The position numbers were made by a program, and so were the translations under genes. 64,000 nucleotides of DNA from an uncultured Verrucomicrobiae bacterium (GTDB taxonomy: Bacteria > Verrucomicrobiota > Verrucomicrobiia > Chthoniobacterales > UBA10450). The notes under the pieces are model-generated. The model worked only from the letters and a program-made list of their open reading frames with translations, made no database searches and was not told the origin of the DNA. Below, piece by piece: positions 1-64,000 of this stretch (position 1 is its first letter; the number at the start of each line of letters is the position of its first letter). The DNA lies in the NCBI GenBank assembly GCA_963815455.1, contig CAWFGO010000002.1, positions 416,001 through 480,000 on the forward strand, given 5' to 3'.

Positions 1-2898
1 GATGTTGGCCGCGGTCTTGGGATCGGCCACGATCGAAGAGATAATGAGCCCAAGGGACACCCCCGACATCGCCGTCATCAGCATGATGCCGAGATCGATC
101 CAAAACATCCCGCGAATTTGCAGGAGATAATTGCCGATCAGAACAAAGAGCACGCATTGAACGAGGGCGAAAATGCCGAGAGTAAGCGTTTTCGAAATGA
201 CGTAATAGGGAATGCGGACATTGAGATTTCGTTCGCGCTGCAACACCGGACGATCGCGGATAATATCGTCCGCGCTGTTGGTCAGGCCGAGAAACATGGC
301 CACGATCAGGCTCAGGAACAGAAACGTCGGGATGTGATAGGCGGATGCGAAATCGTACTGCCCGCTATCGGAGTAACGCAAAATGGTGGCAATGAGCACC
401 GCCAGCACGGGCGCGACGCAAATGGTGATCACCAGGTTGGCCCGATTGCGCAGTTTGCTGATGAAAGCACGCCGAAGCAGGGTGCGAAACTGGGTCCATT
501 CGTCGTGCCACCGAAATGGGAGCCGCTTTTTCTGGGCCGCGGCCGGTGGCAACGCCGTGACAGGTTCCTTGCGAAGCGAAACCTGTTTAACGTCCTGGAT
601 CAATCGAAACGCCTCATATTTATCTCTCCAGAACTCCGGCGAGTACCGGCGCGAAGGAACGAGCTGGCCGCGCTTGTTCTCCTCGTAAATGATGTCGCCG
701 CTCAAATCGCGCAGCGGCGTCTCCAGAACATCGAAAATAAATTCGGGGCGCGTCGTGCCGCAGGACGGGCAGGCGCCGAGTTCGGCCCCGAATTGATGCT
801 GATGCTCCGCCTCGGCAAAATAACGCAGCATGTCCGTCGGCGTGCCGAAAAACACCAGGCGCCCGCCTTTATCGAGCAGGATCGCCTTGTGAAACATCTG
901 GAACAGCTTCGAGCTCGGCTGATGAATCGTAACGATAATGATCTTGTTGTGGGCCATGCCCCGAATGATCTCGATCACGTGCTCGGAATCTTTCGAGGAA
1001 AGACCGGAAGTCGGTTCGTCGAATAGATAAACGTCCGACATGCCGATCATATCGAGCCCGATGTTGAGCCGTTTGCGCTCGCCGCCGCTGAGAGTTTTTT
1101 TGACAGCGCTGCCGACAACGGCGTCTCGGCGTTCCCCCAGACCGAGTTCCATCAATTTCGCTTCCAGGCGGCGGGTCCGGTCCCGTCGGGAGAGATGAGG
1201 CGAACGAATCGCGGCCGCGAATTGCAGATTTTCGCCGATGGTCAGGTGCTCGTCGAAAGCGTCTTCCTGCGGAATGTAACTGAGATAACGCTTTAGCCGG
1301 TCGAGGTTGGGATAGAGTGATTGTCCGTTAAGAATAACCTGACCACTGGTGGGCTGGAGTTGCCCGGCCAGAACTTTCAGCAGCGTGCTCTTGCCCGAAC
1401 CGCTCGCTCCCATCACGCACACCAGCTCCCCGCGCGTGACACTGAAAGAAATTCCCTCGAGCCCAACCTCGCCCTTGCCAAAGCGATGGGTGATCTCGCT
1501 TACTTCGAGGCTGCGAATGATGTTGCGCTCTTCCTCGATGATCCGCTCGGAAAAATTGCACCGCAGAAACTGGCCGATGTCGATCCTGATGGTGTCGCCG
1601 TCCTTGAGCGGCGCCGTCGTGCGCACGGTTGTCTGTCCTACCATGATCGGACGATCCGCCTCCATGACCAGCAACTCGCCAATCCGTTTGTCGTAATCGC
1701 AAAAAATCTTGAGCAACACGTCGCCGCTGGTGCCGGGCGAAAGCAATATGTCGTCGGCCTCGAGCAGGCTCGGATTATTCGACACCAAATATTCCGATTT
1801 GGACGCTTTCAATTGGAACCGGCCACCCAGCGCCCGCGCCCGCCGGCGCAGGTCCAGAAAATCCATCTCGCTGTCGTTGTGGAAAACGATCCTGTCCTGC
1901 AACGTCGCCTCCGCTTCCGTGCCCGCTTTCAGCTTTACCCCGTTCAACACCGCATCGACATCGCGCAACGCCTTCACATTTACTTTCAGGCCGAAAGAAA
2001 TTTGCAGCGCGCTTTCCCGGGTGCGGGCCCGTTCCAGCGCCACCTCGTCCCCGTCCTTGTTTACCCGCACGAAAATCTGCGGCACGGAAACGTTTTTCTT
2101 GGCATTGAAATATTGCGCCAACTCCTGATAACTGAGCACCTGGTCGCCTATCAAAATTCTCTGGCCCGGATAAATCCGGCAAAAACCGCCCCGGGGCAGC
2201 GGCCGGCCCCGGACCGAGACGTTCTGCCCGCTGTAATTTTTCAGCAAAATCAGATCGTGATAACGGAAGGCCAGCAGCCGCTCATTTTCGGCCAGGTTTT
2301 TCAGGGTCACATCCGCCTTGCCATTGGTGCCGAAGGAAAGCGATTCCAGCGGCGAGGCCCCGCGCTGATAAATGGCCGGATCGGAATCCTCCGAAGCGTT
2401 CAACTGATAGACGATGTCGATCGCCTGGGCCGCCATGCCCAGTTGCGACATGAACGAGTAAAACGCGACCACCTGTTCCTGTTTCAAACCGGCCTGCGAG
2501 ATCAGGTCGTACAGTTGAACCCCGAGCATGATCTTGCGCTCGGTGCTCAACTGCGAGCTGAGCTTCAAGGCCATGGCCGAGAGATCCTGCTGCTCGTAAA
2601 GCGCCTGCCGGAATAATTGCCGCAGCTCCGAGTAAACCGCTTCGGGGTAATCGTAACGCAGGAACCCAAGGCTCGAGTCGATCTCTTCCTCCAGCAGCAC
2701 GCCGTCGGCTTTCGAAAAACTGGCCAGCACCTGGATGAGCAACGGAAGCAGATTCGGGCCTTCCGAAACGCTGCGCGGTTTGCGCAGTGCCCGCCGGACC
2801 CAGCGCCGTCCCGTCCGCCGCACCCGGTAAGCCAGCGGGGTCACCCGCTGCATGGCGCGATCGATCTTATCCGCAACGGATGTGACCAGTTCAGTCAT
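1..2898 (-). CDS. ABCG/White-type ABC transporter (NBD then permease) with long N-terminal TerB-like/FHA-like extension; runs off the left edge
   Basis: Absent from the ORF track because it has no stop in the window. Manual translation from ATG 2898 (MTELVTSVADKIDRAM) is open to base 1. Walker A GASGSGKST, signature LSGGERKR, Walker B YLFDEPTSGL, H-loop TIHQPS, then TM helices with LQRER. Confidence 0.9.
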   Translation of the reverse strand, partial: MTELVTSVADKIDRAMQRVTPLAYRVRRTGRRWVRRALRKPRSVSEGPNLLPLLIQVLASFSKADGVLLEEEIDSSLGFLRYDYPEAVYSELRQLFRQALYEQQDLSAMALKLSSQLSTERKIMLGVQLYDLISQAGLKQEQVVAFYSFMSQLGMAAQAIDIVYQLNASEDSDPAIYQRGASPLESLSFGTNGKADVTLKNLAENERLLAFRYHDLILLKNYSGQNVSVRGRPLPRGGFCRIYPGQRILIGDQVLSYQELAQYFNAKKNVSVPQIFVRVNKDGDEVALERARTRESALQISFGLKVNVKALRDVDAVLNGVKLKAGTEAEATLQDRIVFHNDSEMDFLDLRRRARALGGRFQLKASKSEYLVSNNPSLLEADDILLSPGTSGDVLLKIFCDYDKRIGELLVMEADRPIMVGQTTVRTTAPLKDGDTIRIDIGQFLRCNFSERIIEEERNIIRSLEVSEITHRFGKGEVGLEGISFSVTRGELVCVMGASGSGKSTLLKVLAGQLQPTSGQVILNGQSLYPNLDRLKRYLSYIPQEDAFDEHLTIGENLQFAAAIRSPHLSRRDRTRRLEAKLMELGLGERRDAVVGSAVKKTLSGGERKRLNIGLDMIGMSDVYLFDEPTSGLSSKDSEHVIEIIRGMAHNKIIIVTIHQPSSKLFQMFHKAILLDKGGRLVFFGTPTDMLRYFAEAEHQHQFGAELGACPSCGTTRPEFIFDVLETPLRDLSGDIIYEENKRGQLVPSRRYSPEFWRDKYEAFRLIQDVKQVSLRKEPVTALPPAAAQKKRLPFRWHDEWTQFRTLLRRAFISKLRNRANLVITICVAPVLAVLIATILRYSDSGQYDFASAYHIPTFLFLSLIVAMFLGLTNSADDIIRDRPVLQRERNLNVRIPYYVISKTLTLGIFALVQCVLFVLIGNYLLQIRGMFWIDLGIMLMTAMSGVSLGLIISSIVADPKTAANI

Positions 2899-2974
2899 GA
2901 AGATTTGGAATGAAATTTTACCGTAACCCCCGGACAACGCAATGGACGGCCCTTTCCGTTCCGCGTGATCCTAC

Positions 2975-3023
2975 GGAGGGACTCGCCGAGGCGAGTCCAG
3001 GATGCGAAGAATCGCGTCCCTCC
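2975..3023. repeat. GGAG-type REP-like palindromic doublet
   Basis: Inverted ends ggagggac...gtccctcc with inner hairpin gactcgccgaggcgagtc; relatives at 14288-14336 and 47021-47070. Confidence 0.65.
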
Positions 3024-3134
3024 GAACATTGATCGCGCCGACGTCCAGAACCCCGCGGCCCGGCCCCTGCTCTTTGCATTGACAATTCGTTCATGTTAGC
3101 GTTTTACCACAGCGGTTAATCTCCCGCATTCCTT

Positions 3135-5171
3135 ATGCCCCAACCGGATCGCAATTCTCAACGGGAGAACAAATCCCGCGGAAACGAGCCCAATTTTAAT
3201 TGGCGCGGCGTGATTCTGATCGCCATCGCCTTCGGCTTTATCGCGCTGGCCATGCTGTTTTATCGCCAGGGAATGCAGCCGGTCGAAGACATCCCCTACA
3301 ATCGGTTCCTCGAGCTACTCGAGAACAAACAGATCGTAGTGGACAAGAATTATCCACTCCAAATCGTCATCGAAGATGGCCGGCCCACGCAAAGCCTGCG
3401 CGGCTTTTTCATCAAGCAGGGCGCAGGTTCCGCGGCGAACCAGCAGCTGCCATTTCGGACTACTATCTATTTGAGCTTCACCAAGAGCCTCGAGGAAAAA
3501 CTCAAGGCCGCCGGGATTGAGCCCGCGTTTAAGACCGAATCCAATGTCGTTGCTCAAACCGTGATCGGTTTTCTGCCGATCGCGCTTTTCCTGCTCGTTC
3601 TCTATTTCCTGTTCCGTCAGCAAATCCGCATGGCCGGCAAAGGCGCGCTCAATTTCGGCAAGTCCAAGGCCCGGATGCTGGCCCGCGACAAGAACAAGAT
3701 CACCTTCCGCGACGTCGCCGGGGTCGAGGAAGCGAAGGACGAAGTGCAGGAGTTGGTCGAATTTCTCCGCGACCCGAAAAAGTTTCAGAAACTCGGTGGC
3801 CGCATTCCCAAGGGCGTGTTGCTGGTCGGGCCTCCCGGCACCGGCAAGACTTTGCTCGCCCGCGCCATTGCCGGCGAAGCCGATGTTCCATTCTTTTCCA
3901 TTAGCGGCTCCGATTTCGTGGAAATGTTTGTCGGAGTCGGCGCCAGTCGGGTCCGCGACATGTTCGAGCAAGGCAAGAAATCCGCGCCGTGCATTATTTT
4001 CATCGACGAAATCGACGCGGTCGGCCGCCATCGTGGACACGGAGTCGGCGGCGGTCACGACGAGCGTGAGCAAACGCTCAATGCTTTGCTGGTCGAGATG
4101 GACGGCTTCGACACGCAGGAAGGCGTTATCATCATCGCCGCCACCAACCGGCCCGACGTTCTCGATCCCGCGTTGCTGCGCCCCGGACGGTTCGATCGAC
4201 AGATCACTGTCAATTTGCCCGACGTGAAAGGGCGCGAAGAAATTCTGCGGGTCCACTGCAAGAAAGTGAAACTGGCCGAAGGCGTCGATCTGGCCGTGGT
4301 CGCACGGGGCACACCCGGTTATTCCGGGGCCGAGCTGGCCAATGTGATCAACGAAGCGGCGCTGCTCGCCGCCCGTCGCGGACTCAAAGGAATCACGCTC
4401 TCCGAGCTCGAAGAAGCCCGAGACAAAGTCCGCTGGGGCAGAGAACGCCGCAGCTTGTCGATGAGCGAAAAGGAAAAAACCAACACTGCGTATCACGAAG
4501 CCGGCCACGCGTTGTTGCTCGAGCTTTTGCCGCATACCGAGCCGCTCCACAAGGTCACCATTATCCCGCGCGGCCCGTCGCTGGGATCGACAATGTGGTT
4601 GCCCGAGGAAGACAAATATACCAATCGCAAAAACGAATTGCTGGCCAGTCTCACCGTAAAAATGGGCGGACGCGTGGCCGAGGAAATCGCGTTCGGCGAT
4701 GTCACTAACGGCGCCGCCGGCGACATCAAGATGGCTACTTCCATGGCTCGCAAGATGGTTTGCGAATGGGGCATGAGCGAACGACTCGGCATGGTCGAAT
4801 ACGGCGAGCACGAAGATTACGTTTTTCTCGGACGCGATATTTCCCGGGCCCGCGACTACAGCGAAGCGACCGCCCAGGAGATCGATCAGGAAGTGCGCCG
4901 GCTTTTGGATGACGCCTATCAGGGCGCCAGGCAAGCGCTCCTGGCCAATCGCGACAAACTCGACGCGATTGCCAAAGCGCTGCTCGAATACGAAACGCTC
5001 GATGGCGCTCAGATCAAAGAGATCATGGAATACGGCCGTATGCTGAAACCGCCGCCGACCGTCACTCCCACCAGCGGCCACAAAATGCCGCCCGAAAAAC
5101 CGCCCAAACAAGTCATCGCGCCCGACGTCGCCCCGCCCCTCCCCGGCGCCCTCGGCGGTGCTCCGGCGTAA
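3135..5171 (+). CDS. ftsH: ATP-dependent zinc metalloprotease FtsH
   Basis: Two TM segments, [37 protein letters not shown] zinc motif. Confidence 0.98.
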
Positions 5172-5183
5172 GCCTGCACACTG

Positions 5184-5579
5184 ATGACCTGGTGGGTTCG
5201 CAGATTTACATGCGCGACCGCGTGTATCCTTAGTGCGATCTTCGCTCTGAGCGCCAAAGGGCAGTCGCGCAATAAAACTGACCAAGAGCCATGGCAGCGG
5301 GATGTTGTACTAATGGTTAAGCCGATATATCCGCACGACGAACATTCTTGGTCGATAAGGGAAGGTCGAGGAATTTTTCGCCTTTTCATCGATGAAAGCA
5401 CGGGGAAAGTGACACGTGTCAACGTGCTGAAGTCCACCCGCTACGGCGTACTCGACGGCGCTGCCATCCGCGCCTTGCGCCAATGGCGGCTAAAGCCCAA
5501 GACTTGGAAACAAATCGACGTACCCGTGACTTTTAAGCTCGATTCGTCAGAACCTACGCGACCAGCCCCCCCTCCATAG
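5184..5579 (+). CDS. TonB C-terminal domain protein
   Basis: Signal-like N-terminus; PIYP...EGRG...F.IDESTGKVT.V.VLKSTRYGVLDGAAIRALRQWRLKP...VPVTF. Confidence 0.8.
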   Translation: MTWWVRRFTCATACILSAIFALSAKGQSRNKTDQEPWQRDVVLMVKPIYPHDEHSWSIREGRGIFRLFIDESTGKVTRVNVLKSTRYGVLDGAAIRALRQWRLKPKTWKQIDVPVTFKLDSSEPTRPAPPP

Positions 5580-5606
5580 GCTTTTCACACAGATAGCAAT
5601 CCAAAG

Positions 5607-5654
5607 GCAGCGAGAATGCTCAGCGGCCTCCGCAATTCGCTGCTCGATTCCTGA
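5607..5654 (+). pseudogene. Possible 3' remnant of a four-helix-bundle protein gene
   Basis: Reads AARMLSGLRNSLLDS*, resembling the RMLSGLRxSL C-terminus of that family; no start or upstream body present. Confidence 0.4.
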
Positions 5655-5738
5655 CCCTCAACTTCTCTACTTCTTCCCGCCCTCAACTCTCAACCCTCAA
5701 CCTCCCCTCAACCCTCAACCAAGACCCTCAACTCTCAC
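5654..5738 (+). repeat. Degenerate tandem (C/T)CTCAAC repeats
   Basis: ccctcaac/tctcaac occurs about 7 times; the reverse complement (gttgagggttgagag...gttgagag) lies inside the attC at 10016-10044. Confidence 0.75.
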
Positions 5739-5767
5739 TTGGCAGCCGATTCTTCCAGAGTTAAATC
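5739..5767 (+). promoter_or_regulatory. Candidate Pc-like sigma70 promoter for the cassette array
   Basis: TTGGCA-N17-TAAATC, about 100 nt upstream of the first GTTAGGT core site. Confidence 0.35.
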
Positions 5768-5819
5768 AGAAGGCATGACCCCGTCCTATCCACCGCCCCC
5801 CCTTCGAGCCTCAACCTAG

Positions 5820-5875
5820 TTAGACGAAAAAATGTTCGCCTTTAATTACGAACCTTCGTCTAATTCTCGTTAGGT
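5820..5875 (+). mobile_element. attI-like integron recombination site
   Basis: Core GTTAGGT at 5869-5875 preceded by GTCTAAT; inverted repeat TTAGACGAA (5820-5828)/TTCGTCTAA (5855-5863); lacks the attC consensus seen downstream. Confidence 0.55.
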
Positions 5876-5891
5876 CTATGGCGCGCGAAAC

Positions 5892-6158
5892 ATGATGGGC
5901 CGGCTACCGTTCATGAAGGCCCGTTTGTCGGGCATCGCATTGGCTGAGGTTCTCATGATCACAGCAATGTTCCTCCTCGTTGCCTCCTTATTTATTCGGT
6001 TCCGTTATGGCCATGCTTGGCTTGCCGCAGAGTATTCGTTCGTCGAGTCGCACGGCATCAGTCGTGGGGTGTATGACACGTGCAAGATTGCTTTCTTCCG
6101 CGTCCTCGCTGTATGCTATCTTGCATATCGGATTCGGCAGGCGTGGCGACACCGTTGA
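5892..6158 (+). CDS. Integron cassette 1: small membrane protein
   Basis: Two hydrophobic segments; bounded by GTTAGGTC (5869) and complementary GACCTAAC (6177). Confidence 0.6.
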   Translation: MMGRLPFMKARLSGIALAEVLMITAMFLLVASLFIRFRYGHAWLAAEYSFVESHGISRGVYDTCKIAFFRVLAVCYLAYRIRQAWRHR

Positions 6159-6177
6159 ATAGTTTGAACCCCAATCG

Positions 6178-6300
6178 ACCTAACCAATCAGTCGAGCTAA
6201 CCGCCACCCGTCGTGCGCTCAAGCTTTCTATGACCAAAGCTTCTTCACTTCGAACCACACTCGCTCTCGGTGGCGGTAGCTCACTTCTGTCTCGTTAGGT
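6178..6300 (+). mobile_element. attC site 1 (123 bp)
   Basis: R'' ACCTAAC ... gagctaaccgccacc ... ggtggcggtagctc ... R' GTTAGGT; imperfect hairpin. Confidence 0.92.
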
Positions 6301-6316
6301 CTCAGACCGAGCGCTC

Positions 6317-6817
6317 ATGCAAGACACCCCACGCGACCATGAATACCGGCTCTTCCGAGGTGCATACATCCTGGGCGTTGGAACCCCTATTATTTTGTTG
6401 GCCCATCGATATGATTATGCGCCCACTCTCGAACGATACATTTTTATCTATGGGCACGAAAAGACCCTTCTACGCACTGCCACCGAGTGGCGGTTCTCGG
6501 GTAATCGTCCCAGCCAGTCCATCACTCGAGAGTCATTGTTCGCGGAGGAGCTTTCAGCCGCGCAAATACAACTGGTGGATTGGATGTTCGAGAAGAAACC
6601 GGACCTCTGTCGAGGACTTGGCTTAACGGCATTGTTTCTCGATATACAGCCGACGGATGACGTGGAACTTTCCCGACTCTACACTTTTCGCGGATTCGAT
6701 GCGGAGATAGACCGTATTTACGAGGTGACCAAATGCTTTGCGCTGTGCGACACCCTCAAAGAAATCTGTTCACAAGGAAAGTGTTCTCGTCCACCCTTAG
6801 ACCTGTTCGACAGTTAG
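6317..6817 (+). CDS. Integron cassette 2: hypothetical protein
   Basis: ORF fills the space between attC1 and attC2; stop abuts R''; GTTAGGTCT/AGACCTAAC are complementary. Confidence 0.7.
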   Translation: MQDTPRDHEYRLFRGAYILGVGTPIILLAHRYDYAPTLERYIFIYGHEKTLLRTATEWRFSGNRPSQSITRESLFAEELSAAQIQLVDWMFEKKPDLCRGLGLTALFLDIQPTDDVELSRLYTFRGFDAEIDRIYEVTKCFALCDTLKEICSQGKCSRPPLDLFDS

Positions 6818-6941
6818 ACCTAACCAATCGCTCGAGCCAACCGCTGACCGCGCCGATGTTTAGTTTTCATATGACTTCAACATTCAATTCCGCAGCACAG
6901 CTCGCTCCCATCAGCGGTGGCTCAGCTCGTTCTCGTTAGGT
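6818..6941 (+). mobile_element. attC site 2 (124 bp)
   Basis: ACCTAACcaatcgctcgagccaaccgctga...tcagcggtggctcagctcgttctcGTTAGGT. Confidence 0.92.
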
Positions 6942-6943
6942 CT

Positions 6944-7318
6944 ATGCCGCATCGTTTACTCTTTTCTGCTCTTATTACGATACTGCTTGCTTCGTGTGAT
7001 GAGGACATCCAGGTCATCTCGCCAGAGGGATACGTTGCGGGCTCCACTGAGCTGGACGGCACGGTCCATGCCGTGCCAGACAAGAGTCTCTATCGCACCA
7101 TGGAAGCTGCCGTTCAGACGCGAGACCCCTCCACTTTGGTATTTCCTGATGAAACCGAGCCATGGTTTACACTGGCTGGTGGAGATCGCATCCGACTGCT
7201 TGAGGTGGATGAGGACGAGGCGATTGCCGAGGTCGAAGTCCTTAGCGGGTTACACACCGGCATCACGTGTTGGATATCTGTAGATTGCGTAGTTCTGGAC
7301 GACGCGACAGATGATTGA
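6944..7318 (+). CDS. Integron cassette 3: predicted lipoprotein
   Basis: ATG 3 nt after R'; lipobox LLASC; acidic; stop overlaps the next R''. Confidence 0.75.
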   Translation: MPHRLLFSALITILLASCDEDIQVISPEGYVAGSTELDGTVHAVPDKSLYRTMEAAVQTRDPSTLVFPDETEPWFTLAGGDRIRLLEVDEDEAIAEVEVLSGLHTGITCWISVDCVVLDDATDD

Positions 7319-7440
7319 CCTAACCAATCGCTCGAGCCAACCGCCACCCGACGTGCGCTCACATTTAAGATGATTAAAACGGCTTCAATCGCAGCGACGC
7401 TCATTGTCGGCGGCGGTGGCTCAGCTCCGTCTCGTTAGAG
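7318..7440 (+). mobile_element. attC site 3 (123 bp)
   Basis: ACCTAACcaatcgctcgagccaaccgcc...ggcggtggctcagctccgtctcGTTAGAG. Confidence 0.92.
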
Positions 7441-7666
7441 GCAAAGACCCGCTGCATTATTTTCTGCTTTTCCCAGATGCTGTCTTTGGTTATCGTCATG
7501 CTCGTGAGCGGTGCAGCTCTGGTCCACATACCGGATTCGAGATCATTGTTCCGGGGCGTCAGGACGGCTTCGGCCATAAATCCTGCTCGCAGGAGCGCCA
7601 ATCTCTTTGGGCGCACCGTCTCACACCTCTTCTTTCGGCCATGCACGTGATGTCGCCAGCCTTTGC
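7441..7666 (+). other. Integron cassette 4: short cassette with no convincing gene
   Basis: Ends GTTAGAGGCAAAG and CTTTGCCCCTAAC are 12/13 complementary; only a short (<60 codon) ATG ORF fits inside. Confidence 0.65.
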
Positions 7667-7821
7667 CCCTAACCAATCGCTCGAGCGAACTCTGAACTCC
7701 GAAAGTTTTCGCGAGCAAGCACGCCTGCCGCTGTAAAATCGACATTTGATTTTATGAAACAGATTTCAACGTTTGCCGCGCCCGCTCCCCGCAGCGGTGG
7801 CTCAGCTCCGTCTCGTTAAGT
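7667..7821 (+). mobile_element. attC site 4 (155 bp, with inserted short palindrome)
   Basis: CCCTAACcaatcgctcgag...gcggtggctcagctccgtctcGTTAAGT; extra tccgaaagttttcgcgagc in the left arm. Confidence 0.85.
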
Positions 7822-7844
7822 TTGGACCAGGTCCCTGCGAAAGA

Positions 7845-8618
7845 ATGCGATTGGATACGACGTCGGAGCCACTTGATCGACCTTCCATGGAGGCTTTGGT
7901 CGAAGCCGGGATGCTGAAGTTTGAGAGCCTCCATCCCGGGGGTTTGGAGTTAACCGGGGAACTGGCTGAGCTATGCAACATCCGGAAAGGCGCCAAGGTG
8001 CTGGATGTCGCTTCCGGCACGGGAGAAACCGCTTGCTTTCTGGTCGAGAGATTCGCAGCTCGGGTCTTGGGAATTGATCGGTGCGACCAGATGATTCGGC
8101 GGGCCGAATCGAAGGCACGAGCCAATAGCCTGCAGGTGGAATTTAGACGGGCCGAAGCGACGAATCTGCCATTCGCCGACGCCGAGTTCGACGCCGCGAT
8201 TTGCGAATGCACACTGTGTTTTCTAAACAAGGAACACGTAATCGGCGAGATGGCGCGGGTGGTGCGTCCCGGAGGATACGTCGGCATCCACGACTTGTGC
8301 TGGAAAGAGCATACTCCTCGGGCTTTGAAACGCGCTCTTGCGGAAATTGAAAATGAAAAACCGGAAACGCTTGAAGGATGGCAACGGCTATTTAGCGAGG
8401 CTGGTCTGGTCCAGGTCAACGCCATCGATAAATCCGAACTAATCGCGCAATGGATGCGCAAATCGAAGAAACACCTTGGGTTGACCGGACAGTTCGCACT
8501 GGTCCTGAAGATTTTGCGGCGGTGGGGAATTCGCGGCTTATGGACGATCTTGAAATCGGGGCGAGTATTCTCGAGCAAATTTCTGGGCTATGGAATCATA
8601 GTCGGGAAAAAGCGATGA
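7845..8618 (+). CDS. Integron cassette 5: class I SAM-dependent methyltransferase
   Basis: LHPGG, VLDVASGTG, LPFADAEFD, EMARVVRPGG. Confidence 0.9.
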   Translation: MRLDTTSEPLDRPSMEALVEAGMLKFESLHPGGLELTGELAELCNIRKGAKVLDVASGTGETACFLVERFAARVLGIDRCDQMIRRAESKARANSLQVEFRRAEATNLPFADAEFDAAICECTLCFLNKEHVIGEMARVVRPGGYVGIHDLCWKEHTPRALKRALAEIENEKPETLEGWQRLFSEAGLVQVNAIDKSELIAQWMRKSKKHLGLTGQFALVLKILRRWGIRGLWTILKSGRVFSSKFLGYGIIVGKKR

Positions 8619-8691
8619 TCTCCGCTTTCGTGGAATCCCCGGCGCGGCAAGAATGCAACCTCGCCGTGCTTCCGGTTTCAGGAACGGAACG

Positions 8692-8990
8692 GGAACTAAC
8701 CGCTACCCGTCGCGCGCACTGCTCCCTTGCGCCCTTCCTCGGCTACCGCGAGGATGATACAGTCTTTGTGGACATCCAGCCCTAAATAGAGTTCTTTTTT
8801 CATTGGTGTGTTTGTTTGTTCGAGTTGTTAAAACTGCAACGCTCCGGAACACTCGTTGTCCCGGCCGTTCGTGCGGCTCTGCTCCTTTACCGGAGTAGCC
8901 CGCGAAAAAATATGAACGGCAAACGCACCCTTCTTTTCAACCCCGTGCTCGCGCGCTCATCTCCCGCCCGCAGCCATAAAGTCTAGGCCC
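8692..8990 (+). mobile_element. Degenerate or disrupted attC remnant
   Basis: gaactaaccgctacccgtcgcgcgc matches the left arm of attC1 (gagctaaccgccacccgtcgtgcgc); gtctaggc at 8981 resembles a damaged GTTAGGC core just before the next gene. Confidence 0.45.
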
Positions 8991-8995
8991 ATCGG

Positions 8996-10027
8996 ATGAA
9001 GCGTCTTCTCGTCATCATCCTTATTATTGTTGCAGTTCTTGTGGCGGCCCTTGGGCTCGCGATCGCACTTGGCGGACCGGGCAAGGCGCCACCGCCAATG
9101 TCGAGCATTAACGACCCTTTCACGAACATGGATTTCTCCGATCTACCGGAAGCGAGTTACGTTACGGCTCGCGATGGCACTAAGCTCGCCTTTCGGGCCT
9201 ACCCGGCTGCCGGTGACGCTGTCAAAGGCAGCGTGGTGCTCGTGCACGGCTCGTCTGCCAGTAGCAGCAGCATGCACCTGATGGCCAAGGGATTTGCCGC
9301 CGCTGGCTATGCTGCTTACACGCTGGACATCCGCGGACACGGCAAATCAGGCACCAAAGGCCACATCGCTTATATCGGACAGTTGGAGGACGACCTCGAA
9401 GACTTTGTCCATTCGACCAAATTGGCTCAGCCTTCCACGCTCGCTGGATTCTCTTCCGGCGGCGGATTTGTGCTTCGCTTCGCGGGCAGTCCACGTCAGG
9501 AACTATTCTCCAACTATCTTCTTCTTTCTCCTTGGATTAGTCAGGACGCAGCAACGTTGCGTCCGGGCAGCGGCGGCTGGGCTACGGTGGGGGTTCCGCG
9601 CATCATCGCGATCGCCGTGCTAAACGGGTTTGGAATGCACGCGTTTGACGACCTGCCGGTGGTCAGATTTGCGGTCGCCGAGAGGGACAAAGGCTTGCTC
9701 ACCCCGCAATATTCCTTCGCCCTCGCACAGAACTTCAGGCCTGAGCGCGATTACCAGGCAAACATTCGAGCGATTAGGCAAACTCTTCGGGTGCTCGTGG
9801 GTCAAAACGATGACGTGTCGTACGCCGATCGGTTTGCAGCCGTTTTCAAGACAGCTGGCAAAGATGTTCCTGTTACAGTTCTCCCGGGGATCGACCACAT
9901 CTCACTCACCCTTGATCCAGTCGCCGTCCAAGCGGCAATCGCGGCGGTTGAAAGCATGGATCACGAAAAGCCTAACCAAACGATGCAGGCAACCGCTGGC
10001 CGTTGTACTGAGAAAGTTGAGGGTTGA
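8996..10027 (+). CDS. Integron cassette 6: alpha/beta hydrolase with N-terminal membrane anchor
   Basis: LVHG oxyanion motif, DIRGHGKS, nucleophile GFSSGG, late D and H; reads through into the attC. Confidence 0.9.
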   Translation: MKRLLVIILIIVAVLVAALGLAIALGGPGKAPPPMSSINDPFTNMDFSDLPEASYVTARDGTKLAFRAYPAAGDAVKGSVVLVHGSSASSSSMHLMAKGFAAAGYAAYTLDIRGHGKSGTKGHIAYIGQLEDDLEDFVHSTKLAQPSTLAGFSSGGGFVLRFAGSPRQELFSNYLLLSPWISQDAATLRPGSGGWATVGVPRIIAIAVLNGFGMHAFDDLPVVRFAVAERDKGLLTPQYSFALAQNFRPERDYQANIRAIRQTLRVLVGQNDDVSYADRFAAVFKTAGKDVPVTVLPGIDHISLTLDPVAVQAAIAAVESMDHEKPNQTMQATAGRCTEKVEG

Positions 10028-10116
10028 GAGATGATAGTTGAGAGGTAAGCAAAGCTCGCTGCCGCCAGTCGAAGACTCGCCGTGGAGAGCGGTGGCTGAC
10101 CTCCGTCTCGTTGATA
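9970..10116 (+). mobile_element. Terminal attC site (147 bp)
   Basis: GCCTAACcaaacgatgcaggcaaccgctggc...gccag[insert]agcggtggctgacctccgtctcGTTGATA. Confidence 0.85.
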
Positions 10117-10261
10117 TGGCCTGCGCCATTTATGTATTCCGCGGTTTCTCGCGGGCATGTTCACCAAGGGTATTCCAAAGCTGGAGCGTTGGCAGAAATC
10201 TCCATAGGGCGACTTGCCCTGATCCCAGCGCGTTCCAACGGCCCGGCGATGCCGGGAAGTT

Positions 10262-10594
10262 TTATTCGCGTCTTTGTTTCTCAACCAAATGCCGCAACTG
10301 GCGTTCCATGGTTTTGAACGCGTCGTGGATCACTTTTCTGAGCGGCTCGTGGGTGCCGTTGTCCACTTGTTGTTCCTCGGCCACCAGCTCGTGCCGTGGC
10401 CGAACGGTCACGTCGATCCTGACCCGGAACGGGTTTCCCTTGTGATGGGCATGGTTCGGCTGCTCGATGGCCACGTCGCACCGGTTGATATGGTCGCAGA
10501 ATTTATCGAGCCGCGCGGCGTATTCGATTACGAGATTGTCGATGTTGTCCGATTTCTCCAGGCCGCGGTAAGTGACGTTAATAGGCAGTTGCAT
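10262..10594 (-). CDS. hpf: HPF/RaiA family ribosome hibernation protein
   Basis: MQLPINVTYRGLEKSD...RLDKF...CDVAIE...FRVRIDVTV...IHDAFKTMERQL. Confidence 0.85.
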   Translation of the reverse strand: MQLPINVTYRGLEKSDNIDNLVIEYAARLDKFCDHINRCDVAIEQPNHAHHKGNPFRVRIDVTVRPRHELVAEEQQVDNGTHEPLRKVIHDAFKTMERQLRHLVEKQRRE

Positions 10595-10648
10595 ACTTAA
10601 AGAAAGCTTAACCCATTCTGTGCACCGCGCGCGAACAAAAAGTCCAAC

Positions 10649-10791
10649 TGTCGTCCTGAGCGGAGCGAAGGACCTCGCGAACACAGATGCGCCTTTCTTG
10701 TATAATCACGCGTTGATCTTGAATCGTGCCTGGCAAACGCTTGCGCGATCCTAAACCTACTGTGAGGTCCTTCGCTCCGCTCAGGATGACA
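10649..10791. repeat. Non-autonomous palindromic element with 30-bp inverted ends
   Basis: tgtcgtcctgagcggagcgaaggacctcgc ... gtgaggtccttcgctccgctcaggatgaca. Confidence 0.85.
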
Positions 10792-10812
10792 AATCTGAGC
10801 GCGCGGACAAAT

Positions 10813-11280
10813 CTAAATGGGCTGCAGCGAACGGAAATGCGTTTGCAGTTTCGCCGGCTCTGTTTTCACCAGGTCCGATTTCACGTGCTCGACGATCTGG
10901 TCCCGCACCGCTGCGGGCAGAAGATCGACAACCGCGCCGTGAATCTCGGCCGGCGCGGCGAACGACCAGCCTTGGTTTTGACCAAGCGCGACAATTTTCA
11001 CGATTTCATCGGCCAGTTGTTTTTCGATCCGCCGATGCGTCTCCGCTTCGAGATGGGTCCGCTCGGCAACAGAGGCCGCTCCGTGATGCGCGCCGGCGCC
11101 GTTGGTGACCGGGAAACGGCCGGCCACGTCGGTCAATTTATCGGTCAGTTTCCCGTGGGCGTCGGTCAAATCGAACGCCTGCACCAGATGCAAACTTGGT
11201 CCGCGCGTGGGTGTTTCGTCCACCCGATAAGCTTTTAAACTGCCGCGATCTGCCACGATGACGAGAGAAGTTGGGATCAT
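10813..11280 (-). CDS. Host-attachment family protein (aeRF1/baeRF-related)
   Basis: LVIVADRG...LTDVAGRF...LADEI...FAAPAEI.G...VKSDLVK pattern. Confidence 0.75.
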   Translation of the reverse strand: MIPTSLVIVADRGSLKAYRVDETPTRGPSLHLVQAFDLTDAHGKLTDKLTDVAGRFPVTNGAGAHHGAASVAERTHLEAETHRRIEKQLADEIVKIVALGQNQGWSFAAPAEIHGAVVDLLPAAVRDQIVEHVKSDLVKTEPAKLQTHFRSLQPI

Positions 11281-11415
11281 AAATGAAGTCGAATTGGTTG
11301 GCCGGTTTGTCGCTCCGAATAAGGAGTAAAGCGATTCCCCAAGAGATAATCGTCTTTAGTCGCGCGATTGCGCTGCTTCACAATTCCACCGTAACATCTC
11401 GCTCCGGCAAAATCA

Positions 11416-13659
11416 CTATTCTTCTTGCGCTTTTTCCGGCTCCGCGGGTTTGCCGCCGCCGCCATCGTGGGGAATTTCGATATGGCGCTTTTTCCACGAT
11501 TCCTGACGGGCCCGTTCCTGCGCGCCGCGGGCGAGTTTTAATAAACAAGCGGCCCGCGCGCCAACATCGACATCGTCGCCCGAGGCCATTTTCTTCGGTT
11601 TCTTGAGAAATCCCTGGTCGAGCATCGTGTCGAGAACCAGTTCCCACTCGAGATGCTCCTCGCCCGGCAGCACAAACTGGATCGCTTCGTGATGCGCATT
11701 GACCAGAAGCAGAAAAGTCTCGTCCCGGACCGGTTCGCCTTGAAAATCGAGGACATCAGTCGTGTCGCCGCTCAGAAGCATCCCGAGACAACGCACAAAC
11801 GGCGACGCCCATTCCTCGTCGCTCATTTCTTCGCCACCGGGATTGAACCACATCACGTCCTTGATCTCCGAGCCGTGAACGCGGCGGCCCCGGAAAAACT
11901 TCGGGCGTCTGAAGACCGGGTGCTCGCGCCGAAGCTGGATCAATTTCCTGGTAAACTCGAGCAGCTGGCTCTGTTTTTCGTCGCGTTGCCAATTCAACCA
12001 ACTGATCTCGTTATCCTGGCAATAGGCATTGTTGTTTCCGTTTTGGGTCCGGGCGAATTCGTCGCCGGCGCAAAGCATCGGCACGCCTTGCGAGACGAGG
12101 AGAGTGGTCAGAAAATTCCGGCGTTGCCGGGCGCGTAACTTCTCGATCTCCGGGTCGTCGTTTGGCCCTTCCGCGCCGCAATTCCAGGAATTGTTATTGT
12201 TGTCGCCGTCCTGGTTGTTCTCGCCGTTGGCCTCATTGTGTTTCTCGTTGTAGCTGACCAGATCGTTCAGGGTGAAGCCGTCGTGCACGCAGACGAAATT
12301 AATACTGCCGGATGGCCGCCGGCCGCTGTTTTCGTAAAGATCGGGGCTACCGGTAAGACGGTAGGCGAGCTTCCCGATCCGGCCTTCGTCGCCCCGCCAA
12401 TAACGTCGCACCGTGTCGCGATATTTCCCGTTCCATTCCGACCAGGGCGCGGGAAAATTCCCGACTTGATAACCGCCGTCGCCAACGTCCCACGGCTCCG
12501 CGATTAATTTCACCTGCGACAAGACCGGGTCTTGCCGGATAACTTTAAGGAAAGCGTGAAACTTGTTTACGCCGGTGCCGTCGCGGGCGAGAGCGGGCGC
12601 GAGATCGAACCGGAACCCGTCCACGCGCATCTCACTCGCCCAGTAACGCAGGCTGTCCATGACCATTTGCAACGTGCGCGGATGCAACGTGTCGATGGTG
12701 TTGCCGGTGCCGGTGTAATCGAGATAGAAACGCGGATTGTCCGCCATTAACCGGTAATACGAAGCATTGTCGGCTCCGCGAAAACAGAGAGTCGGGCCGA
12801 GCCGGTTGCCTTCGCCGGTGTGATTGTAAACCACGTCCAGGATCACTTCGAGGCCGGCGGAATGCAGACGGCGCACCATTCCTTTGAACTCGGTGACCTG
12901 CTCGCCCATCTGACCGCCGCTGGAGTATTCGGCCTGGGGCGCAAAAAATCCGATCGTGTTGTAGCCCCAGTAATTGGTGAGGCCGCGATCGGCCAGCCCT
13001 TTATCATCGAGATGCGCGTGGACTGGGAGAAGCTCCACCGCGGTCACGCCAAGATGTTTGAGATAGCCAATTGCCGCGTCGCTGGCCAAACCGGCATAGG
13101 TGCCGCGCAGGTGGTCGGGAACATCGGGGCAGAGCTTGGTAAAGCCTTTCACGTGCATCTCGTAAATCACCGATTCATGCAAAGGCGTTCCCGGCTTCCG
13201 GTCGTCGCCCCAGTCGAACCCGGGATCGATCACGACCGACTTGGGCACGCCCCAGGCGTTGTCGCGGAAATCCTGCGACAAATCCGATTTCTCATCGCCC
13301 ACGACGTAGCCAAACATTTCGTCTCCCCAGTTCACGTTGCCCGCGATCGCTTTCGCGTAGGGATCGATCAACAATTTGGCGCTGTTAAAGCGCAGCCCGC
13401 GCTCCGGCTCGTAGGGACCAGAAACGCGATAGCCGTAAAGCTGCCCCGGCCGCGCATCGGGCAAAAAAACGTGCCAGACATCGTCGGTGCGTTCATTGAT
13501 CGGAATGCGAACGTTTTCCTGCGACGCGTCGGGCCGATCGAACAGGCAAAGATCGACCCCGGTCGCGTGCTCGGAAAAGATTGCGAAGTTCACGCCGTTT
13601 CCCATCCAGGTGGCGCCGAGTGGATAGGGATGGCCGAGCCAGCTTTTTACCGAAGTCAT
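11416..13659 (-). CDS. glgX: Glycogen debranching enzyme GlgX
   Basis: PYPLGAT, IYEMHVKGFT, NYWGYN, DVVYNH, DGFRFDLA, IAEPWD, HDGFTL. Confidence 0.97.
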   Translation of the reverse strand: MTSVKSWLGHPYPLGATWMGNGVNFAIFSEHATGVDLCLFDRPDASQENVRIPINERTDDVWHVFLPDARPGQLYGYRVSGPYEPERGLRFNSAKLLIDPYAKAIAGNVNWGDEMFGYVVGDEKSDLSQDFRDNAWGVPKSVVIDPGFDWGDDRKPGTPLHESVIYEMHVKGFTKLCPDVPDHLRGTYAGLASDAAIGYLKHLGVTAVELLPVHAHLDDKGLADRGLTNYWGYNTIGFFAPQAEYSSGGQMGEQVTEFKGMVRRLHSAGLEVILDVVYNHTGEGNRLGPTLCFRGADNASYYRLMADNPRFYLDYTGTGNTIDTLHPRTLQMVMDSLRYWASEMRVDGFRFDLAPALARDGTGVNKFHAFLKVIRQDPVLSQVKLIAEPWDVGDGGYQVGNFPAPWSEWNGKYRDTVRRYWRGDEGRIGKLAYRLTGSPDLYENSGRRPSGSINFVCVHDGFTLNDLVSYNEKHNEANGENNQDGDNNNNSWNCGAEGPNDDPEIEKLRARQRRNFLTTLLVSQGVPMLCAGDEFARTQNGNNNAYCQDNEISWLNWQRDEKQSQLLEFTRKLIQLRREHPVFRRPKFFRGRRVHGSEIKDVMWFNPGGEEMSDEEWASPFVRCLGMLLSGDTTDVLDFQGEPVRDETFLLLVNAHHEAIQFVLPGEEHLEWELVLDTMLDQGFLKKPKKMASGDDVDVGARAACLLKLARGAQERARQESWKKRHIEIPHDGGGGKPAEPEKAQEE

Positions 13660-13760
13660 AAACGCGCGTTTTCTATCCAGTACGGAACGCGCATTGGCAA
13701 TCGCGAAGGTGAAAACCAGTTCAACTTTGCTTTTGCCCGGGAGTCATCAAGAGTCCCGAT

Positions 13761-14285
13761 GTGGTCCGCAAGATCATCATTGTGCTCGCCGCAGTCGGTG
13801 CGGTCGGGCTGGGTGTTTATTTCTACACCCACCGAAATTGGGGCCCATTACCCGCCGGAACAACGATCGACCGAATCGTGGTCGAAAAATCGGCGCGAAC
13901 ATTGTCGATCTTCCGCAGCGGGAAAAAATTAAAAACGTATCGCGTCGCGCTGGGTCGCAATCCTGCCGGCCCGAAACAAGAGGAAGGCGACATGAAAACG
14001 CCGGAAGGCGTTTACACGATCGACAATCGCAAGGCGAACAGCGATTACCATCTCGCGCTTCACATTTCGTATCCTTCGGATGAAGACCGCGCCCGGGCGG
14101 CAGAGCGCGGGGTCTCGGCCGGGAGCGATATCGAAATTCACGGATTGCCAAACGGCCGCGGCGCGATCGGGGCCGCTCATCGCCTGAGTGATTGGACGGC
14201 CGGCTGCATTGCGCTGACCGATGAGGAGATCGAAGAGCTCTGGCAGGTGACTCCAGTGGACACCGTTGTCGAAATCCGACCGTAA
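13761..14285 (+). CDS. L,D-transpeptidase (YkuD family)
   Basis: KQEEGDMKTPEGVY, IEIHG, WTAGCIAL. Confidence 0.92.
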   Translation: MVRKIIIVLAAVGAVGLGVYFYTHRNWGPLPAGTTIDRIVVEKSARTLSIFRSGKKLKTYRVALGRNPAGPKQEEGDMKTPEGVYTIDNRKANSDYHLALHISYPSDEDRARAAERGVSAGSDIEIHGLPNGRGAIGAAHRLSDWTAGCIALTDEEIEELWQVTPVDTVVEIRP

Positions 14286-14422
14286 TCGGAGGGAGGAGTT
14301 TCTGCTCGTCCTGGTCGTGCCGAAGCACGACCCTCCAAACAACTTGCGCTTTCCGCTTGTGGAGATACGGCTTGAGCCACAGAATCTTGCAGACGGAACC
14401 TCTTTTTCAGCAATAGTTGCTC

Positions 14423-14986
14423 ATGCGATTGCTCGATCCATTGTGGCTGGGCGCGATTTTCGGCCTGTCCGAGCTCTACCTCGCGATCACGCGACGGGCG
14501 CGGACCCGCGTGCTTTCACGCGACCGGCGCTCGCTCCTGATATTGTGGGCGGTGATCATCGTGAGCATTTTCTTTGCGATCCAAATGGTTTGGATGGCCC
14601 CGGACGCGGCGCTGCCTTCTCGACGCATATTTTATTTTGTCGGTTTCGCTGTCTGGTTGGGTGGTTTGATTTTGCGATGGTATTCGATCGGTTATCTCGG
14701 CCGCTACTTTACGGTCAACGTGTCGATTGATCCGGAACATCAGTTGGTCGATTCCGGACCGTATCGGAATATCCGCCATCCTTCCTATACCGGCGCGCTT
14801 CTGGCTTTTCTCGGTTTCGGTCTTTGCCTGGGGAATTGGTTGTCGATCCTGCTTCTGACCGTGCCGATCATTTGCGCGTTTCTCTGGCGCATTCGAATCG
14901 AGGAATCCGCCCTTTTGGAAGCTCTCGGTCAGGATTACCGCGACTACACGCGGCGAACGGAACGTCTGATTCCGTGGGTGTACTAG
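14423..14986 (+). CDS. Isoprenylcysteine carboxyl methyltransferase family protein
   Basis: HQLVDSGPYRNIRHPSY, RIRIEE. Confidence 0.9.
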   Translation: MRLLDPLWLGAIFGLSELYLAITRRARTRVLSRDRRSLLILWAVIIVSIFFAIQMVWMAPDAALPSRRIFYFVGFAVWLGGLILRWYSIGYLGRYFTVNVSIDPEHQLVDSGPYRNIRHPSYTGALLAFLGFGLCLGNWLSILLLTVPIICAFLWRIRIEESALLEALGQDYRDYTRRTERLIPWVY

Positions 14987-14987
14987 C

Positions 14988-15449
14988 CTAGCGCGGGTTG
15001 TGGCATTGGCCTCTGGCCAATGTCCTCATCGGCTGGAAGCCGATGCCACAGTCTATAGATCTCGGAGTGCTTCTCTGCGCCTTTTCGACATCGGACGGGC
15101 GCAAAACGATCAGGCCCTGAGGCGATTTCGCGCTCGTCGCCATGTAGGCGTATTCGATGTTGATCTCGGCTTTGGCCAGCCGATCGGCGATTCTTGCCAG
15201 CATGCCCGGCTCGTTGGCGGTATCGATGAGGAGGACGTCGTTTTCCAGCGCCAGAACGCCGCGTTCGCCCAGAAGCATGAGCGCCTTGGTCGGATCGCTC
15301 ACCACCATGCGCACAACCGAGTGATCGACCGTGTCCGAAATCGAGAGTGCATGAATGTTGATCCCGGCTTCGGCCAGCGACTCGCACACGCGGGCTAGCG
15401 CGCCGGGGCGATTGCTGAGAAAAACAGCGAGCTGAGTGGCTGTTGCCAT
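14988..15449 (-). CDS. Tandem ACT domain protein
   Basis: QLAVFLSNRPGALARV...INIHAL; NEPGMLARI...INIEYAY; C-terminal tail runs through a GTGG-type REP at 14999-15050. Confidence 0.88.
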   Translation of the reverse strand: MATATQLAVFLSNRPGALARVCESLAEAGINIHALSISDTVDHSVVRMVVSDPTKALMLLGERGVLALENDVLLIDTANEPGMLARIADRLAKAEINIEYAYMATSAKSPQGLIVLRPSDVEKAQRSTPRSIDCGIGFQPMRTLARGQCHNPR

Positions 15450-15591
15450 TGAGGGGTTGGATTGCGAATTCATGGCGCTCTCAAAGTGATCGCCGGCAAC
15501 GCCGTCTGACAACAGACAATCGGGCCCGCACCTGCTGGCCCCGAAAAAAAAATTCGCGAGTCCCGATTATTTCGGGATTGTCGATCCAATT

Positions 15592-16944
15592 GTGACCCCC
15601 ACAACCGAGCTCACCGCCGCGCAAACTTCTACTCCTCCGCGCACCATTGGCTTTTTCACCGCTTGCGGGATCGTCATTGCCAACATCATCGGTACCGGCG
15701 TTTTCACCAGTCTGGGCTTTCAGTTGCCGGGCATCCAATCCGGGTTCGCCCTGCTCATGCTTTGGGTGGTGGGCGGGATCGCCGCGCTCTGCGGCGCACT
15801 TTGTTACGGCGAACTCAGCGCCGCCCTCCCCCGCTCCGGCGGTGAGTACCATTTTCTCTCGCGCATTTATCATCCCGCGCTCGGATTCATGGCCGGCGTC
15901 GTATCCGCAACCGTGGGTTTTGCGGCGCCGATCGCGCTCGCGGCCATGGCGTTTGGGCAATATTTTCGCGGCGTTTTCGAGGCCGGTTCGCCGTTGATTT
16001 TTTCAATCCTGGTCGTCTGGGGTGTTGCCCTTTTTCATCTTTCCAATCTGCGCGTCGGCAGCGTGTTTCAGAATTTGTGGACGATTGTGAAAGTGCTATT
16101 GATTGTGGCGCTCATCGTGGCGGGGTTCCTGGTCGATCCCAAACAACCGATCACATTCTTGCCGCAACCCGGCGATACGATGTCGATCTTCAGCGCGCCG
16201 TTCGCCGTGTCGCTCGTCTTCGTGATGTATTCCTACTCGGGCTGGAACGCGTCCAGCTACATCACTGGTGAAATTGACCGGCCCGAGAAAAATGTCCCGC
16301 GTTCTCTGTTCTGGGGGACGATTGTCGTCATCGCGCTTTACACTGCGCTCAACTCAGCCTTTCTACTCGCTGCGCCCCGTGAAGAAATGAGCGGCCAACT
16401 CGAAGTCGCCCTCATCGCCGGGAAACACATTTTCGGTGAGAATGGCGGACGCATCGTCGGCGGGATCATTTGCATTGGACTTATTTCCGCGATCAGCTCC
16501 ATGACCTGGATCGGTCCGCGCGTCACCATGTCGATGGGTGAAGACAATCCCCTCATTCGATTTCTCTCGCGAAAAAATCGCAGTGGCGTCCCATTCAACG
16601 CCTTGTTGCTGCAACTCGTGCTGGTCAACCTGCTGCTGCTGACGGGCAGCTTCCAGGGTGTGGTCAAGTATATTGGGTTTGCGTTGCTGTTCTGTTCGTT
16701 GCTCACTGTCATCGGCGTAATCGTTCTGCGCTGGACGCATCCGGAAATTGCCCGGCCGTATCGAGTCTGGGCTTATCCAATTCCGCCGCTCATTTTCATC
16801 GCCATTACCGTTTGGATGATGATCTATCTCTTGCAGTCCAATCCAATTGAATCATTGTCCGGCGTGGCCACCATGATCGTCGGCTTCGTTCTCTATTTTG
16901 CTCCCCATTATTTGGCCGAAAAACGGCGCCAATCCATCCCATGA
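15592..16944 (+). CDS. APC family amino acid permease
   Basis: IIGTGVF, YGELSAALPRSGGEY, YSYSGWN, RPYRV. Confidence 0.93.
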   Translation: MTPTTELTAAQTSTPPRTIGFFTACGIVIANIIGTGVFTSLGFQLPGIQSGFALLMLWVVGGIAALCGALCYGELSAALPRSGGEYHFLSRIYHPALGFMAGVVSATVGFAAPIALAAMAFGQYFRGVFEAGSPLIFSILVVWGVALFHLSNLRVGSVFQNLWTIVKVLLIVALIVAGFLVDPKQPITFLPQPGDTMSIFSAPFAVSLVFVMYSYSGWNASSYITGEIDRPEKNVPRSLFWGTIVVIALYTALNSAFLLAAPREEMSGQLEVALIAGKHIFGENGGRIVGGIICIGLISAISSMTWIGPRVTMSMGEDNPLIRFLSRKNRSGVPFNALLLQLVLVNLLLLTGSFQGVVKYIGFALLFCSLLTVIGVIVLRWTHPEIARPYRVWAYPIPPLIFIAITVWMMIYLLQSNPIESLSGVATMIVGFVLYFAPHYLAEKRRQSIP

Positions 16945-18080
16945 AGAATCTTTATCGCCTCATCCTTATCGGAATCGCGTTGTCGATCCTCGCACCGCCG
17001 GCATCGGCCCGACGACACCAGCCCAAGCCTCAGCCGGCCGAAGCCGCGCCCGAACAGCCGGCGTTGCCGCCGCCCAACGACACGGCGCTGTTCCTCGCCG
17101 GGATGCCGGTCCCGAAAAATTCGCCGCTCGCGCCGCTCTTGAGCGATCCCGCGTGGCAGGAGCACTCAGCCTTCTTCGAGAAAGCGTTTGGCAAACTCAA
17201 TACCAAACAGCTCGAGAAACTGCATACGTGGCAGGAAACCTATCTGCCCGAATCGATGGAGCCGATTCCGGTGGCCTATTACATGTTCAGCGGCCCCGAT
17301 TTTCTCTACGTCGATCAATTTTTCCCGAAGGCATCCGTTTACATTCTGTGCGGCAAAGAATCGATGGGACCGCCGCCTGACCCGCTCCGCATCGCCAACC
17401 TGGCCGCCGCGTTTCATAATCTCGAAGACGCGATGAATTCGTCTCTCCGTTACAGCTTTTTCATCACCAAAGACATGAAGGTTGATTTGCACCAGCAACA
17501 GCTCATTGGCACGCTGCCGATTCTTTATGTTTACCTCGCTCGCGCTGGCAAGACGATCAAGGAAGTGACCTACGGATCGCTCGACAGCGGCGGCGCGTTC
17601 CGCCAAAGCGCGCCGGGCCGGGGCGAAACACCCGGCGTTCGGATCAGTTACATCGACAATCAATCCGGTCTGAACCAGACGCTCTTTTATTTCACCACCG
17701 ATATTTCCGACAGCGGCATCAGCGCCACGCCCGGGTTCCTGAAGTTTTGCGGCCAGCACGGTGTGGGCGCGAGCCTTCTGAAATCATCCTCCTATCTGAT
17801 GTTTGAAAGCGGTTTTAACCGGATCCGTAATTTCGTTCTCGATCACAGCAACATCATTGTCCAGGACGACGCCGGGATTCCGCTGGCTAATTTTAATCGC
17901 GACAAATGGAATATTCGCCTCTTCGGCACCTACCTCGGCCCGATCGAAATCTTCAAGCAACATTACCAACCGAAACTGAAAGAGCTTTTCCAGCAAAGCA
18001 ATCCGCCGCCGCTGCGGTTCAATTATGGCTACCGCTGGAACTGGAAGGAAAGCCACATCATCCTGGCCACGCGGAATTAA
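16941..18080 (+). CDS. Secreted hypothetical protein
   Basis: Signal peptide; ATGA overlap with the permease; motifs YMFSGPDFLY, LKSSSYLM, VQDDAGIP. Confidence 0.8.
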   Translation: MKNLYRLILIGIALSILAPPASARRHQPKPQPAEAAPEQPALPPPNDTALFLAGMPVPKNSPLAPLLSDPAWQEHSAFFEKAFGKLNTKQLEKLHTWQETYLPESMEPIPVAYYMFSGPDFLYVDQFFPKASVYILCGKESMGPPPDPLRIANLAAAFHNLEDAMNSSLRYSFFITKDMKVDLHQQQLIGTLPILYVYLARAGKTIKEVTYGSLDSGGAFRQSAPGRGETPGVRISYIDNQSGLNQTLFYFTTDISDSGISATPGFLKFCGQHGVGASLLKSSSYLMFESGFNRIRNFVLDHSNIIVQDDAGIPLANFNRDKWNIRLFGTYLGPIEIFKQHYQPKLKELFQQSNPPPLRFNYGYRWNWKESHIILATRN

Positions 18081-18223
18081 CCATTCGCGAAAGCTTCAGG
18101 GCTCAGCAGGGGTCAACAGTGCCCGCGCCATCCGTAACCAATTCGCGCCAGTTCAGAAGCAAATGTCAAATGCGAGATGCGATCCCGATCCCGCCGACCT
18201 TATTAATATTCGTTAGCGAATAT

Positions 18224-18877
18224 TCAATGTTGAGATTTGACCTCGTTTTCCGTTCCCCGTTTCCGGGGTCGAGTGAGTAGCGCTGCGATATCACCATGAC
18301 CATTTCTCCTAGCCCAATCCTCGGCGGAACGGAAATCCTCATCCCTGATAGTCGTACCTGCGCCCGACGCCAGTAATGCCTCAACGATCTTTTTGTTTCC
18401 GTTTTCTGCGGCACATATAAGAGGAGTTTGACCGACTTCATTTTGCACGTCTAACTGCGCGTGATGATTGAGAAGAAGCGCAACGATTTTTTCATCTCCC
18501 TTTATCGCTGCCCAATGCAGGGCTGTGGCGTTAGCAACGTCTTTCGCGTTAACGTTGGCGCCTGCTTCTATCAAAATCTTTGCCGCTTCGGAACGCTTGG
18601 CAGAAGCGGCGAGGATCAAAGGAGTGCGTTTGTAGCCTCCTGAGCCTTCGATGTTTGCGCCGGAAGATATAAGCCGACGCAAGCTTGAAAGATCGCCCCT
18701 AAATGCAGCCAAGCCCAATTCAGGACTATCTGGCTGTAAATCCGGTGCAACGCCTTCAGCGAACGAATCTTTGATAGGCTCGGTTTCAGAGCTTTGTGCC
18801 AAGCACCGTTCCAGTGAAACTGCCAGCAGACCGATGATTAGAACGATATGTAAAACTGTCTTGCGATTCAAATCCAT
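18224..18877 (-). CDS. Secreted ankyrin repeat protein
   Basis: TPLILAA, TALHWAA, TPLICAA repeats; signal peptide; visibly more AT-rich than its flanks. Confidence 0.92.
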   Translation of the reverse strand: MDLNRKTVLHIVLIIGLLAVSLERCLAQSSETEPIKDSFAEGVAPDLQPDSPELGLAAFRGDLSSLRRLISSGANIEGSGGYKRTPLILAASAKRSEAAKILIEAGANVNAKDVANATALHWAAIKGDEKIVALLLNHHAQLDVQNEVGQTPLICAAENGNKKIVEALLASGAGTTIRDEDFRSAEDWARRNGHGDIAALLTRPRKRGTENEVKSQH

Positions 18878-19010
18878 ATTTTCTTAATTCTTATACGGCT
18901 CAAAAGGAGGCATTGTCGGGGAAGGCGGGAGACCAATAGGGTCAGTCCTGATTTTCGACACAGATCGCTTATCGTTGTCGCTGCAAAAGATTGAAACAAG
19001 AGCATGGGCT

Positions 19011-20090
19011 TCAGCGAAATCGCCGGAACCAGGAATACGGGAACACGTCGCCCGGACAATCGGTGGACCAACGCGGCGGATTCATTTCACGATGGGGCCG
19101 GACAAGGATGTCGTGACCGGCGACTTTGCCGCAGCGCTGGCGCAGATAGCGAATCAGTTCTTCACAAGACTCGAGCTGGGCCCGGGTCGGCTGGTCACGA
19201 TTGAAATCGCCGACCAAACAGATGCCGAGCGAGATGTTGTTCAGGTAATCGCTGTGGACATGGCCGCCATTGATCTGACGCCGCCAGCGATCTCCTACCT
19301 CGACCTGGCCGTTGCCGGTCGAGGTGCCGTTTCCGATCACGAAATGATAGGCGAGTCCGTTCTGCATCCGCCGGACATGTCGATGGTAATAATCGAACAC
19401 GCGGGCGTTGCCCTGCCGGGTGCCGCTGTTGTGGACGACGATGAATTGCCAACGGCGACTCTGCACCGGGGCGCGCCGGATTTCTTCGATAACCGATCTG
19501 CTGAGATAACGATAACTAGTCTGATTGGAACGACCGGACGATCCCCAAAAGAGAAAATGGCGCGGGGGCGGCGACGGCGGAGGCACCAGGGCTTGTTCGC
19601 TTTCGAGTCCCGATTTCTCAACCACGACCTGCGCCCGGTCGCCGGGAGAGTTGACCGGGATTGCCCGGGGCAATGGCGCAGTCGGCCGCTCGATCGGAGA
19701 CGGGGCTGCCTTGGCCGATTCCGCTTTTCCATGGGCGGGCGTTTTCTCCGCCCTGGCAGCTTTTTTTTTCGCCTTTGTCTTCGATGTCGATGTAGAACTC
19801 TTTTTGGACGTCGATTTGTGTTTCTTGCTTTTCGGCTTCGGCGTCGGACTTGTTTTTTCTTTCGGCGCGGGAGAGGAATCCTTCGCCTTCTTTTTGCCCG
19901 TCGATGTTTTCCTGGTTCCCTTGCGTTTTGGAGTTGCCGTGGGCGATTCGCTTGGAGTGGCTGACGAAGCAGCGCGGGCTTTTAGAAATTCCTTCCGCTT
20001 TTCTTCGTCACTGATTTGGGCGCGAAGAACCGTGCCGAGAATTGCGCTCAACGCGACGACAGTTGCAACCCAGAGACGAAGACGGACCAC
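19011..20090 (-). CDS. N-acetylmuramoyl-L-alanine amidase (Amidase_2) with Lys/Ser-rich linker
   Basis: IVVHNSG, LAYHFVIGNG, SLGICLVGDF, PHRE...TDCPG; start uncertain (GTG 20090 chosen). Confidence 0.88.
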   Translation of the reverse strand: MVRLRLWVATVVALSAILGTVLRAQISDEEKRKEFLKARAASSATPSESPTATPKRKGTRKTSTGKKKAKDSSPAPKEKTSPTPKPKSKKHKSTSKKSSTSTSKTKAKKKAARAEKTPAHGKAESAKAAPSPIERPTAPLPRAIPVNSPGDRAQVVVEKSGLESEQALVPPPSPPPRHFLFWGSSGRSNQTSYRYLSRSVIEEIRRAPVQSRRWQFIVVHNSGTRQGNARVFDYYHRHVRRMQNGLAYHFVIGNGTSTGNGQVEVGDRWRRQINGGHVHSDYLNNISLGICLVGDFNRDQPTRAQLESCEELIRYLRQRCGKVAGHDILVRPHREMNPPRWSTDCPGDVFPYSWFRRFR

Positions 20091-20121
20091 TGCGCGGAGC
20101 GTAACAGAGCAAACCGCGCGA

Positions 20122-21015
20122 TCAAGCGGGCTGCGCGTCCGGTGCAGGTCCAGGCAACGTCGCTTGGCGTCTGCGTTCGCGCTCACGACCAAGGATGGAG
20201 TTCAACTTGCCGCCCAGCAGCAGCAATAAACAGGTCAGATACATCCAGGTCAGCAACATGATGATGGAGGCCAATGCCAGATAGGTCGGGTTGTACCGAT
20301 TATATTTGGCGACGTAGAATTGAAATAACTTCGTCACCAGGATCCAGCCGACGGAGAAGAAAATCGCTCCGGGAAGCGCCTGGCGAAGAGTAAGATAATT
20401 CTCGGGCGTAAATAAATACAACATCAGGGCAAGACCGACCAGAGCCACAGCCGTTAACGGGAGATTCAACGCCGCAATCCATGCCTGCAACGGAACGGTG
20501 AGCTGGAAATTGACCTCGGCCACACCCGCGAGCCGTTCGCCGAAGACGATGGCGTTAAAGGAAATGAGGATGATGATGGCGAACCAGAAAAGCATGAAAA
20601 ACGAAATGATGTATTTGGACCACCAATGTCGATCCTCATGAACGCCGTGGGTCTGGCTCAACGCGCGGGAAATGGTCGCGATGAAGACGGTCCCGAAATA
20701 AATCCCCAAAATGATGCCGACATTGGCCAGCAGTCCGCTCGAACCGGTTACCACCACGCTGGCCACCGCAGTATCGAGAATGTCCTGTACTTTCGGATCG
20801 GGCGGCATAAAACTCTTCAAAACGAGAAACATCCCATGCAGCTTTGCCGGGTCGGTCCCGAACAAGCCGAGGAGATGCCAGAGAAACAGCAGGCCGGGAG
20901 CGAGAGCGAACAGGAGCAGATAAGCCATTTGCGCAGCCAGCCCGGTGGTGGTGTCGGTGGCCGTTTCCCAAACCAGACGGCGCAAAACGCGCCAGATAAA
21001 TCCGAGATACTTCAT
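20122..21015 (-). CDS. YihY/virulence factor BrkB family membrane protein
   Basis: LAAQMAYLLLFALAP, ALPGA, Y..LASIIMLLTWMYL. Confidence 0.9.
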   Translation of the reverse strand: MKYLGFIWRVLRRLVWETATDTTTGLAAQMAYLLLFALAPGLLFLWHLLGLFGTDPAKLHGMFLVLKSFMPPDPKVQDILDTAVASVVVTGSSGLLANVGIILGIYFGTVFIATISRALSQTHGVHEDRHWWSKYIISFFMLFWFAIIILISFNAIVFGERLAGVAEVNFQLTVPLQAWIAALNLPLTAVALVGLALMLYLFTPENYLTLRQALPGAIFFSVGWILVTKLFQFYVAKYNRYNPTYLALASIIMLLTWMYLTCLLLLLGGKLNSILGRERERRRQATLPGPAPDAQPA

Positions 21016-21071
21016 CCCGCGTCAGAGTTTACTTTGCCGGAGACAAATATCCATTAAACTTGCGGCGTTGT

Positions 21072-21146
21072 TGTAGCCGCCCCGCTCTGTCGGGGCGGTG
21101 CGAGAGCCGCACCAGCATTTCACGGCGACAGAGCGCCGTGGCTGCA
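21072..21146. repeat. GTAG-type REP doublet (REPIN-like)
   Basis: tgtagccgccccgctctgtcggggcgg...cacggcgacagagcgccgtggctgca; similar elements at 22310-22389, 23260-23334, 29710-29771, 56905-56958 and 63790-63849. Confidence 0.75.
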
Positions 21147-21165
21147 ACGTCTTATTTGCCTAACG

Positions 21166-22314
21166 ATGCGCGTGAAAAAAATCCTGATCCTCACGACCGG
21201 TTTTGGTGAAGGACATAACGCCGCTGCGCGTGGTATTCGGGATGGATTGAGCAGGGTTGCCTCCGACCAAGCCAAAGTCGAAGTGCACGATCTGCTGGCC
21301 ACGACGTATCCGATCCTGTTCAAAGTCATTCTCAAGAGTTACCTCGCAATCGTCAATCGCGTGCCGTGGGTCTGGGGCTATTTTTATCGCTGGCTTCAGA
21401 AAAAGGAAGATTACGCCGGGGAGATTCGGAAATTCGGACGTCTGCGGGCGCAATTCGCCTCCCTGCTCGATCGTTTTCAACCGGATGTCGTCGTTTCGGT
21501 TTTCCCAACGTATCCCTATGTGCTCGACGAGATCCAGGGAGCGAACAAGAAATGCAAAAGTGTCGTCGTAATTACGGACTCGATCACCGTCAACAAAGTC
21601 TGGTACCGCTCAGAGGCCGACTGTTTTCTGGTGCCGAACGAACAAAGCGCCGAAATTTTACGGGCGGACGGAGTCGCGCCGGAAAGGATCAAGACGACTG
21701 GGTTTCCCGTGAGTCCGAAATTTGCCGATCTGCCGCAGGATCCGCCTCCGCCAGGCTCCGGCGTGACAAGTCGACAACCTCCTTCCATGTCCGCTCGGCG
21801 CGTTCTTTATATGATCAACGCCGGCACCCGAAGCGCGCCGGGGTTGGTGGATAAACTGCTTGATCTGGAGATCGATCTGACCGTGACGGTGGGTCGGAAT
21901 CAGAATCTGCGATACGCCATCGAAGCAGTCGCGCGGAATCGCAAGAGCCGCCTCCGCCAAGGCTACGGCGGCCAGGTCGACATTGTCGGCTGGACCGACC
22001 AGCTCCCGCGCATGCTTGGCCAAAGCCATTTGCTGATCGGCAAGGCCGGCGGCGCGACCGTGCAGGAAACGATCGCGGCTCGTTGTCCGATGATTATTAA
22101 TCACATCGTATCGGGCCAGGAGGAAGGGAACGCGTTGTTAATCGAGCAGACAAACTCCGGCGTGATCGCTCTCTCACAAGACGAAGTCGTCTCCCAGGTC
22201 CAACGGGCATTCGCCGATGAGGCGAAGCAATGGCGCGAATGGTCGGCGAACATCAGCAAACTAAGCCGGCCGCGCGCTTCCATCGACATCGCCGAATTCC
22301 TAATGTCGTTGTAG
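21166..22314 (+). CDS. MGDG synthase/UgtP-like diacylglycerol glycosyltransferase
   Basis: GFGEGHNAAA, PDVVVSVFP, VVITD, GFPV, IGKAGGATVQE, GQEEGNA. Confidence 0.9.
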   Translation: MRVKKILILTTGFGEGHNAAARGIRDGLSRVASDQAKVEVHDLLATTYPILFKVILKSYLAIVNRVPWVWGYFYRWLQKKEDYAGEIRKFGRLRAQFASLLDRFQPDVVVSVFPTYPYVLDEIQGANKKCKSVVVITDSITVNKVWYRSEADCFLVPNEQSAEILRADGVAPERIKTTGFPVSPKFADLPQDPPPPGSGVTSRQPPSMSARRVLYMINAGTRSAPGLVDKLLDLEIDLTVTVGRNQNLRYAIEAVARNRKSRLRQGYGGQVDIVGWTDQLPRMLGQSHLLIGKAGGATVQETIAARCPMIINHIVSGQEEGNALLIEQTNSGVIALSQDEVVSQVQRAFADEAKQWREWSANISKLSRPRASIDIAEFLMSL

Positions 22315-22410
22315 TCGAGGGCGGTGACCTCGGCTGTTTCCAAATAGCGGCGCGCTCTATCCGGGCCGCGGTCGGCGCCCGCGGCTACAGCGGCCCGTTA
22401 CGGGGAACGC

Positions 22411-23116
22411 TCAGGCTCGCTTGTGTGCGAATTGGCGACGGCAAATGACCAAGCCGAGTAGACTGAGCCCCAAAAGGGCAACAGATGAGCCATTGTCCGG
22501 AACCGATGGGACGGCCGTTCCCGACACCGTGAAATTATCAACTCGGCTGGTGCCAGCGGTACCAACGGTTCCTCCACCAGCACTGGTCGTACTCTGGTCT
22601 CTCAAGCGGAAATACACAGCTGAAGTATCGTTCAACGCGGCAATTGAGCTCAGATCAGCTGTGAACGTCGAGCCCGCCATGTAAGTACCCGAACTCCAAG
22701 CAATAAGCGGAATTCCATAATTAGCACCAAATTGCGTAAAAGTACCTCCCATCGGTACTCCAATATAGTCCAAAGCTTCCAGGCCCGGTGCTGCTGCTGG
22801 TTTGGTCCCATGAGAGCATTATATCTTGGAAACCAGTCGTGCTGACCTGAAATTGCCAATAATCGCCAACGCCCCAATTATTCGAACTCCAGGAATTTGC
22901 CGAACCGTTCCCAGCTGGCGTTGTCCAATCCGTCAACCCGCTCGCATGAAGCCCGGTCCCGGTTCCGCTTCCGACGTCGGCCATCGTGGACTGCGTGGTT
23001 GAGTCAGATAGATCGGCGGGCGTATTTGTCTCAAAGGTCCACTGGCCCATGGTGGCAGCAAAGACGTGAGCTGAAAATCCGAAAACGACGGCAATTACAC
23101 AAAGAAGCTTCTTCAT
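22411..23116 (-). CDS. VPDSG/PEP-CTERM-type sorted surface protein (one frameshift near 22745)
   Basis: Signal peptide MKKLLCVI (ATG 23116); ORFs join at ...WSTDG/GTFTQF; tail VPDNGSSVALLGLSLLGLVICRR. Confidence 0.82.
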
Positions 23117-23330
23117 TGTATCGTCGATGTTGACAGCATATATTATGCACGACAATGCATGTTTACCCTCAACTTCCTACTATTCAATTGCTTAGGACGG
23201 CATTTAGTCTGACGTCAAGTTTGAAACGCTCCTAATTTCGTAAAGTATTCCGACGATCTTGTGGGGCCGACGATCTCCCACATTTGGCAAATGCCGAACA
23301 GTGACGCTACGCTTCGCACCGGCAAGCCGC

Positions 23331-24509
23331 CTACAGTGCCCAAATCTGATCGCTGGCCAAGAATGTCCGCAATACATCCAGTTCTGGCGAAAGAACGACC
23401 AGGTCTGCATCTGCGCCGATGGCGAAACGGCCCTTACTCTTGAGGCCGACGGCGTCGGCAGGGTTTTCTGTGGCCATCGCGACGGCTTCGTGCAATGGAA
23501 CATCGACATCGCGTACTATTGTTCGAACCAAATCGATCATGCGCGATGCGCTGCCAGCGAGTGCGGAGTGATCGGCCAGTAAACAGACGCCGGATTCGAC
23601 GATGCAATCCGTTTCATAAAGCTTGAACTTCGAGCCATCGGGCAAACCGGCGCCGGGGGTGGCGTCGGTGACGAGTGAGATTCCGGATGCGCCCTTCGCT
23701 CGATACAACATTTTCATCAGCGTCGGCGACACGTGATGGCCGTCGGCGATCAGTTCGCAATTGACGTCCGGTTCGCTCATGGCGAACTCGAGTAATCCAG
23801 CGACGCGATAGATACCGCGGCGGCGCGCACTCGACATGCAGTTGAAGGTGTGGGTGACACTACGCATCCCGTGCGTGAACGCTGCACGCGCTTCTTCGTC
23901 CCAGGCGTCGCTGTGGCCGCCGCTAATGCTCACACCACGCGAATGAAATTTTTCGATGGCATCGAGCGCTCCAGGCAATTCCGGCGCGATGGTGATGCGC
24001 TTGATCACATCGACATGTTCGAGCAATTGACCAACCACTTCCGGAGTAGGGTCGCAGATAAATTCTTCGCGTTGGGCGCCGCGTTTCGTTTTTGAAATGA
24101 ACGGGCCTTCGACGTGAACGCCGGCGATTTGTGGAACCGAGGATCGACCCGCCTTCGCCGAGGCTACAACGGGCAGGCATTCGCGCACCGTAGTCAAAAC
24201 GTCGACGATCTTATCCAGCGGTGCGGTTGCAGTTGTCAGCAGGAGCGATGTCGTGCCGCCGCTGGCGTGATAATCACAAATGGCGCGAAACGCTTCCGGC
24301 GAGGCCTCCATCGTGTCGCGGCCGACTGCTCCGTGCACATGCAGATCGATAAATCCGGGCGCCAGATAATTTCCGCCAAGATCGACAACGTCCTTTCCAC
24401 TCCGATCAGTTTGCGGTCGCAGTTCCGCAATTTTTCCCGCTTCGACAACGAGCTCGAGACCATCGCGGATCCCGTCGGGGAAAATGCAACGCGCGTTTCG
24501 AAGGATCAT
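23331..24509 (-). CDS. nagA: N-acetylglucosamine-6-phosphate deacetylase
   Basis: PGFIDLHVHG, HVEGPF, TIAPE, GHSDA, THTFNCM, IADGHH, LVTDA, LAGS. Confidence 0.95.
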   Translation of the reverse strand: MILRNARCIFPDGIRDGLELVVEAGKIAELRPQTDRSGKDVVDLGGNYLAPGFIDLHVHGAVGRDTMEASPEAFRAICDYHASGGTTSLLLTTATAPLDKIVDVLTTVRECLPVVASAKAGRSSVPQIAGVHVEGPFISKTKRGAQREEFICDPTPEVVGQLLEHVDVIKRITIAPELPGALDAIEKFHSRGVSISGGHSDAWDEEARAAFTHGMRSVTHTFNCMSSARRRGIYRVAGLLEFAMSEPDVNCELIADGHHVSPTLMKMLYRAKGASGISLVTDATPGAGLPDGSKFKLYETDCIVESGVCLLADHSALAGSASRMIDLVRTIVRDVDVPLHEAVAMATENPADAVGLKSKGRFAIGADADLVVLSPELDVLRTFLASDQIWAL

Positions 24510-24682
24510 GAGTCCAACGCTCAACGCTCAACCCAGCCTTCGCAAGGCTTCCGCCTTCGCAACGCTTCGGCGTGACAAGCCGGCGCGGCAGGCGTCCAAC
24601 TCCGACATTCGTCGCGAGCAGGCGTTCAATGTGAGGGAACTGCATTGCCTTTGGGCGACGCAAAGTCCATCCTCTTATTGTG

Positions 24683-26233
24683 ATGGAACTTGATTACGAT
24701 GCCGTGATCATCGGCGGCGCGTTTTCGGGCGCGGCGACGGGATTAATGCTCAAACGGAAACGGCCGGAGACGCGCGTTCTGATCATAGAGAAGACGGCCG
24801 AGTTCGATCGCAAAGTGGGCGAATCGACCACCGAGGTGAGCAGTTGTTATATGACGCGAATCCTCGGCCTGACCCATTATCTGGGTCATCATCAACTGGC
24901 CAAACAGGGGTTGCGGCTGTGGTTTTCGAATCGACCGGATCAACCCTTCGAGGATTGCGTCGAGGTCGGCTCATTTTATCAGAGCCGGTTACCGGGATTT
25001 CAAGTCGATCGGGCCAAGCTGGATTCGCACATGCTCGACCTGGCAGTGCAGGCTGGTTGCGATCTGTGGCGACCGGCCAAGGTCGCAAGCTGCGAGCTGA
25101 ATGGCTCAGCCGGCCAGAGCGTGAGCGCGGTTGTCGATGGCGATGAGCGTAGCGCTCGTTGCCGTTGGGTTGTCGATGCAACTGGCCGCGCAACGATGCT
25201 CGCGCGAAAGCTCGGCCATTTCCGTCCGAACACCGAGCACCCGATCAATGCTGTCTGGGCCCGGTTCACCGGAGTGAAACAGTGGGAAGGTTACGAATCG
25301 CGGGAACGCTTTCCCGATTACGCCAAGAGTTGTTATACGAGCCGCGAATGGGCGACGAATCATTTGATGGGTCGCGGTTGGTGGGTCTGGATCATTCCGT
25401 TGCAAGGCGGCGACGTCAGCGCGGGCATCGTTTACGACAGCCGCATTTTCAAGCTTCCCGAAGGACCGAGCCTGAGCCAACGGTTGCATGCGCACATTCT
25501 CGGGCATCCGGTTGGCCGCGAGATTTTTGGCGCGGCGCGGATCATCGAAGGCGATGTGCACGCTTTGTCGAACTTGACTTACCACAGCGAGAAAGTTTGC
25601 GGCAACGGCTGGGCTGCGGTGGGTGACGCGACCGGTTTCATCGACCCGCTTTACAGTCCGGGCCTCGATTTTTGTTCCTACACATCCTTCTATGTGGCCG
25701 ATCTGCTCGCGAAAAGTCTGGCCGGCCAGGATGTCGCCGAACAACTTGCTTATTATAACGAGCAATATCCGGTGACTTACCGCCGCTGGTTCGAGAGCCT
25801 GTACAAGGACAAATATTATTACATGGGCGACGCCGAGTTGATGTCAGCCGCGCTCCTTCTCGATGTCAGCTCCTACTATCTCGGGCTTGTTAGGGCGGCC
25901 TATCGCGATCCGGAGTGTCAATTTCTCAATCTGCCCTTCACCGGCCGTGGCGGCCGCATCGCAGCGACTTTGATGAGCTTTTACGGACGGCGTCTAGTGA
26001 CGCTGGCCAACCGCCGATGGGCGGCCGGAGTTTATGGCAAACGCAATAACGGCTGGCGCGAGCTCTATGATGGATTTGTTCCCGACACCCGGATCCGAAA
26101 ACAAATCTGGAAAGGGCTCCGGCGTTGGTGGAAATGCGAGCTCGTTAATCTTTGGCTGATGCTCACTCCGAAGGCGCGAGTGACGTCGGGCGAACCATCC
26201 GCGACTGCTCCCGCAGAGACGTGCCAGGTCTAA
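24683..26233 (+). CDS. Flavin-dependent halogenase-like FAD oxidoreductase
   Basis: IIGGAFSG, KVGES, WVWIIP (WxWxIP), GDATGFIDPLYSPG. Confidence 0.85.
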   Translation: MELDYDAVIIGGAFSGAATGLMLKRKRPETRVLIIEKTAEFDRKVGESTTEVSSCYMTRILGLTHYLGHHQLAKQGLRLWFSNRPDQPFEDCVEVGSFYQSRLPGFQVDRAKLDSHMLDLAVQAGCDLWRPAKVASCELNGSAGQSVSAVVDGDERSARCRWVVDATGRATMLARKLGHFRPNTEHPINAVWARFTGVKQWEGYESRERFPDYAKSCYTSREWATNHLMGRGWWVWIIPLQGGDVSAGIVYDSRIFKLPEGPSLSQRLHAHILGHPVGREIFGAARIIEGDVHALSNLTYHSEKVCGNGWAAVGDATGFIDPLYSPGLDFCSYTSFYVADLLAKSLAGQDVAEQLAYYNEQYPVTYRRWFESLYKDKYYYMGDAELMSAALLLDVSSYYLGLVRAAYRDPECQFLNLPFTGRGGRIAATLMSFYGRRLVTLANRRWAAGVYGKRNNGWRELYDGFVPDTRIRKQIWKGLRRWWKCELVNLWLMLTPKARVTSGEPSATAPAETCQV

Positions 26234-26247
26234 GGTAGGATCGACAT

Positions 26248-27210
26248 ATGCAGCAGGCGCCAGTGGCAACGGGATTTATCAGCGACCCTCAACCGAGTTC
26301 GCCTCGGTTTGCTGTTCGCGGCGTTTTTTGGCGAAACGCTCTCGATTGGGGCGTTGTGAATATCCCGGCCGCCCTTCATCCTTTCTTCATCGCGTTCTGG
26401 ACCCTCTTTTTTTTCTTCTTCGCCGCGCCGGCGCGCAAAGCGGTCCATCGCCATCTCGCCATCATTTTGCCCGGCTCGTCACGCTTGGTGAATTATCTCC
26501 GCGCTTTTCGCGTCTTCTACAACTTTGCCTGGTCGCTGACCGATGCCGCCGCGTTTCGATTGCTTAAGGCGACGTTCACTTACGAGCTCGTGGGAGAAAC
26601 CTTTCTAAATGAGCTGACTGCGGCCGAACGCGCGATCATCCTCACAGCCCACATGGGTAGCTACGATTTGGGCGCAGCGGTGTTTGCCGACCGATTCAAA
26701 CGCGAAATCAGAATGATCCGGGCGCCGGAGCCCGATGAAATGGCCGCTCATCATGTCGATCTTTCCATCGAACAATCGAGCAGTGGTGGCGTTAGGATCG
26801 ATTACAACACGGTGGGGACATCCCTATCGTTCGATCTTTTGGCCGCGCTGCGGGCCGGCCAGGTTATCTCCATTCAGGGCGATCGTGTCGTGGGCGACGT
26901 TGCCCGCTCCGTCATCAAACTTTTTGGCCGGGACGTGCTTTTGCCCACTGGGCCATTCGTGCTTTCGCTCGTGGCCGACACTTCGATCTACCCGCTATTC
27001 ATCGTTCGCGATGGATTTCGACGATACAAGATCATTGCGTACGCACCGATCCGATGCGGCAAGGATCGTTCGCGCGAAATAGAAATCGCAGCGGCGTTGC
27101 AGGACTGGTCGCAAGTTCTCGAAGAAACGATCAGTGGCCACTGGCAGCAATGGTACGCCTTCACGCCAGTGTTCGATGGCCAATCGGTGGCCGAGCGGGT
27201 TAGAGATTAA
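26248..27210 (+). CDS. LpxL-like lipid acyltransferase
   Basis: ILTAHMGSYDL, ISIQGDR, LPTGPF, QWY.F. Confidence 0.85.
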   Translation: MQQAPVATGFISDPQPSSPRFAVRGVFWRNALDWGVVNIPAALHPFFIAFWTLFFFFFAAPARKAVHRHLAIILPGSSRLVNYLRAFRVFYNFAWSLTDAAAFRLLKATFTYELVGETFLNELTAAERAIILTAHMGSYDLGAAVFADRFKREIRMIRAPEPDEMAAHHVDLSIEQSSSGGVRIDYNTVGTSLSFDLLAALRAGQVISIQGDRVVGDVARSVIKLFGRDVLLPTGPFVLSLVADTSIYPLFIVRDGFRRYKIIAYAPIRCGKDRSREIEIAAALQDWSQVLEETISGHWQQWYAFTPVFDGQSVAERVRD

Positions 27211-28294
27211 CCAGACTAAGGTACCAATGCACAAACGCGTCTCCGAAGAACATCCAGGTTAGCGCGCCAAACGCAAGGTATGGACCGAACGGAAGTTTCG
27301 CCGACCAGACGCGTTTGCCGACCAACAGCGTCAGTAATCCGACGAGCGATCCCAGAAGCGAGCCGGCAAAAACGCTGAACAAGACCGCGCGCCATCCCAG
27401 AAATGCGCCAATCGCGGCGAGAAATTTCAAGTCGCCGCGGCCCATGGCTTCGCGAGGAATTTGAAGTTCGCTCACCACGCCGGAGATGTGGTCCACATCA
27501 TCGAGCAACATCTCCCGGCCTTCGACGGAGACACGATTGTAGTGGAATTCCAAAGTCGTATTGCCAAATGTGTGATTGTCGATCATGGCTTCATCGCACT
27601 GGAGCAACAGCCGGTCCGTCTCGCGCGCGAAATAGTCGCTCCAAAGGCTCTGTTCGCTGCCAACCGCAAACTCGGCATCTTCACCCTGGCGTTTCCAGGT
27701 AAATTGCGTCGGAGCTTCGAGCCGAATCCTTTTCTTTCCGAAGGCCACCTTCCCAGCCTCCAGAACGAGCAGGAGAATCACATAACCGAGCGCGGCGGCG
27801 AGAACGGATCGAATTAATGCCGCGACGCGGGAATCGGTCTCCATCAATCCCGGAACGGTCAGGCTGGCCACGATTCCCGCAACCGTGCCGCCGATTGTTA
27901 TTTGATCGGGAATGATGAAATGCTCGAGATCGACAAAAGTTCCCACGATGATGAGAGCAACGAACACCCAATAGGCGAGCGCCATGGGCCACGGAAACGT
28001 TTGCCAGATCACCAGAAACAGGAGCGCGGTGAGCAATTCAACGGCAAAATAGCGAAAGGAGATTCTGGCTCCGCAGTTTGCGCAACGGCCGCGGAGGACC
28101 AGCCAACTAACCAGAGGCAGATTTCGATGCCAGAGAATCGGTTGTTTGCAGCTCGGACAAAACGAGCGGCGCGGTTTGTTGATCGAAAGATCGAGTGGCA
28201 GGCGATAAATGCATACATTCAAGAACGACCCGACCACAGCGCCCAGAATGAAGGCGAAAACACCGAATAGAACTTGATAGGAGGATTCGTCCAC
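27200..28294 (-). CDS. Prepilin peptidase (A24) with internal insertion
   Basis: GSFLNVCIYRLP, CPSC...CANC, DLEHFIIPD, MGRGDLK, LPFGPYL. Confidence 0.93.
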   Translation of the reverse strand: MDESSYQVLFGVFAFILGAVVGSFLNVCIYRLPLDLSINKPRRSFCPSCKQPILWHRNLPLVSWLVLRGRCANCGARISFRYFAVELLTALLFLVIWQTFPWPMALAYWVFVALIIVGTFVDLEHFIIPDQITIGGTVAGIVASLTVPGLMETDSRVAALIRSVLAAALGYVILLLVLEAGKVAFGKKRIRLEAPTQFTWKRQGEDAEFAVGSEQSLWSDYFARETDRLLLQCDEAMIDNHTFGNTTLEFHYNRVSVEGREMLLDDVDHISGVVSELQIPREAMGRGDLKFLAAIGAFLGWRAVLFSVFAGSLLGSLVGLLTLLVGKRVWSAKLPFGPYLAFGALTWMFFGDAFVHWYLSLVNL

Positions 28295-28298
28295 GGGA

Positions 28299-29081
28299 TC
28301 AGCCGGCGATGGATTTCGATCTGCGCCGCTCCATCAGCCACGCGATCCAGACGCAACTTTCGTAGAGCAAACACATGGGAAGACCCATTGCGATCAAGGT
28401 CAGCACATCGGGGGTGGGCGTGATGATAGTGGCCGCGACAAAGATGAGCACGATCGCGTAGGGGCGAGTGCGCGCCATGAATCTGTAAGTGAGCAATCCG
28501 AAACGGACCAGGGCCAGAACAACCACGGGCAATTCGAAAGCGAGACCGAAACCGAGGGTGAATCGCGTCACGAACGAATAATACTGCTGCACCGTCCAGG
28601 TCGGCGCCCACCCGAGCGACTCGGTGTCGCGAAAGAAAAAAAGGATCGTCTTCGGCAACAGCCAGAAGTAGCAGACCATCACCCCGAGGAGGAACAGCCC
28701 AAAACTGACAAAAATCGCCGGGAGCAGGAAACGTTTCTCCACCGTGGTGAGCGCGGGCAAAACAAACTCGGCCACAAAATAGAGAAGCAACGGAAAGGAG
28801 ATAACGATTCCGGCATAGAATGCCAGATGAAACGAAATCATGATCGAATCCGTAATACCAAGGGCCTTTAGCGTTCCGATTTGCGAACCGACTTCCTGCA
28901 AAGGCGCCTGCATGATGCGGACGAGACTCGATCGGAAGGCGAAGCAGAATATCATCGCCACAACGAGCGTGATCGAGATCTTCACGATGGTCCATCGCAG
29001 GTCCTCGAGATGCTCCAGAAACGGTTTGGACGTTTCGCTCTCGGCCAGCTCACGAAATTTAAAAATGTTCCGCAGGGCCAT
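28299..29081 (-). CDS. tatC: Twin-arginine translocase subunit TatC
   Basis: PFLEHLEDLR, FVLPAL...EKR, FGLAFELP, IITPTPD. Confidence 0.95.
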   Translation of the reverse strand: MALRNIFKFRELAESETSKPFLEHLEDLRWTIVKISITLVVAMIFCFAFRSSLVRIMQAPLQEVGSQIGTLKALGITDSIMISFHLAFYAGIVISFPLLLYFVAEFVLPALTTVEKRFLLPAIFVSFGLFLLGVMVCYFWLLPKTILFFFRDTESLGWAPTWTVQQYYSFVTRFTLGFGLAFELPVVVLALVRFGLLTYRFMARTRPYAIVLIFVAATIITPTPDVLTLIAMGLPMCLLYESCVWIAWLMERRRSKSIAG

Positions 29082-29089
29082 GAGATCGA

Positions 29090-29701
29090 TTAGCCGGGCG
29101 CGAGGGAAATGAAACCGTGCGCGGCCAGTCGCGCACAGATTGCCAGCGTATTTGCGTCGCGAATTTCATTCTCGGCAATCATCCGGCGAATCTCGGCGAC
29201 GCTAAACGCTCTGCAATCGACGATCGATTCCGTTTCGTCCTGCCCGTTTCCGTCCGCGCAGCGCTCGACCGGCTTGGCCAAAAAAAGATAACCGTGTTCA
29301 TCGGTAAACCCGGGCGATGAAAAATAAAAGCCGAGCGCAATTAGTTCGCCGTCCGCCGTCAGCTCATAGCCGGCCTCCTCTCGAAGCTCGCGCAAGGCCA
29401 CTTCCTTGGCGGATTCCTCGCCGCGCGGGCCGAAATCAGCGATCCCGGCTACAGCGTTGTCGATCTGGCCCGCAGGCATTTCCCAGATCGCCGCGCGAAT
29501 CGGCACGCGTTCCTGTCGAATCAGCACGATTTTTCCGTCGCCCGTCATTGGCGCAATAATAACGGCCGCTTTCCGGCGCACGATTGTCCACGAGCGCGGC
29601 TTGGAGCGGGCTGGCGATTGGACCTGCTCGGTCGCGACCTCGAGATGCGAATTGGCGAAATGCCGTTCGCTCGAAATTATTTTCCAGCCGGTCTCGTTCA
29701 C
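29090..29701 (-). CDS. NUDIX hydrolase (ADP-ribose pyrophosphatase-like)
   Basis: WEMPAGQID...ALRELREEAGY, SPGFTDE; the Nudix box is interrupted by an in-frame insertion. Confidence 0.88.
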   Translation of the reverse strand: MNETGWKIISSERHFANSHLEVATEQVQSPARSKPRSWTIVRRKAAVIIAPMTGDGKIVLIRQERVPIRAAIWEMPAGQIDNAVAGIADFGPRGEESAKEVALRELREEAGYELTADGELIALGFYFSSPGFTDEHGYLFLAKPVERCADGNGQDETESIVDCRAFSVAEIRRMIAENEIRDANTLAICARLAAHGFISLAPG

Positions 29702-29794
29702 GCCGCAAGTGTAGTGGCGGGCGTGTCGCCCGCAAAAATTTTAAATTGCGGCCGACAGGTGTCCGCCTCTATCCCAATTTGGCTCGATTGCGAC

Positions 29795-29807
29795 AACTTT
29801 GTGCTTG
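29795..29807 (+). promoter_or_regulatory. Conserved 13-mer AACTTTGTGCTTG upstream of precursor 1
   Basis: Identical copies on the minus strand at 40063-40075 and 40591-40603; each lies 36-37 nt before an ATGAAAAC start. Confidence 0.8.
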
Positions 29808-29844
29808 ATCACTGATAGGCAACGGGGGCAAAAAGGGAACCGCC

Positions 29845-30475
29845 ATGAAAACTTCCTCCAAACAGCTTGTCATGATCGCGGGGCTATTGATGGTCCTGAC
29901 AATAATTGCAATCGCGGCAGCTAAACACGACAAGACCGGCAAGGTGACGTTTCGAGATTCGATGACTGTGATCATTCATCCCGGCACGAACATTTCAAAG
30001 CCGGATGAGAAAGCGCTCAACGACGTTCTGAAACATTACGATAAGTCGGTTTATAGGATCGAGACATATCAGAAGGGCAAACGCAAGAAAACGAAAGGTC
30101 AACTGATCGACATGTACATCGACAAAGCCACGGCGGCTGAGGTGAGCCGATTCCGAATTGGCTGGTCGTTCGATCAAGACGATTCAGTGCATCGGGCTCA
30201 CCTCACCTTCCTCGGTAAGTATGGGCAAGCCGGAAGCCGCTGCCTCCCCTACTTCGGTAAGCACTTCCGCGAAGAGCGCTGCCCCAGAGGCTGAGGCATC
30301 GCCTACGTCCGTCAGTTCAAATAAACCCAAGCCTTCTTTCTCACCGACTTCGGTTAGCCGGCCCCCGGACGACCCAAGACCTTCATCAGTAAGCAAGCCG
30401 CCAAAAATTTCCGAAGAAGAAGCCAAGGAACTGGTAAAACGCATCAAACCAATCCTGGAAAAATACAGTAAGTAG
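29845..30475 (+). CDS. Secreted precursor-like protein with five P[ST]SVS repeats (frameshift near 30145)
   Basis: Signal peptide MKTSSKQLVMIAGLLMVLTIIAIAAA; second frame gives SPSSVS, SPTSVS x3, RPSSVS and the C-terminal helix EAKELVKRIKPILEKYSK. Confidence 0.75.
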
Positions 30476-30498
30476 GCAGCGCATTTGCAAAACAGAGT

Positions 30499-31116
30499 GT
30501 GTCTTTAAGCCGGCGCAGAATCTATCTGGTCTGCTTTTGCCTGCACTTTTTCCTTCTTTTAACGGTTTCGTTTGACGCGACTCTGTGGGTTCTTTCCAAG
30601 GGATACACCTGGTTCCCGCATTCACTGGATCCGTATTGGGGTAGAGCGCAATCAGTCACTGCCACGGTTTTGGGGCGAACGCTGGAGGCCGGCCATCCGG
30701 CGCGAGAAGCGTTATACACTTATCTACACGCCGCCGGCATCGAGGGAGGGTATGGGTTTTTCGGACCGGCCGTTCCCAACAGTTACAAACTGGTATTCGA
30801 ACTGCATTACCTCGATGGCAGGGTTGAATACGAACTTCCCATTGTCGGCGGAGCCGCCGCTGGAGTGCGATTAGGCAACCTGCTCGATCAAATAGGACGA
30901 ACTCAGTACGACCCGCTGCGGGAAATGATGGTCAAGATGCTGGCCTATTCGGTCTGGCAGGAACATCCGGATGCCGAATCCATTAGAGCAGTATTTGGAT
31001 ACGTCGAATTGCCCAGCGTGGCCGAGGCAAAGGAAGGCAAAAAAGAAGCGTATACGTTCTTGTATGCATACGATTTTGGTTTTCGATCGCCGGCGGAGAA
31101 AGAGGTGCAGCCCTGA
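30499..31116 (+). CDS. Membrane-anchored SdpA/LinL/DUF5819-like protein
   Basis: N-terminal TM with LHF; YLHAAGIEGGYGFFGPAVP motif; directly upstream of an HTTM gene; paralog at 38936-39565. Confidence 0.65.
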   Translation: MSLSRRRIYLVCFCLHFFLLLTVSFDATLWVLSKGYTWFPHSLDPYWGRAQSVTATVLGRTLEAGHPAREALYTYLHAAGIEGGYGFFGPAVPNSYKLVFELHYLDGRVEYELPIVGGAAAGVRLGNLLDQIGRTQYDPLREMMVKMLAYSVWQEHPDAESIRAVFGYVELPSVAEAKEGKKEAYTFLYAYDFGFRSPAEKEVQP

Positions 31117-31121
31117 ACTTC

Positions 31122-32090
31122 GTGCAACGCTCCTGGCAAAGGATTAACGAATTCTTATTTCGGCCCGATACCGACAAATGGCTGACGCTACTGCGCATTG
31201 GCCTCGGCCTTGAAATTACGCTCTACTGCCTCTCGCTCCGAAACGATTGGGTGCATTTATTTGCCGGGAGCGGCAACGGTTTGATTAGCCGCGATCTGAC
31301 TGAAGCGATTTCGACGATCGACAGCCCCTGTATTCCAATTCTGAGCTGGCTGGTGGAATTGGGCAACCGGGTAGGACTGAGCGAACCATCTACGCTAACC
31401 GCGGCATGGACGCTGTTGTTTGGCGCCGGCTGTTTCCTTGTTCTCGGACTTTTTAGCCGCAGCGCGGCGGTCGCGGCCTGGTTCCTTCATCTTTGCGCAG
31501 TGAAAAGCGCGGATTTCATGGCTTATGGCATGGATAATTTCACCACCATCGGTCTTTTCTATCTGATGCTCGCGCCTTTGCCGGACGGTCTGGCGCTCGA
31601 TTCGAAGATCTGGAAAGCCCGGAAACGCGACCCGGCAATCCTGGGCTTTCATCGGCGGGTTTTGCAAATCCACATGTGCGTGATTTATTTTTTTAGTGGC
31701 CTAACGAAAGCCTTGGGGACCGGATGGTGGACCGGGGCCGCCTTGTGGCGAGCTCTCACTCGCCCACCGTTTAACATCATTTCGCCGGAACTTTTGGTGC
31801 CATGGCGACACCTTTTGCCGGCGCTGGGAATCCTCGTCTTTCTCATTGAGGTAGCGTATCCACTTTTTATCTGGCCCAAAAGGAGTCGCGCTGTCTGGAT
31901 CGGAGCAGTAGTGGGGATGCATGTCGGCATCGGAGTCATGATGGGCCTTTATCTATTTGCTCTCATCATGATTGTTCTAAACCTGGCGGCCTTCGCTCCT
32001 GGGATTGCTTTCATCGGCCGAAGAAATACTTTCGCGGCATGGCTGGGACGCGATTCTCCCCAAGCGCCCTCTTTCCAACCCAGCGGATGA
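31122..32090 (+). CDS. HTTM-domain membrane protein (SdpB/LinG/VKGC-like)
   Basis: LLRIGLG, LVLGLFSR, YGMD, LQIHMCVIYFFSGLTK..G.GWWTG.A, IEV, MHVGIGVMMGLYLF. Confidence 0.85.
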   Translation: MQRSWQRINEFLFRPDTDKWLTLLRIGLGLEITLYCLSLRNDWVHLFAGSGNGLISRDLTEAISTIDSPCIPILSWLVELGNRVGLSEPSTLTAAWTLLFGAGCFLVLGLFSRSAAVAAWFLHLCAVKSADFMAYGMDNFTTIGLFYLMLAPLPDGLALDSKIWKARKRDPAILGFHRRVLQIHMCVIYFFSGLTKALGTGWWTGAALWRALTRPPFNIISPELLVPWRHLLPALGILVFLIEVAYPLFIWPKRSRAVWIGAVVGMHVGIGVMMGLYLFALIMIVLNLAAFAPGIAFIGRRNTFAAWLGRDSPQAPSFQPSG

Positions 32091-32152
32091 ATGAATATTT
32101 GCCATCGACCGGGCCCAATAATCTGCCAGTGTTGAAAGGCGCGTGATTCGCC

Positions 32153-34529
32153 ATGTCCGCGGAAACAAATCCGGCAGTCGAGTTAGAGATCGCGCATGTT
32201 TTGTTCATCGATACGGTGGGCTATTCGAAACTTCTCATCGACGATCAGCGCGATCTACTCGACCGGCTTAACCGAATTGTTAAAAATACAAATCAAGTCC
32301 GAACGTCGGAGGCCGCCGGCAATTTAATCACGCTGCCGACCGGCGACGGAATGGCCCTGGTTTTTTCCGGCGCGCCGGAGGCGCCAGTTCAGTGTGCGCT
32401 CGAAATCAGCAAAGCCGCCCAAGCCGATCTGCGATTGCCGTTACGGATGGGGATTCATAGCGGTCCGGTCAGTCGAGTTGTCGATGTAAACGACAGATCC
32501 AACGCCGCGGGAGCGGGAATAAATATAGCGGAGAGGGTCATGGGTTTCGGCGATGCGGGCCACATTTTGCTGTCCAAACGAGCCGCCGACGATCTCGCGG
32601 CCTACGGACATTGGCGTCCGTTTCTTCATGAGATCGGCGAATACGAGGTAAAATACGGCGTAAAAGTGTCTCTGGTGAATCTTCACAAGGGAGAGGCGGG
32701 AAATGCCCAGCTGCCGGCGCGATGCAAAATGCTTCAACATCAGGCCCAGCGCGTTAAGATGCGTCGGCGCGCCCTCTACCTGTCGCTGCCGTTGCTCGTC
32801 ATTTCGGCGGTGACCGCCGCACTTCTTTTCCCGCGAGCGAATGTTGCGGACCTTTCTCCAAAGAGCATCGCCGTTCTGCCTTTTGAAAACTTGAGCGACG
32901 AAAAAGAGAACGCATTTTTCACCGGCGGCGTCCAGGATGAGATCTTGAGCGATTTGGCGAGAGTGGCCGATCTCAAGGTGATCAGTCGCACGAGCACGAT
33001 GCGATACAAGAGTTCCCCGGATCGCAATCTCCGGCAGATCGCCAAGGAACTCGGAGTCACTTATATTGTGGAGGGAAGTGTTCAACGTGTCGGAGATCAC
33101 ATCCGAGTGAGCGCACAATTGATCGATGCGCGGAGCGACATGCACATGTGGGCAGATCGCTATGATTCCGATGCAACCGACGTTTTTCGCATTCAAAGCG
33201 ACGTGGCCCAACAAGTGGTCGCACAGCTAAAGGCCAAACTTTCGCCTCAAGAAAAAGCCGCCATTGAGGAGCCACCCACCGATAACCTCGCTGCCTACGA
33301 TCTCTACCTGCGCGGCCGACGTCTCATCGACTCCAGAGCGTTCGAGGCGCGCCAGAAAGAAAGTCTCATCGAGGCGACGCGGTTGCTCGATGAGGCGATC
33401 GCGTTGGACCCTCAGTTTGTGCTCGCCTACTACCAACTGGCCACCGCGCACGATTTGATTTACTTCCAAGGCTACGATCACACGCCGGCTCGGCTGGCCC
33501 AGGCCGATGCGGCCGTGAACTCCCTGGTCCGTCTTCGTCCCGCTTCGGGCGAAGCTCACCTTGCGCTGGCCCAACATTTGCTACTGGGGATATCGCAAAT
33601 ACGATCAGGCGCGGGAGGAACTCGTCGCCGCTCGACGGGCATTACCAAACGAACCTCTGGTTCCGCTCCTGGAGGGTTATATTGATCGGCGACAGGGACG
33701 TTGGGATGAATCGATTCGGGAACTGGAAGGTGCGCTCCAGCTCGATCCACGCAATGTGTTGATTCTTCAGCAGGTCTCGTTCAGCTACGAGCTGTTACGC
33801 CGGTTCAAAGAAATGGCCGCCGTTCTGGATCGCGCTGTCGAACTGGTCCCGGCTGACCTTAGAACCAAGCTTCAACGGACGTTTGTCGATCTTGAATGGC
33901 ATGCTGATCCGCATCCGGCCCACTCAGTCATGCAAGCAATTCTGGCCGAAGATCACGAGACTGTCGCTTCGGTCGCAGATCGTTGGACATATCTCGCGCT
34001 CTACGAACGCGATGCCGCCGCCGGGATGCGCGCGGTGGCGCTGATTCCATCGGAAGGAATCAGCGAACTTGGCGTCAATTTTCCAGCGCCATGGTTTGAG
34101 GGATTGTTTGCGCGACTGCGGGGCGACCAGGCGAGCGCGCGCAGAGCATGGACCCGTGCGCACTCTGAGGTGGACAAAGCCGTGCAGAGCCAACCCGCTT
34201 ATGCCGAACAACTGTCCGTTCTGGGAATGATTGATGCCGCACTTGGGAACAAGGAGGCCGCCATTCGTGAAGGAAAACGCGCCGTCGAATTGCTTCCCAT
34301 GACGGCAGACGCGCTCAAGAACGGGCTACTAGTCGAGCACCTGGCAATTATCTACGCTTGGACCGGGGAGAAAGATCTGGCCTTCGAACAATTGGCCTAC
34401 GCCGCGCAGATCCCCTCCGAAATAAATTACGGTCATCTCCAGTTGCATCCTCTGTGGGATCCACTGCGGGGCGATCCGCGTTTCGACAAATTCGTAGCGT
34501 CGCTTGCGCCTCAACCGCAGAGCCCTTGA
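32153..34529 (+). CDS. Class III adenylate/guanylate cyclase - TM - TolB-N-like - TPR protein (frameshift near 33581)
   Basis: LFIDTVGYS, LPTGDG, RMGIHSGPV, GINIAERV; KSIAVLPFENLS; ORFs join at QHL/YWGY, matching paralog KHLYWGY; ends LWDPLRGDPRF. Confidence 0.88.
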
Positions 34530-34576
34530 CGAACGCGGGAGTGTCAGCTTCCCGTGCGGAACTCGATCATTCGTGT

Positions 34577-34942
34577 TTAGTCGGCCATGCGCGTGACCGT
34601 CACGGAAGCGTATTGGGCGTCGGGCAAAACAAATTTATGCAGTTCGACTTGAACTCGCCGAACCGGAAAAGTCTGCAAGAGATGGGCGGCAAGCTCCGCG
34701 GCCAGGGTTTCGATCAATTTAACGGAGCGGTCACCAACAAATTCGCGAGCAGCGGCACATAGAGCCGAGTAGTTAACCGTTCGGGTTATATCGTCCTCCA
34801 TGTCCTCAAATCTCGCGTTGGGCCAAACGGTCATGGACAAAGTGAGTCGCTGCGGTTGAGCGCGCTCCTTTTCCACGACGCCAACCCGAGCGAACAGTTC
34901 AAGTTGCTCGACATGAATGGAATCGGACGGGTCGGCTTCCAC
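34577..34942 (-). CDS. folB: Dihydroneopterin aldolase
   Basis: ARVGV..KER..PQRL, DDITRTVNY, LIETLA, VELHK. Confidence 0.9.
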   Translation of the reverse strand: MEADPSDSIHVEQLELFARVGVVEKERAQPQRLTLSMTVWPNARFEDMEDDITRTVNYSALCAAAREFVGDRSVKLIETLAAELAAHLLQTFPVRRVQVELHKFVLPDAQYASVTVTRMAD

Positions 34943-35408
34943 GCTGTAGCAGTTGCACGGCGAAGAGATTTCGCAACTGCGACGGGGAAAAAGCGAAGGC
35001 CGGGATTGACGCCGGCCCTCGCAGAAAATGATCGCGGATCAACCTGGATTACAAAAAAAGGGCAAAGGCGGCGGCGCACAGCTGGGTCCTAATCCAAGGT
35101 AGCCGCTCGAACTTCGGGGAGAACATATCTCGGTGACTCCCGAAGCTTTCGCGGCCCGCGCCAGCCGCCTTTGCAAAACCGATCGACGAACAAATTCTAA
35201 AGTAGCACGCCCGAAAGAACCTGGCACGGGCACCCGGCGCTTTCGATATGTGGTCGAGCGTTGTCTCTGCATCTCACCCACCTTCTCCGAGAACTGGAGG
35301 CCGTTGTTCGCGAATTTCTTTCGAAAATGTCAAAAAAAATTCGGCCGGCCAGCTACTGCGCTCGGCGAGCGGGGCCGCAATCGGCGGTAAGGCCCGGCAA
35401 TGGGTCGG

Positions 35409-37895
35409 CTATTTCGGAGCAAGAGAGGCCACGATCTCTTCGAACCGTGGGTCGCCGCGCAGGGGATCCCATGCTGGATTGAGACGCAACTCTCCGTAGC
35501 TGAGATGGCCGGGAAGTTTCACAGCCACGGCCAACTGGTGGCAAGCCGCCTCTTTATCGCCAACTGCAGCATAGATCGCCGCCATAAATTCAAGGCATAC
35601 CTCTCCGTCGATGGCATCTTTCTCAACCGGCAGCAACTCGACCGCCCGCCGCCCCTCTTCAATAGCCTTGTCCTTGTCGCCGAGCCCGGCATTCACTGAA
35701 CCGAGGGCGCAAAGAAGCGCGCCATTTTCGCCTTGGTTCCGAATATCTTCTTCTAGCTCTTTTCGCGCCTTGGCGAAGGCCGAACGCGCAGCAGTGGCAT
35801 CGCCACGGAGAAGCGCCACTCGGCCCTCACACCAGGCACGCGGGAAAACAAGTCCTTCAATACCGTACCCGCTGGTGGGAATCGCAGACAATGCGCGAAC
35901 TGCTGCCTTGGCGTCACGTTCGGCCAAAGCCAAATCAAACCAATCCCCCGCGAGGGTCGGGGCGTTATCTGGATTCTCAGCCAGGATAGCGTCGATGACC
36001 GAATGGAGCGGCCCGGGATCGGCACGCTGGGCGAGAGCGACCATGGCGTGGCGAACGCGCATCGTAATATCCGTAGGCACAATTATAAGGGCGCGGTCCA
36101 AGGTGGCCGTCATTTCTGAATAGCGGCGAAGGAATTCATAACTAAGCGCAATCTGGAGAAGGATCATTGGATTGCGCGGATCAAGGTCGGACGCGCGCTT
36201 CATGTTCTTAAGGGATTCCTCCCAGCGACCCTGTCGCCGGTCGATATAACCGGTCAACAGGGACGGCCACGGATCATTGGGCATCACGGTTGCGGCCGCG
36301 GCGAGTTCTTTTCGCGCGCCATCGTAATCGAGATAGCCCCAGTAAAGGTGCTTGGCCATGGCCAGATGTGTCTCGCCGGAGACGGGCCGAAGGCGGCGAA
36401 GCGATTCGATGGCGGCGGCGGCCAAGGCCAGCCGCCGCGGAGTCCGATCGATGAAGCCCCAGTAGAGCTGATCGTGAGCATGGGCCAATTGGTAGTAGGC
36501 CAGGGCAAATTTGGGATCGTGCGCCACCGCCTGCTCCAGAAGCCGCACCGCTTCCAACAGACTTGCCTCTTTCGGCTCGTTAAATACGGCGTGGTCGATG
36601 AGAACACGCGCCTGCGCGTATAAATCGTAAGCAATCAGATCGGCCGTAGGCTTTTCTTCAATGGCCGCTTTCTCGTTCGGAGACAGGCGCGACTTAAGTT
36701 GATCGACGATTTTTTCCGCCACCTCGTTCTCGATGGTGAATACGTCGGCCGCATTCCGCTTGTAGCTCTCTCCCCAAACATGCGTGTCGGTCCGGGCATT
36801 GATTAATTGAGCGCTGACCCGCACCAGATCGCCCGCACGCTGAACGGTTCCCTCCAGGATAAACGCGACCCCCAAGTCTTTGGCAATTCCGCGCAGGTTG
36901 CGCTCGGCCGCCTTCCTGTATTGCATCACCGACGTCCGGCTGATCACCTTCAGGTCGGCCACCTTGGCCAGGTTGGTCAATATTTCGTCCTGAACGCCGT
37001 CGGCAAAGTAAGCGTTTTGTTTGTCGTCGCTCAAGTTCTGGAAGGGCAGAACAGCGATACTCTTCTCGGGAATCACAACGTTCGATTTGAAGAAATGTGA
37101 AAAACCTACCGTGAGAGCGATGGCGATGACGCATCCCAGCAAAGCAATCCCGGCCGCCCACTTCGGCCAGCGCGGTCCGTAAATCGGACGAATGGTCGCA
37201 CTCGATGTTTGCCCCCATCGGCGTCGCCTGAGTTTTTCGGGGACATGCGGGTTGCCCACGCCATCCTTGCACAGATTGAAAATGTGCAACCGCAAGCCGT
37301 GCTTCGCTTCGCACTCGCCCAGATCGCGCAGGAATGGCTGCCAACTGCGATACTCGGCCAGATCATCCGCCACATGTTTCGAGAGCAGAATATGTCCGGC
37401 ATCGCCGCAATCCATCACCCGCTGGGCCACATTAATTCCCGCGCCGGCAACGTTGATCGTCTCGTTAACATCTTTGACTTGGTTGACCGGACCGCTGTGG
37501 ATCCCCATCCGCAACTGGATGTGCGGCTGTTTGCGCAGTTCATTGCTGATGGCTACTGCGCATTGAACCGGTTCTTCGGGGCTGCGAAAAAAAAGCAGCG
37601 CCATGCCGTCCCCCGTGGGCAAGCGAATGAGCTTCCCTGCTTTTTCCGCTTCTTGAAAACACTCGGTCCCGCGCACGACTCGGTTGAGCTCCTGCAGAAG
37701 CTCAATCTGCTCGTTAACCAGCAATTTGGAATAACCGACGACGTCGATTAACAACAGGTGCGCGATCTCCAACGGGAGATCCGGCTTGGCTTCAGCGGAT
37801 GTGTCTTGCGCGCTCAACGGTCGATTCGGGGCAAAAGATACTCCCAGTTCCACGCCCCGCCATCCAGACAAATGGAAGACGCTCGGATTGGCCAT
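35409..37895 (-). CDS. Class III adenylate/guanylate cyclase - TM - TolB-N-like - TPR protein
   Basis: LLIDVVGYS, LPTGDG, RMGIHSGPV, GINVAQRV, TM, KSIAVLPFQNLS, TPR-like helices, WDPLRGDPRF. Confidence 0.92.
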   Translation of the reverse strand: MANPSVFHLSGWRGVELGVSFAPNRPLSAQDTSAEAKPDLPLEIAHLLLIDVVGYSKLLVNEQIELLQELNRVVRGTECFQEAEKAGKLIRLPTGDGMALLFFRSPEEPVQCAVAISNELRKQPHIQLRMGIHSGPVNQVKDVNETINVAGAGINVAQRVMDCGDAGHILLSKHVADDLAEYRSWQPFLRDLGECEAKHGLRLHIFNLCKDGVGNPHVPEKLRRRRWGQTSSATIRPIYGPRWPKWAAGIALLGCVIAIALTVGFSHFFKSNVVIPEKSIAVLPFQNLSDDKQNAYFADGVQDEILTNLAKVADLKVISRTSVMQYRKAAERNLRGIAKDLGVAFILEGTVQRAGDLVRVSAQLINARTDTHVWGESYKRNAADVFTIENEVAEKIVDQLKSRLSPNEKAAIEEKPTADLIAYDLYAQARVLIDHAVFNEPKEASLLEAVRLLEQAVAHDPKFALAYYQLAHAHDQLYWGFIDRTPRRLALAAAAIESLRRLRPVSGETHLAMAKHLYWGYLDYDGARKELAAAATVMPNDPWPSLLTGYIDRRQGRWEESLKNMKRASDLDPRNPMILLQIALSYEFLRRYSEMTATLDRALIIVPTDITMRVRHAMVALAQRADPGPLHSVIDAILAENPDNAPTLAGDWFDLALAERDAKAAVRALSAIPTSGYGIEGLVFPRAWCEGRVALLRGDATAARSAFAKARKELEEDIRNQGENGALLCALGSVNAGLGDKDKAIEEGRRAVELLPVEKDAIDGEVCLEFMAAIYAAVGDKEAACHQLAVAVKLPGHLSYGELRLNPAWDPLRGDPRFEEIVASLAPK

Positions 37896-37954
37896 TCACC
37901 ATTCTCCTCCGAAAATCGGGGCGAGAAGTTCGAGCAACGCTGCCGAGAACCAAA

Positions 37955-38932
37955 TCAAGCGAGATCGACTGGGCCTGAGTCGAGCGCTTCATTTTTCAAC
38001 TTCGATTCGATTCGGGAAATCCAGATTAATTCAGGACCAAACGCGGACAGGTTCAGGACAATCATGATCAGGGAAAAAAGATACATCCCCATCGCGAGTC
38101 CGATCGCGGCATGCATTGCCATAATTCCAATCACCCAGACGGACCGCGTTCTCCGGTAGCAAATGAAAAGAGGGTAACCCATTTCCAGTACCACGACGGC
38201 GATGCCCGCGACCGGGAGAAGATATTTCCAGCGTATCACTGTTTCCGCGGGAATGAGATCGAAGGGCGGTCTGGTCAGGGCCAGCCAGAGATTCGCTCCG
38301 TTCCACCAGCCGCTTCCCAACGCCTTGGATAGACCGCCAAAAAAATAGATTAGACATAGATGGATCTGCAAAACGCGTCGCCAAAAGCCGAGCAACTCCG
38401 ATCGGCCCGGGCTATTCGGAGATTGTTGCGCTTGTCGATCTTGGGTCCGCCATTGTCGATCCAGTGAAAACCGGTCCGGCAACGGCGATAACATCAAATA
38501 GAAAAGCCCGATGGTCATGAAATTGTCGGCGCCATAGGAAACGAGCCCGCCGCTTTTGGCCGCGCAAAGATGAAGGAACCAAGCCAGGATCGCTGAGGAT
38601 CGACAGAAAAGACCCGTGATCAGGCCGCAACCAGCAGTGAGCAACCCGACCCAGGCCGCTTGAAGCACGGTTTCTTCGGTCAAGCTAACATAATTACCCA
38701 GAGCGACGAGCCATCCGAATCTGGGAACCAGAGGGCTCTCCAGCGAGAGAAGTTTCTCCGCCAGATCGCGGCTGATCAGACCATGACCGGTCCCGGCTAA
38801 CAAATAATTCCAGTCGCGACACAATGAGAGCGCGTAAAGCACAACCTGCACCCCAAGGCCCAGCCTCAAAATAACCAGCCAACGATCCGTTTCCGATGGA
38901 AACAGAAAACCCATGAATTTGGCACTGCCCAT
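37955..38932 (-). CDS. HTTM-domain membrane protein (SdpB/LinG/VKGC-like)
   Basis: ILRLGLG, GLFCR, YGADNF, LQIHLCLIYFFGGLSK..G.GWWNG, MHAAIGLAMGMYLF; paralog of 31122-32090. Confidence 0.85.
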   Translation of the reverse strand: MGSAKFMGFLFPSETDRWLVILRLGLGVQVVLYALSLCRDWNYLLAGTGHGLISRDLAEKLLSLESPLVPRFGWLVALGNYVSLTEETVLQAAWVGLLTAGCGLITGLFCRSSAILAWFLHLCAAKSGGLVSYGADNFMTIGLFYLMLSPLPDRFSLDRQWRTQDRQAQQSPNSPGRSELLGFWRRVLQIHLCLIYFFGGLSKALGSGWWNGANLWLALTRPPFDLIPAETVIRWKYLLPVAGIAVVVLEMGYPLFICYRRTRSVWVIGIMAMHAAIGLAMGMYLFSLIMIVLNLSAFGPELIWISRIESKLKNEALDSGPVDLA

Positions 38933-38935
38933 TTC

Positions 38936-39565
38936 CTAGTGCTTCCCCGGCTCAGCCGTTTTTTCGCTAAGCGTGAAATCATACGCATACAAAAATTCGT
39001 ACGAGCCGCGCTTTCCCTTTTCGAACTCGCTCATTGCGGGCAGGGTGGCCGCGCCGAACACGGCCCGGATCGTTATCGCATCGGGATGCGCCCGCCAAAC
39101 AGAGTGGGCCAGCATCCTGATCATGAGCCTGCGCAACGGTTCGTAGTCGGTGCGTCCAATCTGGTCGAGCAAGCTGGCCAGGCGTAATTCACCGGCCGAG
39201 CTGTTAACCCGCGGCACCTCGGCCTCGACGTGTCCATCCGGATAATGCAGCTCAAAAACCAGTTTGTATCCGCCCGGGATATTCGGCGCAAAATAACCGT
39301 AACCGGTTTCGATACCGGCCAGGTGCAAATACGTTGTGGTTGCCTGGCGGATCGGATTTGACGAAGACAATCCCCGGCCTAACGGCACGGAGGCGACCGC
39401 TTCAGCTTTGCGCCAGTACGATGCGTCTGACGATGGCACGATCGTCAGCCCGTGCCTGATAAGCCAGAACGTTTCGCGGCATGAAACCGCGATGACGAGC
39501 AGGAAATGCAGGCAGAAACCGGCGCAGTAAACGCACCTCGTTAGCCGAGCCCTTCCCGAGTTCAG
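38936..39565 (-). CDS. Membrane-anchored SdpA/LinL/DUF5819-like protein (start uncertain)
   Basis: Frame is open upstream of the called GTG 39439 and encodes CVYCAGFCLHFLLVIAVS, matching the paralog's N-terminus; YLHLAGIETGYGYFAPNIP. No canonical start in frame (CTG 39565 or sequence error). Confidence 0.65.
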   Translation of the reverse strand: MNSGRARLTRCVYCAGFCLHFLLVIAVSCRETFWLIRHGLTIVPSSDASYWRKAEAVASVPLGRGLSSSNPIRQATTTYLHLAGIETGYGYFAPNIPGGYKLVFELHYPDGHVEAEVPRVNSSAGELRLASLLDQIGRTDYEPLRRLMIRMLAHSVWRAHPDAITIRAVFGAATLPAMSEFEKGKRGSYEFLYAYDFTLSEKTAEPGKH

Positions 39566-40026
39566 AACGAATCCACGACCTTCTTCAGATCGGCCGCGCT
39601 ACTGGTAGCCACTCGCTGGGTAACCTGCACACGGCCTTTGGCTTCGGTCGTGCTTTCTGCGCCAGCCACCTGAGTTCCATGCACTGAGCCCCTGATCCCG
39701 CTCCCAGCGCCGGTTGTCCCCGAACTGGCCGAACCGCTGGTCACAACACTACTGAACGGGGGGCCACTCGCCTCCCCGGCAGCCTCTTTTATCGTGACCT
39801 TAGTGCCATTGGCCCCATCTTTGTCGATCTTGTTAAGTAGATCTTTGAAATCGGCCACAGTTGAATTTTTCAGTTCGACATAAGGGTTTCCCTTTATTTC
39901 AAGAACATAGATCGTCCCTTGCGAGGTCGGAGCCTGGGCGAAGGCTCGGAGAGTCAAACCGGCCAGGAGACCGATCACCGCCAAAACAATCAGCTTAAAT
40001 GCAAACGTTCCAGATAGGGTTTTCAT
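39562..40026 (-). CDS. Secreted precursor-like protein 2a (Ser/Thr/Gly-rich; SVHGTQ and RVQVTQ cores)
   Basis: MKTLSGTFAFKLIVLAVIGLLAGLTLRAFA signal; shares F.DLL..ID..G.NGTKV.I with 2b; C-terminal helix DLKKVVDSF. Confidence 0.75.
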   Translation of the reverse strand: MKTLSGTFAFKLIVLAVIGLLAGLTLRAFAQAPTSQGTIYVLEIKGNPYVELKNSTVADFKDLLNKIDKDGANGTKVTIKEAAGEASGPPFSSVVTSGSASSGTTGAGSGIRGSVHGTQVAGAESTTEAKGRVQVTQRVATSSAADLKKVVDSF

Positions 40027-40062
40027 AGCGCCATCCGGTTTGACTCCGCGCTTTGCCTTTAG

Positions 40063-40075
40063 CAAGCACAAAGTT
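40063..40075 (-). promoter_or_regulatory. Conserved 13-mer AACTTTGTGCTTG upstream of precursor 2a
   Basis: Continues as TTGCTA-N17-CAAACC then GGATGGCGCT-ATG. Confidence 0.8.
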
Positions 40076-40113
40076 TGGTGGTCCCGGCAGAGAGACGCGC
40101 CGCTACATCGAAA

Positions 40114-40554
40114 TCAGGGGCTGGGCGACGTCGTGGGCGCTGCTTCGTCCGTTACCGCTGAACCCGCTTCGAAAAAATCCAGAACCGCCTTCAACTTCTG
40201 AGGATCGTTGCTTCTCACGCTCTGCGTACTGTGAACAGACCGCTTCGGGCCAATTACAGTTTGAGCCTGATCGAACGTATCGTTCTGCGTAGGCCCCTCG
40301 ATCTCGCTCGCGTCGTCATCCCTTGGCCTGATGTTGACTTTCGTTCCGTTCGTTCCCTTCGAATCGATATCTTTCAACAAATCTTCGAACGCCCCCAATT
40401 GGTTCAGATCTTTCAACCGCACCCGTTGGCCGTTGACGATGTTGAGCTTGAGAACGTATGACGTTTGCGGTTTCTTCGGGCCGAACGTGTTATACAGATA
40501 GGTTCCCCCAACTGCGACAGCGGCTCCGAGCAGAAATGTGATTACAGTTTTCAT
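40114..40554 (-). CDS. Exported precursor-like protein 2b (SVHSTQSV core)
   Basis: MKTVITFLLGAAVAVGG N-terminus; paralog of 2a; helix KLKAVLDFF. Confidence 0.75.
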   Translation of the reverse strand: MKTVITFLLGAAVAVGGTYLYNTFGPKKPQTSYVLKLNIVNGQRVRLKDLNQLGAFEDLLKDIDSKGTNGTKVNIRPRDDDASEIEGPTQNDTFDQAQTVIGPKRSVHSTQSVRSNDPQKLKAVLDFFEAGSAVTDEAAPTTSPSP

Positions 40555-40590
40555 AGTGCCGTCCGGTTTGAGCCTGCCCCTACGGAATAG

Positions 40591-40603
40591 CAAGCACAAA
40601 GTT
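40591..40603 (-). promoter_or_regulatory. Conserved 13-mer AACTTTGTGCTTG upstream of precursor 2b
   Basis: Continues as TTGCTA-N17-CAAACC then GGACGGCACT-ATG. Confidence 0.8.
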
Positions 40604-40639
40604 TTAGTGTGGCCCGATTAGGACCGCCACCAGGACAAA

Positions 40640-41047
40640 TTAGCCAACTCGAAACCTCACGTCTCGGATGGTTTTCCCGCCGAAACGTTGCTTCAATTTA
40701 CGCAGGATGTCGATCTTGGAGACTTGCTCGAGCTCGTAGTGGAGCGCCGGTTGAAGCACTCGGACGTAGAGAATGCCTTCGCGCAAGGCCACCGGCGCGG
40801 AGTGGGCGGCGATGAAATCACCGACGATTTGCCCCCATGCTTCGATGACTTCGGTTTCCTTGAGCCGCTCGCGCAGGCCGAGGCGTTGCATCAGTTTCGG
40901 GAGCAGGTCGCCCGCCGATTGCCATCGATTGCGCAGCAGCGATTTTTCGGGCAGACCGCGCCATTCGGCGATCGCAGCGGCGCGGAGGGAGCGGTTCATG
41001 GTAGTCATGGAATACATGGAAGCTCTGAAGCGTTCGGAATCGAGCAA
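40640..41047 (-). CDS. DUF721/DciA-like protein
   Basis: AWGQIVGDFIAAHSAPVALREGILYVRV...IRDVRFRVG; true start probably 10-16 codons downstream. Confidence 0.82.
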   Translation of the reverse strand: MLDSERFRASMYSMTTMNRSLRAAAIAEWRGLPEKSLLRNRWQSAGDLLPKLMQRLGLRERLKETEVIEAWGQIVGDFIAAHSAPVALREGILYVRVLQPALHYELEQVSKIDILRKLKQRFGGKTIRDVRFRVG

Positions 41048-41099
41048 GATTCAATTGCCGTACCGCTTCAACGCTTCAACGAATCCGTTAGCCGAAGCT

Positions 41100-42527
41100 T
41101 CAATATTTCCGCCGCATATTGCTGGGCAGAATATTCAGTTCGGTGCGGTACTTGGCCACGGTGCGGCGGGCAATGGGAATCCCGCGCTTGCTCAGAATTT
41201 CCACGATCTCCTTGTCGCTCAACGGCGCGCTTCCGGCCTCGTCTTTGACCAAATCGAGAATGGCCTCTTTCACGCTGGTGTTGCTCATCGATTCGCCGCT
41301 GGATGTTTGATAGCCGGGCGTGAAAAAGTATTTCATCTCGAAAACGCCCTGGGGCGTGGACATGTATTTGCCCGAGATCGCGCGGCTCACCGTCGTTTCG
41401 TGCACGCCTACGGCGTCGGCCACCTGCACCATCGTCATCGGCTTCAATTGCGACGAGCCGTGATCGAAAAAGTCGCGCTGCCGTTTGACGATCTGATGAG
41501 CAATATTTGAAATCGTTTGCTGGCGCTGGTGAATCGACTTTATGAGAAATTTTCCGCTTCGGATCTTGTCGCGGATGTAATCCTTCACTTCACTTCCGTT
41601 GCCATCCTGCGCCATGATGTCTTTGTAAGTGTTGCTGATGCGCAGGTGCGGAATTTGTTCACCGTTTAACATGACCTGGTATTCACCGTTCACTTTCTCG
41701 ACCGTCACGTCTGGCAGGACGTAGTTTTGCGGCGCGGCGGCGAAAATGGCGCCGGGGCGCGGATCGAGCTGGGCGATGTTGTTGGCGCATTTCTGCACTT
41801 GTTCGACGCTAATCCCCATCCGACGCGCGATCTCGGGGAAGCGGCGTTTGCCAAGGTCCTGCATGTGGTCGGAGATGATCTTATACTCCAGGCTGCTCTG
41901 GCGGCCCTCGCGTTTTAGTTGAATGAGCAGACATTCCCTCAAATCGCGCGCACCAACTCCCGGCGGATAGAAACTCTGGACGAGGGTGAGGATGTTCTCG
42001 AAATCTTCCTTGGGAATGCCGGTGTTGAGAGCCATCTCCTCCGGCGTAGTCTGAAGAAATCCGTTATCGTCGATGTTGCCGATGATCAACTCGGCCGTCT
42101 TACGATCGTTGCCGTTGAACACCGTCTGGTTGAGCTGCCCCATGAGGTGCTGCTGGAGCGTTTCCTGGGTTGGAATTGAATCGAAAAAGAATTGTCGCTT
42201 ATCGTCCGCTTCCTGCGAGCGCCCGGTGTAGCTGTTCGACTGGGCCATGTAGTCGCGCCATTCCTCATCCAGCTTGGCCAGCTTATCGAACTCCTCCTTG
42301 AAATTGTCGTCAGGCGTTGCGGCAGGAGCTTCCGGCTCGCTCCCGTCCTCGGACTTGGGCGGATCGGCCAATTCTTCCAGCACGGGGTTGGTCTCCATTT
42401 CCTGCTGCACGAGATTGCGCAACTCGAGCAACGGCGCCTGAAGGATGAGAAGGCTTTGCTGAAGCTGCGGGGCAAGGACCTGCTGCAGAGAAAGATTCTG
42501 CGATTGCTGCATTCCTTGGCCGGCCAT
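41100..42527 (-). CDS. rpoN: RNA polymerase sigma-54 factor
   Basis: Gln-rich region I, HETTVSRA, RpoN box ARRTVAKYR. Confidence 0.97.
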   Translation of the reverse strand: MAGQGMQQSQNLSLQQVLAPQLQQSLLILQAPLLELRNLVQQEMETNPVLEELADPPKSEDGSEPEAPAATPDDNFKEEFDKLAKLDEEWRDYMAQSNSYTGRSQEADDKRQFFFDSIPTQETLQQHLMGQLNQTVFNGNDRKTAELIIGNIDDNGFLQTTPEEMALNTGIPKEDFENILTLVQSFYPPGVGARDLRECLLIQLKREGRQSSLEYKIISDHMQDLGKRRFPEIARRMGISVEQVQKCANNIAQLDPRPGAIFAAAPQNYVLPDVTVEKVNGEYQVMLNGEQIPHLRISNTYKDIMAQDGNGSEVKDYIRDKIRSGKFLIKSIHQRQQTISNIAHQIVKRQRDFFDHGSSQLKPMTMVQVADAVGVHETTVSRAISGKYMSTPQGVFEMKYFFTPGYQTSSGESMSNTSVKEAILDLVKDEAGSAPLSDKEIVEILSKRGIPIARRTVAKYRTELNILPSNMRRKY

Positions 42528-42663
42528 GTGTGGGAGTTTACCGAGTCTGCGGCCGTCAGGCAAGCAATTCGCGCGCCACCGATTCGAGCCCGGCCGGGTC
42601 CCGGCAAAAATCCATGTCGGGGAACACGACTTGCTTTTCAAGCCGACGACCCGTCTCCTTCAA

Positions 42664-42891
42664 ATGAAACGAATTTCCCTGGCTGTTTTGTCGATGCTGT
42701 CTGTCATTTTATATAGCGCCGCCCAGGCGCCCGACTCGAAAAACGACGCTGAACAGGTCCTGGCCCTCACCAAAGAGGTGCAGAGCCAACAAGCGCAAAT
42801 CGTCGCCAACCAAAAGAAGATCGAGGCCAAGCTTGCAGAGGTAGCCGAGGCGGTTCGCGTCGCGCGAATTTTCTCGAGTCGAGGTCGTTGA
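42664..42891 (+). CDS. Small secreted coiled-coil protein
   Basis: Signal peptide, heptad pattern, ends VARIFSSRGR. Confidence 0.7.
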   Translation: MKRISLAVLSMLSVILYSAAQAPDSKNDAEQVLALTKEVQSQQAQIVANQKKIEAKLAEVAEAVRVARIFSSRGR

Positions 42892-43190
42892 TGAACATTA
42901 AACCGCCAATTCTCTTTCTGTCGATCCTGGCGGCGATGTCGATCTTCGCCGCCAATGGCCAGTCGCCCATTCCCGTCCTGGTTCCCGCAGCGTCGGCCGC
43001 CGCCGGCGCGCCTTCCAGTACTGCGGTGAATATTCAGGATTCCGACACTCTCCAGGCCACGATCAAGGTGCTCGTGGAAATGAAAGCCGCGAACGAGGAA
43101 ATGTTGAAAAAACAGGAAATGATGCTGCAACAATTGGACGATCTCCAAAAAGCGGCCGAACAGCTCAAGATTTTCAGCAAGCGCGGCTAG
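42891..43190 (+). CDS. Small secreted coiled-coil protein
   Basis: TGATG overlap with the previous gene; signal peptide; ends QLKIFSKRG. Confidence 0.75.
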   Translation: MNIKPPILFLSILAAMSIFAANGQSPIPVLVPAASAAAGAPSSTAVNIQDSDTLQATIKVLVEMKAANEEMLKKQEMMLQQLDDLQKAAEQLKIFSKRG

Positions 43191-43313
43191 GATTCAGAGG
43201 TCAGCTTGCCAAGCGTAGCCTTGGCGAAGGCTGGAGGTCCGAAGTCAGAAGTCAGATGAGGCGATCTTCGGTCGCACCGTGAGCCCCGAAGTCCGCCGAT
43301 TTAATCGACAAAT

Positions 43314-43349
43314 CCATCACTCCACTTCTCCAGCACTCCATTACTCCAT
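43314..43349. repeat. Short tandem ACTCCA-type repeat
   Basis: ccatcactccacttctccagcactccattactcca; reverse-complement relative at about 57089-57124. Confidence 0.65.
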
Positions 43350-43544
43350 AAGACTTTCGCACCCGGAGCGGGAAAGACGAAGCGCACCGTCGTACAGGTA
43401 ACGCCCTTAACGCGAACTGGTTCCGGGAAAACATAGCCGCGGGCACAGCCATGCCGTCCGCGGCCTCCGATTGCAATGGCGAGGTTAAAAAACCCTCCTC
43501 ACCCAAACCACCGGCACTGGCCTGCCGCTAAACCACCACATCAT

Positions 43545-46500
43545 ATGACCAAGTACATCTCAAAAAAATCACGTCTCGCCGCAGTGATCCTTTTCGCCAG
43601 CGGATTTATCGTGCTCGCGCTCTCCACAATCTCAGCGGATTCTCGCAATAATCGGAGCCGCGTATCGGGGCCGGATGCGGTGCCTCCTTCCGGCACCCTT
43701 GATCCGACTGGCCCAAATGTCGTCTGGGATGGCAACGCTCTGGGTGGTTCCTCCGAAGAAGGGGAAGCTACCTGCGTCGATGGGGTTAACTGCGACACAT
43801 TCTTACTAACTCTTTCAGGCACGCCAGCCGACTGGGCGGGCAAAACAGCCCGGGTCACTATTTCATGGAGCGGCGGTCCTGCCGGTACAGACGATTACGA
43901 CGTCTATATCCACAAAGGAAATACTAATAGCGGTCCGCTGGTGGGATCATCCGCGGCGGGTGGCGCCGGGCCAGAAGTAGTCGATCTTGATCCTAACGAC
44001 CCGGCTATTGCCACTGGCGTGTTTTCTGTTCACGTCATTTATTGGTTAGTACCGATACCAGATCAATATCACGCCGTCGCCAGTGTGATAGGCGGCCAGC
44101 CCACACCCACGCCCACGCCGACGCCAACGGCAACGCCAGCTGCGGGAACGCCTCGCTATTTTAACTACGTCTCGCCGCCGGGAGTTGGCGATGATGCGGG
44201 AGAGCCATCCATCGGGATTAACTGGAACACTGAGTTGTCGTTCAACAATAATAACATCGTCACCGGCAATCCAAATCCCCCGATACCGAACGGCGGCACA
44301 TCGACCTACTACGGCGGGTTCCTCTCCTACATGTTGAAGATTACCTTCGATGATTGTCCTTCGCCTGCGAATGCGACGTGGGACCAAAAACCGGTGACGC
44401 TGCCTGCCACTACGCGCGCTTTCGGCGATCCAATTCTTTTCACCGATCGTGGTTGGCCTGCATATCCAGGTATGCCTGCCAGCCTGGGCACCGGTCGCAC
44501 TTTCGTTTCGCAACTCGAAGGCCTGACGCCAGCGGGCAGCACGATGGAATACACTGATAATGATGGGGACACCTTCAGCCCGAGCGAAGGCGGTGCTCCT
44601 TCCGGAGTCGATCACCAGACAGTCGGCGGCGGCCCGTTCCATGCGCCGATTCCGCCTGGCTTGGTTTATCCGAACGCGGTTTACTACGCTTCGCAGAGCA
44701 TCGCCGACGCAACGGCTCAGCTCAGCTTGGATGGCGGAATTACGTTTCCATTGCAAACTCCGATGTTTACCGCTGCGGATTGCGCCGGGCTGCATGGCCA
44801 CATCAAGATCGCACCCGATGGCACTGCTTTTGTCCCAGACAAGGGGTGCGCCAGTTTAGGCGTGCCGTTGCTGCTCGGTGGCGAAGCATCCGTTATTGTG
44901 TCGGAGAATAATAACGTTTCTTGGAGCATCAGGACCATCTCCGGCGCGATGACCAGCGGGAACGATGATCCATCAGTTGGCGTTGCCACTGACAGCAATA
45001 CCATTTTCCTTGGTTACCAAGCCGACGATGGGCACGCACGCATCGCCGTATCCCATGACAAGGGTCTGAATTGGTCCACGCCAGTCGACGTAGGCGTTAA
45101 TTCGGCGACTGTCACCGGAGCTCCGCCAGAGGGAATTAAGAACTGCGCATTCCCGGCGGTAGTAGCAGGGGATGGCGAACAAAACGGACCTAACACCAGC
45201 CGCGCCGCTTTTGCCTTCTTCGGAAGCACTACGGGCGGCGACGGGACGCAACCGGCGTTTCCCGGCGTCTGGTATCTCTACATTGCCACCACCTTTGATG
45301 GCGGCCAGACTTGGACAACAGTAAACGCCACGCCCGGCGATCCAATCCAGCGCGGCGGAATCTGCGGCAGCGGCACCTGCCGCAACCTGCTCGACTTTTT
45401 CGGCGCGGAAATTGACAAGCAAGGACGCGTTCTCATCGGCGGGGAGGATGGCTGTGTCGGCAGTTGCGTCAACGGGCCCCCGAACTCCTTCACGGCGAAA
45501 GCATTCATCACTCGGCAGTCGGGAGGCAAGCGCATGTATGCTGCGTTTGATCCGGTCGAGCCAGCCCTGCCCGGCGCACCATCGGGTACGGCAATCCTTA
45601 GTGCCGCACAGATTCAAATATCGTGGCCAGCGCCCGATAATGGCGGATCAGCAATCAGCGCATACAAGATCTACCGGCGCGAGGGAGGCATCGGAGCGTT
45701 CGCTCTGCTTGCGACGACCGCGCAAACTAATTACGTCGATACGACATTCAACCCGGATCCGGGTGTGCAAAAATTCTATCGTGTCACTGCCGTAAACACG
45801 ATTGGCGAGGGTCCGTACTGCCACGACATCACCACCGGTGCTCCGCCGCCAACTCCGTGCGACCTGCCCGATGGTCTGCTTGTCATCAGCGATCTTAACC
45901 CTGATGGTTCGGATAATGACGTGGCCCCGAACACGCCCGTCGATGGCAGTGTCAACGCTCGACAGTTGTGGATTGCCGAACCCGGCGACCTGGTGAACAA
46001 ACTCGTCTTCACTCTAAAGGTAGCGCCCTCTGCCTTAAGCTCTCCGCCTCCAAACAGCCAGTGGTTCATCATTTGGAACCGACAGATGCCGGACGCGAGT
46101 TTTGATCGCTGGTATGTGGCCATGAGGACAGACGCCACTGGTGTACCGAGTTTTGAATACGGAAAATTCGGCGTGGCGCTCGATCCAATGAACCCGAATC
46201 AAAATGCCAATACGCCAGTGATGCTCGGCGCCGCGGACAGCGGCAGCTACGACATGGCGACAGGCATTATTAAGATCACGCTTTCGGACAGTAATGCCGA
46301 GAATGTGATGGCGGGCAATACCCTCGGTGGGATAAACGTGAGGACCTACTTTAACCGGCCCGATCCGGGACAGCGTTCCCAGAATAACGCGTCCGACATC
46401 ACCGCCGACAGCAGTTATACGCTGGTCGGCAATGTCGCCTGCGCGCCGGCCCTGGACTTGGTCAGCGCTGTCTCGCGCAAAGTACACGGAGCATCCGGAC

Positions 46501-47009
46501 CCTTTGACATCACACTCTTTCCGATCGTGCCTGCCGGCAACGTCGGCATCGAATGCCGCAGCGGCGGAAGCAGCGGTACTTATCAGGTCGTGATGGTATT
46601 CGCCTCACCGGTGACATTCACATCGGTTACATCTGATACGGGAAGCGTCGCCAGCACTTCGGTCAGCGACAATATCGTGACGATCAATCTCACGGGTATT
46701 CCCAATGCACAGGTCACCCACGTTACCGTGGTCGGTGCAACCAGTGGTGGCGCGCCCACGAATATCACCGTCGCGCTCGGCGTTTTGATCGGCGACACCA
46801 CGGGCAATAGCACGGTCAATTCCTCCGACATTTCGGACACCAAGGCGCAATCAGGCAACGCGGTTAGCATGGACAACTTCCGGAATGACGTGAACGCCAA
46901 CGGCGAGATCAACAGCTCCGATATCGCTTTGGTGAAAGCAAAATCGGGCACAGCCCTTCCACCGCCACCGCCCTCACCGGGCGCTCCGGCTAAATCCGAA
47001 AAGAAATAG
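43545..47009 (+). CDS. Large secreted protein: BNR/Asp-box beta-propeller, FN3 and C-terminal dockerin-like domain
   Basis: Signal peptide; PT linker; Asp-boxes TDNDGDTF, SLDGGITF, SHDKGLNW, TFDGGQTW; FN3 ISWPAPDNGGSAISAY...YRVTAVN; paired GDTTGNSTVNSSD/DVNANGEINSSD. Confidence 0.88.
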   Translation: MTKYISKKSRLAAVILFASGFIVLALSTISADSRNNRSRVSGPDAVPPSGTLDPTGPNVVWDGNALGGSSEEGEATCVDGVNCDTFLLTLSGTPADWAGKTARVTISWSGGPAGTDDYDVYIHKGNTNSGPLVGSSAAGGAGPEVVDLDPNDPAIATGVFSVHVIYWLVPIPDQYHAVASVIGGQPTPTPTPTPTATPAAGTPRYFNYVSPPGVGDDAGEPSIGINWNTELSFNNNNIVTGNPNPPIPNGGTSTYYGGFLSYMLKITFDDCPSPANATWDQKPVTLPATTRAFGDPILFTDRGWPAYPGMPASLGTGRTFVSQLEGLTPAGSTMEYTDNDGDTFSPSEGGAPSGVDHQTVGGGPFHAPIPPGLVYPNAVYYASQSIADATAQLSLDGGITFPLQTPMFTAADCAGLHGHIKIAPDGTAFVPDKGCASLGVPLLLGGEASVIVSENNNVSWSIRTISGAMTSGNDDPSVGVATDSNTIFLGYQADDGHARIAVSHDKGLNWSTPVDVGVNSATVTGAPPEGIKNCAFPAVVAGDGEQNGPNTSRAAFAFFGSTTGGDGTQPAFPGVWYLYIATTFDGGQTWTTVNATPGDPIQRGGICGSGTCRNLLDFFGAEIDKQGRVLIGGEDGCVGSCVNGPPNSFTAKAFITRQSGGKRMYAAFDPVEPALPGAPSGTAILSAAQIQISWPAPDNGGSAISAYKIYRREGGIGAFALLATTAQTNYVDTTFNPDPGVQKFYRVTAVNTIGEGPYCHDITTGAPPPTPCDLPDGLLVISDLNPDGSDNDVAPNTPVDGSVNARQLWIAEPGDLVNKLVFTLKVAPSALSSPPPNSQWFIIWNRQMPDASFDRWYVAMRTDATGVPSFEYGKFGVALDPMNPNQNANTPVMLGAADSGSYDMATGIIKITLSDSNAENVMAGNTLGGINVRTYFNRPDPGQRSQNNASDITADSSYTLVGNVACAPALDLVSAVSRKVHGASGPFDITLFPIVPAGNVGIECRSGGSSGTYQVVMVFASPVTFTSVTSDTGSVASTSVSDNIVTINLTGIPNAQVTHVTVVGATSGGAPTNITVALGVLIGDTTGNSTVNSSDISDTKAQSGNAVSMDNFRNDVNANGEINSSDIALVKAKSGTALPPPPPSPGAPAKSEKK

Positions 47010-47139
47010 ACAAATCAAGATGGAGGGACGTGCTTCCGCACGTCCGGGACCTGCGAAAGCAGGTCCCTCCGATTGGCGGGCAACGTTCTCTTTTTGCGTG
47101 CGGCACTGCCCAGCTCGGATTAGGATCGACATCGACCTG

Positions 47140-48681
47140 ATGCCGCGAAAAAACAATAACGCCGCCGTTGCCGTCCGTGAGGACTCGCGCATCGAGCCAC
47201 ATCGTGTTGCCCTTCCGCTCGGTCAGCGCCGCTTGAACTTCGGCGATCGTTGGAGTTACGCACCCGCCCCGGAATCGAGCAATTACATCAAGCTGCAGTC
47301 GCGCTACAAACTGTTCATTGGCGGCAAATTCGTCACGCCGCGCTCCGGCAAACATTTCGATTCCATTAACCCGGCCACCGAAGAAACATTGGCCGAGATT
47401 GCCGATGCCAGCGCGGCTGATGTCGATCTTGCTGTAAAAGCCGCGCGGCGCGCTTATAAGAATGTGTGGAGCAAGATGCCGGGCCGCGAACGCGGCAAAT
47501 TCCTCTACCGCATCGCCCGGCTCATCCAGGAAAAATCCCGCGAACTGGCCGTGCTCGAGTCGATGGATGGCGGCAAAACCATCAAGGAATCGCGCGACAT
47601 CGATCTCCCGCTGGTCGCCGCCCACTTTTTTTACTACGCCGGTTGGGCCGACAAGCTCGATTATGCTTTCCCGGGTCGGACCGCGCGGCCGCTCGGCGTG
47701 GCTGGCCAGATCATTCCCTGGAATTTTCCGCTCCTGATGGCGGCCTGGAAACTCGCGCCCGCTTTGGCCTGCGGAAATACCTGCATCCTCAAACCGGCCG
47801 AGACCACCAGCATCACCGCCATGCATCTCGCCGAGATCTTCCAGCAAGCGGAACTCCCCGACGGCGTCGTTAACATTGTCACCGGCGCGGGCGAAACCGG
47901 GCGGGCGATTGTCGATCATCCCGGCATCGACAAGATCGCATTCACCGGCTCGACCGAAGTGGGCAAGCGCATTTTGCAGTCCGTTGCCGGAACGAAAAAG
48001 AAATTGACCCTCGAACTCGGCGGCAAGGCGGCCAATATCATTTTCGAAGACGCGCCGATCGATCAAGCCGTCGAAGGCATCATTTCCGGAATTTATTTCA
48101 ATCAAGGCCACGTCTGCTGTGCCGGCTCGCGTTTGCTGGTCCAGGAAGGAGTTTTCCCTGCTGTTATTCGCAAATTGCGCGATCGCATCGCCACGTTGCG
48201 GGTGGGCAATCCGCTCGACAAAAACACCGACATCGGCGCGATCAATTCCCGGATGCAGCTCGATAAAATTTGCGAGCTGGTCGATAGCGGACTCAAGCAA
48301 GGCGCGGAGCTGGTTCAGTCGCGGGTCCGGTTGCCGGCAAAAGGTTACTGGTACCCGCCGAGTTTTTTCACCGGCGTAACCGCTTCCCACCGCATCGCCC
48401 AGGAAGAAATCTTCGGCCCGGTCCTGAGCGTCATGACATTCCGCACGCCTGAGGAAGCGATCGAGCGCGCCAACAACACGCCCTACGGCTTAAGCGCCGG
48501 CGTCTGGACCGACAAAGGGAGCAAGATTTTCAAGATCGTAAACAAGCTCCGGGCCGGCGTGGTGTGGGCGAACACTTACAATAAATTCGATCCCACATCT
48601 CCGTTTGGCGGCTACAAGGAAAGCGGCTTTGGCCGCGAAGGCGGCTTGCACGGTCTGTTACCTTATCTCACTTTGACCTGA
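47140..48681 (+). CDS. Aldehyde dehydrogenase
   Basis: IPWNFP, LKPAE, FTGSTEVG, LELGGK, FNQGHVCCAGSR, EEIFGPV, PFGGYKESG. Confidence 0.96.
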   Translation: MPRKNNNAAVAVREDSRIEPHRVALPLGQRRLNFGDRWSYAPAPESSNYIKLQSRYKLFIGGKFVTPRSGKHFDSINPATEETLAEIADASAADVDLAVKAARRAYKNVWSKMPGRERGKFLYRIARLIQEKSRELAVLESMDGGKTIKESRDIDLPLVAAHFFYYAGWADKLDYAFPGRTARPLGVAGQIIPWNFPLLMAAWKLAPALACGNTCILKPAETTSITAMHLAEIFQQAELPDGVVNIVTGAGETGRAIVDHPGIDKIAFTGSTEVGKRILQSVAGTKKKLTLELGGKAANIIFEDAPIDQAVEGIISGIYFNQGHVCCAGSRLLVQEGVFPAVIRKLRDRIATLRVGNPLDKNTDIGAINSRMQLDKICELVDSGLKQGAELVQSRVRLPAKGYWYPPSFFTGVTASHRIAQEEIFGPVLSVMTFRTPEEAIERANNTPYGLSAGVWTDKGSKIFKIVNKLRAGVVWANTYNKFDPTSPFGGYKESGFGREGGLHGLLPYLTLT

Positions 48682-48719
48682 CCTGACTTGACCAAACTCA
48701 GTCGCGCGGATTGGCCCGA

Positions 48720-49031
48720 TCACTTCGAACGTCGCGCGCCAATCACCAGCCAAATCTTCCGCGCGATGAATAACGCGACCTGACTCAGGATAGCCGCCCC
48801 CACTCCAGAGAGGTAGTAGGCACCGAGCCACACCGCAACGCCAATAATGGCGAAGAATACGCCTGCATACATCCAAAATCCCGAAAGGATAAGTACAGGA
48901 ACGAAGACAAACCGAACCAGGGGAGCGTAGTTTGGAATTTCTTCAAACGGACTATAAATATAACCGAGTATCGGAATGCTTAGGACAAGGTGAATGCAGC
49001 GAAGAATCGTGCGTTTGGTGGCAGCATTCAT
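48720..49031 (-). CDS. Small membrane hypothetical protein
   Basis: R.IHLVLSIPILGYIYSP; four hydrophobic segments. Confidence 0.7.
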   Translation of the reverse strand: MNAATKRTILRCIHLVLSIPILGYIYSPFEEIPNYAPLVRFVFVPVLILSGFWMYAGVFFAIIGVAVWLGAYYLSGVGAAILSQVALFIARKIWLVIGARRSK

Positions 49032-49064
49032 GATTGGTTTGTAAAATGATGAGAAACTCCGGAA

Positions 49065-49514
49065 TCAGGGGCGTCGTTTTCCGGCCGCAAGCATCGAACA
49101 GGCTTTCTCGATCCGGCGGTTATGTTTCTCCTTTTCCTTGGCTGAGTCCATCCAACTTATAAAGTCCCTGCGCTCAACCGGCGTGAGATCACTCCACTTA
49201 GCTTTCGCCTTCGGGGTAGCCGCGAGAGCAGTGTAAAGATCGAATGACACGATTGAATAACAGCAGGGGCGTCGCTTTCCGGCCGCAAGCATCGAGCAGG
49301 CTCTCTCGATCCTGCGTCTGCGTGTCTCCTGCTGTTTGGCGGAGTCTATCCAACTAATAAAATCCCTGCGCGCGATCGGCGTGAGATTCTTCCACTGAGC
49401 CTTCGCCTTCGGGGCAGCCGTGAGCGCTCTGCCAAGATCCGTCGGCATTCTCGGTTCTGATTCTTTTCCAGCCGGGCTAGCGTTCATTTGGTCACTGAAA
49501 CCGCGCGTCTTCAT
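49065..49514 (-). CDS. YdeI/OmpD-associated family protein (two tandem domains)
   Basis: Duplicated AL.A.PKAKA.W..LTP..RRDFISW.DSAK...RRIE.ACSMLAAGKRRP, with a 198-bp period in the DNA. Confidence 0.88.
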   Translation of the reverse strand: MKTRGFSDQMNASPAGKESEPRMPTDLGRALTAAPKAKAQWKNLTPIARRDFISWIDSAKQQETRRRRIERACSMLAAGKRRPCCYSIVSFDLYTALAATPKAKAKWSDLTPVERRDFISWMDSAKEKEKHNRRIEKACSMLAAGKRRP

Positions 49515-49582
49515 CTTTCAACTTTCTTCGAAAGCGTCAAGCTTGCGCGAGATCAATCCAGCTAGATCGGATTGAAGGCGCC

Positions 49583-50725
49583 TCACGGTTCGCCGGTGTT
49601 GCCACCATCGAGGTAAAGCAAGACAAAAGCGATGCCGAGCAAAGGAGTGAGTAATTTTTGCACCAGGCCGAGCCCGAGGATGGTGAAATTGAACTGTACC
49701 GATGGCGGGTTTGCTCGCAGCGCCTCCAGAACGACCTGTGGATCGGTGGAAGTCGTAAGCGCATGATAATATTGACGGATGAATGCCCACTCGGGGCCGA
49801 TGTTGAGCGCTACAACGAATGCGATCCAAAGTGAGGCGATGAAAACACCGCGCCACATCGGGCGTTGATACCAGGGAAGATCGCGCCGGCTCCGGGCGAA
49901 CTCTTTGCTTTGGCGCAACGCCGTTCCGGGGTCCGAATCCGCGAGAACGGCGAACTGCTGCCAGAACAGGACATTGATGTAAAAGCGCCCAAACAACCAA
50001 ACTTGAAGCCCGAGTAAGCCCAGCGAGATAGGAACGACCAATAGCGAAGACGCTCCGACGACAATCATCGCCAGGATGCCGACCGCGAACATGATCAACA
50101 GAAAAAAGACCACGTAGACGAAAATGCAGAGGATTGCTACGCGCGGCCAAAATCTCAGGATCTCATGAAGCAGGCCGGAGATTCGCGCGTCACGGCCGGC
50201 GGCCAATTCGGCCGTCAGGATCTGAATGCCGGCGACGAATACTGGCCACGCAACGAGTCCGAGCAGCAGCATGCAAAGAGTGAACGCCGCAGCCGCGGCC
50301 GAACGCAGATCGGGAGTAGCAGTCGTCGATGTATCCACGGCAAAAGCGCTCAACTGGCCGCAAATCCAAGGCAGCGTCACGAGCAGCGTTAAATAAAAAA
50401 ATTGGACGAAGCCTTTGCAGTAAATCCGAAATGTGGCGACTAGAATTTGCGCGAAACTGTGCCGCGGCGGCGTTGTGGGCATTGCCGCTGGCTGCGGCTC
50501 GGGATCAATGCTGCCGGGGGTGTCTGGCGAGCCGCGGTCAACGTCCGCAGCTACAGTATCGAACAAGCCGGGAATCTCCGCCGCGGTGATCCAAAGATCC
50601 TCATCGGAGCGGCGCGCCGGATTTTGGGCGAGCACGCGCCCTTCACGCTTCCATTCCTGAAGCGCATCGAGCTCGGCCGGGCCGTAATCTTTTCCGTCAA
50701 CTTGAATGATCCACTCGTCTGACAT
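49583..50725 (-). CDS. GYF_2 (DUF4339) domain membrane protein
   Basis: WIIQVDGKDYGP...L.EW..EGR...W....EIPGL followed by multiple TM helices. Confidence 0.78.
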   Translation of the reverse strand: MSDEWIIQVDGKDYGPAELDALQEWKREGRVLAQNPARRSDEDLWITAAEIPGLFDTVAADVDRGSPDTPGSIDPEPQPAAMPTTPPRHSFAQILVATFRIYCKGFVQFFYLTLLVTLPWICGQLSAFAVDTSTTATPDLRSAAAAAFTLCMLLLGLVAWPVFVAGIQILTAELAAGRDARISGLLHEILRFWPRVAILCIFVYVVFFLLIMFAVGILAMIVVGASSLLVVPISLGLLGLQVWLFGRFYINVLFWQQFAVLADSDPGTALRQSKEFARSRRDLPWYQRPMWRGVFIASLWIAFVVALNIGPEWAFIRQYYHALTTSTDPQVVLEALRANPPSVQFNFTILGLGLVQKLLTPLLGIAFVLLYLDGGNTGEP

Positions 50726-50778
50726 CGCTTGATCATCCCGCATCCCGCATCCAGAATCCAGTGCCGGCATTCGCGGCC

Positions 50779-51720
50779 ATGAAACTTCTTCTCATCGACG
50801 GGCACTATTACGTTTACCGGTCGTTCTTCGCGATCCCGAATCTGTCCAATTCACGCGGCGAACCGACCAACGCGATTTTCGGTTTTACCAAGACGCTGCG
50901 CCTGATGATGAAGCATCTCCAGCCGGAACTGGCTGCGGTGTTTTGGGACGAAGGGATGCCGGAACGCCGGGTCAAGTTACAGCCCGCTTACAAGGAAACG
51001 CGCAAGGAAATGCCCAAGCCGATGGTGCCGCAACTCGATTTTATCCAGGAAACGCTGACCGATCTGCTTGGTTTCACCGGCATTTCGCTGCCGAATACAG
51101 AGGCGGACGATTTGATGGGCTGCTACGCGATGGCGGCAGGCAAACGCCCCGGAATGGAAGTCGTGCTGGCGACCAACGATAAGGATTTATACCAACTGGT
51201 CGGCCCGCGCGTGAAAGTTTATACTACCGCCAAGGCCGATCTCCCTTCTCCCAAGGATGCTTTCGCCCTGCTCGGGGAAGCGGAAGCCACCGCAAAATGG
51301 GAAGTGCCGCCAAAGCTGATCGGCGATGTTCTGGCTCTCACCGGCGATTCGGTTGATAACATTCCGAGCGCCGGCTTCGGGCGCAAGACCGCGGCGGCGC
51401 TCATTCGCGAATTTGGCGGCCTGGAACCGTTGCTGGCCAACATCGACAAGGTAAAGAGCGCGCGTAGCCAGGAAAAACTGGCCGCCGCGCGCGAACAGAT
51501 TTTGCAAAACCGAGAAATGGTCGATCTCGATTGCCATCTCGAATTGCCCGTCCCGATCGACGATCTCCAAATCAAGCCGAACTATCCCGCGCTGATCGCA
51601 GCCCTGGAAAAATGCGAGTTCAAATCGCTTCTGAAGGAGGTGCAGGAGGAAGCCGGCTCGGATCGGAATAGCCGAACAGGGCAATCTGCTGTAGCGGCGG
51701 TCTCCGACCGTCGAACCTGA
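50779..51720 (+). CDS. Stand-alone 5'-3' exonuclease (flap endonuclease)
   Basis: LLIDG, TNAIFGF, YKETR, EADD, TNDKDLYQL, LTGDSVDNIP; no polymerase domain. Confidence 0.93.
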   Translation: MKLLLIDGHYYVYRSFFAIPNLSNSRGEPTNAIFGFTKTLRLMMKHLQPELAAVFWDEGMPERRVKLQPAYKETRKEMPKPMVPQLDFIQETLTDLLGFTGISLPNTEADDLMGCYAMAAGKRPGMEVVLATNDKDLYQLVGPRVKVYTTAKADLPSPKDAFALLGEAEATAKWEVPPKLIGDVLALTGDSVDNIPSAGFGRKTAAALIREFGGLEPLLANIDKVKSARSQEKLAAAREQILQNREMVDLDCHLELPVPIDDLQIKPNYPALIAALEKCEFKSLLKEVQEEAGSDRNSRTGQSAVAAVSDRRT

Positions 51721-52009
51721 ATCGATCGTCGCCTCCGAAGTTCCGCCTAAACGCCTGAACACCTGCGGCTAACATCGACACAAAATTTCCCAAAAAAAAC
51801 CGAACACTTCCCCTTCCTGCACTGTCGAACTTAGCAGGTTAAGGCGATTTGGGCGGTTGCACGTTTTTCGTATTTGTTGTTTCTCCTTGCGTGCGCCGCC
51901 CGAATCTTTTTCCGGGTATTCGCGGGCTCGACTCGCCCTACCATCTAGGGCGCCTCGTAACTGCGGGATTGCCAGTCTCCTCGCGGTATGATGTTTTCAT
52001 GGAAGTTCC

Positions 52010-53341
52010 ATGGAAAATCAGCTGTTTGGCATTCGCGGGTTCCTGATCGATTCGCCGGAATTCGGTACAGTCCGGGGCCGCCGGAACGGCGCGATCGTGA
52101 TCGAAAACGGTCGGATCTCGACGATCGGCGATTACGATGATCTCCGCCGGCTGCAACGCCAGCCCGTTCATTGGATCGACCACGGGCCGGTGGCAATTTT
52201 CCCCGGGCTGATCGATTGCCACACCCATCTGCCCCAGTACCCCGTCGTCGCCCGCGGCGAGAGCGAACTGCTCCCCTGGTTGCGCCAGCACATTTTCCCG
52301 ATCGAACGCGAGTTCACCGGCCCGAAAGCGCGCATCGAAGCGCCCCAGTTTTTCCACGAGCTCGCCCGGCACGGGACAACCATGGCGATGGTTTACACGG
52401 CAATTTACGAGGACAGTTGCGAGATCGCTTTCGAAGCGGCACGCGAAAGCGGGCTGCGCGTCATCATGGGAAAAATGATGATGGACATCGGTTCTTACGG
52501 TCAGCTCCAGCCCAAGAAAGTCCTCTCCGTCTCGCTCACGGAAAGCGAGCGACTCTGCCGGAAATGGCACCGGAGCGAAAATGGCCGGCTCGAATATGCC
52601 TTCAGCCCGCGCTTTGCGGTTACGTGTTCGGAAAAAATGATGCGGAGCGCGGCCGAATTAGCGGTCCGCTACAACGCCTATATTCAAACTCACCTGGCCG
52701 AGAACCGGGAGGAGATCGAAAAAGTTCATCATTTATATATGTCGGCCCGGGATTACACCGATGTTTACGAAAAATGCGGCCTGCTCACGCCCAAGACCGT
52801 GCTGGGACATTGCATCCACCTTAATCCGCGCGAAATCGCTGCCATTGCGGCCGCGCAATCGAGCGTCGCCCATTGTCCGACCTCGAACCTTTTTCTCGGC
52901 AGCGGCCTGATCAAGTTGGAACAACTCGTGTGGGCCGGAATTCCAGTGGGACTTGGCTCCGACGTGGCGGCCGGGCCGGAGTTGAACATGTGGCAAGTGA
53001 TGCGGGCCGCCGTTGACGTGCAAAAAGCGCGCGGCGCTTACGAACCGAATTTGCGTCCGCTGAAGCCGGGCGAGGCATTTTATCTCGCCACCCAGGGCGG
53101 CGCCCGGGCCCTCGGAAAAAGCCAGATGATTGGGACCTTCGACCTTGGCAAAGAGGCGGACCTGATCGTTGTCGATCTTGCCGCGTTGCTTCCCTACTCG
53201 AAAGACCGGGACGCGCTGCGGGCAATGTCCCCGGACGACGTTATCGCGCTGTGCGTTTACCGGGCCGGACCCCACGCGATCCTGGAGACGTACGTTCGTG
53301 GTCGATGCGTCTATCGGGCAGCGAACTTGCCCCTGGCCTGA
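52010..53341 (+). CDS. guaD: Guanine deaminase
   Basis: PGLIDCHTHLPQ, SPRFAVTCS, QTHLAEN, HCPTSNLFLGSG, GLGSDV. Confidence 0.92.
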   Translation: MENQLFGIRGFLIDSPEFGTVRGRRNGAIVIENGRISTIGDYDDLRRLQRQPVHWIDHGPVAIFPGLIDCHTHLPQYPVVARGESELLPWLRQHIFPIEREFTGPKARIEAPQFFHELARHGTTMAMVYTAIYEDSCEIAFEAARESGLRVIMGKMMMDIGSYGQLQPKKVLSVSLTESERLCRKWHRSENGRLEYAFSPRFAVTCSEKMMRSAAELAVRYNAYIQTHLAENREEIEKVHHLYMSARDYTDVYEKCGLLTPKTVLGHCIHLNPREIAAIAAAQSSVAHCPTSNLFLGSGLIKLEQLVWAGIPVGLGSDVAAGPELNMWQVMRAAVDVQKARGAYEPNLRPLKPGEAFYLATQGGARALGKSQMIGTFDLGKEADLIVVDLAALLPYSKDRDALRAMSPDDVIALCVYRAGPHAILETYVRGRCVYRAANLPLA

Positions 53342-54213
53342 TGAATGCGCTCAATTTCGATCCGATCGGCGTCGCGCTCGCGGAAGACATCGGCGAGGGC
53401 GATGTGACCAGCGAGTTCTTTGTGCCGCCGACGGTCCAGGCAACCGCTCAAATCGTTGCCCGTGAAAAAGCGATTGTTGCCGGGACGAAGACTGCCGCCG
53501 AAGTTTTCCGCCGCGTTGATCCCGGAGTCAAAATTCAAATCGTCCGGAACGACGGCGCCGCGATTGTTGCCGGCGACACCATCATCGAGCTCCGCGGTCC
53601 CGCCCGCTCGATTTTGAAAGGAGAGCGCGTTGCCCTGAATTTTCTGCAACGCCTTTGTGGAATTGCAACGCTGACTCGAAAATTCGTCCAAGCTGCGGGG
53701 AAAAAACGAGTAAAGATCCTCGATACCCGGAAAACTACGCCCGGTCTTCGCGCGCTGGAGAAAGCGGCCGTGCTCGCGGGCGGCGGCGCGAATCATCGCT
53801 TCGGCTTGTTCGACATGGTGTTGATCAAGGACAACCATCTCGGTGCCCGAATGGGAATGTCGGGACTGGCCGAGGCGATTCGCCGGATGCACCAGGCGCG
53901 TCCCGACGTGCCCATCGAAGTGGAAGCGGATACTCTCGATCAGGTGCGAGCGCTGCTGAAAATGGAAGGTGTCGATGTTGTTTTGCTCGATAACATGAAA
54001 CCGGCGGACATGCGCAAAGCCGTCGCGTTGGGCCGGCACTGTAGCGGCGGCCGTGTCGGCCGCAGAGTAAAATTCGAGGCGAGCGGCGGCATCACGTTGA
54101 AGAATGTCCGCCAAATCGCGGCCACCGGTGTCGATTCCATTTCCGTCGGTGCGCTCACCCATTCCGCCCCGGCCATCAATCTTTCACTCGAAATCAAGAA
54201 TGTCGCCTCTTGA
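53341..54213 (+). CDS. nadC: Quinolinate phosphoribosyltransferase
   Basis: EDIGEGDVT, ERVALNFL, DTRKTTPG, LIKDNH, IEVE, LLDNM, EASGGI, ISVGALTHS. Confidence 0.96.
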   Translation: MNALNFDPIGVALAEDIGEGDVTSEFFVPPTVQATAQIVAREKAIVAGTKTAAEVFRRVDPGVKIQIVRNDGAAIVAGDTIIELRGPARSILKGERVALNFLQRLCGIATLTRKFVQAAGKKRVKILDTRKTTPGLRALEKAAVLAGGGANHRFGLFDMVLIKDNHLGARMGMSGLAEAIRRMHQARPDVPIEVEADTLDQVRALLKMEGVDVVLLDNMKPADMRKAVALGRHCSGGRVGRRVKFEASGGITLKNVRQIAATGVDSISVGALTHSAPAINLSLEIKNVAS

Positions 54214-54796
54214 TGCCGAGGCGCTCCGGCACGCGCTGGGAGAATGCGTGATCGGTCGCGAGATTGTCGTTCTCGAAGAAGCGACTTCGACCAACGACGC
54301 CATCTTGCAACGCGCGTTACCAACAACCCCGGAAGGCCTGGTCGTTTTCGCCGAACATCAAACCGCCGGCCGAGGCCAGCGAGCCAACCGCTGGGAATCG
54401 GCCGCGGCCAAAGGCCTCTGGTTCTCCATTCTCCTGCGACCGAAGATCGACATCGGCCAATCGCCGCGTCTCACCGCGTGGGCGGCAAAAGCCGTAGCCA
54501 AAACGATCCGCGATGAATTCTCGCTCCCCGTAACGGTCAAGGCGCCGAATGACGTTCAAATCGAAGGGCGAAAAGTTGCCGGCGTTCTGGTTGAGATGCG
54601 CGCGCAACCAAATGCGCCGCATCTGGCCATTGCCGGAATCGGTATCAATGTAAATCACACCCCGGAAGATTTCCCCGAAGAATTGAAAAAGACCGCGGTC
54701 TCGCTGGCGATAACGCTGGATCGACAAATCGATCGACACCAATTTGCCATCGCGGTCCTGCGAAATCTCGACACTAGTTACGCAGAGGTTTTCTAA
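54200..54796 (+). CDS. birA: Biotin-[acetyl-CoA carboxylase] ligase (catalytic domain only)
   Basis: TSTND, AEHQTAGRGQ, KAPND, KVAGVLVE, GIGINVN. Confidence 0.9.
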   Translation: MSPLDAEALRHALGECVIGREIVVLEEATSTNDAILQRALPTTPEGLVVFAEHQTAGRGQRANRWESAAAKGLWFSILLRPKIDIGQSPRLTAWAAKAVAKTIRDEFSLPVTVKAPNDVQIEGRKVAGVLVEMRAQPNAPHLAIAGIGINVNHTPEDFPEELKKTAVSLAITLDRQIDRHQFAIAVLRNLDTSYAEVF

Positions 54797-54951
54797 GGTG
54801 GATCGAGCAGTCCCTTGTCCGCCAGTCGGACGGACTCGTCCCGTGGCGAGCTCGATGCCAATCCAACGGCGCAGCCGCAAACTGAATTGCCCAGAGAGAT
54901 CTCGGCAAGTTGCGGCTGTTTAGCATCGCCCGCGGAGCGGCCGATCCACCT
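54797..54951. repeat. GTGG-type REP doublet with nested short palindrome
   Basis: Inverted ends ggtggatcg...cgatccacc; inner ggactcgtcccgtggcgag and ttgcc...ggcaa hairpins. Confidence 0.55.
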
Positions 54952-55071
54952 TGCCGTCGCGCTGCTTGCGAAAATCTCGATCGAACGCACGCGCAGACTT
55001 TCCTAAATCATGCGCTGTGCTTGAAACTTGACTGCTTAAAGCAGTCAAGTCTAACGACTTCTATCGCGCTT

Positions 55072-56178
55072 CTATGTGGTCGTCATTTGCCGGAGCCAGT
55101 CGCGATAAACACGCGGCGAGATCTCCGATGGCTTAATTTCGCTGCGGCCGCCCCAGAAACACGTTCGTGTAGGAAACCGGGATGCCGCTGGCCTGAAGAT
55201 GTCGATCTATCGCGGCTTTGTGCTCGAGCAGGAGCGCTTTGTCAGTGCCGTGGGCCACGGCCATGATGTTGACGTTCTTGAATTCCGGGCCCGCTTCGCG
55301 CCAGTAGCAATGGGTGAGAATATGATGCCGGCCGACTTCGCCGCCCGCTTCGATCTCGCGCCCGGGTGGCACCGCCCAGTGAAAGAGCGCGTTGAATCGC
55401 GTCACCCGCACGCCGCCGGCCGACGGTTTGACATGCTCGAGAAAAGTTGAGAATCGCCCGACGATTTTCCGCGCGTTCAAGCTTTCGGCCACGCGATAAA
55501 ATTCTTCGAGCGAAACACCGGCTTCCTTGGCGCGCGCTACCCACGGCGAAGGCTTAATTTCGTCCGGCAGTAAATTCGCGCTTGAGCGCGAGCAGAACGT
55601 TCCATTCCTGCTCATTCAGATCGACAGCCTGCACCGGAATCATCTTTGCCGGCGTGTCCGATTTGCTTCCCGGCTCAATCGTTTTCCGGCGAACATGCCC
55701 TACTCCAAGCGTGAAAATTCCCTTGGCCGGCATCAGTCGAAAACGTTCCGCGCCGACTTTCTGCGCCAACAGTTCGCCATGCGCTTGCAAAGAAAATCCG
55801 CGCGGCACTTTGACGCGTGGTCCAGAGTTTGTAATCCGATCCTGCGGTGACGGTATCGGTCGAGCGCAAGACGACGTGACCGGAAAACGGATCGCGTTGA
55901 AACATCCAATCGAACGCGTTGTCGATCTTGTTCTCGGGAACTTTCCAGGCCACCAGCGCGCCATCGGCCAGATTGGTGGCCAGCAGCGTCTGCCGGACAC
56001 GCCGAATCGTTCCCGCGCGCAGCATGGCCGCGATCCGCGCCATCACTGCATCGACATCGACGCCCGAACGCCGCGCGATTTCCTCGAATGGTTCCCGCAC
56101 GAATCCTTCGATTTTGTCCTCGGAAATCGCCAGGATCTTTGCGTTAATCGGATCGTCGTGTTCGACCGGGAGCATCAT
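55072..56178 (-). CDS. Lrp/AsnC-type siroheme decarboxylase-like (NirDL/AhbAB-fold) protein, split by about 3 frameshifts
   Basis: ORFs 55675-56178, 55554-56000 and 55133-55615 join: REPFEEIARRSG...GALVAWKVP...GHVVLR...NALFHWAVP...THCYWR...MAVAHG; a further shift gives FWGGRSEIKPSEIS...* at 55072. Confidence 0.72.
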
Positions 56179-56246
56179 GTCAATGTGGCACAGGCATCTT
56201 GCCTGTGTATAAACAAATCATCGGCTGGAAGCCGATGCCACTTCGA

Positions 56247-56909
56247 ATGTTCAAGGCCATCTTCTTCGACGCTGCCGGCACGCTCATTTATCTCACCAAG
56301 ACCGTGGGCGATCATTACGCGCTCGTTGGCCAAGAGATCGGATTGAAGCTCGACGCCACCAAACTGGATCGCGCTTTTTATTGTCGCCTGGAAACAAATG
56401 CCGCCGCGAGCGCCCATCGACGGCCCGCGCGAAAATGACGACAAAGACTGGTGGCGACCAGCTGGTCGATCTTGTTCTCGATCAAGCGGCGCCATCTCTT
56501 GAACGCGTTCGATCGCGATAATTTCTTCGAGATCGCCTACGAACATTTCGCCGAGCCTGGCGTATGGGCTTTGTATCCGGAGGTTGTCGATGTTCTGGAG
56601 AAATTGCGGCCCCGATTTCAGCTTGTCGTCATTTCGAATTTCGATGGCCGTCTGCGATTCATTCTCGATCATCTTGGCATTTCGAAATTTTTCTCTCATA
56701 TTTTTGTCTCCAGCGAGATCGGCGCCGATAAACCGGACCCGGAAATCTTCCGGCGCGCGCTTAAGTTCCTGAATCTGAAGCCCGACCAGGTTTTGCATGT
56801 CGGCGACGATCCCGAACGAGATTGGAGCGCAGCTGGTGCCGCAGGAGTGTCAATTTTCCGATTGGATCGAGAAAAGAATTCCCTGCGGGATTTGCTAATC
56901 CAGCTGTAG
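56247..56909 (+). CDS. HAD-like hydrolase, split by frameshifts near 56380-56500
   Basis: FFDAAGTL motif I; ISNFD; KPDPEIF; LHVGDD..RD. Confidence 0.85.
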
Positions 56910-57003
56910 CCGCCGCCCTGTGGGCCCCGCGCCCGCGTGGCACGGCGATGCGGCTACAACCTTGCGGTGCTGCACGATCTGGATTAAAAAAATACCTCTT
57001 CGC

Positions 57004-57076
57004 GGGTCGGTAGCTCAATTGGTAGAGCAGCGCCCTTTTAAGGCGTTGGTTCCGGGTTCGAGTCCCGGCCGACCCA
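57004..57076 (+). tRNA. tRNA-Lys(UUU)
   Basis: Acceptor stem GGGTCGG/CCGACCC, D-arm GCTC/GAGC, anticodon loop CTTTTAA, T-loop TTCGAGT; CCA not encoded. Confidence 0.97.
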
Positions 57077-57165
57077 ATCTCCCAAGGAATGGAGTGTTGG
57101 AGTGATGGGGTGTTGGAGTAATGTTCCCAGAGTTTCACTACTCCGATAGCCAGCGCGAACCTGCT

Positions 57166-57810
57166 GTGATCTCCCACAAATATAAATGCATTTTCGTTGA
57201 AGTGCCCAAGACCGGATCGACCAGCGTCCGGGCCATTCTGGGTAAGGCGTGGAAACCGCATCTGAACTTGTGGCAGATCAAAAATCATATGGAGAACTAT
57301 TGGACGCATTTCGGCGGGACAAAAAACCGGATTCTCGAAGTGATCTATCCAGCGTTGTCGAAGGAGCGGCGAAAAGAAATCGGCCAAAAACAATTCGAGA
57401 CCTATTTCAAATTTGGATTCGTTCGCAATCCGTGGGACCGGGTGGTCTCGTTGTACGAGCGCAACGAGGCCGGCACGCTCAAAGACAAGATGACCTTCGA
57501 ACAGTTTGTGGATTGGATCCAATACAGCAGCGCTACTTGCATTCACTCCTCGCCGCATCGCTATCAACTGGACTGGTTCGTCGATCCTAATGGCAATGTC
57601 CTGGCCGATTTCATCGGAAAATTTGAGCGCCTCGAAGAAGATTGGGCTCGGGTCGCCCAAAAACTTGGGATCGCGGAAAAACTGCCGCATCGCCGGGCCA
57701 ACCCTCGGGCCCGACATTACACCGAATATTATAATCCTCGGACACGAGAGGTGATCGCGAACAAGTTCAAGGTGGATATCGAACGATTTGGTTATGAGTT
57801 CGAAGGGTAG
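57166..57810 (+). CDS. Sulfotransferase family 2 protein
   Basis: ISHKYKCIFVEVPKTGSTS (5'-PSB), FVRNPWDRVVSLY (3'-PB), FIGKFERL, DIERFGY. Confidence 0.9.
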   Translation: MISHKYKCIFVEVPKTGSTSVRAILGKAWKPHLNLWQIKNHMENYWTHFGGTKNRILEVIYPALSKERRKEIGQKQFETYFKFGFVRNPWDRVVSLYERNEAGTLKDKMTFEQFVDWIQYSSATCIHSSPHRYQLDWFVDPNGNVLADFIGKFERLEEDWARVAQKLGIAEKLPHRRANPRARHYTEYYNPRTREVIANKFKVDIERFGYEFEG

Positions 57811-58766
57811 GATTAAGGCGATCGTTCTGAGCTGCGATCGCTATCGGCCGATCGCCGAGCACATGATGCTTCAATACGAACGCTTGTGGCCGGAACATCC
57901 GTTTGTTTTTCATATTCCGTATCAGAATTTGGCCGGGCAGGAATCTGAACGGACCCGATATTTCGAGACACCGGAGGAAATCAGGCCAACGGTTCTGCAA
58001 TTGCTCGCGGGGATCGACGACGAGGAGTGGGTCTACTGGTGCGTAGACGACAAGTATCCGATTCAGCTTGTTACCGGCAAAATTGACGAACTAATCACCG
58101 ATGCGATGAAATCGTAAGTTGGGTGATATGCTGGTGATTAGTTCGTCATTTTGCCGGTACAAGCTGAATCGGATACTTGTCGTCTACGCACCAGTAGACC
58201 ACTCCTCGCCGCTCGCTATCAACTGGACTGGTTCGTCGATCCTATGGCATGTCCTGGCCGATTTCATCGGAAAATTTGAGCGCCTCGAAGAAGATTGGGC
58301 TCGGGTCGCCCAAAAACTTGGGATCGCGGAAAAACTGCCGCATCGCCGGGCCAACCCTCGGGCCCGACATTACACCGAATATTATAATCCTCGGACACGA
58401 GAGGTGATCGCGAACAAGTTCAAGGTGGATATCGAACGATTTGGTTATGAGTTCGAAGGGTAGGATTAAGGCGATCGTTCTGAGCTGCGATCGCTATCGG
58501 CCGATCGCCGAGCACATGATGCTTCAATACGAACGCTTGTGGCCGGAACATCCGTTTGTTTTTCATATTCCGTATCAGAATTTGGCCGGGCAGGAATCTG
58601 AACGGACCCGATATTTCGAGACACCGGAGGAAATCAGGCCAACGGTTCTGCAATTGCTCGCGGGGATCGACGACGAGGAGTGGGTCTACTGGTGCGTAGA
58701 CGACAAGTATCCGATTCAGCTTGTTACCGGCAAAATTGACGAACTAATCACCGATGCGATGAAATC
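57545..58766 (+). repeat. 653-bp-period direct duplication joined by an inverted error-rich segment (probable artefact)
   Basis: 57545-58113 recurs at about 58200-58766; 58137-58208 is the reverse complement of 58021-58100 with small deletions. Confidence 0.85.
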
Positions 58767-59184
58767 GCCCGATATGAGCGGTCTACTTTTCTGTCGATGC
58801 CGGGTCACCCTGGACAGTCCCAAACTCACGCTTTATCCGAAGAAACGAGTCAACGCATTTGGCGATATCTATTTCGAACGCAAAGCTTGGTATCAAATTT
58901 GGATTCATCAGCTTCTGCGGGCCAAGGTGCTTCGCCATCTCTTCACTCAAATGCCGGCCGATATTCCGTCGGCGAAAGCAATGGATAAGTTAAAAGATGA
59001 TGTGGAGAAACTGACCGAGCAGCGGCTGTTTGTGACCAAGGAGAACTTTGCGATCTTCGGGGAAAGCACCAACCGCGGATCGATCACGCAAAATTGCTAC
59101 GAGAGCATCCGACGCACGAACATCGAGCTTCCCGATTGGTTTCAAAATCCCAACGGCAAATATGTGACGCTTGGGAAACTGTAG
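58447..59184 (+). CDS. Hypothetical glycosyltransferase-like protein
   Basis: AIVLSCDRY, VYWCVDD; truncated duplicate at 57794-58117. Confidence 0.65.
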   Translation: MSSKGRIKAIVLSCDRYRPIAEHMMLQYERLWPEHPFVFHIPYQNLAGQESERTRYFETPEEIRPTVLQLLAGIDDEEWVYWCVDDKYPIQLVTGKIDELITDAMKSPDMSGLLFCRCRVTLDSPKLTLYPKKRVNAFGDIYFERKAWYQIWIHQLLRAKVLRHLFTQMPADIPSAKAMDKLKDDVEKLTEQRLFVTKENFAIFGESTNRGSITQNCYESIRRTNIELPDWFQNPNGKYVTLGKL

Positions 59185-59190
59185 GCAAAC

Positions 59191-60063
59191 ATGCGACAAA
59201 TTCTCAGGAGTATAACCTCCCTGTGGCCGGGCCGGGAATCCGGGAACAACGGTCAGAAGGTGATTGTGTTTACCACCCATCGAGCCGCTTCGATGTTGCT
59301 CCATCGGGTCTTGCGAGACGTCTGCGCGAAGAATGAGATCCCATATTATTCCCCGAACCAATCGCGCGATAAGCAATTGCCATTTGAACGCATCTTCAAG
59401 GGCGAGGATTTTATTGCCCGGCGCCACGGCTGCTTCGGACCGCTCCGTTTCTTTGTCCCCAGCGCGGCCCTGACCACGGCGAGAATCGTGCTTCATCTTC
59501 GCGATCCAAGAGACGTGCTGACCTCGATGTTCTTTTCCTACTGCTTCATGCATCCCGGGGAAATCGAGCCCAACACCGGGTACCGCAAGGAGGTCGCCGA
59601 AGCCGGGATCGACAAGTTTGTTCTCGATATGAGTGACGATAATTTCACCCGTTATCGGGGCAGTTACGGCACCGGTTTACGCCACGCAAAATATGCCGGA
59701 AACGTTTGTGACAGATACGCCGCTTATGTTCGGGAGGTCGTCGGCAAGCCGAATGCGATCGTGATCTCCTATGAAGAAATGGTCCTCGATTTCGGCAGTT
59801 GGCTTCGCAAATTCTTGTCCGCATTTGAATTGAACGACGCGGATGAGACTTATCAATTCGTCATGAGTCGCCGGGCCGAAAGCGTCAAACCCGGCGATGA
59901 GGATATGTCGAAGCATAAGCGAAAAGTGACGCCGGGTGATCACAAAGAAAAGCTGAGGCCCGAAACGATCGCGGAACTCAACCGGCGCTTCAGTGACGCG
60001 CTCGACGCGCTCGGCTATTCGAATCCGAAACGCGAGGCTCAGCAGGCGCTTTCTAACAAGTGA
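59191..60063 (+). CDS. Sulfotransferase domain protein
   Basis: THRAAS, RDPRDVLTS, SYEEM, RKVTPGDH. Confidence 0.82.
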   Translation: MRQILRSITSLWPGRESGNNGQKVIVFTTHRAASMLLHRVLRDVCAKNEIPYYSPNQSRDKQLPFERIFKGEDFIARRHGCFGPLRFFVPSAALTTARIVLHLRDPRDVLTSMFFSYCFMHPGEIEPNTGYRKEVAEAGIDKFVLDMSDDNFTRYRGSYGTGLRHAKYAGNVCDRYAAYVREVVGKPNAIVISYEEMVLDFGSWLRKFLSAFELNDADETYQFVMSRRAESVKPGDEDMSKHKRKVTPGDHKEKLRPETIAELNRRFSDALDALGYSNPKREAQQALSNK

Positions 60064-60824
60064 GCACGCGTTCCTTCAAGTCAGCGTCGGCGCCGGAAAA
60101 GAAAATGCCGGCGATCCGGATTCGGCCCGACGACGTGTTTATCGTGTCCTACCCGAAATCGGGAAACACCTGGGTCCGTTTTATCCTGGCCAATCTCCTG
60201 GCTCCCGGGGAGAAGATCACCTTCCGCAACATCGACAACTATGTCCCCGACATCTACCGATGCGCGGCGACCCTGGAAGATCGACAGGGGCGCCGCTACA
60301 TTAAATCTCATCATCCCTCCTACGATCTTTACCCGAAACTTATTTATCTTTTTCGGGATGGCCGCGACGCGCTGGTTTCCTACTACCAATACGTCGCCGG
60401 GAAAAAAGGCTTCGATGGCACGTTCCGGGACTTCGTGTTTTCCTCTTTTGCCAAGAAGTTTTCATTCTGGAGAGAGCATGTCGAGGGCGCCCTCGATTTC
60501 GCCACCAAACATCCGGATCGGATTCTGATGCTTCAGTATGAGAAAATGCTGGAGGACTCGCGAACGGGCGCTGCCAGCATCTCGAAATTTCTGGGATTGA
60601 ACTGCGGCAACGAGGCCATTGCCAAAGCGGTGGAGGCAACTTCATTCGATCGGCTGAAGACAATGGAGCAGAACGTCGGAAGCGAGAATTTGGCCAAGCC
60701 CGTCACTTTTTTTCGCACTGGCCGGAGCGGCCACTGGCGGGATCACTTTGATGCAGACCTTAACCGAAAATACTGCGAAGAGAACGGCGCGACGTTGCTT
60801 CGGCTCGGATATCAGCTGGAATGA
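60060..60824 (+). CDS. Sulfotransferase (Sulfotransfer_1-like)
   Basis: VSYPKSGNTW, IKSH, RDGRDALVSYY, YEKM, FFRTGRSG.W. Confidence 0.92.
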   Translation: MSTRSFKSASAPEKKMPAIRIRPDDVFIVSYPKSGNTWVRFILANLLAPGEKITFRNIDNYVPDIYRCAATLEDRQGRRYIKSHHPSYDLYPKLIYLFRDGRDALVSYYQYVAGKKGFDGTFRDFVFSSFAKKFSFWREHVEGALDFATKHPDRILMLQYEKMLEDSRTGAASISKFLGLNCGNEAIAKAVEATSFDRLKTMEQNVGSENLAKPVTFFRTGRSGHWRDHFDADLNRKYCEENGATLLRLGYQLE

Positions 60825-61577
60825 GTATTAAATTCGCGCACGTCGTGAATCCGGTGAAGGTCGCCTTCATCATCGGACCTTCACGTCGCCCAGCCCATCA
60901 CATTCGAGAGCATGCGGGTGGCGCAACAAGTAGCGGCGAGCTTCTCACTCGAAGTCGAATTAGGCGCGGTGAATTTTCCGGAAGATGACGAGATCGTTCC
61001 CCCTTTTTTTGGGTTCCGAGAACGCTTGGAGCGATCGGTTCTGGATGTGGGAGATTTTCCAGTCCCGAGAAAGTTGCCGTTGATCAAAGATATCCTCGAT
61101 CGGGCCGTGGCCGCGACGCGCAGCGAGTATCTCATCTACAGCAATGTCGATATCGCTGTCGTTCCCCACTTTTATCTTTCGCTGGCCAGCATCGTCGATG
61201 AAGGCTGGGACGCGTTAATGATAACGCGTCGCACATTGCCCAAGGCTTACACGGCAACATCCCAGTTTTGGCGGATGTGCGCAGACATCGGAGATCGGCA
61301 TCCGGGCAACGATTGCTTTATCTTCCGGAGGGGAGCCTACGCAAATTACGATCTGGGCGATGCCTGTATCGGCGCTCGCAATTTTGCAAAAGTGCTGGGT
61401 TTAAACCTGATCGTTCACGCCCACCGGTTCCAGCATTTCAAGGATCTGCATCTTACATTTCACATCGGCAACGATCGTGTCTGGCGGAGCGACAAATGGA
61501 TCGATTATTCGATGCATAATCGAAACATCATGCGGCGGCTTGTTGAATCAGTACCGCGGAGAAAATTGGCAAGCTGA
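60821..61577 (+). CDS. Glycosyltransferase-like hypothetical protein (frameshifted near the 5' end, probably also the 3' end)
   Basis: ATGA overlap start MSIKFAHVVNPVKV continues in another frame as SDLHVAQPITFESM...; YLIYSNVDI; HPGNDCFIF. Confidence 0.6.
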
Positions 61578-61651
61578 AGGGAAATCCGTTAATCGACCGC
61601 TGGGTCCCGAAGATTGCCCCGGAAATTCGCGCAAAGTAATCGCTGCGGCGA

Positions 61652-62257
61652 TCAATCGAACTTATAGCCAAAACGTTCGATCTCCGGCGCGAAACGCTCC
61701 CCCACCAGATCACGAAGATCGACATCGTAATACTGCGCATAATGTTTGCGCGCTGATCGGTTGTACTTTGGCAAGGGCGCTGCCGGAATTTTCAGTGCCG
61801 CGCAAACCGAGCGAAAATCGTCGGCCAGATTTTCAAAGCGCAACAACTGCTGCACGTTGGAAAACGGATCGTCATTCGGTTGATCGAGCCGCAGATAGTC
61901 CACGATGGACGGAGTTTTCAAAACCATCTTCCGAAATTTCTTCCGGTCCCACATTTCCGGCTTCTGAGTCGGCTGGAAAAAAAGCGACACCATCCGGTCC
62001 CACGGATTGCGCACACAGGTAAATTTGAACAGCGCGCCAAATGTCTCTTCCCCCAGCGCTGCGCGGTATTCAGCCAGGGTCGAATGTTTTCTCAGTTTGT
62101 ATTTGGGATTGCGCAAACCAAAGCGCTCGATGCCATCCTGTTCCTGGCGAAGAACAACCAGCTCATCCTCCGAGTAATGCCGCAGGACGCTCTGGATCGA
62201 ATTGCCGGCCGTTTTCGGGATGTGCACGAAAAGAAATTGATTCCGCAACGAGATCAT
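61652..62257 (-). CDS. Sulfotransferase family 2 protein
   Basis: FLFVHIPKTAGNS, VRNPWDRMVS, LRFENL, EIERFGY. Confidence 0.9.
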   Translation of the reverse strand: MISLRNQFLFVHIPKTAGNSIQSVLRHYSEDELVVLRQEQDGIERFGLRNPKYKLRKHSTLAEYRAALGEETFGALFKFTCVRNPWDRMVSLFFQPTQKPEMWDRKKFRKMVLKTPSIVDYLRLDQPNDDPFSNVQQLLRFENLADDFRSVCAALKIPAAPLPKYNRSARKHYAQYYDVDLRDLVGERFAPEIERFGYKFD

Positions 62258-63694
62258 GACGCGGCCCGGATGTTCAGCGTATCGCGCGTGGCTTCCTGCC
62301 ACTTCAGAATTTCGTCCCGTAAACGCGAAATTACCGAGGCGTGTTTTGGATCCTGATAAAGATTGCGCGTCTCGAGGGGATCGTCGGTCGAGTGATACAG
62401 CTCGTTCAAGTCTTTGTCGCGTAGACAGAGTTTCCATCCTTCGGGCGAAATGACCGTGCGGGTCGATTCCTCGATCGCGCGTTTGACCTCGCGTCGAGGC
62501 GCCAGAAAAGTTCCTTTCTCGATCTTCGTCCGGTTCGGCGCCCACTCAATGAACACATTCTCCGGCGGCATGGGTTCGCCGCGCATCACCGGGGCAAGAC
62601 TTTTCCCCACGCATTGTGTTGCTGTCGGTTTGCCGAGCAGATCGAGCAATGTCGGTACAAAATCGATCTGACTGACCGCCTGCGAAATCATTCGTTGCTG
62701 TCGCTGACCCGGAAGGCGCACTATCCACGGAACGCGCACCGCTTCCTCGAACATCACTTCCTTCCCAAACAATCGATGTGCGCCGAGCATGTCGCCATGA
62801 TCGCTGGTATGAACGACGATCGTATCATCGGCAACGCCGGCTTTTTCCAGTGACGTGAGAATGGCGCCGATGCTCCGGTCGACCAGCGTCACCAATCCCA
62901 GATAACGTTGTTTGATGCTTCGATATTCTTCGGGTGTGCCTCCGAAGAAGAGCTGTTTGCTCAGACGTTTCCGGTCCAACGCCGCTTCGGCCTGCTGCCA
63001 TTCCCGCATTAACCGGTAGCGCAACGGGATGTTTTCGTTCTCTGGAAGCGTCGCGGTAGGATCGAGATCGATCTCGCTCAGCGGATGTTCGTCATTGAAC
63101 GGCCCGTTGTACGGCGAGTGCGGTTCGACAAATCCGACAACCAGAATGAACGGATCGCGCCGATGTTTCTCGATAAATTCGCAGGCGTGGCGCTCCAAAA
63201 ATTTCGGCTTGGAAAGTTCGAGCGGGAGACCGCTGACCATGACTGTCGTGTAACCCCCATTTTCCTTGTCGGGGGCGATCCCTTTTGCTTGCAGGAACGC
63301 ATGGTAATCAGTTCCCGGTCGATTACGGACCGACACCCAATTCTCAAATCCGCGTTGGGCCTCCGTCTCGTTACCCAGATGCCATTTACCGAAATAAGCA
63401 GTGCGATAATCGCTGTCGGCGATCAGCTCGGTCAGGACCTTGAACCGCGGCGCGAGCGTCACCGTGTTTCGGGTGCAGCCGCTGTTATGCGGCCACATCC
63501 CCGTCATCAGCGCCGACCGCGAAGGCACGCAGACCGGATGCGTCACGTAAGCCCGCTGAAAGACCACCGATTCGGACGCGAGCTTGTTCAAATTCGGCGC
63601 ATGAACTTTTTCTCCGCCGCAACAAGCAATCGTGTCTGCTCGCTGTTGATCGGGCAGAAAGATGACCAGATTGGGTTTTCGTCGACGCGCTCAT
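62254..63694 (-). CDS. Formylglycine-dependent sulfatase (frameshift just after the ATG)
   Basis: PNLVIFLPDQQRAD upstream of the called ORF; CVPSR, GKWHLG, PHSPY, TSDHGD. Confidence 0.9.
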
Positions 63695-63857
63695 GAATCT
63701 TGCAGATTACGAACTAAACCAGTCTCCTGCATCGCCCGCAATCGTGGACTGACTTTCCACCATGATCGCGACGGTCGGAGACCGCAGACTGTAGGGCGTC
63801 TGTGTCAGACGCCGGAGTTTTGTTTGGCGTTTCACAGAAACGCCCTACAGCACCGAA

Positions 63858-64000
63858 TCAGCGGCCTCGTAAACTTAGCTCGCCATCGATAATTTTCGCC
63901 GCCGATGTGAACGGATGCGGTTCCGTTTTATCAGCATCGAGAATATGTACCACATCGATACCGCGCACTTTCAGAAAATCCGAAATCAGCGCGCGATGGC
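63858..64000 (-). CDS. DUF488 family protein, 3' end only
   Basis: (C)HRALISDFLKVRGIDVVHILD...HPFTSAA. Confidence 0.7.
   Translation of the reverse strand, partial: HRALISDFLKVRGIDVVHILDADKTEPHPFTSAAKIIDGELSLRGR

Follow-up and report, generated by a model that had tools for sequence, protein, structure and literature searches.

A predicted near-leaderless promoter with an UP-like upstream tract before precursor genes of paralogous HTTM modules in Chthoniobacterales

The 13-base word AACTTTGTGCTTG, which precedes each of three putative precursor genes in a 64,000-nt stretch of an uncultured Verrucomicrobiae genome (hereafter the window), is in all probability the upstream half of a promoter, here predicted from sequence features. 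We consider it reasonably likely (probability roughly 0.6) that each precursor gene is preceded by a near-leaderless sigma70-type promoter, at whose positions -45 to -36 RNA polymerase itself would bind a proximal UP-type element. The element has a conserved sequence and a fixed geometry, and it is restricted to the modules in which these genes lie. As a cis-element the motif is modest, a pathway-specific sigma70 promoter variant with an UP-like tract, but it provides a sharp promoter model for the clade; no promoter map for the Chthoniobacterales was found in the literature searched.

The repeated word and the modules behind it

Exact copies of AACTTTGTGCTTG lie at 29795-29807 (+), 40063-40075 (-) and 40591-40603 (-), and these are the only matches in the window even with two mismatches permitted. 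The genome scanned (3,619,036 bases, 89.98% complete) holds 3 exact matches, 6 with at most one mismatch and 55 with at most two. The gaps between the word and the ATG measure 37, 36 and 36 nt, and the genes behind all three copies begin with ATGAAAAC, a start found in 44 of the 3348 predicted genes of the genome. The preliminary description, which had reported an identical 13-mer at a fixed 36-37 nt from MKT starts, is borne out on both counts, with no further exact copy in 3.6 Mb. Its promoter-like extension in module 2, TTGCTA-N17-CAAACC, is present in both copies there and the promoter-like reading is supported; the module 1 counterpart, TTGATC-N18-CAAAAA, had been missed.

Module 1 opens with P1 (29845..30475, +), a signal-peptide "precursor" gene with SPTSVS repeats, whose frame breaks near 30146 and whose homologues align in two frames, reflecting either an assembly indel or a pseudogene. 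Behind it on the same strand lie A1 (30499..31116), the partner of the HTTM protein in the gene position of SdpA/DUF5819, which has no Pfam match and in the ESM Atlas matches only hypothetical clusters; H1 (31122..32090), an HTTM-domain membrane protein (PF05090, 28.9 bits against a cut-off of 27.7); and a class III cyclase/TolB-N-like/TPR protein (32153..34529) split into two frames at about 33561-33685. Module 2, on the minus strand, comprises the signal-peptide "precursor" genes P2a (40114..40554, 146 aa) and P2b (39562..40026, 154 aa), which are 29% identical, P2b having no usable match in the ESM Atlas; A2 (38936..39565), 52-55% identical to A1, whose open frame extends to a CTG that overlaps the stop codon of P2b; H2 (37955..38932), 55% identical to H1, with a model that resembles the GGCX membrane domain; and a second class III cyclase/TolB-N-like/TPR protein (35409..37895). 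An HTTM gene occurs in 208 of 355 family genomes, and a PDB sequence search with the HTTM profile returned no match. The sequences suggest that common soil bacteria carry here a previously undescribed system for peptide modification; the literature searched contained no account of it.

Because P1 had appeared unrelated to P2a and P2b, the shared word was at first taken as an independent tie of both modules into one regulon. BLAST indeed finds no similarity between P1 and P2a/b, but profiles built from relatives link them weakly. With the enzymes of the two modules paralogous (52-55% identical) and their precursors distantly homologous, the shared motif offers no independent evidence that the modules form one regulon, and this part of the argument fails. 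A wider regulon is likewise rejected, given no excess of off-module matches over control: none was found by matrix and core-only scans of the source genome (89.98% complete), and 65 relatives yielded 9 off-module matches against 10 control matches.

Promoter architecture and its conservation

Genome-wide, TTG peaks 35-39 nt before the ATG, where each position counts 74-95 genes compared with about 45 otherwise, and a promoter model fitted without the modules reads TTG(C/A)nn-N16-18-nAnnnT with 6-10 nt to the ATG, which shows a genome rich in near-leaderless genes. The module sites share this geometry, and the last three bases of the 13-mer fall at the -35 hexamer. In module 1, the upstream element AACTTTGTGC (29795..29804, +; -45 to -36) occupies the predicted proximal UP/alphaCTD position and abuts a predicted core promoter (29805..29834, +) made up of a -35 TTGATC (29805-29810), an 18-nt spacer and a -10 CAAAAA (29829-29834), with the predicted +1 near 29841. 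The predicted P2b promoter (40037..40075, -) has its upstream element at 40066-40075, a -35 TTGCTA at 40060-40065, a 17-nt spacer, a -10 CAAACC at 40037-40042 and a predicted +1 near 40030; the predicted P2a promoter (40565..40603, -) has the same hexamers and spacer, with the upstream element at 40594-40603, -35 at 40588-40593, -10 at 40565-40570 and predicted +1 near 40558. Of the sigma70 hallmarks, a TTGnnn -35, a 16-18 nt spacer and an A at -11 in host geometry are present; T-12 and T-7 are absent, CAAACC having C at both positions.

On the reading we favor, the last three bases of the word would form the -35 TTG and the ten before it would likely be a proximal UP-type element. AlphaCTD may bind the AAnTTT tract, centred at -43, beside sigmaA region 4, and so strong an upstream half would offset the non-consensus -10 CAAACC, with transcription beginning some 4 nt ahead of the ATG. 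That every precursor gene has a promoter copy of its own would follow from joint duplication of promoter and gene and subsequent selection to keep both.

The 13-mer is a local variant of a longer motif, AAnTTTrkGC-TTGnnA-N17-CAAACC-N6-11-ATG, found before homologous genes across the Chthoniobacterales. Among 52 long first ORFs in relatives, chosen without using the motif (5 modules with too little upstream DNA and 9 lacking a first ORF were left out), CTTG stands at the expected distance in 50, TTTnnnCTTG in 42 and a -10 of the form CA[AG]A[AC] in 46; TTTnnnCTTG is found at 4 of 2462 other genes of the source genome. Three of the nine modules lacking a first ORF (L019, L062, L073) carry the motif, and the remaining six score not above 17 bits. 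A matrix trained on relatives only gives the module 1 site 26.2 bits, the P2b site 41.9 and the P2a site 42.1. The motif is thus uncommon before unrelated genes, specific to the modules and kept upstream of homologous precursor genes in relatives, all in keeping with the earlier account. Within 53 long-precursor sites, T-7 never occurs and A-10/A-9 are almost invariant; 18-nt spacers, which recur in P1-type relatives, account for 6. Around a short AAnTT dyad centred at -43, position -43 itself is C or G in 29 of the 53, and in only 18 is the A/T run uninterrupted. Short-precursor modules have TTGACA in 10 of 10 and TTT at -42 to -40 in 7 of 10. Behind 20 strict motif matches, 16 of 17 ORFs fit a precursor profile, and the motif offers a precise marker with which to find hypervariable precursor genes overlooked by BLAST and Pfam.

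It is very improbable that the motif is an unselected leftover of duplication, or else an RNA or translation element. The modules are paralogues, P2a and P2b are tandem copies, and full identity over the 13 bases is not required, the exact 13-mer recurring in 3 of 52 relatives; however, the motif has been conserved while its flanks and most of the spacer diverged, among precursors about 25% and enzymes about 60% alike. An RNA element is rejected, as neither a match to Rfam nor any unusual fold was seen, and in L020, L170 and L177 the motif lacks an adjacent ATG.

Conservation ends at -45, positions -106 to -46 carrying at most 0.21 bits, and there is consequently no upstream operator half-site. 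The preliminary description had suggested that a shared, possibly cNMP-responsive regulator uses the site as its operator, which would close a feedback loop; that this regulator is of the CRP/FNR family and receives its signal from the cyclases of the modules we now regard as extremely improbable. Each window module does end with a class III cyclase-domain gene, a candidate source of cNMP, the genome carries 9 ORFs with cNMP-binding domains, and an FNR-like half-match averaging 5.2 of 10 bases is centred on the -35. Nevertheless, the sole Crp-HTH match in the genome is marginal, with 27.1 bits over profile positions 23-56 of 70, and lies in a 160-aa protein that reads as MarR-type, none of the 9 cNMP ORFs matches Crp-HTH, and among 24 family relatives 7 have a full-length Crp-HTH match (E<1e-8). 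No CRP/FNR-type protein, joining a cNMP domain to Crp-HTH, was found in the site-bearing source genome (89.98% complete) or in G007, G191 and G020, motif-bearing relatives that are 95-99% complete. The consensus dyads of CRP and FNR are TGTGA-N6-TCACA and TTGAT-N4-ATCAA; neither is seen at -41.5 or further upstream, the upstream agreement with CRP stays below 4 of 10 bases at best, and the site includes the -35 TTG itself. With no such regulator found in these four genomes and no dyad at the site, we reject this operator.

Candidate readers of the upstream element

The E. coli promoter upstream of rrsB, which we take to be rrnB P1, reads AAATTTCCTC-TTGTCA-N16-TATAAT, a layout that matches the module sites. 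The alphaCTD of the source genome matches solved alphaCTDs and retains VRAANCL and NFGKKSL, motifs that, beyond R265, contact DNA. The proximal UP subsite is placed at -45 to -37 in one study (PMC2613000), and another centres it near -43, where 3-nt A/T tracts suffice (PMC3326320); the module sites have such a tract at -45 to -37 beside the -35. The upstream element persists where CRP was not found (G007, G191, G020) and where the kinase-linked ECF was not found (G007, G191, G204), and the upstream core also stands at ECF promoters in genomes without an HTTM match, which together argue that the reader is family-wide. Other observations fit less comfortably. PMC3326320 attributes little position-specific conservation to natural UP elements, and the matrices give rrnB P1 low scores, 7.4 bits for the core and 1.6 for the upstream part. 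The T-tract is seen in 2 of 16 good tRNA promoters of the host and in none of 46 control rows; a weak genome-wide T excess at -42 to -40 is seen in decoys too. When host promoters are divided by -10 strength, TTT is found in 25 of the 486 weaker ones and 1 of the 81 strong ones, and decoys show enrichment as well. GC or C alone at -37/-36 is common, but TTT and GC together occur in 0 of 113 candidates, and a generic sigmaA feature is therefore rejected. A near-invariant A-10/A-9 that is never followed by T-7 is more specificity than sigmaA usually needs.

The TTTnnnC-TTG core recurs before an ECF-sigma/kinase-TPR operon, at its promoters; in many cases this operon neighbours the modules. This tract, common to the precursor and ECF-kinase promoter families and absent from four controls, hints at a dedicated factor. 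We hold it unlikely, though worth weighing, that -45 to -36 is the site of a family-wide non-CRP activator, which would contact sigmaA region 4 and switch on the promoters, deliberately weak in their -10, of both precursor classes and of the ECF-kinase-TPR operon. When 46 ECF promoters were located without using upstream bases, 41 had the core (C-36 in 41 of 41, T-41 in 35, TTT in 24), and TTT was absent from the 46 control rows (folB, rpoN, an ABC gene and a small secreted-protein gene; one row is a duplicate), although the comparison is of three ancestral promoter families with four, and related genomes do not count as independent cases. Of 66 HTTM loci, at least 29 have an ECF gene no more than 10 kb away, and the base-specific conservation, with its tolerant -43, and the missing T-7 also suit an activator. 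CarD was not found, the only match in the 89.98% complete genome being of Mfd length, which favors an activator and leads us to reject a CarD-dependent promoter. Conversely, the site would span only about 10 bp without a second half-site, no candidate regulator gene recurs beside the modules, ECF excepted, and the source genome's own ECF promoter is degenerate (TTTGGA-TTG).

Quite improbable is an alternative sigma factor, either group-2-like or an ECF other than the kinase-linked one, reading CTTGnnA-N16-TCAAAC. A highly conserved group-2-like candidate lies at C1:459485 (WWIKQSIKR against WWIRQAITR in RpoD) and is present in 5 of 5 relatives tested; the -10 is very highly conserved, and spacing is identical in all 54 strict family-wide matches. 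By one account, ECFs need near-consensus promoters and may govern small local regulons, which fits (10.1101/2020.06.23.168245). Against it, the ECF and short-precursor promoters that share the upstream core have ordinary sigmaA-type -10 or -35 hexamers, 6 of 53 sites have 18-nt spacers, and a core-only scan above 15 bits gave 30 matches where the control gave 41, and added a single intergenic site that no gene follows. The kinase-linked ECF, not found in three motif-bearing genomes that are 98-99% complete (G007, G191, G204), is rejected as obligatory reader. Sigma54, suggested by a neighbouring rpoN, recognizes GG-N10-GC, which no offset places in more than 11 of 53 sites, and is rejected as well.

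A broader scenario, which we put forward tentatively and think rather doubtful, is that in Chthoniobacterales, including Ca. Udaeobacter, HTTM/GGCX-like enzymes modify Thr/Ser-rich cores of hypervariable exported precursors, large TolB-N/TPR receptor families with cyclase or kinase outputs sense the products, and a dedicated, family-wide non-CRP factor reads AAnTTTrkGC-TTG, co-inducing the precursors and the ECF-kinase operon in a quorum-sensing-like loop. The Chthoniobacterales are a dominant soil lineage. If the activator or signalling reading were true, this would be a first cell-to-cell signalling circuit for that largely uncultured lineage.

Comparison with known systems

As the favored UP-type reading would have it, the module sites share with rrnB P1 an A/T tract at -45 to -40 abutting the C-TTG of the -35 in equal register, together with conserved alphaCTD motifs. 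They differ in lacking a distal subsite, in their non-consensus -10 CAAACC, near-leaderless start and base-specific conservation, and in being confined to one pathway rather than to rRNA/tRNA genes. Like CRP/FNR class II sites, the element abuts or overlaps the -35 and has cyclase genes downstream, but it has no 22-bp dyad and nothing conserved upstream of -45. The ECF operon resembles kinase-associated ECF groups (ECF43, 59-62, 217, 283), in which the ECF gene is directly followed by a kinase gene; it would depart from them in that the supplement lists ECF283 for Proteobacteria alone, and ECF59, 61, 62 and 217 for Planctomycetes alone (PMC7826278).

The cyclase-TPR protein ends a peptide-modification cluster, as does the TIGR04510 "putative peptide modification system cyclase", to which it has a weak match (E 1e-9); the score is 37.6 bits against a cut-off of 400, and the modification enzymes differ. 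Bacillus sdpABC/yitPOM unite a secreted precursor, SdpA and the HTTM protein SdpB, according to PMC6818787, and the modules likewise combine in one operon a signal-peptide precursor of about 150-200 aa, a gene for a small membrane-anchored protein and an HTTM gene. Yet SdpB scores are 18.8 and 24.1 against a cut-off of 178.4, the A protein matches neither SdpA/DUF5819 nor any other Pfam family, no C-terminal hydrophobic toxin helix is evident, and the gene that comes next is for a cyclase-TPR protein. Linaridin clusters (HTTM LinG/CrdG) differ in that the modules have no alpha/beta hydrolase, LinL, methyltransferase or decarboxylase gene and their precursors are exported proteins or lipoproteins; with these clusters and with GGCX/MloH (PMC9927463; 10.64898/2026.08.19.745780), the modules share the HTTM domain, a GGCX-like fold and, in many precursors, Thr/Ser-rich repeats.

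Motif sites and the two modules

The identical 13-mer that the preliminary description had placed before three genes is present exactly at all three places, 29795-29807 (+), 40063-40075 (-) and 40591-40603 (-). Each site lies 5' of a signal-peptide gene (the "precursors" P1, P2a and P2b), 37, 36 and 36 nt before the ATG. The window contains no further match at up to two mismatches, and in the 3.62-Mb assembly the exact word is confined to these sites. A scoring matrix trained on 48 sites, all from relatives, exceeded 20 bits at these three alone (42.1, 41.9 and 26.2) and nowhere in the reversed genome used as a control; the motif is thus not common genome-wide before unrelated genes.

Behind the precursor follow a partner gene (A1 or A2), for which a family search gave no match, an HTTM gene (H1 or H2) and a class III cyclase/TolB-N-like/TPR gene. 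Modules 1 (+) and 2 (-) converge on folB, A1 and A2 are 52-55% identical and H1 and H2 55%, and by sequence comparison the modules are paralogues. There is one frame change in P1 (at 30146) and one in the first cyclase gene (33561-33685), for which assembly indels or decay of module 1 are suggested. A2 probably starts at a CTG overlapping the P2b stop codon (39562-39565, -). Elsewhere, at about 57790-59184 (+), two neighbouring ORFs open with an identical long sequence (MSSKGRIKAIVLSCDRY...), which suggests local duplication or an assembly artefact.

Conservation among relatives

The HTTM gene occurs in 208 of 355 family genomes; among 133 genomes from the rest of the order it was found in 1. 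Genomes marked unpublished (G003, G008, G015, G053, G158, G216 and G217) enter this tally and those of the strict and looser patterns, the ECF neighbours and the Crp-HTH matches; nothing else relies on them. The first ORF upstream of each relative's module was chosen by signal-peptide features, blind to the motif, yielding 62 distinct ORFs; nine modules gave none and five had too little DNA. The motif is indeed conserved upstream of homologous precursors: at the right distance, CTTG precedes 50 of the 52 long precursors and TTTnnnCTTG 42, with a downstream CA[AG]A[AC] block in 46 and the exact 13-mer in only three. TTTnnnCTTG was found at 4 of 2462 other genes of the window genome. The consensus reads AAnTTT(A/G)(T/G)GC-TTGnnA-N17-CAAACC, 6-11 nt 5' of the ATG, and positions -106 to -46 of the relatives' sites showed no conservation. 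In a short precursor class of 85-109 aa (loci L041, L044, L045, L072, L074, L080, L081, L084, L090 and L091), all ten promoters have TTGACA and seven have TTT at -42 to -40; G at -7 is frequent, and these loci often have an ECF gene upstream of them.

Across the 355 family genomes, a strict pattern gave 54 matches in 49 genomes against 2 control matches; 47 of these genomes are HTTM-positive, and the remaining two matches lie near contig ends. Among 20 matches fetched, 17 had an ORF directly behind, 16 of which match a precursor profile. In 65 genomes, 37 matches to a looser pattern were counted; 28 fell at modules or precursors and the other 9 elsewhere, compared with 10 in the control. The full motif gives no sign of a wider regulon. 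At relatives' loci L177 (G342:C155), L020 and L170 the motif stands without an adjacent precursor start, and in L177 a receptor gene alone follows. Locus L266 (G191:C14) has two convergent, window-like modules with the promoter motif at both; neither CRP nor the kinase-linked ECF was found in that genome.

A predicted promoter and its candidate readers

TTG peaks genome-wide 35-39 nt before the ATG (on our own gene calls), and a promoter of the form TTG...N16-18...nAnnnT, located 6-10 nt 5' of the start, emerged from a model fitted without the modules. The motif's TTG coincides with this -35, and the 13-mer would therefore span -45 to -33 of a near-leaderless predicted promoter with a -10 in which both consensus Ts are missing. 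Of the proposed promoter-like operator for a shared, possibly cNMP-responsive regulator, the promoter-like part stood; the cNMP part did not, as no CRP dyad was found at the motif sites and no CRP-type regulator was found in the window genome or in three motif-bearing relatives. Overall, the motif is genuine and under conservation, and the best reading of it is a promoter specific to this pathway, not a cNMP operator. Near-leaderless genes appear to be numerous in this genome, TTG-N20-nAnnnT lying 6-10 nt 5' of their start codons, and -10 variants without T-12 or T-7 are common, though CarD was not found and was set aside as a reader on that account.

Whatever reads the motif must be kept family-wide. 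The simplest candidate is RNA polymerase with sigmaA, to which we assign a probability of roughly 0.6. The accessible text on UP elements places the proximal subsite at -45 to -37 (PMC2613000), centred near -43 and favouring 3-nt A/T tracts (PMC3326320). The host alphaCTD is conventional, and an E. coli promoter upstream of rrsB carries AAnTTT-nnn-C-TTG in the motif's register. Counting against an UP reading, C or G at -43 breaks the tract in 29 of 53 sites, and the tract is rare at tRNA promoters. Genome-wide, the T excess at -42 to -40 is weak and shows up in decoys as well.

A dedicated activator, ranked second, is kept in play by a likeness to another promoter, though we consider it unlikely. 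Of 66 HTTM loci among the matches listed, 29 have an ECF sigma gene (FxTTRWS type), with a kinase-TolB-N-TPR gene after it, no more than 10 kb away. The promoter of this ECF gene could be located from its -35/-10 geometry, with no other criterion, in 41 of 46 relatives; all 41 show C-36, 35 show T-41 and 24 show TTT, and the -10 is ordinary. TTT is shared by precursor and ECF-kinase promoters and occurs in 0 of 46 rows from four control families of orthologous promoters, although these often have C or GC at -37/-36. The comparison, made post hoc, sets three ancestral promoter families against four, and the ECF promoter of the window genome is degenerate. Less probable still is a different sigma, for which the conserved group-2-like factor is one candidate. 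Upstream of the group-2-like sigma gene (window genome, G000 C1:459265-459485) lies TTTAACC-TTGTTA, matching the core element, with no clear -10.

CRP/FNR was rejected on present evidence: the window genome's sole Crp-HTH match is marginal, none of its nine cNMP-domain ORFs gave one, and among 24 family relatives 7 have a full-length match, with none found in motif-bearing G007, G191 and G020. The kinase-linked ECF is not necessarily the reader either, since searches of G007, G191 and G204 did not find it (absences of CRP, ECF and CarD mean "not found" in incomplete genomes), and the motif sites do not fit sigma54.

Precursors, HTTM proteins and known systems

With a profile from 44 P2-type relatives, E values ran from 8e-5 to 0.67 for P1-type proteins, with 0.0098 for the window's P1; when profiles were compared with each other, E was 6e-4 with a probability of 29%. 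Homology of P1 and P2 is weak but consistent, so that the shared motif, with enzymes paralogous as well, fails as the independent tie between modules that had been proposed. In P1-type precursors, tandem repeats rich in Thr and Ser (SPTSVS, TTNPQQ, TSSTHP, THVT; window 30240-30400 and loci L025, L026, L065 and L087) separate an N-terminal domain, which is conserved, from an amphipathic helix at the C-terminus; these proteins look like multi-core peptides.

The nearest counterparts of the cyclase domain at 37200-37895 (-) are class III cyclases of the Rv1900c/Ma1120 type; the domain reads RLPTGD and INVAG at what we take to be the substrate-selecting positions, and cAMP specificity is therefore uncertain. 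TolB-N/TPR proteins with variable N-termini are greatly expanded in G000 (21 ORFs in the genome; see C1:235327-251023), G097 (61 matches), G204 and G007, some in long tandem arrays.

In the literature listings and abstract openings covered, from a library with few subscription papers, neither a description of the module nor a promoter map for the clade was found. In its fold, the predicted HTTM model is similar to the membrane domain of GGCX, with a best E of 1e-4 and TM-scores reaching 0.57. As far as the accessible text goes, HTTM proteins are implicated in Thr/Ser dehydration of linaridins (PMC9927463) and in bacterial carboxylase-like complexes (10.64898/2026.08.19.745780). Module proteins do not reach the SdpB and TIGR04510 family thresholds, and "precursor" therefore stays inferential, drawn from gene order and repeat-rich variable cores. 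The gene layout of the module parallels that of sdpABC, as the accessible part of its description gives it (PMC6818787).
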